Part shown: piece by piece, positions 1 to 27,596 of the stretch
Position numbering within the stretch: the first letter of the stretch is position 1
Layout: each line of letters opens with the position of its first letter
Assembly: GCA_039630085.1 (NCBI GenBank)
Contig: JBCNVM010000012.1
Coordinates: 1-27,596, forward strand
DNA: 27,596 nt
Source of the DNA: Candidatus Caldarchaeales archaeon
Lineage (GTDB): Archaea; Thermoproteota; Nitrososphaeria_A; Caldarchaeales; Calditenuaceae
Reading direction: 5' to 3'
The notes under the pieces: model-generated
What the model was told of the DNA's origin: nothing
Databases searched by the model: none
Seen by the model: the letters and a program-made list of their open reading frames with translations, nothing else
Position numbers and translations under genes: made by a program

Positions 1-231
1 CTGGGGATCAACAAGCCGATCAGGACCCACGCCAGGGACATGGTGATACTTCCGGAGATGGTCGGGATGACGATCGCGGTCCACAACGGGAAGGAGTTCG
101 TGCCGGTCGAGGTCGTCCCCGAGATGATCGGGCACAGGCTCGGCGAGTTCGCGATCACCAACAAGAGGGTCGTCCACGGGAGGCCCGGAATCGGGGCGAC
201 GAAGAGCTCGATGTACGTGCCGTTGAAGTAG
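1..231 (+). CDS. rps19p: 30S ribosomal protein S19 (uS19), 5'-partial
   Basis: Frame is open from base 1: [22 protein letters not shown]...HNGKEF...[12 protein letters not shown]...[19 protein letters not shown]. These are archaeal uS19 signatures. The ORF-track start at 40 is internal. Confidence 0.97.
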
Positions 232-246
232 GGGAGTGGGCCCCTA
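229..246 (+). terminator. Small hairpin at the rps19 stop (TAGGGG-AGTGGG-CCCCTA), possible 3' end structure
   Basis: 6-bp inverted repeat overlapping the stop codon in a convergent intergenic gap. No T-tract follows. Confidence 0.2.
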
Positions 247-285
247 AACCAAGAGCATCTGACCTGAGAGCCCGCTGAGACGGAT

Positions 286-1593
286 CTAGAGCTGTAACTC
301 GCCCGGTTTCACGCCGGCCTCTGACCTCTCAGAGACTGTCAGCTCGAAGGCCCGCCTGATCATCCGCTCGTAGGCCTCCGACATCCTGACTCCTCTGCGG
401 GACATCATCCTCTTGGCGGTCTCGACGGCAGAGTCGACCCTGAGCTCGACGGGCTCCGCGCCGAGGGACCTCGCGTGAACCGTGAAGGGCGGGACGTCGG
501 TCATCACGGTGCCGTAGAGGTGGCTGAAGGCGCCGATTCTCTTCCCCGAGAAGACCGTGGTGCCTATCGCGGACTTCACGTGGTCGCCGACCGCAGGGCC
601 GAGGAAAGTCATTCCCGTGTCCCGAACTCCTCTCCCCACCTTGACCCTGACGGTCCCGTATGTGTTCTTGAGGTTCGAGAACGTGGTCCCCGCGCCGAGG
701 TTAACCCATTCGCCGACGTAGGAGTGGCCGACATATCCGTAGTGCCTTTTGTTGGAGAATCCGAGGAAGACGGTGCGCTCGACCTCGCCGCCGACCCTGC
801 AGTTCTCGCCGACGTAGGTGGAGAGGACTTGGGAGTTGGGGAATACGACTGAGGACCTCCCGATCGCACAGGGGCCCTCGACCCTGGACCCGGACATCAC
901 TACCGCGCCCTCGCCGATCACGACCGGGCCCCTCCTGACGTCGAAGGTGACGTTCGGCTCGACGACCGCTCCCCACCTCACGATCAAACGTCGCCTCTCG
1001 CCGAGAACGTGGACATTTTCGTGGACCTCGCCCTCCCAATCCCCTGACCTGATCCCCTCGAGGTCGGACCCGAGCAGCTCGACGCTCACAGCCGCCAGAT
1101 CCCAGAAGCCTCCGAGCGGCCTGAGCCCTGCGACATCCGTCACCCCGGCCGCGAGCCTCATCACCTGTCCTGAGTCCAACCGTAGGCCCCGGCCTTCGCC
1201 GATGAGCCCCGCGAGGTCTTCCCCCCTGAGCCTCGCCCCGACGAGCTTGCCGCCTGAGGTCACAGCGACGCGTTCCCTCCGCAGCGGCTCGAGGGCCCTC
1301 AGCACCTCTCCGGTGGGCGGGAAGGAGGGGTTGACGACGATGACGTCCTCGGACGCGAACGCATCGACGTCGTTGACCCCGCAGTCAGGCCGCCTCTCCC
1401 TCAGGACCTCGGTCAGATGTGGCCTCGTGAGGACGATCGTCGGGCCAGCGCCCCTGAGCCAAGTCTCCCCGTAGCGGTCCAAGAAGGTCTTGCTCCCCAC
1501 GACCAGCTCGCAGAGGGCCCTCGTCAGCGTGAGGGGCTCGAAGGCCTCGACGTCCGGCTCGAGGACCACGAGGCGCCAGTCGGCCGAGCCCAT
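286..1593 (-). CDS. Putative sugar-nucleotidyltransferase/acetyltransferase (GlmU-like, NTP_transf_4 N-terminus plus left-handed beta-helix)
   Basis: N-terminal PLTLTRALCELVVG, hexapeptide repeats, and the segment GGEVERTVFLGFSNKRHYGYVGHSYVGEWVNLGAGTTFSNLKN typical of the alternative GlmU-like family. It abuts the acyl-CoA synthetase stop. Confidence 0.85.
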   Translation of the reverse strand: MGSADWRLVVLEPDVEAFEPLTLTRALCELVVGSKTFLDRYGETWLRGAGPTIVLTRPHLTEVLRERRPDCGVNDVDAFASEDVIVVNPSFPPTGEVLRALEPLRRERVAVTSGGKLVGARLRGEDLAGLIGEGRGLRLDSGQVMRLAAGVTDVAGLRPLGGFWDLAAVSVELLGSDLEGIRSGDWEGEVHENVHVLGERRRLIVRWGAVVEPNVTFDVRRGPVVIGEGAVVMSGSRVEGPCAIGRSSVVFPNSQVLSTYVGENCRVGGEVERTVFLGFSNKRHYGYVGHSYVGEWVNLGAGTTFSNLKNTYGTVRVKVGRGVRDTGMTFLGPAVGDHVKSAIGTTVFSGKRIGAFSHLYGTVMTDVPPFTVHARSLGAEPVELRVDSAVETAKRMMSRRGVRMSEAYERMIRRAFELTVSERSEAGVKPGELQL

Positions 1594-3519
1594 TCACCGC
1601 GCCCCCGAGAGCTCCCGCTCAAGCGACTCCTTCGCCTCGAAGACCTCCCTCACGCTGGCTTCGTCCTCAAGGGTAGAGACGTCGCCGACTTCGGAGCCCG
1701 TCAGGACGGCCCTGATCACTCTCCGCATGATCTTCCCGGTGCGCGTCTTGGGCAGCCTCTCGACGACGATCACCCTCTCCGGCGTCGCGATCGCTCCGAG
1801 CTCCCTCCTCACCAGCTCCCTCACCTCCTCCGCGAGGGTCGTCCTCTCGGCGCCCGCCTTCGGTGTGACGAGGACCACGAGGGCCTCGCCCTTGACCGGG
1901 TCGGGGACGGAGACGGCCGCGCACTCCGCGACCGCGGGGTGACGCGAGACCGCGTTCTCCAAGTCTGCAGGCGCCAGCCTGTGACCCGCGACCTTCACGA
2001 CGTCGTCGACCCTCCCGAGGACGTAGACGTACCCGTCCCCATCGACATGGCCGTAGTCGCCGGTGAGGTAAACACCGAACCTCCGCCAGTAGGTCCTCAC
2101 GTAGCGCTCCGGGTCCCCCCAGACCGAGTACATGAACGCGGGAGGCGTGGGCGGGAAGACGACAATGTTGCCCCTCTCGCCGGCCCCGAGCTCCCTTCCT
2201 GAGTCGTCGAGGACGCCGATCCTTATCCCGGGGTATGGCAGCCCGACGGAGCCCATCCTGTACGCGATCCCACCGGCGATCCCGTAGCCGCCCGGAGCCG
2301 CGATGAAGCCGCTGTTCTCGGTCTGGCCCCAGGTCTCGATCACGTGGCAGTCCTCCCTCCGCCTAGCGACGTTCTCGTGGAGCCACCTCCACGCCTCCTC
2401 CCCGAGTATCTCGCCTGCGCTGACGATCAGCCTCAGCGAACTCAGGGAGTACCTTTTCGGGACTGAGTCGCCGTACCTCATCAGGAGCCTCACGGCGGTT
2501 GGGGCGACCCACATGTCGGTGACTTGGTGCTCATCGACGATCTCCCACCAGATACCGGGGTGCGGGTGGTCTGGGGCGTCCTCGTACCAGAGGACCGTCG
2601 CGCCGTTCAGGAGCGGGCCGTAGGTGCTGTAGCTGTGGCCGTTGATCCAGCCGATGTCGGGCGTCGAGAAGAAGACGTGGTCGTCGCCCCAGCCGAAGAG
2701 CCACTTCGCGTGGGCGTAGGCCCAGACCGCGTACTGTCCGTGGAGGTGCAGGACGCCCTTCGGCTTCCCGGTCGTCCCCGAAGTGTAAAGGATGAAGAGG
2801 GGGTCCTCGGACCTGACCGGCTCCGGCCTGACCTCCGCGCCCCTTCCGACCTGGGAGAGGAGCTCGTGGTACCAGAAGTCCCTCGACGCCCTCATTCCGA
2901 CCTCGACTCCGGTTCTCCTCAGGACCACGACGGACTCGACGCAGCCCGCCCTCTCCGCAGCCTCGTCGACGACCTCCTTCAGCATCACCGTCTTCCCCCT
3001 CCTGGTCATCGCGTCGGCGGTCACCACGACCTTCGACTGGGAGTCAGAGATCCTGTCCGCGAGCGCCTGAACTCCGAAGCCGCTGAAGACGACGCTGTGC
3101 ACCGCCCCGAGCCTCGCGACCGAGAGCATCGCGACCATCGCCTCGGGAACCATCGGCATGTAGACCGTCACCCTGTCGCCCCTTCGGACCCCGAGCGACC
3201 TCAGCGCCGCGGAGAACCTGTTCACCTCCCCGAGGAGGTCCCCGTATGTCAGTCGCCGGACCAGTCCCTCGCTCCCGATCCACGCCAGCGCGACCTTGTT
3301 CGCCCTCCCGCGCCTAACGTGCCTGTCGAGGCAGTTGTGCGTGATGTTGATCTCTCCTCCCACGAACCACCTGTAGAAGGGAGGTCGGGACTCGTCGAGG
3401 GTCACGTCCCATCTCCTGAACCACTCGAGCTCCGACGCGACCCTGCTCCAGAAGCCCTCGGGGTCTCTCACCGACTCCTCCCAAGCTCTCCGATGGGCTT
3501 CGACTACGCCCTCCGACAT
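1594..3519 (-). CDS. acs: AMP-forming acyl-CoA synthetase, acetyl-CoA synthetase family (substrate pocket atypical)
   Basis: Motifs RWFVGGEINITHNCLDRH, ARLGAVHSVVFSGF, YTSGTTGKPKG, GRVDDVVKVAGHRL and LPKTRTGKIMRR. Confidence 0.93.
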   Translation of the reverse strand: MSEGVVEAHRRAWEESVRDPEGFWSRVASELEWFRRWDVTLDESRPPFYRWFVGGEINITHNCLDRHVRRGRANKVALAWIGSEGLVRRLTYGDLLGEVNRFSAALRSLGVRRGDRVTVYMPMVPEAMVAMLSVARLGAVHSVVFSGFGVQALADRISDSQSKVVVTADAMTRRGKTVMLKEVVDEAAERAGCVESVVVLRRTGVEVGMRASRDFWYHELLSQVGRGAEVRPEPVRSEDPLFILYTSGTTGKPKGVLHLHGQYAVWAYAHAKWLFGWGDDHVFFSTPDIGWINGHSYSTYGPLLNGATVLWYEDAPDHPHPGIWWEIVDEHQVTDMWVAPTAVRLLMRYGDSVPKRYSLSSLRLIVSAGEILGEEAWRWLHENVARRREDCHVIETWGQTENSGFIAAPGGYGIAGGIAYRMGSVGLPYPGIRIGVLDDSGRELGAGERGNIVVFPPTPPAFMYSVWGDPERYVRTYWRRFGVYLTGDYGHVDGDGYVYVLGRVDDVVKVAGHRLAPADLENAVSRHPAVAECAAVSVPDPVKGEALVVLVTPKAGAERTTLAEEVRELVRRELGAIATPERVIVVERLPKTRTGKIMRRVIRAVLTGSEVGDVSTLEDEASVREVFEAKESLERELSGAR

Positions 3520-3540
3520 CCGCCGAGCGACGGTCGCTGG

Positions 3541-3548
3541 GGATAAAT
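3541..3548 (-). promoter_or_regulatory. Putative TATA box for acs (leaderless)
   Basis: ATTTATCC on the minus strand about 23-28 nt upstream of ATG 3519, an AT-rich island in GC-rich DNA. Confidence 0.55.
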
Positions 3549-3568
3549 CCGTTTCAACGCCCTCGAGG

Positions 3569-4099
3569 TCACTGGCCCCTGAGCAGCCCGATCAGGTGCG
3601 GGAGCTCGTCCGCGATCAGCTCCGCCGCGAGCCTAGCGCCGTCCGGCGAGCCGGGGAACGCGAAGACCGCAGCACCCCTCACGATGCCCGCGGTCGCCCT
3701 GCTGAGCATCGCCGCGGCCCCGATCCTCTTGTAGCTCTCGAGTCGCAGGACCTCCCCGAACCCCGGCAGCTCCCTCTCGAAGAGCGGCCTGACCGCCTCG
3801 ACCGTGACGTCCCTCATCGCTATGCCAGTCCCCCCTATCACGACGAACGCGTCGCAGCCCTCCGCGATCCCCTTAAGCACTGCCTCCCTGATCTGCTTGA
3901 GGTCGTCGTCGACGACGCCGTACCTCACCACCGAGTACCCCCTCCCCCTCATCACCTCCTCGACAGCGTCGCCGGAGTCATCGACGACCCTCTCGCCCCT
4001 CCTGAGGGCCGCGTGCCTCGACGTGCTCGCGGTCACGATCCCCACCCTGACCGACTTGGGGGCCCTCTCGCGGTGCTCCCTGACGGCTCCGGTGCCCAC
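3569..4099 (-). CDS. moaB: Molybdenum cofactor biosynthesis protein MoaB/MogA (molybdopterin adenylyltransferase)
   Basis: Motifs EHRERAP, IVTASTSR...DDSG, GGTGIAMRDVTVEA, LPGFGE, AMLSRATAG and FAFPGSP. Confidence 0.93.
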   Translation of the reverse strand: MGTGAVREHRERAPKSVRVGIVTASTSRHAALRRGERVVDDSGDAVEEVMRGRGYSVVRYGVVDDDLKQIREAVLKGIAEGCDAFVVIGGTGIAMRDVTVEAVRPLFERELPGFGEVLRLESYKRIGAAAMLSRATAGIVRGAAVFAFPGSPDGARLAAELIADELPHLIGLLRGQ

Positions 4100-4121
4100 G
4101 GCTCCGTCCTTCCGAGCTCCG

Positions 4122-4129
4122 GTATTAAT
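4122..4129 (-). promoter_or_regulatory. Putative TATA box for moaB, overlapping the cofD stop
   Basis: ATTAATAC on the minus strand about 24-29 nt upstream of GTG 4099. Confidence 0.5.
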
Positions 4130-5069
4130 CCCGAGCCCCTCCGATCCTCACCGCGAAGTTCAGGACCTCGCCCGCTAGCCACCTCGCCGCCTCTCTCGAC
4201 GTCATCACGGTGTCCGTCACCAGCACCTCGATCCCGAACCTCGACCTGATCGGGCCCGCGAACTCCTCGTCGGCCCTGTCGATGACCAGCCCGTCTATCA
4301 GCCCCTCATAGAACTGCGCCACCCCGACCACGCCGGGCTCGTAGCCGAACGCAACCATGAGCCTGTCCGCGGGACCCCTCATCGCCTTGCCTCCCACTAT
4401 CGGGCTGACCGCGACCTTCACGGAACCGGAGCGCCTTATCGCCTCCTCCACGCCCTTCGTCTCGAGGATCGGCCTGACGCTCAGGATCGGGTTGCTGGGA
4501 GCGAAGACGATCGCCTGCGAGCCTGTGAGAGACTCGATCACGCCCGGCGCCGGCACCTCGCCGGGCGACCTGACCCTCCTGACCTCGAGGACATCGGGAG
4601 CGGTGCCGCGCTCGACGAAGTACTCCTGGAAGCTCATCGTCCCCTCCTTCGTGACTACCCTCGTCTCGACCCTGAAGTCGGTCATCGGCAGGACCCTGCA
4701 CCTGATCCCCATCCTCCTCGTCAGCTCCCCGGTGACCTGCGAGAGGCTCATCCCCTCCCTGAGCATCACGGTCCTGAGCAGATTGACCGCGAGGTCCATG
4801 TCACCGATCCTGAACCAGTTCTCGAATCCCAACCTCCCGATCATCTCGTTGCACCTGAAGGTGTCGCCCCTGATCCCCCATCCCCTCTCCCAGTCGCCGA
4901 TCCCCGAAAGGGCGTAGAGGACCGTGTCGACGTCCGGGGAGACGTAGAGGCCGTAGATCACCTCGTCGTCGGCCGTGTTCACGATCACGACGAGCCTCTC
5001 GCCCAGCAGGTCGTAGAGCCCCGCGGCGAGCCTAGAACCCCCGACGCCTCCCGAGAGCAGCGCGATCAC
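4125..5069 (-). CDS. cofD: 2-phospho-L-lactate/PEP transferase CofD (FbiA), F420 biosynthesis
   Basis: True start is GTG 5069 (GTGA overlap with the upstream stop). Motifs LSGGVGGSRL, IVNTADD, GLYVSPDVDTVLY, WFRIGDMD, FQEYFV, APSNPILS, AVSPIVGG and GPADRLM. The ORF-track extension to 5447 is spurious. Confidence 0.95.
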   Translation of the reverse strand: MIALLSGGVGGSRLAAGLYDLLGERLVVIVNTADDEVIYGLYVSPDVDTVLYALSGIGDWERGWGIRGDTFRCNEMIGRLGFENWFRIGDMDLAVNLLRTVMLREGMSLSQVTGELTRRMGIRCRVLPMTDFRVETRVVTKEGTMSFQEYFVERGTAPDVLEVRRVRSPGEVPAPGVIESLTGSQAIVFAPSNPILSVRPILETKGVEEAIRRSGSVKVAVSPIVGGKAMRGPADRLMVAFGYEPGVVGVAQFYEGLIDGLVIDRADEEFAGPIRSRFGIEVLVTDTVMTSREAARWLAGEVLNFAVRIGGARD

Positions 5070-5707
5070 GGCGGGTTCCCCCACCTGTCGACGTGCGCGA
5101 CCTCCCTGAGGGTCATCCTCGTCGGCGGCCTGATCCCTCCCGGCAGGCCCACCTCGACCATCGCCTGCGGCTCGACGTGCTCCGGTATCCCGAGGACCCT
5201 CCTGACGGCTTCGGGCGCGAAGAGGGGGCCGCTCCTCCAGCAGGCGCCGAGCCCCAGAGCGTGGAGCGCGAGGAGCAAGTTCTCGATGAAAGCGCCGATC
5301 GACTGGACCGCCATCAGGTACTCGCACCGGGCCCTCCGCTCGTCGGGGTAGACGTCCATGTCCTCCATCGTGAGGCATACCACGATCAGCACCGATGCCC
5401 TCAGCGTCCTCTTCATCGACTCCCTCACTATCGCCTCGATCCTCCACTCCGGGTGGCCGTCGGCCCTCAGGTCGGCCCTCCAGACTTCCGCCATCTCCTC
5501 GAGGAGCCTGACGATCGTCTCCCTGTCCTTCACTACCACGACCCTCCAGGGCTGGGCGTTGTGGGCGCTGGGCGCGTAGGTAGCGACCTCGACGGCCTTC
5601 AGCACCAGTTCGAGGGGGACCTCGCCAACGCCGAGCAGCTTCGACGACCTCCTCGACCTGATGACCTCCAGCAGCCCCTCGGCCTCCCGCGCAGGGCCCG
5701 ATGTCAT
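5066..5707 (-). CDS. Nitroreductase-family protein resembling the FbiB C-terminal (dehydro-F420-0 reductase, FbiE-like) domain
   Basis: Start ATG 5707 (ATGA overlap). Motifs IRSRRS, APSAHNAQPWR, MAEVWRADLRADG, MAVQSIGAFIENLLLALHALGLGACW and PLFAPEAVRRVLG. It lies directly upstream of cofD. Confidence 0.85.
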   Translation of the reverse strand: MTSGPAREAEGLLEVIRSRRSSKLLGVGEVPLELVLKAVEVATYAPSAHNAQPWRVVVVKDRETIVRLLEEMAEVWRADLRADGHPEWRIEAIVRESMKRTLRASVLIVVCLTMEDMDVYPDERRARCEYLMAVQSIGAFIENLLLALHALGLGACWRSGPLFAPEAVRRVLGIPEHVEPQAMVEVGLPGGIRPPTRMTLREVAHVDRWGNPP

Positions 5708-6384
5708 CCGGCAGTGCTGGTCTCCGGCCCGAGATAACCGCTCCGGGCCGCGCCCGCGATCGCCTCGGCGATCCTGAGGTCCTCGGGCGTGTTGACGTTG
5801 ACCGCGAAGCCGGGATCCTCGACCGTCACGAAGTGCGGGCTCGAGAGGGCCGCGTCTACCGACCCTCCCTTGTACCTGATCAGCCTCACGCCAGTCGGGA
5901 AGAGCGGTCTGCCGTCGACGGTGTATCGGGTCGCGCTCCTGAGGGACGTGCCGAACGACTTGACCAGCTCCTCGCGGACCACCACCACGACGTAGTCCAT
6001 TTCGGAGAGGTCGCCGCGGGAATGCCTCGACAGCAGTTCTTCCACCACCTCCGGCACCAGGAACGGGACGTCGGCCGAGAAGGTCGCGTAGAGTCCCGGG
6101 CCGAGCGCCGAGAGCGCGAACTTCAGGTCCTCCAAGTAGCCCCCTCCAGGAGCCTCGATCACCTCGTATCCCATCCGCCTCAGGAACTCGGTCGTCCTCG
6201 GAGCGAACCTGCTCGTCACGCAGATGACCCTGCTCAGCGACCTCACCGCCGCGAGCCGGTCCAGGACGTGCTCGACCATCTTCTTGCCCTCGAGCTCGAC
6301 CAGCGGCTTCTCCACGCCCCCGCCCATCCTCGTCCCCCTTCCGCCGGCCATCAGCAGGCCAACGTGGCTCCGGCCCTCGCGCAT
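5704..6384 (-). CDS. cobY: CobY-like NTP (guanylyl)transferase, adenosylcobinamide-phosphate guanylyltransferase family
   Basis: Motifs MAGGRGTRMGGGVEKPL, VTSRFAPRT, APGGGYLEDL, SADVPF and VNVNTPEDL match the archaeal CobY pattern. Confidence 0.8.
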   Translation of the reverse strand: MREGRSHVGLLMAGGRGTRMGGGVEKPLVELEGKKMVEHVLDRLAAVRSLSRVICVTSRFAPRTTEFLRRMGYEVIEAPGGGYLEDLKFALSALGPGLYATFSADVPFLVPEVVEELLSRHSRGDLSEMDYVVVVVREELVKSFGTSLRSATRYTVDGRPLFPTGVRLIRYKGGSVDAALSSPHFVTVEDPGFAVNVNTPEDLRIAEAIAGAARSGYLGPETSTAG

Positions 6385-6411
6385 CGTCTGACTCTTCCCT
6401 CCCGCGTCGGG

Positions 6412-6488
6412 CTTTTAATGCTGGGCTGTGCCCCTGATCCCAGATCCGATTATAAACATTTAAATGCATTCAGAGAGCGGCTTTAAAT
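6412..6488. promoter_or_regulatory. Divergent promoter region cobY/tbp with several TATA-like boxes
   Basis: TTAAAA on the minus strand (6418-6413), about 29 nt before cobY. TTATAAA (6450-6456), TTTAAA (6459-6464) and TTTAAA (6482-6487) lie upstream of tbp. Confidence 0.5.
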
Positions 6489-6499
6489 GGACTGCGGAC

Positions 6500-7081
6500 A
6501 TGACCGAAGCCTACCCTGAGCCCAAGATCGAGATCCAGAACGTCGTCGCGTCGGTGACGCTGAACCAGAGGCTGGACCTGCAGGCGATCCAGAACGCGTT
6601 CCCGCAGGTCGACTACAAGCCCGCCCAGTTCCCGGGACTGGTCTTCAGGCTCGAGAGGCCGAAGACCGCGACGCTGATCTTCAGCAGCGGGAAGATGGTC
6701 TGCACCGGCGCGAAGAGCGAGGAGGAGTCGAAGAGGGCCGTCAGGAGGGTCGTGAGGCTCCTGAAGGAGAAGGGCTTCCTCGTGAGCGAGGACGCGATCA
6801 TCGAGGTCCAGAACATCGTCGCGTCGATCGACCTGTACGGTCGCATCAACCTCGAGAGGGCCGCGCAGGTCCTCGAGAACGTGATGTACGAGCCCGAGCA
6901 GTTCCCCGGCCTGATCTATAGGATGTCGGAGCCGAAGGTCGTGATCCTGATGTTCGCGAGCGGGAAGCTGGTCTGCACCGGAGCCAAGACGGAGTTGGAC
7001 GTCCAGAACGCCGTGAGGAGGCTCTCGGAGGAGCTGAGGTCGAAGGGCCTCATCACCTACGTCGCGCCTGCGGGCGAGTGA
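6500..7081 (+). CDS. tbp: TATA-box binding protein
   Basis: Two repeats: IQNVVAS...YKPAQFPGLVFR...LIFSSGKMVCTGAKS and VQNIVAS...YEPEQFPGLIYR...FASGKLVCTGAKT. ATG 6500 is the preferred start. Confidence 0.98.
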   Translation: MTEAYPEPKIEIQNVVASVTLNQRLDLQAIQNAFPQVDYKPAQFPGLVFRLERPKTATLIFSSGKMVCTGAKSEEESKRAVRRVVRLLKEKGFLVSEDAIIEVQNIVASIDLYGRINLERAAQVLENVMYEPEQFPGLIYRMSEPKVVILMFASGKLVCTGAKTELDVQNAVRRLSEELRSKGLITYVAPAGE

Positions 7082-7133
7082 CCGCGCTCTCGTTTAAATC
7101 TCAGGCACCACATTCTTAAAACGTGAAGTAGGC

Positions 7134-7778
7134 ATGTTCAGGGTCAGGGCCCGGATGCAGATCGCCTGCCCTTGGGCCCAACGCCTCAGAGCGCTCGGGA
7201 GCTCGTGCGACCTCGTCATGTGCGTGCCGAAGGTCAAGTCGCTGGGCGTCAGCGCCCTCGTGAGGGTGAAGTCGTCGACGCTTAGCGCCCGCGAGCTCTC
7301 GGAGAAGGTCTCGGCGGTCCCAGGCGTCGAGCACGCGGTCTTCTTCGAGGGCGTCGAGGCCGGGAGCTACGTCGGGCTGGTGAGGACGAAGGCCTGCGCC
7401 TGCGCTAGGTCCGGCGTGCCGTTCAACAGGCTCCTGACGGCGAGGGAGACGACCGGCGGCGTGACCTTCGAGCTGCTCTTCCATGACCCGAACGAGTTCA
7501 GCGACTTCGTCAGGGAGTCGAACGCGAGGGGATACTCGGTCAGCGTGGAGGAGGTCAGGCAGGTGACGGCCGAGCTGCCCGCGTCCCAGCTCACCAAGAA
7601 CCAGATGCAGCTGCTCGCGGCCGCGCTCCACATGGGGTTCTACGAGGTGCCGAAGAGGGCCGGCACGAGGGAGCTCGCCAGGCTCTTCGGGACCTCTCCG
7701 AGGGCGATATCCGAGGTCATCAGGAGGGCCCACAAGAAGCTGGTCTCCTCCGCGATCTCGGCCGCCGAGAGGACGTGA
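7134..7778 (+). CDS. Transcription regulator with C-terminal HTH_10 (bacterio-opsin activator type) domain
   Basis: C-terminal LTKNQMQLLAAALHMGFYEVPKRAGTRELARLFGTSPRAISEVIRRAHKKLV. TTTAAA and TTAAAA boxes lie upstream (7093-7121). Confidence 0.88.
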   Translation: MFRVRARMQIACPWAQRLRALGSSCDLVMCVPKVKSLGVSALVRVKSSTLSARELSEKVSAVPGVEHAVFFEGVEAGSYVGLVRTKACACARSGVPFNRLLTARETTGGVTFELLFHDPNEFSDFVRESNARGYSVSVEEVRQVTAELPASQLTKNQMQLLAAALHMGFYEVPKRAGTRELARLFGTSPRAISEVIRRAHKKLVSSAISAAERT

Positions 7779-7796
7779 CCATCAGTGGGACGCTGA

Positions 7797-7901
7797 GGGG
7801 GCGCGCAGGGGCGGACCGGGCTCGAGGCCAACTCCGACCGTCGGCTAGCTGACGATCTGGAGAAGCTGGGGCCGACGAGCTTCCGGCAGGCGGCTGTCTG
7901 A
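7797..7901 (+). pseudogene. Possible relic fragment of an ABC1/UbiB (AarF) atypical kinase gene
   Basis: A start-less 34-codon frame reads ...RTGLEANSDRRLADDLEKLGPTSFRQ. This resembles the ABC1 motif LAxDLExLGPTFIKLGQ, but the match is short. Confidence 0.25.
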
Positions 7902-7966
7902 GAGCCTCGGAACTTAAAAGGCATCACATATAATATGGGGGACCTAGGAGCGGGACCGACGACCTG

Positions 7967-9874
7967 TTGGTGGCTCGCCTGATGGCGGCGAGGGACATTC
8001 CGCCGGGGACGGGCCCCCTGCCCCTCGAGAAGAGGGTTGACCCGGATTGGTGGAAGCGGATCTTCAGCGATCTCTACCTCGTCACCGACGGCGACGTCGT
8101 CTGCAACAGGAGGCTCACGGAGCGCGAGGTCGACCTGATCGTCGAGCTCTTGGACCTGGACAGGGACGACCGCGTGCTCGACCTCTGCTGCGGCAACGGC
8201 AGGCACTCGCTGGAGCTCGCGAGGAGGGGCTTCGGGAACGTTCACGGGCTCGACTACTCGCGGGACCTGCTTCAGGTCGCTGAGGCGTCCGCATTCAGGG
8301 AGGGGCTCAGCGTGAGGTTTAGGAGAGGTGACGCGCGGCGCCTGCCCTACCGGGAAGACCAGTTCGACGCCGTGATCCTGATGGGCAACAGCTTCGGTTA
8401 CTTCCGGGACGAGCACGACGACCTCAGGGTCCTTAGGGAGGCTCACAGGGTCCTGAGGCCCTACGGGAAGCTGCTGATCGACGTCACCGACGGGGAGGCG
8501 TTCAGGGCGCAGCTCGCGCCGGTGAGGGCGGAGACACACGACGGCGCGGTGGTCGTGAGGCTGAGGGAGCTCTCCTCCGACGGCAAGAGGGTCTACACGA
8601 GGGAGATCGTGGTCTCGGGGGACGCGGTCCTCGCGGACCATGTCTACGGCATCAGGCTCTACGCGTTCGGGGAGCTTCGGGACCTGCTGCTGAGGGCCGG
8701 GTTCGCGAACGTCTCCCTCAGGGCTAGGCTGACCTACGACCCCGACGACAAGGACCCGGGGCTGATGGGCTCGAGGATGGTCGTGACCGCGCTCGCCGTG
8801 AAGCCAGCCCGCAGCGACGAGCGGAGGCCTTTGGTCGTTGTCCTGCTGGGAGACCCTAGGAGGCCCAACCCCGTCAAGCCCGGCGGGAGGTTCGACGAGG
8901 ACGACGAGGTCGCGGTCAACGAGCTCAAGTCGGTCCTTCACGGCATCAGGGAGTACAGGTTCGTCTTCCTGGACGACCACTCGGCGATGCTTAGGTTCCT
9001 CCAGGAGAACGCGGACTCGATCCACTTGGTGCTGAACCTCTGCGACGACGGCTTCCTCAACGACCCGCGGATGGAGGGTCACGTCGCCGCGATGTTGGAG
9101 GTCCTCGGCATCAAGTACACCGGGGCGGGACCTGCATGCCTGAGCATCTGCTACGACAAGTCGGCGGTCAAGGCTATCGCCAGGTCGATGGGCGTGCCGG
9201 TCCCCGATCACGCGCTGGTGCGGAACTCCGTCGACCTGAGAAGGGTGCCGGGGAGGCTCTTCCCGTGCATCGTCAAGCCGAACTTCGGCGACAACAGCTG
9301 GGGAATAACCGAGAGGAGCGTCGCGAGGGACAGAAGCGAACTCGAGGCGGCCGTGAGGTCGCTGAAGGACGAGTGGGGCTACGGGGGCCCGGTATTGGTC
9401 GAGAGGTTCGTCGAGGGCCGCGACCTCACGGTCTCGGTGATCGGCAACCCGCCCGACCTCGTCTTCCTTCCGGTCCTCGAGGAGGACTACTCGAGGCTGC
9501 CGGACGGCCTGCCCAGGATTCTGACCTACGACGCGAAGTGGAACCCGGGCTCGCCCTACGGTTCAGTCGAGTCAGTGCCCGCTAGGCTCCCCGACGGAGT
9601 CAGGAGGAGGCTCCTCGGGTGGAGCGGCGTCCTTTTCGAGAGGCTGGGCTGCAGGGACTACGCGAGGTTCGACTGGAGGCTCGACGCGGAGGGAAGGCTC
9701 TGGATGCTCGAGGCGAACCCGAACCCCGGATGGGTCTGGGACGGACACTTCAGGAAAGCCTGCAGGCAGGCTGGGTGGACCTACGGGAGGATGTTCAGGG
9801 AGATCATCCGTGCGGCTGAGCGCAGATACCGGCTCGGGTGCAGCGGCCGTCCGTTCAAGACGTCGAGTCCTTGA
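7967..9874 (+). CDS. Class I SAM methyltransferase fused to a D-Ala-D-Ala-ligase-like ATP-grasp domain
   Basis: N-terminal VLDLCCGNGRHS, GDARRLPY and MGNSFGYF. C-terminal LGIKYTGA, CYDK, FPCIVKPNFGDNSWGI, VLVERFVEGRD, CRDYARFDWR and LEANPNPG. The start could be 7967, 7970 or 7982. Confidence 0.9.
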   Translation: MVARLMAARDIPPGTGPLPLEKRVDPDWWKRIFSDLYLVTDGDVVCNRRLTEREVDLIVELLDLDRDDRVLDLCCGNGRHSLELARRGFGNVHGLDYSRDLLQVAEASAFREGLSVRFRRGDARRLPYREDQFDAVILMGNSFGYFRDEHDDLRVLREAHRVLRPYGKLLIDVTDGEAFRAQLAPVRAETHDGAVVVRLRELSSDGKRVYTREIVVSGDAVLADHVYGIRLYAFGELRDLLLRAGFANVSLRARLTYDPDDKDPGLMGSRMVVTALAVKPARSDERRPLVVVLLGDPRRPNPVKPGGRFDEDDEVAVNELKSVLHGIREYRFVFLDDHSAMLRFLQENADSIHLVLNLCDDGFLNDPRMEGHVAAMLEVLGIKYTGAGPACLSICYDKSAVKAIARSMGVPVPDHALVRNSVDLRRVPGRLFPCIVKPNFGDNSWGITERSVARDRSELEAAVRSLKDEWGYGGPVLVERFVEGRDLTVSVIGNPPDLVFLPVLEEDYSRLPDGLPRILTYDAKWNPGSPYGSVESVPARLPDGVRRRLLGWSGVLFERLGCRDYARFDWRLDAEGRLWMLEANPNPGWVWDGHFRKACRQAGWTYGRMFREIIRAAERRYRLGCSGRPFKTSSP

Positions 9875-10310
9875 GCCTGACCAGCTTCGTCCTGCCCCGC
9901 GGCTCGGTCTCGACGACGCCGCGCCTCTCGAGCTGTCTGACCAGCCTGTGCGCCCTCACCCTTGAGACCGCCAGCTCCCTCGCGATCTCCCTCTGCGTCA
10001 TCGGGCCCTTCGTCGAGAGCAGGTTGACGACCCTTCTCTCCTCCTCGAGAAGGCCGATCGCTCTGGGCTTGTTAGACGACCCCTGCGCGGCGGAGACCAA
10101 GACGAGCGCCACAGAGACCGCGAGCGCGAGGGCACCGACCAACACGAGGGCCCCCATCATGGGTCCGAGGGGCGCGAACCTGTGGCACATGGGACAGCTA
10201 ATCATCGCGTCCTGCGGAGAGTGCATCGAGAACATGACCACTACCGGGACCGCAAGCGAGACCAAGGACGCCACCGAGAGGTAAACGAGCAGGGCCCTGT
10301 GCACAGGCAA
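9855..10310 (-). CDS. Membrane-anchored winged-helix regulator (2 TM, loop with CPMCH, C-terminal MarR-like wHTH)
   Basis: Two hydrophobic segments followed by EEERRVVNLL...MTQREIARELAVSRVRAHRLVRQLERRGVVETEPRGRTKLVRL. Confidence 0.82.
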   Translation of the reverse strand: MPVHRALLVYLSVASLVSLAVPVVVMFSMHSPQDAMISCPMCHRFAPLGPMMGALVLVGALALAVSVALVLVSAAQGSSNKPRAIGLLEEERRVVNLLSTKGPMTQREIARELAVSRVRAHRLVRQLERRGVVETEPRGRTKLVRLKDSTS

Positions 10311-10429
10311 TCTAGCGTCGGCGTGCGGATAACTGTTGCTGGACTCGGCGGCGGTAACGACTTCGGGGACGCGCGGTGCACGGAGGCCGATCGGCCGAGG
10401 ACGCGGTCAGCGCTGGGCTCCGTGATATC

Positions 10430-10474
10430 TTTTTATTGACGCTGAAGGACCCAGTTTACGCAAACGGTGAGGAG
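10430..10474 (+). promoter_or_regulatory. TATA-like box and Shine-Dalgarno of alba
   Basis: TTTTTATT at 10430-10437, and GGTGAGGAG just before ATG 10478. Confidence 0.55.
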
Positions 10475-10477
10475 AGA

Positions 10478-10750
10478 ATGAGCAGCTCGGACGTGACCGT
10501 GCTAGTCGGAAAGAAGCCCGCGATGAGCTACGTGCTGGCGTGCCTGATAGCGCTGCAGCAGGGACAGAACATAACGCTGAAGGCCAGGGGGAGGGCGATA
10601 AGCAGGGCCGTCGACGTCGTCCAGATTCTGAGGAACAGGTTCCTGAGGGACCTGAAGGTGCACCAGATAAACTTGGGGACCGAGACGCTGAAGGGACAGG
10701 ACGGCCGCGACATCAACGTCAGCACGATCGAGATCAAGATCGGCCACTGA
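10478..10750 (+). CDS. albA: DNA/RNA-binding chromatin protein Alba
   Basis: Motifs VLVGKKPAMSYVLA, LKARGRAISRAVDV and NVSTIEI. The start is ATG 10478 (90 aa). Confidence 0.97.
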   Translation: MSSSDVTVLVGKKPAMSYVLACLIALQQGQNITLKARGRAISRAVDVVQILRNRFLRDLKVHQINLGTETLKGQDGRDINVSTIEIKIGH

Positions 10751-10794
10751 TCGACGAGGACGGTGCGTGGCGATGAGCTGGGGGATTCGAGGGG

Positions 10795-11343
10795 TTGAGG
10801 CTACTGGTTTGCGAGTTCGACGTCAAGACCGGCACCCTCTGCCCGAAGTGCGAGCCGCTGGTCTCCTCCGGCGCGCTCTCTCCGGAGGACCTTCGGGCGA
10901 TGAGGGAGCTGCTCGACGCGGAGCCCCAGTTCCCCCAGCTCAGGACCGCTGAGTACGTCAAAACGATCAGAGCGGGCGGAATTTTCTTTGTCTTCCTTCG
11001 CTCCCACACGGACCTGAAGCCCGTCAAGTCGAGGCTCGAGAGGCACCTATCATCGAGGATGGCAGCGCAGGTGAACGTGGTCGAGTACACCGGGAGCATC
11101 AACGAGCTGCTGGAGCAGCTGGTGAGGCCCGCGAGGGTTACCGGAATAAGCAGGGTCTGGCTCCCGGACGGCACCGAGCAGCTGCTCGTCAAGGTTGACA
11201 GGATGTCCTCGGTGACGATAGGCGTCGACAGGGTCAACGACGTCGTTAAGGCACTAAGGGGCATAGAGGTGGTGATAGAGGAGGCCGGGCGAGTCAGCCC
11301 AGAAGCCCCACGTATCTGTGGGCGCCGTCGGGGAGAACCGTGA
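10795..11343 (+). CDS. Archaeal NusA-like KH-domain protein with N-terminal zinc knuckle
   Basis: N-terminal CEFDVKTGTLCPKC, then VNVVE...LVRPARVTGISRVWLPDG. From recall, this family often follows alba. Confidence 0.78.
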   Translation: MRLLVCEFDVKTGTLCPKCEPLVSSGALSPEDLRAMRELLDAEPQFPQLRTAEYVKTIRAGGIFFVFLRSHTDLKPVKSRLERHLSSRMAAQVNVVEYTGSINELLEQLVRPARVTGISRVWLPDGTEQLLVKVDRMSSVTIGVDRVNDVVKALRGIEVVIEEAGRVSPEAPRICGRRRGEP

Positions 11344-12187
11344 CCACGACGCCCTCGTCGAGCTCCCTGGCGACCGAGAGGGCCGCGTAGACGTTCGCGC
11401 CAGACGACGGCCCCACCAGCAGCCCGTGTCTCTTCGCCAGGAGCCTCGCGGTGCCGTAGGCGTCCTCTGTCCTGACGAAGACCCTCTCGTCCGCGAAGCC
11501 CTCGTCGTAGATCTTCGGGACGATGGCGTTGCCCATGTTCTTGAGGCCCTCGATGCCGTGGAGCGGCTCGGCCGGCTGGACCTCTATCAGCTTCACGCTC
11601 CTCACGACCTCCCTCAGCCTCCTGCCCGCGCCCATTAGGGTACCGGATGTCCCGACGCCGGCGACGAAGTGCGTCACCCTGCCGCCCGTCTGCTCGACGA
11701 TCTCCGGCCCGGTCGTCTCGTAGTGGGCCCTGACGTTGGAGGGGTTGTCGTACTGGTTGGCGTAGAAGTACCTCTTAGGGTCGGACTCGCAGAGCTCGCG
11801 CGCCCTCCTGATCGCGCCGTCGATCCCCTCGAGCGGGTCGGTCACGATCACCTCAGAGCCCAAATACTTCAGGAGCGAGAGCTTCTGCTGGCTGACGCTG
11901 CCAGGGACCACCAGCGTCACGCCTATCCCCAAGGCCGCGCCGACGAGGGCCAGCCCTAGCCCCATGTTCCCCGAGGTCGCGTCGAGTATCCTCTTCTCGG
12001 GCGTGAGCGCGCCGCCCCTCAGCGCGTCCATCACGATGTAGAGCGCCGGCCTGTCCTTCACGGACCCTCCGGGGTTCATGAACTCGGCCTTCGCCATCAG
12101 CCGCACCCTCCCCTTCCCCGGGAGGAGGGCCGTGAGGTCGATCATCGGTGTCCTCCCTATCGCGCTCAGCACCCCCGGGAGCTCCAT
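11294..12187 (-). CDS. cysM: PLP-dependent cysteine synthase (CysM/CysK family)
   Basis: Motifs IGRTPM, KAEFMNPGGSVKDR (PLP lysine), ATSGNMG, NQYDNPSN, HYETTGPEI, GVGTSGT, HGIEGLKNM and GPSSGAN. Confidence 0.93.
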   Translation of the reverse strand: MELPGVLSAIGRTPMIDLTALLPGKGRVRLMAKAEFMNPGGSVKDRPALYIVMDALRGGALTPEKRILDATSGNMGLGLALVGAALGIGVTLVVPGSVSQQKLSLLKYLGSEVIVTDPLEGIDGAIRRARELCESDPKRYFYANQYDNPSNVRAHYETTGPEIVEQTGGRVTHFVAGVGTSGTLMGAGRRLREVVRSVKLIEVQPAEPLHGIEGLKNMGNAIVPKIYDEGFADERVFVRTEDAYGTARLLAKRHGLLVGPSSGANVYAALSVARELDEGVVVTVLPDGAHRYVGLLG

Positions 12188-12199
12188 CGCTGCGATGAG

Positions 12200-12216
12200 T
12201 ATAATGCCGTTATAAT
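12200..12216. promoter_or_regulatory. Tandem TATAAT boxes in the divergent cysM/SagB-like intergenic region
   Basis: TATAAT occurs at 12200-12205 and 12211-12216. On the minus strand the second reads ATTATAA, about 25 nt before the cysM ATG. Confidence 0.5.
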
Positions 12217-12273
12217 TTCAAGGTAAGCCGACGGCCCGGAACCGTCTTATCAGGACGGAGGCGGCTTCGAGGC

Positions 12274-13848
12274 GTGGGGAACTGGGACCCGGCCGCGGCG
12301 CTGGAGTATCACGAGGCGACGAAGCACAGCTACGTCTCGGTGAGGATGCCCGGGAGAGGGCTCGACTGGGAGAACTTCCCGTATCCGTTCAAGGTTTACC
12401 CCGACGCGCCGAAGGTCGAGCTCCCGAGCTCCTTCCCGTCGCCGGCGCCGAGCGTCCTCGAGGCCTTTGGGGGCTCCGTCCCTCTCACCAAAAGGGTGTT
12501 GGAGCTGGACCTGATCGCCGAGTTGCTCTTCTACAGCGCTGGAATTACCAGAATTAAGGATTACGGGTGGGGGAGGGTCTACTTCAGGGCCGCGCCGGCC
12601 ACAGGAAACCTCCACGAGACTGAGCTCTACCTGGTCGTCGGGGGAGGGGGAGAGCTCGAGCCGGGCGTTTATCACTTCGACCCGTGCGAGTTCTCGCTCT
12701 CGCAGCTCAGGCGCGGCGACTTCAGGGAGAGGCTCTCGAGGTCGACGCTCTCGCCGGAGATCGGGTACTCGGGACTCTCGATCGTGCTGAGCTCGGTCGC
12801 GTGGAGGAACGCGTGGAAGTACGGACCCAGGTCCTACAGGCACTGGTTCTGGGACGGAGGCGCGCTCTGCGCGAACCTGCTGGCCGTCTCGAGGGCCGAG
12901 GGGCTGGAGCCGGAGGTGCTGATGGGGTTCGTGGACGAGGAGGTCAACGCTCTGATCGGCGCCGAGCCACCGAGGGAGGCGGCGATAGCGGTGGTGGTCC
13001 TGAAGGGGATCGAGTCGAGTCCCCCGGGCTCGAGCCCGCCCACCGACCCGATTCGTTACCGGCCGATGCCCTACTCGAGGCGCGAGGTCCAGTACAGGGA
13101 GATCGCGGAGGCCCACGCCTCCTCCTGCCTTCGCGACGCCGACGAGGTGGCGAAGTGGAGGGAAGGTGTGAGGAGGCTGAGGCCGACCGGCGACTTTGAG
13201 CCCCCTGCGGCCAGCGGGCTGCGGAGCGACCTGCGCCCCTTACCGCTCGGCGAGGCGATCCTGCTACGGGGCTCCACAAGGAAGTTCTCCCGGACAGCAA
13301 TCCGCGGCGAGGTGCTGCGGGCCGTGACGAGGGCGATCAGCGCTCCGATCGAGGCCGACTTCGTCCCGAGAGGGCTGCCGACGCTGCTGGAGCGGTTCGC
13401 GATCGTGAACGCGGTCGATGGACTCGACCCGGGCTCCTACCTACATGAGCTCGGGAGCTGCGAGCTCCGCCTCCTCAGGCCCGGGAACTTCAGGAGGGTC
13501 GCGGGGTACCTCTGCCTGGAGCAGAGCCTGGGGAGCGACGCCTCGGTCGTCCTCTTCCTGATGGCGAGGCTCGGGGAGGTCCTCGGACACACGGGCAACA
13601 GGGGCTACAGGGCGGTCCAGTTCGAGGCAGGAATAAGGGTCGGACATGCGTACTTGGTCGCGTACTCGCTCGGGATCGGTGCGACTGGGCTGACGTTCTA
13701 CGACGACGATGTCCGGGAGTTCTTCGCGCCTGCCTCCAACGGCATGGAGAACATGATGGTGGCGGCGCTGGGGAACCCGTCCTACAGGTCCAGGCCCGGC
13801 AAGGTCCACCTCCGGGACTGCAGGCACCCGGCCTCGGAGAGGGCGTGA
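12274..13848 (+). CDS. SagB/ThcOx-family dehydrogenase with two nitroreductase-fold domains
   Basis: Motifs YHEATKH, LDWENFPYPFKVY, RAAPATGNLH, WRNAWKYGPRSYRH and GFVDEEVN. The second domain has ILLRGSTRKF, RGYRAVQFEAG and GIGATGLTFYDD. Confidence 0.9.
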   Translation: MGNWDPAAALEYHEATKHSYVSVRMPGRGLDWENFPYPFKVYPDAPKVELPSSFPSPAPSVLEAFGGSVPLTKRVLELDLIAELLFYSAGITRIKDYGWGRVYFRAAPATGNLHETELYLVVGGGGELEPGVYHFDPCEFSLSQLRRGDFRERLSRSTLSPEIGYSGLSIVLSSVAWRNAWKYGPRSYRHWFWDGGALCANLLAVSRAEGLEPEVLMGFVDEEVNALIGAEPPREAAIAVVVLKGIESSPPGSSPPTDPIRYRPMPYSRREVQYREIAEAHASSCLRDADEVAKWREGVRRLRPTGDFEPPAASGLRSDLRPLPLGEAILLRGSTRKFSRTAIRGEVLRAVTRAISAPIEADFVPRGLPTLLERFAIVNAVDGLDPGSYLHELGSCELRLLRPGNFRRVAGYLCLEQSLGSDASVVLFLMARLGEVLGHTGNRGYRAVQFEAGIRVGHAYLVAYSLGIGATGLTFYDDDVREFFAPASNGMENMMVAALGNPSYRSRPGKVHLRDCRHPASERA

Positions 13849-13886
13849 GGTCGCTCCTTTACCGTTATATGGGATGAGTCAGCACT

Positions 13887-14465
13887 ATGGGTATGGTGAT
13901 GGACTCCAAGGTGAGGGCGATCACGAGGAGAGAAGTGGTCACGATCGACGAGGGCTCGACGGTCGAGGAGGCCGCGAAGCTGATGGGCTCAAAGGGGATC
14001 GGCGCGCTAGCGGTGACGAGGGAAGGGAGGATCGTGGGGATCATCACGGAGAGGGACGTCCTCAAGCGCGTCGTCGCCGAGGGGAGGGACCCCAAGCTCA
14101 CGAAGGTGAGGGACGTGATGACCTCGCCGCCGATAACCGTCGGCCCCGACACGGCCATCAGGGAGGCGATAGACTTGATGAACAGGAAGAGGATAAGGAG
14201 GCTGCTGGTCGAGGAAGCGGGCAGGATCGTGGGGATCTTCACGCAGAGGGACATCCTCGCCCTCACGAGGATCTGCCTCTACTGCACCAAGGAGATCTCG
14301 CTGCTCGCGCCCACCGGGAACGGCGAGCCGCTGATCGTCTGCGGATGCGGTGCGATGTACCACAGGTCCTGCGCCGCGACCGTCGTTTACTGCCTCGACT
14401 GCTCCGTGAAGCTGGTCGAACCGGTGAGAGTGCCCGCGCCGGAGGACACGCTTGCCGCCGACTGA
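13887..14465 (+). CDS. CBS-pair protein with C-terminal C4HC3 RING/PHD-like zinc finger
   Basis: CBS motifs VGIITERD, VRDVMTSP and VGIFTQRD, then C-x2-C-x18-C-x-C-x4-H-x2-C-x6-C-x2-C. TTATAT at 13865-13870. The start could be 13887, 13893 or 13899. Confidence 0.9.
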   Translation: MGMVMDSKVRAITRREVVTIDEGSTVEEAAKLMGSKGIGALAVTREGRIVGIITERDVLKRVVAEGRDPKLTKVRDVMTSPPITVGPDTAIREAIDLMNRKRIRRLLVEEAGRIVGIFTQRDILALTRICLYCTKEISLLAPTGNGEPLIVCGCGAMYHRSCAATVVYCLDCSVKLVEPVRVPAPEDTLAAD

Positions 14466-14553
14466 ACCGCAGGTCAGACGCGAAAGGGACCGAATCCCAG
14501 GCGCGAGGGACTCGGTTGATATACGGGCGGTAGGGGAGAGCGGCGGGAGCGAA

Positions 14554-16113
14554 TTGACGTCTCAGGTGAGATTCGAGGAGATCAGCCCAGCTGACTTCTT
14601 CTACAGGAACAGGGACTTGGCGGGCTTCACCAACCCCGCGAGGTCCCTCTACATGTGCATAAGGGAGCTGGTGGAGAACAGCCTCGACGCCACCGAGATC
14701 ATCAAGGTCCCCCCGAACGTGTGGGTGCAGCTCGAGCCCGCCGACGAGCAGAACGAGCGGATCCTCAGGCTGACCGTCAGGGACAACGGGATCGGCGTCG
14801 AGGGCGACAAGATACCGAAGGCCTTCGGGACCGTCCTCTACGGGAGCAAGTACGGGTTCAAGCAGTCCAGGGGGACTTTCGGTGTCGGCGGGACGATGGC
14901 CCTCCTCTACGGCCAGATCACCACGAACCAGGCGTTCACGATCACCTCCAGCACCGGAGGGAAGGAGATCCACGAGTACAGGATGATGATAGACATCGTC
15001 GAGAACAAGCCCAAGGTCCTCGAGCACAACATCCTCCCGAACCAGAAGGGGTGGAGGGGGACCGCAGTTAGGGTGACGCTCGAGGGCGACTACGCGGGGA
15101 GCAGGTCCAAGATCCTCGAGTACTTCACGATGACCGCGGTCGTCAACGCCCACGCCAACATCGTCTTCGTCGACCCGAAGTACAGGACCTACGTCTTCAG
15201 GAGGGCGATCGAGGACGTCCCCGAGCCTCCGAGGGAGGGGAAGCCGCACCCCTTAGGCGTAGACGTCGAGACGGTGAACAGGCTTCTGGCGAACACCAGG
15301 TCGAGGGACATCAAGTCCTTCCTCACGTCGGAGTTCCAGAGGGTGGGACCGAAGACCGCGGAGGAGGTCCTGGAGCTCGCTGGGATAGAACCGAGCAGGA
15401 GGGTCAAGGAGATCACCCACGACGAGGTCACCAGGCTCGTCGAGGCCTTCAAGAACTACGGGAAGTTCAGGGCTCCCGAGACCGGCACCATCAGCCCCGT
15501 CGGGACCAAGTTCATCGAGGCCGGCCTGAAGGCGATCTACAGGCCTGAGTTCCTCCACGTGGTCCAGAGGCCCCCCTCCAGCTACTCCGGGATACCCTTC
15601 GTCGTCGAGGCCGCGATCGCCTACGGCGGGGCCATCGAGCCCTCCGAGGAGATCCACCTGCTCAGGTTCGCGAACAAGATACCCCTCCTCTATGACGAGA
15701 AGGCGGACGTCTCGTGGAAGGTCATCTCCGAGAGGATCGACTGGAGCGCGTACAAGGTCCAGAGGGGGATGCCGGTGCTGGTCCTCACGAGCCTCTGCTC
15801 CCCCAAGGTCCCCTACAAGACGGTGGGGAAGGAGGCGATCTCCGACAGGCCCGAGATCGAGAGGGAGCTGACGATCGCGATCAGGGAATGCGCTAGGGAG
15901 CTGAGGCTCTACCTCAGCAGGCTCGAGAAGCGGGAGGCCGCGAAGAGGAGGCTCAGCGTCTACGCCAGGTACCTGCCGATGATCGCGAAGAACGCCGCCT
16001 ACGTGGCCGGGGCATCTCCACCGGACGTCATGCCGCTCCTGAAGTCGATCGGCGTCACGGCGAAGATGGTCGAGGAGGAGGCGAAGGCCCTCGCCGAGGA
16101 GCTAGCCTCCTGA
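14554..16113 (+). CDS. top6B: DNA topoisomerase VI subunit B
   Basis: ISPADFFYRNRDLAGF, GHKL motifs RELVENSLDA, DNGIG and QSRGTFGVG, then KPHPLGVD, PFVVEA, RFANKIPLLYD and KVPYKTVGKE. TTG 14554 is preferred over the ORF-track start at 14452. Confidence 0.97.
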   Translation: MTSQVRFEEISPADFFYRNRDLAGFTNPARSLYMCIRELVENSLDATEIIKVPPNVWVQLEPADEQNERILRLTVRDNGIGVEGDKIPKAFGTVLYGSKYGFKQSRGTFGVGGTMALLYGQITTNQAFTITSSTGGKEIHEYRMMIDIVENKPKVLEHNILPNQKGWRGTAVRVTLEGDYAGSRSKILEYFTMTAVVNAHANIVFVDPKYRTYVFRRAIEDVPEPPREGKPHPLGVDVETVNRLLANTRSRDIKSFLTSEFQRVGPKTAEEVLELAGIEPSRRVKEITHDEVTRLVEAFKNYGKFRAPETGTISPVGTKFIEAGLKAIYRPEFLHVVQRPPSSYSGIPFVVEAAIAYGGAIEPSEEIHLLRFANKIPLLYDEKADVSWKVISERIDWSAYKVQRGMPVLVLTSLCSPKVPYKTVGKEAISDRPEIERELTIAIRECARELRLYLSRLEKREAAKRRLSVYARYLPMIAKNAAYVAGASPPDVMPLLKSIGVTAKMVEEEAKALAEELAS

Positions 16114-16708
16114 CCGCTACGAACGCCGCGTAGGCCAGAACCACCGCGAGCGTCAGCCAACCGATCAAGTCGACGTAGTCCAGGATCACGTCCACGAGCG
16201 CCTCGCCGTAGACCGAGAGGACGACGCTCACCGGCATGAACCTCGCCGCCCTCCCTATCGCCGCTGCGACCACGAAACCCCTGACGTCCCTCATCCCCAA
16301 GGCGCCGGCACCGATCGTGAAGACCTTGAACGGGAGGGGGGTGAAGGCCGCGAGGCCGACCGCGAGGGCTCCGTACCTGTCGAAGTATCGCTCCAGCGAG
16401 GAGACGTTCCGCTTGCCCGCGACCCTCAGGAGCAGGGGCCTCCCGAACCTCCTCCCGAGGTAGTAGCCCACGAGCCCTCCCGCGACGGAGAAGACGACGG
16501 TTATCACGCCGTAGAGGACGCCGTTCGGGGGGTCCAGCAGGACCAGGGGCACGAGGAGGGCATCTGGCGGGACTGGGAAGAAGATCGCCTCGATGAAGGA
16601 GAGGAAGGCCAGTCCGAGGGGCCCAACGTGGAGGAGGTGGTTCCTCGAGAACTCGATCATCGCCTCGACGATCTCCCTGAGCAACGCCAGCCCTACATCC
16701 CCGCTCAC
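16055..16708 (-). CDS. DedA/VTT (YqaA-like) membrane protein
   Basis: Motifs LSFIEAIFFPVPPD, GGLVGYYLGR, AAFTPLPFKVFTIGAG and IGRAARF. Confidence 0.92.
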   Translation of the reverse strand: MSGDVGLALLREIVEAMIEFSRNHLLHVGPLGLAFLSFIEAIFFPVPPDALLVPLVLLDPPNGVLYGVITVVFSVAGGLVGYYLGRRFGRPLLLRVAGKRNVSSLERYFDRYGALAVGLAAFTPLPFKVFTIGAGALGMRDVRGFVVAAAIGRAARFMPVSVVLSVYGEALVDVILDYVDLIGWLTLAVVLAYAAFVAVRRLAPRRGPSPPPRPSSP

Positions 16709-16761
16709 GATTTAAACGTCCCCGGACCAAAACCATTATACCGCCGGGCTGGTGGTCCTGC

Positions 16762-17559
16762 GTGGAGGTTCTGCTCGTCTACACGAGGCTGAAGGAGACG
16801 AGCGAGAGGCTCTCCCTCAGGCTCGAGGGCCTCTTGGAGGGCGCCGGGCACCGGGTCACGAGGCTCGACGTCGAGTCCCTAGAGGGCCGAAAGTTCGACG
16901 TGGACCTGGGCGTCGCGATCGGCGGCGACGGCACCATCCTCAGGGCCTTTCACCACCTCGAGGACCCCGAGACCCCCGTCCTCCCGATATCGGTCGGAAG
17001 GGGAGGGTATCTGGCGGAGGTGGGGCCGGAGTCGGCGCAGGAGGCCCTCGAGCGCCTGATCGGCGGGTCCTTCTACACCGAAAGACACATGAGGATCAGG
17101 GTCGAGGCCGATGGCGACCGGGTCGCGGACGTCGTGAACGACGCCTACGTCTCCGCGACGGAGCCCGGAAAGGTGATCGAGTACTCGATCTCGCTGGACG
17201 GCTTCTCCCTCAACGGCATAGTCAGCGACGGTCTGGTGGTCTCGACGCCGGTCGGGTCCACGGCATACAGCTTCTCGTGCGGAGGGCCTGCGGTGGACGA
17301 CTCGGTCGAGTGCATCGTCGCCTCCCCCGTCGCCCCCATCACCTACTTCAGGCCCATAGTGATCTCCGGGCTCAAGTCGGTCGAGGTCGAGGTGGCCGGA
17401 GGGAGGGCGACCGTGCTCTGCGACGGCTACGTGAGGCGGGACGCGCTCAGGGTCGCGAGGTTCTACAAGTCGCCGCACTACGCGGTCCTGGTTAGGGTGG
17501 GAGTCGGCCCCCTCTTCGAGCGGAGGCTGAGGAAGAGGCTGGGTTGGACGATAAGGTGA
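16762..17559 (+). CDS. nadK: NAD(+) kinase
   Basis: Motifs IGGDGTIL, GRGGYL, VVND and DGLVVSTPVGSTAYSFSCGGP. Confidence 0.93.
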   Translation: MEVLLVYTRLKETSERLSLRLEGLLEGAGHRVTRLDVESLEGRKFDVDLGVAIGGDGTILRAFHHLEDPETPVLPISVGRGGYLAEVGPESAQEALERLIGGSFYTERHMRIRVEADGDRVADVVNDAYVSATEPGKVIEYSISLDGFSLNGIVSDGLVVSTPVGSTAYSFSCGGPAVDDSVECIVASPVAPITYFRPIVISGLKSVEVEVAGGRATVLCDGYVRRDALRVARFYKSPHYAVLVRVGVGPLFERRLRKRLGWTIR

Positions 17560-17963
17560 AGGGGGGCAAGTACGTCGTCCTCGACGCGACGCCGGTGATC
17601 GTGAGCCCCTCCGTGCCCCGCGGACTCAGGGCCGCGGTGACGACGCCCTCAGTCGTGGAGGAGCTGCTCCGGACCACGTGGGAGATCCAAGAAGTTAAGG
17701 TTAGGGCGCTCTTGGAGTCGGGGTCCCTCGCGGTGCTCCAGCCGTCCGACGCCTTCGTCGAGAGGGTCAGGGGCTCGATGAGTAAGGACGAGAGGACCAG
17801 CGCCTCTAAGGCCGACGTGGAGGTCTTAGCCCTAGCCCTCCAGCTCCTCGCGGAGGGGAACGACGTCGTCCTCCTCTCCGACGACTCAGTGGTCCGCAGG
17901 GTGGCCGCGAGGCTCGGGATCCCCTGCAAGGGCGTTAAGTACCCCCAGAGGGACAGGACTTGA
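17556..17963 (+). CDS. NOB1-like PIN-domain endonuclease (no C-terminal zinc ribbon)
   Basis: Motifs VVLDAT, TTPSVVEE, SKADVEVLALAL and LLSDD...VAARLGI. GTG 17556 overlaps the nadK stop (GTGA). Confidence 0.8.
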   Translation: MKGGKYVVLDATPVIVSPSVPRGLRAAVTTPSVVEELLRTTWEIQEVKVRALLESGSLAVLQPSDAFVERVRGSMSKDERTSASKADVEVLALALQLLAEGNDVVLLSDDSVVRRVAARLGIPCKGVKYPQRDRT

Positions 17964-18847
17964 GGGGGTTCAGGGTAGCGGTCGTGGGGCACCTCGTCAT
18001 CGACGAGGTCGTGACGGCCTCGGGCACCTATACGTCGATCGGTGGGGTCCCGACGTACGCCGGGCTCTCCATCGCCGCCCTGGGGCACGAACCGGTCGCG
18101 GTGACGGTCGTGGGATCCGACGGCGTCGGGGCGCTCGAGGCGCTAAGGGGCCTCGGGGTGAGCGCGGAGGGCGCGGTCGTCAGGGGGCACGCGACAACCC
18201 GCTTCAGGATCGTCTACTCCGGCGAGTCGAGGGAGATGTGGCTCGCGGCGAGGGCGCAAGACGTCCCTGCCGAACTGCTCGGGGAGGGCTTCGACGCGGT
18301 CTACCTCGGCCCGGTAGCGGGGGAGGTGGGGCCGGAGATCCTGGGGAGGGCGAGGGCCTTCAGGTGGGCGGCCCTGGACCCGCAGGGGCTGATGCGGAGG
18401 TTCGGGGAAGGGGGGAGGCTGGTCTCCGTCGAGCCCGTAGACCTCGACTCGATCAGGGGCATAAGGGTGCTCAGGCTGGCGCTGGAGGAGGCGAGGGCTT
18501 TCGGCTACTCGGAACCCGCAGGGGCAGCGGTCGAATTGAGCCGCTCGACCGGATCGATCGTCGCGGTGAGCGTGGGGAGGGAGGGGGTCTGCGTCTCGGA
18601 CGGCCGGCTCCTCTTGAAGGGAAAGGTGGAGGTGAGGCCCGTGGACTCGACCGGGGCCGGCGACGTCTTCGGTGGGGCCTTCCTGGTGGGGCTGATGGAG
18701 ACCGGCGACGTCCTCGAGGCGACTGCTCTGGGGCTTTCCGCCTCGGCCGAGAGGGTGATGAGGCTCGGGCCGGGAAGGCTCGACGGCTCCGCGATAAGGC
18801 GGAGGGCGTCCGAAGTGAGGGGGGCCCTCGAGGTCCGGAGGGCCTGA
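17960..18847 (+). CDS. PfkB/ribokinase-family carbohydrate kinase
   Basis: Motifs VVGHLVID, GGVPTYAG, TTRF, LDPQGLMR and VDSTGAGDVFGGAF. Confidence 0.92.
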   Translation: MRGFRVAVVGHLVIDEVVTASGTYTSIGGVPTYAGLSIAALGHEPVAVTVVGSDGVGALEALRGLGVSAEGAVVRGHATTRFRIVYSGESREMWLAARAQDVPAELLGEGFDAVYLGPVAGEVGPEILGRARAFRWAALDPQGLMRRFGEGGRLVSVEPVDLDSIRGIRVLRLALEEARAFGYSEPAGAAVELSRSTGSIVAVSVGREGVCVSDGRLLLKGKVEVRPVDSTGAGDVFGGAFLVGLMETGDVLEATALGLSASAERVMRLGPGRLDGSAIRRRASEVRGALEVRRA

Positions 18848-18859
18848 GCCGCGCTGCGC

Positions 18860-19450
18860 TCACAGGTTCAGCCTAGCCGCCAAGCTCCTGGCGAGCTCCA
18901 GCTCCTCCGGCGAGTCGACGTCCAGCAGCTCGAGGGGGTCGACCATCACCGGCCTGGCGATCCCCGCGTGCCTGAGGACCACCTCCTTGGCGCCCCTGTC
19001 GCCCTCGAGGCCCATCAGCTCTCCGAAGAACGCCGATGAGAAGGCCGCGGGGCTCCGGACCTCCCCGGTCACCGTGCAGTAGGCTATGCCCGCGCCGCAC
19101 GCCTCGACCAGCCTGTCCAGCGTCTCCGGCCTGAGGAACGGCATGTCGCCCGGACAGATCACGGCCCCGCTGGCCCTCCCGGCCACCGCCTCGACCCCCC
19201 TCCTGATGCTGGAGGACATCCCCGACCTCCAGTCCGGGTTCATCACCGGCTCTACGCCCTCCGGGAGCTCCTCCCTGACCCTCTCGGCCATGTTCCCTAG
19301 GACAATGACCACCGGCCTGCACCTCGACCCCAGGGCCGCCTCCGCCACCCTCCTGACCAAGCTCCTCCCTCCGACCTCCTCCACCAGCTTCAGCCCTCCC
19401 CTCATCCTGCTCGAGGGCCCTGCAGCCAAGACCACCGCCGCGAACCTCAT
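18860..19450 (-). CDS. mocA: Molybdenum cofactor cytidylyltransferase MocA-like nucleotidyltransferase
   Basis: Motifs VVLAAGPSSRM, KL, NPDWRSGMSSSI, GDMPF, LEGDRGAK and DVDSPEE. Confidence 0.85.
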   Translation of the reverse strand: MRFAAVVLAAGPSSRMRGGLKLVEEVGGRSLVRRVAEAALGSRCRPVVIVLGNMAERVREELPEGVEPVMNPDWRSGMSSSIRRGVEAVAGRASGAVICPGDMPFLRPETLDRLVEACGAGIAYCTVTGEVRSPAAFSSAFFGELMGLEGDRGAKEVVLRHAGIARPVMVDPLELLDVDSPEELELARSLAARLNL

Positions 19451-19519
19451 TCCATTTTCACCTCACCCAACGTAACGTTCTTATACTGTCCTATTACAAT
19501 AATTCCCGAGTGATGGAAG

Positions 19520-19654
19520 ATGCCAGCGAAGAAGGCTAAGAAGGCGAAGGCGGCGAAGAAGAAGGCCGCGAAGAAGGCGCCTGCGAAGAAGAAGCCACCG
19601 GCCAAGCCACCGGAGAAGCCCCCGGCGCAGGGACCGCCACCCGCTGGGACCTGA
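19520..19654 (+). CDS. 44-aa Lys/Ala/Pro-rich basic peptide (histone H1 tail-like), not in the ORF track
   Basis: MPAKKAKKAKAAKKKAAKKAPAKKKPPAKPPEKPPAQGPPPAGT*. All 15 Lys use AAG. An AT-rich region lies upstream (19481-19504) and a T-tract downstream. Confidence 0.75.
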   Translation: MPAKKAKKAKAAKKKAAKKAPAKKKPPAKPPEKPPAQGPPPAGT

Positions 19655-19683
19655 ACACTGAAGCCGTTCAAAGTAAAGGAACG

Positions 19684-19692
19684 TATTTTTTA
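19684..19692 (+). terminator. T-tract, putative archaeal terminator for the small basic ORF
   Basis: TATTTTTTA about 30 nt after the stop at 19654. Such runs are rare in this GC-rich window. Confidence 0.45.
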
Positions 19693-19950
19693 TGACCGGT
19701 CGTTCTCCTTCCTCGCCCTAGCCCTTATCGCCTCTATCAGCTCATCCCTGGACCTGCCCTCGGTCGGGATGCCCAGCTGTTCCGCAACCCTGTAGACCTC
19801 GTCCTCCGACTCCCCTCGAGATACCTCTGCCCTGAGCCTCCCCAACGTCCTCCCCCACTTCACGATCACCTCAGGCTTCAGGAGGACCCAGACGAAGACC
19901 ACGACCGCAGCGATCAGAAGCGCCTCGAAGACAGATATCAAACCCCTCAC
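19690..19950 (-). CDS. Divergent TatA/TatB-like protein
   Basis: N-terminal TM, amphipathic helix GRTLGRLRAE, and C-terminal VAEQLGIPTEGRSRDELIEAI shared with the upstream tatA. It has a GTGA overlap with tatA. Confidence 0.7.
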   Translation of the reverse strand: MRGLISVFEALLIAAVVVFVWVLLKPEVIVKWGRTLGRLRAEVSRGESEDEVYRVAEQLGIPTEGRSRDELIEAIRARARKENDRS

Positions 19951-20264
19951 TTCTTCTCCTTGAGCCTGGCCGCGATCTCGTCGGCTATCTGCTCCCTGGT
20001 CTTGCCCTCGGTCTCGATGCCCAGCGACCTAGCGATCGCGATCACGTCGGGCTGCTGGGCCCTGCTGGGCGTCGGCTGGGCCTCGGAGACCGCGGACCTG
20101 ATTTCCTCGGTTATCTCCCTGGAAGCCCTCTCGTACTCCCTCCTCGCCTGGCCGATCGCCCTGGCTATCTTTGGGATCTTCTCGGGCCCCCAGAGGAGGA
20201 GGATCGCGATCACCGCAAGGACGATTACCCACTCCATGCCCTGAATCAAGACCCTTCCCAACAC
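19947..20264 (-). CDS. tatA: Twin-arginine translocase subunit TatA
   Basis: GMEWVIVLAVIAILLLWGPEKIPKIARAIGQARREYERA. Confidence 0.92.
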   Translation of the reverse strand: MLGRVLIQGMEWVIVLAVIAILLLWGPEKIPKIARAIGQARREYERASREITEEIRSAVSEAQPTPSRAQQPDVIAIARSLGIETEGKTREQIADEIAARLKEKK

Positions 20265-20371
20265 CGGACGCCCCCTCGAGGTAAAAAGGTTTCCCGGAGA
20301 GGCTGCGACGGGTCGGGAGCGATGTCGAGCCAGCTTTAACTAATATTGCGTTCCTCGATGGACCTGACGGG

Positions 20372-21340
20372 TTGGCTGAGGGGATCCCTTGGATCGAGAA
20401 GTACAGGCCGAAGACGCTGGCCGAGGTGATCGACCAGGAGCAAATAGTGAGGGCGCTCAGGGGGGTGCTCGAGACGAAGAACGTCCCCCACATGATCTTC
20501 GCGGGGCCGCCGGGCGTCGGGAAGACCGCGACCGCCCACGCCTTCGCGAGGGACCTCTACGGGGAGAGGTACGTCGAGGACGGTCACTTCCTCGAGATCA
20601 ACGCCTCCGACGAGCGGGGGATCGACGTGATAAGGGAGAAGGTGAAGACCTTCGCGAGGACCATACCGATGGCCGGTCCGGGCTTCAAGATCCTCCTCCT
20701 CGACGAGTCCGACATGCTGACCGCGGAGGCGCAGCACGCCTTCAGGAGGGTGATGGAGCAGTTCTCGGGGACCTGCAGGTTCGTCCTAGCGGCCAACTAC
20801 CTGAACAGGATCATCGAGCCTATCCAGTCGAGGTGCGCGGTCTTCAGGTTCAGGCCGATCGACGAGTCGGGGGTCAGGCAGATGGTCGAGAGGGTCGCGA
20901 AGGCCGAGGGCCTCGGGGTCGAGGACAGGGCCCTAGCGGCCCTCTACGACGTCTCCGAGGGCGACCTGAGGAAGGTCCTGAACGTCCTCCAGACGGCCTC
21001 GATCTACTCGAGGAACGTCACGGCCGACTTGGTCTACAGGGTCGCGGGGCTCGCGGGGGCGGTGGAGGTCAGGAGGATGATGGAGCTCGCGCTGGACGGC
21101 AAGCTCGACGAGGCGAAGCGGATCCTCAGGCAGGCCCTCTACGTCGACGGCGTCTCGGAGAGGGAGATCGTCAACAGGATGTACGCCGAGGCCTTCTACG
21201 TGCCGATCAGGGAGACCGACAGGGCCAAGCTCCTGAGCCTCCTCGGCGAAGTGGACTACAGGATATCTCAGGGAGCGACCCCGGAGGTCCAGTTCATGAT
21301 GGTCCTGGCGAGCCTCCACGCCCTATCCCGGTCCTCCTAG
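20372..21340 (+). CDS. rfcS: Replication factor C small subunit
   Basis: Motifs PWIEKYRP, GPPGVGKT, EINASDERGIDVIR, LLDESD and IIEPIQSRC. No intein. Confidence 0.97.
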   Translation: MAEGIPWIEKYRPKTLAEVIDQEQIVRALRGVLETKNVPHMIFAGPPGVGKTATAHAFARDLYGERYVEDGHFLEINASDERGIDVIREKVKTFARTIPMAGPGFKILLLDESDMLTAEAQHAFRRVMEQFSGTCRFVLAANYLNRIIEPIQSRCAVFRFRPIDESGVRQMVERVAKAEGLGVEDRALAALYDVSEGDLRKVLNVLQTASIYSRNVTADLVYRVAGLAGAVEVRRMMELALDGKLDEAKRILRQALYVDGVSEREIVNRMYAEAFYVPIRETDRAKLLSLLGEVDYRISQGATPEVQFMMVLASLHALSRSS

Positions 21341-21392
21341 CCCCGACATAGGTCGGATCAAGGCTCTTATAGCTGGTGGAGCTGGATGCGCC

Positions 21393-21887
21393 GTGCCAGC
21401 CAGGCAGGCTAGGGTCGACAGGATAACCTCCGAGATCGTGAGGATGCTGAACGACCCGTCGCTGAAAGGGCTCGCGACCCTGAGACACTACCCGATGGAG
21501 AAGAGGATCTACGCGAGGTTCGGGAGGTGCGGGTTCGCCTTGGACCTCGCCTTCGACGCGGGCAAGGAGAAGAGGCTCGTCTCGGTCCTAGTCGAGGCGG
21601 TCGCGAAGGGGGCCGGGAGGGGAACGAAGGCCGGCTACGCGAAGTCGGGCGGGACCGTGACCGCGTACTTCGTCGAGGTCGTCGGCAACGCGAGGCGCTA
21701 CAGGACGATGAGGTCGACCTACAGGGACGCCGAAGAGCTTTTCTCTCAGGTGGAGAGGGTCAGGTCGGAGTTCTACAGGAGGTACGAGGAGATCAAGTCG
21801 AGGACTCCGGGCGCGGTGGGCAGGATAGAGGCGGAGGTCTTCCACTCGATCGGCATCACCGAGCCGGACCTCTTCCTGGGCGTCTAG
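21393..21887 (+). CDS. Hypothetical protein (basic, alpha/beta, family not recognised)
   Basis: 164-aa ORF with the window's typical codon bias. CTTATA lies about 25 nt upstream of the GTG. Confidence 0.8.
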   Translation: MPARQARVDRITSEIVRMLNDPSLKGLATLRHYPMEKRIYARFGRCGFALDLAFDAGKEKRLVSVLVEAVAKGAGRGTKAGYAKSGGTVTAYFVEVVGNARRYRTMRSTYRDAEELFSQVERVRSEFYRRYEEIKSRTPGAVGRIEAEVFHSIGITEPDLFLGV

Positions 21888-22309
21888 CTCAGGTACCTCT
21901 CGATCAGGGCCCTGAACCTCTGCTTCGGCATCGCCCCGACGATCGCGTCGACCGGCCTTCCGTTCCTGAAGACCATGAAGGTCGGTATGCTCATTATCCC
22001 GAACCTCGCCGCGGTCCTGGGGTTCTCGTCGACGTTGAGCTTCGCGAAGACCACCTTCCCGGCCATCTCCTTCGCGAGCTCCTTCACCACCGGCGCCATG
22101 AACCTGCAGGGCATGCACCACTCCGCCCAGAAGTCCACGACCACAAGCTCGTGTGACCCGACGAACTCGTCGAAGTCGCCGTCGGTGAGGTCGACCGGGT
22201 GGTCGATGACCTGCCGGCTCGGCTCGGTCGGGCTCGCCTGAGACCTCATCCGCTCCATCAGCTTCCGCATCTTGATCCTCTCGAGCTCCGAGTCGTCCAG
22301 TCCGCTCAT
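21884..22309 (-). CDS. trxA: Thioredoxin (WCMPC) with N-terminal helical extension
   Basis: Motifs VVVDFWAEWCMPC, KLNVDEN and IMSIPTF. The start is ATG 22309 or GTG 22318. Confidence 0.95.
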   Translation of the reverse strand: MSGLDDSELERIKMRKLMERMRSQASPTEPSRQVIDHPVDLTDGDFDEFVGSHELVVVDFWAEWCMPCRFMAPVVKELAKEMAGKVVFAKLNVDENPRTAARFGIMSIPTFMVFRNGRPVDAIVGAMPKQRFRALIERYLS

Positions 22310-22447
22310 TCCTCCCACCCGGCAGAAGGGCTTCTAAAATAGGGTTGCCCCGCGACGCCGGGAAGGGCTCTAGGGCTTCGGCCCCCGAAGCAGCGCCGCC
22401 GAGTCGACGCGAACCGGTGAAATACCGCCCCGTGACCGCAGGCCCGG

Positions 22448-23404
22448 ATGAGGATCGTCTCGCTGGTGCCGAGCGTGACCGAGACCCTCTACGCGCTCGG
22501 GCTCCACGACGAGGTCGTCGGGATATCCTACGCCTGCCCGAACCCGCGACCGAACGACCACAGGAGGGTCGTGGTCCACCCCGTCCTCGACACCGAGGGG
22601 ATGAGCCAGTGGGAGATCGACAGGGCGGTGAGGGAGCGCGTTGCCGAGGGCAAGCCCCTCTATGTCGTCGACTTCGACGCGATCTCGGAGCTCGAGCCAG
22701 ACCTGATCTTCGTCCAGGACCTCTGCCACGTCTGCGCCGTCACGACCCCTCAGGTCCAGACGGAGGGCCTGACGACGATCGTCTCGATCTCGCCGAAGAC
22801 GATCGGGGAGGCGCTGGAGGCGATGCTCGAGGTCGCGAGGCTGACCGGAAGGGAGAGGGAGGGGAGAGAGCTGGTGGAGGGCCTTAGGGCGAAGATGGAG
22901 TTCGTCAGGGAACTCGTCTCAGGTCTCGAGGCGAAGAGGACGCTCTTCATGGAGTGGGTCTACCCGCCCTTCTGCAGCGGCCACTGGGTCCCGGAGATGG
23001 TGAGGACGGCCGGCGGCGTCGACTTCGGGGAGCCGGGGAAGCCCTCGAGGAGGGTCTCGGCCGAGGAGCTGGTGGAGTTCATGCCCGAGGTGGTCGTTGT
23101 GGGGCCCTGCGGCTTCGACCTCGAGAGGTCCCTGAGGGACGCGGAGACGCTCTCGGAGCTCGACTGGTTCAGGAGGCTCCCTGCCTACGCGAGGGGGGAG
23201 GTCTACGCGGTCGACGCGAAGCGGTTCTTCAGCGGTCACGGGCCCTCGATCGCCGACGGCGTCGCGGTCCTCGCGGAGGTGATCCACAACGAGAGCGTAG
23301 GTGACGTCGCGCCGGAGGGCTCCTACGCGGAGGTCAGGTTCGACCGGGCCGCCTCAGGCCGAGGAGGTAAAGGGCGAGGAGCGCCCCTGTCATCGCGAGG
23401 GTGA
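22448..23404 (+). CDS. BtuF/TroA-like (cobalamin/iron-complex) binding-protein homolog without signal peptide
   Basis: Motifs MRIVSLVPSVTE, LEPDLIFVQDLCHVCAV, EWVYPPFCSGHWVPEMV and GPCGF. Confidence 0.88.
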   Translation: MRIVSLVPSVTETLYALGLHDEVVGISYACPNPRPNDHRRVVVHPVLDTEGMSQWEIDRAVRERVAEGKPLYVVDFDAISELEPDLIFVQDLCHVCAVTTPQVQTEGLTTIVSISPKTIGEALEAMLEVARLTGREREGRELVEGLRAKMEFVRELVSGLEAKRTLFMEWVYPPFCSGHWVPEMVRTAGGVDFGEPGKPSRRVSAEELVEFMPEVVVVGPCGFDLERSLRDAETLSELDWFRRLPAYARGEVYAVDAKRFFSGHGPSIADGVAVLAEVIHNESVGDVAPEGSYAEVRFDRAASGRGGKGRGAPLSSRG

Positions 23405-24311
23405 GGTAGTAGGTGAGGAGCCTCCACCTCAGGACCGCCTCCCAGTCCGAGATGCCGTAGACCCCGGACGCGTAGAGGAAGACACCGGCCTCCGTGACGC
23501 CTGCCCCTCCCACTGAGACCGGAAGGACACCGAGCGCGTTGCCGGCCATCGTGGAGAAGAGCGCCCTGATCAGCCCCTCGGCCGAGAGGTCACCCGAAAG
23601 GGCCGCGAGGACGACGGAGGGGAGGGTCGCAACCGCCAGCGACGCGGTCGCGACAGCGGCGGTCCTCGGGAGGGAGCCGGGGTCGGCGAGGGACCCCAGC
23701 ACGCGCCTCATCTCGGCGACGCCGTCGCTCATCCGCCTCCTGATGGCCGGCGGCAGCAGGACCGAGAACCTCCCTTGAGAGCCTTGCCCCTCCCTGCCGG
23801 CGTAGGAGGTTAGCAGCGAGACGCCCGCGAGCTGCAGGACCGAGACCGCGAGGACCGCCGAAGCTATCGCCCACGAGCCGACCGCTGCCGCGTAGAGGCC
23901 CGCGACAGCCGCGAGGGGCGCGGAGACCGCGACGTCGACCACGAGCTCCGCGGTGGCGATCCAGAAGGCGGCCATCGGCCTCTCGCCCCTCCTCGCGAGC
24001 ATCGCGGCCCTTGCGGCCTCGTCGGCGACGAAGGGCACGGTCGTGAGCGCGAAGAACTCGCTCGCCCCTCTCATCACGATCGCCTCCCTCAGACCCACGC
24101 TCACCCTCCCGACGGCCCCGACGATTAGGTAGAACCTGAGGGCTTGGCTGGCCAACCTGAGGACCGCGACCGCGAGGGAGAACCCGAGCAGGTGGGGAGG
24201 GACCGAGTAGAGGTCCGAGAGGTCGACGCCTGAGGCCCTCGAGAGCGCTAGGAGCACGGCTACCGCGACCGCGGCGCCCGCGACGGAGATCTTCAGCTCC
24301 CTGTGGACCAA
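23334..24311 (-). CDS. Flippase-like membrane protein (LPG synthase TM/UPF0104 family)
   Basis: Multiple TM segments and the C-terminal LPVSVGGAGVTEAG...WRLLTYY motif. Confidence 0.8.
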   Translation of the reverse strand: MVHRELKISVAGAAVAVAVLLALSRASGVDLSDLYSVPPHLLGFSLAVAVLRLASQALRFYLIVGAVGRVSVGLREAIVMRGASEFFALTTVPFVADEAARAAMLARRGERPMAAFWIATAELVVDVAVSAPLAAVAGLYAAAVGSWAIASAVLAVSVLQLAGVSLLTSYAGREGQGSQGRFSVLLPPAIRRRMSDGVAEMRRVLGSLADPGSLPRTAAVATASLAVATLPSVVLAALSGDLSAEGLIRALFSTMAGNALGVLPVSVGGAGVTEAGVFLYASGVYGISDWEAVLRWRLLTYYLTLAMTGALLALYLLGLRRPGRT

Positions 24312-24421
24312 GCCGCGACCCCGACGCCACGGAGTTCAAGCGACAGGAGGTATTTGAGCGGACCCAGTCCACCGACCGACGAGCTGCGATCGTCGCTCTA
24401 CCCTTATTACCACTCGGGAGC

Positions 24422-24994
24422 GTGTGGTCAACGTTGAGGATCAGACCCGTCGTGGCCGCGCTGGACATCGAGACGACCTCGCTGCACGCGGACGTTGGGC
24501 ATCTGGTCTGTGCGGTGATCGGTGACTACTGGACAGGGAGGCTGAGGGCCTACGCGGTCAGGAGGCCGGCGGAGGAGAGGACCGTTCTGAACAGGGTTGT
24601 GAACGACTTGGGGAAGGCACACCTGCTCTTCACCTGGAGGGGGAGGGAGTTCGACGTGCCGTGGCTCGTCTCTAGGTCGATCAAGCTCGGTGTCGATCCG
24701 GGGCCGCTCTACAACCCGAGGCACATCGACCTCGCTGACATCGTCGAGAAGCAGTTGAGGCTGAGCAACGACTCGCTCTGGAACGTCGCACGGTTCTTGG
24801 GGCTGAGGAGGTCCGAGCCGACGAGGGGCGCCGACGTCCCCTCCCTCTACGAGGCGGCTCTCCTGGGGAACAGGGCCGACATGGCGAAGATACTCAGGCA
24901 CTGCAGGGAGGACGTCTCGCTCACGATCTCTGTGGCGAAGAGGCTCAGGCAGCTCCTCCAGAGGCTCTACCCGGACCTGCCTAGTCTATCCTGA
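24422..24994 (+). CDS. RNase H-like DEDD 3'-5' exonuclease (YprB/RNase_H_2 family)
   Basis: Motifs LDIETTSL, TWRGREFDVPW, HIDL, SLWNVARFLG and HCREDV. The start is uncertain (24422 or 24434). Confidence 0.88.
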   Translation: MWSTLRIRPVVAALDIETTSLHADVGHLVCAVIGDYWTGRLRAYAVRRPAEERTVLNRVVNDLGKAHLLFTWRGREFDVPWLVSRSIKLGVDPGPLYNPRHIDLADIVEKQLRLSNDSLWNVARFLGLRRSEPTRGADVPSLYEAALLGNRADMAKILRHCREDVSLTISVAKRLRQLLQRLYPDLPSLS

Positions 24995-25139
24995 TCCCCG
25001 CCTCGGCAAGCGCCCTCTTGATCTTCCTTACCTCCTCCTTCAGCGCCGCGACCTCCCTAACCAGCAGCTCGACGTCCGAAGGCAGGACCGGCGAAGGGCC
25101 CCTCAACCTCCTGATCAGCGGGTCTTCGAAGCGCTCCAC
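24981..25139 (-). CDS. 52-aa small protein with C-terminal coiled coil, not in the ORF track
   Basis: MERFEDPLIRRLRGPSPVLPSDVELLVREVAALKEEVRKIKRALAEAGIRID*. It has a GTG start, typical codon usage, and TTTAAT about 25 nt upstream, and it fills the gap exactly. Confidence 0.72.
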   Translation of the reverse strand: MERFEDPLIRRLRGPSPVLPSDVELLVREVAALKEEVRKIKRALAEAGIRID

Positions 25140-25162
25140 GCCCTAACCCGTTCGGACCCGAA

Positions 25163-26414
25163 TTAAACCGTGCTCCTCAGCCACCTCCTCACGACCTTCT
25201 CGACGCCGGTGCTGTACTGCGCGGCCCGCTTCTCGGCCCTCCGGACCTCCTCTGGCACCGAGGCGAGCCTCGCGGCCTCCCTCAGCAAGACCTTCCTCTC
25301 CGTGCCCCTCACCTTCAGCTCCGGCGGCGCGGCCGTCGCGAGTCCCACCACCTTGGGGTCGAGGTAAGGAGCGGTGAGCGTGACGCCACCGAGGGCCGCG
25401 GAGACGTAGTCCCTGACGATCCCCCGCGCCCAGAGCTCCCTCAGGTCCGACCTCATCGCGCCCTCCAGAGCCCGGTACCCGCCCTCCGCGAGGGCCACGA
25501 CGTACTTCGCGTAACCCCCGAAGAGCTCGTCCGCTCCCTGCCCGACGACGAGCTGGGTCCTGCCCAGCGACCTCGCGAGGGAAGCGCAGAGGTGACCGAT
25601 CGCGCCGAGCGAGACGTCCATCGGGCTCTCCAGGCCCATCACCCGCCTGACGTAGGCCGCGGCAGCGACGACCTCCTCCTCCGAGAGCTCGTGGGCGACG
25701 TGGTCGACGCCGAGCCGCGCCGCGACCCTCCTCGCCCTCTCGAGGTCCTCCGAGCCCCTGACGCCGACCGTCACCGCGACCGCGCCCCTCTTCCGCTCCG
25801 AGATCAGCTTCAGGAGGAGGCCGCTGTCAAGCCCTCCCGAGAGCCCGACCGCGCACCGGTCGCCGACGTTCCGAGCGACCGAGTCCTCGACGGCCTCGAG
25901 CAGCCCCTCGGCCGTCGCGCTCCCCGACTCACCTGCTCCAAGGGAGCCCTTGGTCACCGAGATCACGCCCTCCGTCCCTAGCGTCAGCACCGAGCGGGGA
26001 GGCGATCTGAACGCCGAAGGGCGCGCCGAAGGCCCGAGCCCACATCGCCAGCCCCACGACCTCGCCCGCGGCGACGAAGGAGGGTATTGTGGAGAGGTGG
26101 TCGGTAACGACCGTAACCCCCTCGCCCGTAACGCTGACCCTCAACCACGAGCTGGGGTCCTCGACGCCTTCCGCAGAGTAACTCGCGGATACTTCGGCCT
26201 CAACGCCGGAGCCCGTCGCCCTGACCGGCTCGCCCCTCGAGTAGAGCGCGACCAGGGCCCACCTCGATTCGACCTCGGGGAACCACTGGACCGGTATTCT
26301 CTGGCCGTCCGCATAGACCTCGACCCTGCTCCAGGAGCTCGCAGCGGAGAGGACCAGGTCGTGGTACCCCGCGTGGTAAACTTCCCTAGGAGAGACCGTC
26401 AGCTGAAGCAGCAC
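25163..26414 (-). pseudogene. Asparagine-synthase-like gene split by a frameshift near 26010-26030 (N part 25929-26414, synthase domain 25163-25990)
   Basis: The C part has LSGGLDS, GQGADELFGGYAKY, APYL, RKVLLR and KRAAQYSTG. The N part has a degenerate amidotransferase-like segment TDHLSTIPSF. The downstream frame reads FRSPPRSVLTL upstream of its annotated start. Two separate genes is an alternative reading. Confidence 0.62.
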
Positions 26415-26424
26415 AGCCCGGGCT

Positions 26425-27596
<1,172 letters not shown>

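Follow-up and report, generated by a model that had tools for sequence, protein, structure and literature searches.

A CBS domain pair joined to a RING-superfamily zinc finger in the Caldarchaeales, a possible nucleotide-gated adaptor

In Caldiarchaeum subterraneum, the ubiquitin operon has as its E3-like component the small RING finger protein, srfp (Nunoura, 2011, PMC3082918; Hennell James, 2017, PMC5654768). According to the latter paper, Caldiarchaeum srfp is needed for ubiquitylation in vitro, and the substitutions I30Q, W58A and R69A impaired the reaction (PMC5654768). The C4HC3 RING of Slx1, a eukaryotic protein in which the finger is fused to a GIY-YIG nuclease, serves to bind the partner protein Slx4 and is not a classical E3. 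To our knowledge, srfp is the sole E3-like component that has been studied in the Caldarchaeales ubiquitin system. Prok-RING_1, the prokaryotic RING finger family 1, was reportedly defined by Burroughs, Iyer and Aravind in 2011.

In the CBS-CP12 proteins of cyanobacteria, the C-terminal module acts by binding a partner enzyme. These proteins (PDB 5nmu, 5npl and 5nvd) resemble the archaeal protein examined here in having a CBS pair (34% identity over ∼120 residues) followed by a short Cys-containing module, but CP12 is an intrinsically disordered disulfide peptide with no zinc finger, and the C-terminal modules of the two are not homologous. TA0289 of Thermoplasma acidophilum (184 aa; PDB 1pvm and 2qh1) has the same design and size, with a CBS pair homologous to that of the protein described here (E 8.1e-19) and a small C-terminal Cys-rich metal domain of rubredoxin-like or Zn-ribbon-like type. 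The latter is rubredoxin-like and Fe-bound according to the PDB title, whereas the present protein has eight ligand positions, homology to RING fingers and an additional tail. A literature search found no published CBS-RING fusion in archaea, although Burroughs 2011 might list one; the earlier note on this locus had known of no characterised protein with this architecture, which holds in that no published description was found, but TA0289 provides a related design.

The window, that is, the whole stretch of DNA analysed, comprises 27,596 nucleotides of contig JBCNVM010000012.1 from a Candidatus Caldarchaeales archaeon (assembly GCA_039630085.1). The gene and its parts lie within it as follows.

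13865-13870, + strand: TATA-like hexamer TTATAT, read from the sequence, ∼26 nt 5′ of ATG 13893
13887..14465, + strand: whole open reading frame of 192 codons plus stop; the likely true start is ATG 13893 (residue 3)
13908..14075, + strand: CBS domain 1, approximately residues 8-63, with the motif GIITERD; T54 and D57 invariant
14106..14261, + strand: CBS domain 2, residues 74-125 (best Pfam stretch), with the motif GIFTQRD; T119, D122, R104 and R105 invariant
14274..14402, + strand: RING-superfamily binuclear zinc finger, residues 130-172, C-x2-C-x18-C-x-C-x4-H-x2-C-x6-C-x2-C
14403..14462, + strand: conserved C-terminal tail of fixed length, residues 173-192, S-x-K-L-V-x-x-V-x-x-P-x-P-E-D-T-x-x-x

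The start codons of the closest orthologues align with the position of ATG 13893, and the hexamer ahead of it, which the earlier note had described as a TATA-like box belonging to the gene itself and which is present as described, would fit a putative promoter giving rise to a leaderless transcript. The next gene downstream is top6B (Topo-VIb_trans, E 8.4e-57), the conserved part of which begins near TTG 14554; this codon is probably its start, with a TATA-like GATATA of its own at ∼14517. The position just upstream of top6B had been remarked upon and is true of this genome, but only 4 of the 26 orthologous loci, those of the four closest genomes, have top6B alongside, and a functional link was rejected on that ground and because top6B apparently has its own TATA and start. 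Word-index homologue searches returned close relatives only. Public annotation calls close relatives “CBS domain-containing protein,” and PF00571 is the only domain precomputed for them.

The N-terminal part of the protein is a clean CBS pair, as had been proposed, matching PF00571 in two stretches with 114.4 bits (cut-off 24; E 2.9e-33); NCBIfam gave partial CBS-type matches only, all far under their cut-offs. The ribose-contacting motif of CBS domains has the form G-h-h-T/S-x-x-D, and a copy is found in each domain (GIITERD and GIFTQRD). T54, D57, T119 and D122, together with the RR pair (R104 and R105), are invariant in all 26 orthologues. In the AF2 model the CBS blocks (residues 21-120) have a pLDDT of ∼77-96, and the structural neighbours of the pair are nucleotide-binding CBS proteins.

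The finger that follows has exactly the coordinates and spacing that had been claimed for it: CLYC-x18-CGC-x4-H-x2-C-x6-CLDC, from C130 (14274-14276) to C172 (14400-14402), providing eight metal ligands in C4HC3 order at spacings permitted in the RING superfamily. A regular expression of the C4HC3 type matches only 3 of the 17,788 stop-to-stop frames of at least 40 aa in the genome, so that the pattern is rare; the remaining two frames encode RING-like proteins. The 26 orthologues, which are 189-193 aa long and identical in architecture, all keep the seven Cys together with G155, Y158 and Y168; as fifth ligand, 20 have His and six, all species of one genus, have Met. Rare in the genome and kept in 26 orthologues, the finger pattern is more than chance. 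The tail is conserved as well, P185 and T188 being invariant and V177, V180 and P183 present in at least 90% of the 26, and it ends exactly in Gly in the 19 orthologues outside the host genus. It is also kept in further metagenome orthologues; a search for the tail motif elsewhere in the genome found none.

The best Pfam match of the C-terminal part is Prok-RING_1 (PF14446), which scored 17.3 bits with this part alone, 14.6 bits with the whole protein and 16.2 bits in the genome scan, in each case under the cut-off of 29.1. Membership of Prok-RING_1 by Pfam threshold was thus rejected, the link being transitive only, via the finger profile. Vps8 RING and PHD_NSD are the next Pfam matches, and Pfam alone is indecisive. 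A comparison of profiles was clearer. Alignments were made of the CBS-fused finger (A3) and of 30 srfp-type RING fingers of the host's order (A6), and hhalign matched the two with a probability of 95.4% (E 1.7e-8; 44 columns), with the eight ligand positions in register. Control alignments of the C4 ribbons found in the other CBS proteins of the lineage gave 2% with the finger and 5% with srfp, so the srfp signal is not a general artefact of Cys-rich sequence.

When 1.84 billion representative proteins were searched with the finger profile, 23 matches were obtained at E ≤ 0.001, consisting of more CBS-plus-finger proteins, multi-finger proteins, a single stand-alone finger of 56 aa that bears the same tail, and two false positives. 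The latter (P0006 and P0008) are chitin-binding CBM_14 proteins picked up by a Cys-rich profile and were dropped, and P0005 (104 aa), which resembles a chimeric gene call, was used as an alignment row only. Five of the matches pass the PF14446 cut-off (P0021, 50.9 bits; P0023, 38.6; P0015, 34.6; P0017, 31.5; P0020, 29.8), and some fingers of the multi-finger proteins share the spacing C-x-C-G-x-x-Y-H-x-x-C-x6-C-x2-C. The Prok-RING_1 proteins retrieved are FHA fusions, tandem fingers or large surface proteins, and in this they differ from the present protein; none has a CBS fusion.

An AlphaFold model of residues 125-192, obtained with 34 sequences, has a mean pLDDT of 82.5. Nearly all of its top Foldseek matches are RINGs, namely APC11, the C4HC3 finger of Slx1 (TMq 0.64, rmsd 1.8), RNF4, RNF126 and RNF13, all of them weak (E ≥ 0.05), and RING domains were again best when the matches were re-examined. 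A second aligner (VIA), run against 48,161 chains, placed the APIP6 RING first (Z 5.3-5.4, rmsd 2.3, 51 residues aligned), followed by the RING-like domain of alpha-COP, Slx1 (Z 4.5), Nse1 and EL5. Slx1 (7cq2, 7cq3 and 4zdt) is thus among the best structural matches, at 18-24% identity and with a likeness to the finger in fold only. Foldseek E values of 0.05 or more and Z scores no higher than 5.4 are weak scores for so small a domain. Cross-brace pairing of the ligands, in which pairs 1 and 3, C130/C133 and H159/C162, would hold one zinc and pairs 2 and 4, C152/C154 and C169/C172, the other, is supported as a prediction of the model, the fold matches being weak. An ESM Atlas feature search returned RING and Prok-RING_1 clusters at 0.77-0.82, under the level for more than a lead.

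On the basis of the profile comparison, the Prok-RING_1 link and the predicted fold, the finger is a RING-superfamily (C4HC3) domain. The RING-like half of the earlier note's description is borne out in this way, the structural matches being mainly RING domains, if weak ones. Its other option, a PHD finger, fits the pattern but was discarded: PHD_NSD reached 14.5 bits against a cut-off of 23.9, PF00628 was not reported, and the PHD matches in the PDB had E values of 0.1 and 5.5. A PDB sequence search with the C-terminal part found only weak matches to PHD fingers and to thymidine-kinase zinc sites, at E ≥ 0.1.

The explanation that is tentatively preferred, at a little under an even chance, is that the protein is a nucleotide-gated adaptor with a RING-derived output that does not act as a ligase. 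The gene product would be a small cytoplasmic regulator, the N-terminal CBS pair of which would bind an adenosine-containing ligand such as AMP, ADP, ATP or SAM, and the output module would consist of the RING-derived binuclear zinc finger, presumably zinc-loaded, and the acidic tail of fixed length. The CBS pairs would be expected to dimerise, and the bound ligand may alter the presentation of the two resulting finger-plus-tail modules, which could bind a putative partner protein and thereby sequester or activate it. Such an adaptor can be likened to CBS-CP12, which controls a partner enzyme, and to the C4HC3 RING of Slx1, which binds Slx4 and is a non-ligase.

The principal alternative, judged somewhat unlikely, is a true energy-sensing RING E3 or co-factor, in which the finger binds E2~Ub and nucleotide occupancy of the CBS pair switches activity or substrate. 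It draws its strength from the homology with srfp, which in vitro ubiquitylation required (PMC5654768). Finger and srfp occur in the same lineage and share the C4HC3 order, the core C-G-x-x-[YF]-H-x-x-C, and hydrophobic residues at C2+4 and C6+4. These two positions (C2+4, I/L/V in 26/26; C6+4, V/I/L in 26/26) correspond, together with C7+1 (hydrophobic in 26/26), to E2-contact sites, and because they are kept E2 could still be bound; a basic residue is found at C8+3 in 25 of the 26 orthologues. The CBS pair might contribute too. RNF4-type E3s are dimeric RINGs with C-terminal tails, and by analogy dimerisation of the CBS pair could give the present finger the same form.

In sequence, however, the finger departs from srfp in several ways that lean against a canonical E3. 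The residue after C7 is Pro in 30/30 srfp-type fingers and I, L, V or M in 26/26 CBS-fused fingers, and the residue after C8 is R or K in 27/30 of the former and S, G or A in 26/26 of the latter, so that the Pro and the basic residue of srfp, which count among its E2-contact and activation residues, are found in 0/26 fusions; R69A and W58A are among the substitutions that impaired Caldiarchaeum srfp (PMC5654768). The C6-C7 spacer has 10-11 residues in srfp and 6 in the CBS-fused finger, the helix or loop here being 4-5 residues shorter, and C3 and C4 are separated by two residues in srfp and by one in the CBS-fused finger. The fifth ligand, His in 30/30 srfp-type fingers, is replaced by Met in six of the CBS-fused ones. 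The sequence after C8 runs for 5-9 residues in srfp, whereas the CBS-fused finger has the 20-residue conserved tail, and srfp is stand-alone or membrane-anchored where the present finger is joined to a CBS pair. An srfp query does not retrieve the fusion at E ≤ 0.01. Complex prediction for the host E2 with the finger and two Zn gave a score of 0.00, which, made without controls, speaks neither for nor against binding.

The genomic context bears on the E3 reading in both directions. The host belongs, as the earlier note had supposed it might, to a lineage bearing a Ub/E1/E2/RING system: contig C65 carries, in succession, the gene for a Ub-like protein with GG at its end, an E2 gene (UQ_con, 92.9 bits), an E1 gene (ThiF, 204.7 bits) and an unknown 186-aa gene, and a second cluster, on contig C23, combines an E1-like gene with a JAB gene, a gene for a Ub-E2 fusion and one for a RING-like protein of 105 aa. 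No RING gene is adjacent to the ubiquitin operon on C65, a circumstance that counts in favour of the E3 reading. The host has two more RING proteins elsewhere, a 49-aa srfp-like protein on contig C2 (zf-RING_2, 29.5 bits, above the cut-off) and, on contig C1, a membrane protein whose C-terminal part is a RING (26.7 bits). In the order, genes for srfp and the membrane RING are often only a few kb away from E2, as in G045, G052, G012 and G057. Unlike srfp, the CBS-fused finger never adjoins Ub, E1 or E2 genes, and in all 26 loci no Ub, E1, E2 or JAB gene was found within ∼1.5 kb of it. Instead, the fusion is followed by a 2-hydroxyacid dehydrogenase gene at each of the 18 loci in family f2, by top6B at four loci, by an FAD oxidoreductase gene in g4 and by an unknown gene in the remaining g1 genomes.

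A six-frame search with the last 68 residues detected the fusion in 26 of the 76 genomes of the host's order, in one copy each, and the finger profile recovered the same 26. It is present in family f1 in genera g1 (6/6) and g4 (1/1) and absent there from g2 (0/3) and g3 (0/8), and is found in 18/18 genomes of f2, 0/4 of f3 and 0/35 of f4. In 401 genomes sampled evenly across the phylum there were 22 matches, all of them in f1 or f2, with none among the 341 sampled genomes outside the order. With the queries used, no degenerate finger remnants were detected in the sister genera g2 and g3; the best matches there, considered as possible remnants, were instead orthologues of other paralogues, one with CBS plus a C4 ribbon and one with CBS plus a C2H2 finger.

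Restriction of the fusion to genomes with E2 (26/26), and its absence from the phylum sample outside the order, would suit an E3. E2 and srfp-type RINGs are each present in 75 of the 76 order genomes, however, and E2 in 49/50 genomes that lack the fusion, so the co-occurrence is uninformative; the check on co-occurrence that had been proposed thus located the ubiquitin genes in the host without discriminating between roles. What survives of the candidate E3 put forward in the earlier note is the RING-superfamily finger and a host with Ub, E1 and E2; the lack of linkage to Ub genes and of the srfp hallmarks counts against the rest. In its most specific form, an energy-charge-gated RING E3 or E3 regulator in which a dimeric, tail-assisted RING would be turned on or off by AMP or ATP bound to the CBS dimer, the proposal is considered unlikely.

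Two further small proteins with a CBS pair are encoded both in the host genome and in the sister genera without the fusion; the first ends in a C4 zinc ribbon (CDSCGEW...CEEC) and the second in a C2H2-like finger (CPYCG...HIDRVH). Taken with TA0289, these siblings suggest a general design in which a CBS sensor is joined to a mini zinc-finger or other metal-finger output, and from sequence comparison the finger of the fusion appears to have been recruited to this design from the lineage's own RING family. A further alternative, held to be quite improbable, is that the protein senses metal or redox state as a TA0289-type sensor, with Fe or another redox-active metal bound in the Cys-rich domain in place of structural zinc and its state reported together with the CBS ligand. 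Exchange between His and Met at a ligand position is unusual where zinc is bound and is known from Cu and Fe sites, and the six orthologues with Met could be read accordingly. The match between the CBS parts is also in its favour, as are the title of 2qh1 (CBS-rubredoxin-like, Fe2+-bound) and a mention of iron binding in PMC7521041. Against it, the eight-ligand C4HC3 pattern and the RING homology point to two structural zinc sites, the profile alignment to TA0289 (1pvm) ends at profile position 143, beyond which the C-terminal domain of TA0289 is not aligned, and the lineage's own CBS-plus-C4-ribbon tail is unrelated to the finger in the hhalign comparison. The TA0289-type knuckle, which we take to be a four-Cys site for a single metal, was rejected as an identity for the C-terminal domain for the same reasons, the eight ligand positions and the 2% obtained with the C4 ribbon.

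A nucleotide-gated nucleic-acid binder, with the finger and the tail touching DNA or RNA in the manner of some small archaeal zinc fingers, is the least probable reading and a very improbable one, for although C2H2-like and C4 ribbon fingers such as those of the sibling paralogues often bind nucleic acids and archaeal ribosomal zinc-ribbon proteins are among the structural matches (Z 3.5-4.3), the tail is acidic (PEDT), the finger has few conserved basic residues, its best relatives by structure and by sequence are RINGs that bind proteins, and there is neither a helix-turn-helix domain nor a conserved regulatory neighbourhood.

The nucleotide-gated adaptor is the reading retained, with further observations on the other side of the balance: no conserved neighbourhood across the 26 loci points to a partner, and occurrence only in genomes with Ub and E2 also fits a ubiquitin role. 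The finger itself is, to judge from the alignments, a diverged paralogue of srfp in which several of the features that srfp keeps for work with E2 have been lost.

The eukaryote-like ubiquitin system of the Caldarchaeales is a reference model for the origin of ubiquitylation, and in this lineage the RING finger has been duplicated and fused to a metabolite sensor, an event missed by public annotation. The published archaeal in vitro ubiquitylation cascade allows a direct test of either outcome. If the protein works with E2, it would be a regulated, substrate-selecting E3 in an archaeon, and an energy-gated E3, if true, would represent the first case known of a metabolic signal acting on a prokaryotic E1/E2/RING cascade and a diversification of RINGs predating eukaryotes. 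If it has no role with E2, it would be an early case of the RING fold being reused as a non-ligase binding module.

The host genome (G000) carries a second ubiquitin-like system on contig C23, at about G000:C23:62050-67400 (locus L095:2054-7383), and in a search of the order's genomes the host genus (g1) was the only group with a second E2-type match. The system comprises four genes:

E1-like gene, 280 aa
membrane protein, 141 aa
Ub-E2 fusion, 272 aa, the Ub-like part ending in VGG
JAB/Rpn11-like gene, 163 aa

Approximately 2.2 kb past these genes lies a RING-like protein of 105 aa (Prok-RING_1, 22.9 bits), in which the first ligand pair is degenerate. Two further RING proteins are encoded elsewhere in the genome:

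G000:C2:3552-3698 (L006/L033), minus strand: 49-aa RING resembling the small RING finger protein srfp (zf-RING_2, 29.5 bits, above the cut-off)
G000:C1:248484-249351, plus strand: multi-pass membrane protein whose C-terminus bears a C4HC3 RING (zf-RING_2, 26.7 bits)

The srfp-like RING is not linked to the host Ub-E2-E1 operon and has a mevalonate-kinase-like gene directly downstream; elsewhere in the order, many genomes carry its orthologue adjacent to E2. The RING of the membrane protein reads CVMC...CPGCGEPMHREC...CPNC, and most genomes of the order possess a paralogue of ∼240 aa that often adjoins srfp and E2.

In six species of genus g5 (L020, L021, L022, L024, L025, and L029) Met takes the place of the His ligand in the CBS-fused finger (CGAVYM[QM]EC); all seven Cys are retained in these orthologues, and no compensating His, Cys or Asp was found near the substituted site. 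Fingers of the same C-x-C-G-x-x-Y-H-x-x-C type as that of the CBS fusion occur in tandem, four or five following an FHA domain, in a 418-aa metagenome protein (P0015), and terminate four very large surface-type proteins with PKD, FG-GAP, and Big domains (P0013, P0016, P0019, and P0020). The host encodes two more small CBS-pair proteins, both of which are kept in sister genera; a C4 zinc ribbon forms the C-terminus of one, and a C2H2-like finger that of the other:

G000:C1:62079-62672, minus strand: small CBS-pair protein
G000:C1:126987-127568, plus strand: small CBS-pair protein

Other genes of the window include:

5066-6469, minus strand: nitroreductase-family protein, 467 aa
7967-9874, plus strand: 635-aa frame with a SAM-methyltransferase domain (residues 65-180) and a D-Ala-D-Ala-ligase-type ATP-grasp C-terminus (residues 430-614)
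12274-13848, plus strand: nitroreductase-family protein, 524 aa
14554-16113, plus strand: top6B

There is no top6A adjoining top6B in the window, and the sole TP6A_N match of the genome (G000:C56:27275-27466) is on a different contig; downstream of top6B, on the opposite strand, is a gene for a DedA/VTT membrane protein. The methyltransferase/ATP-grasp frame may represent a fusion or else a read-through of two genes across a weak start. CofD adjoins the 467-aa nitroreductase-family protein, and this proximity suggests that the latter participates in F420-related chemistry.
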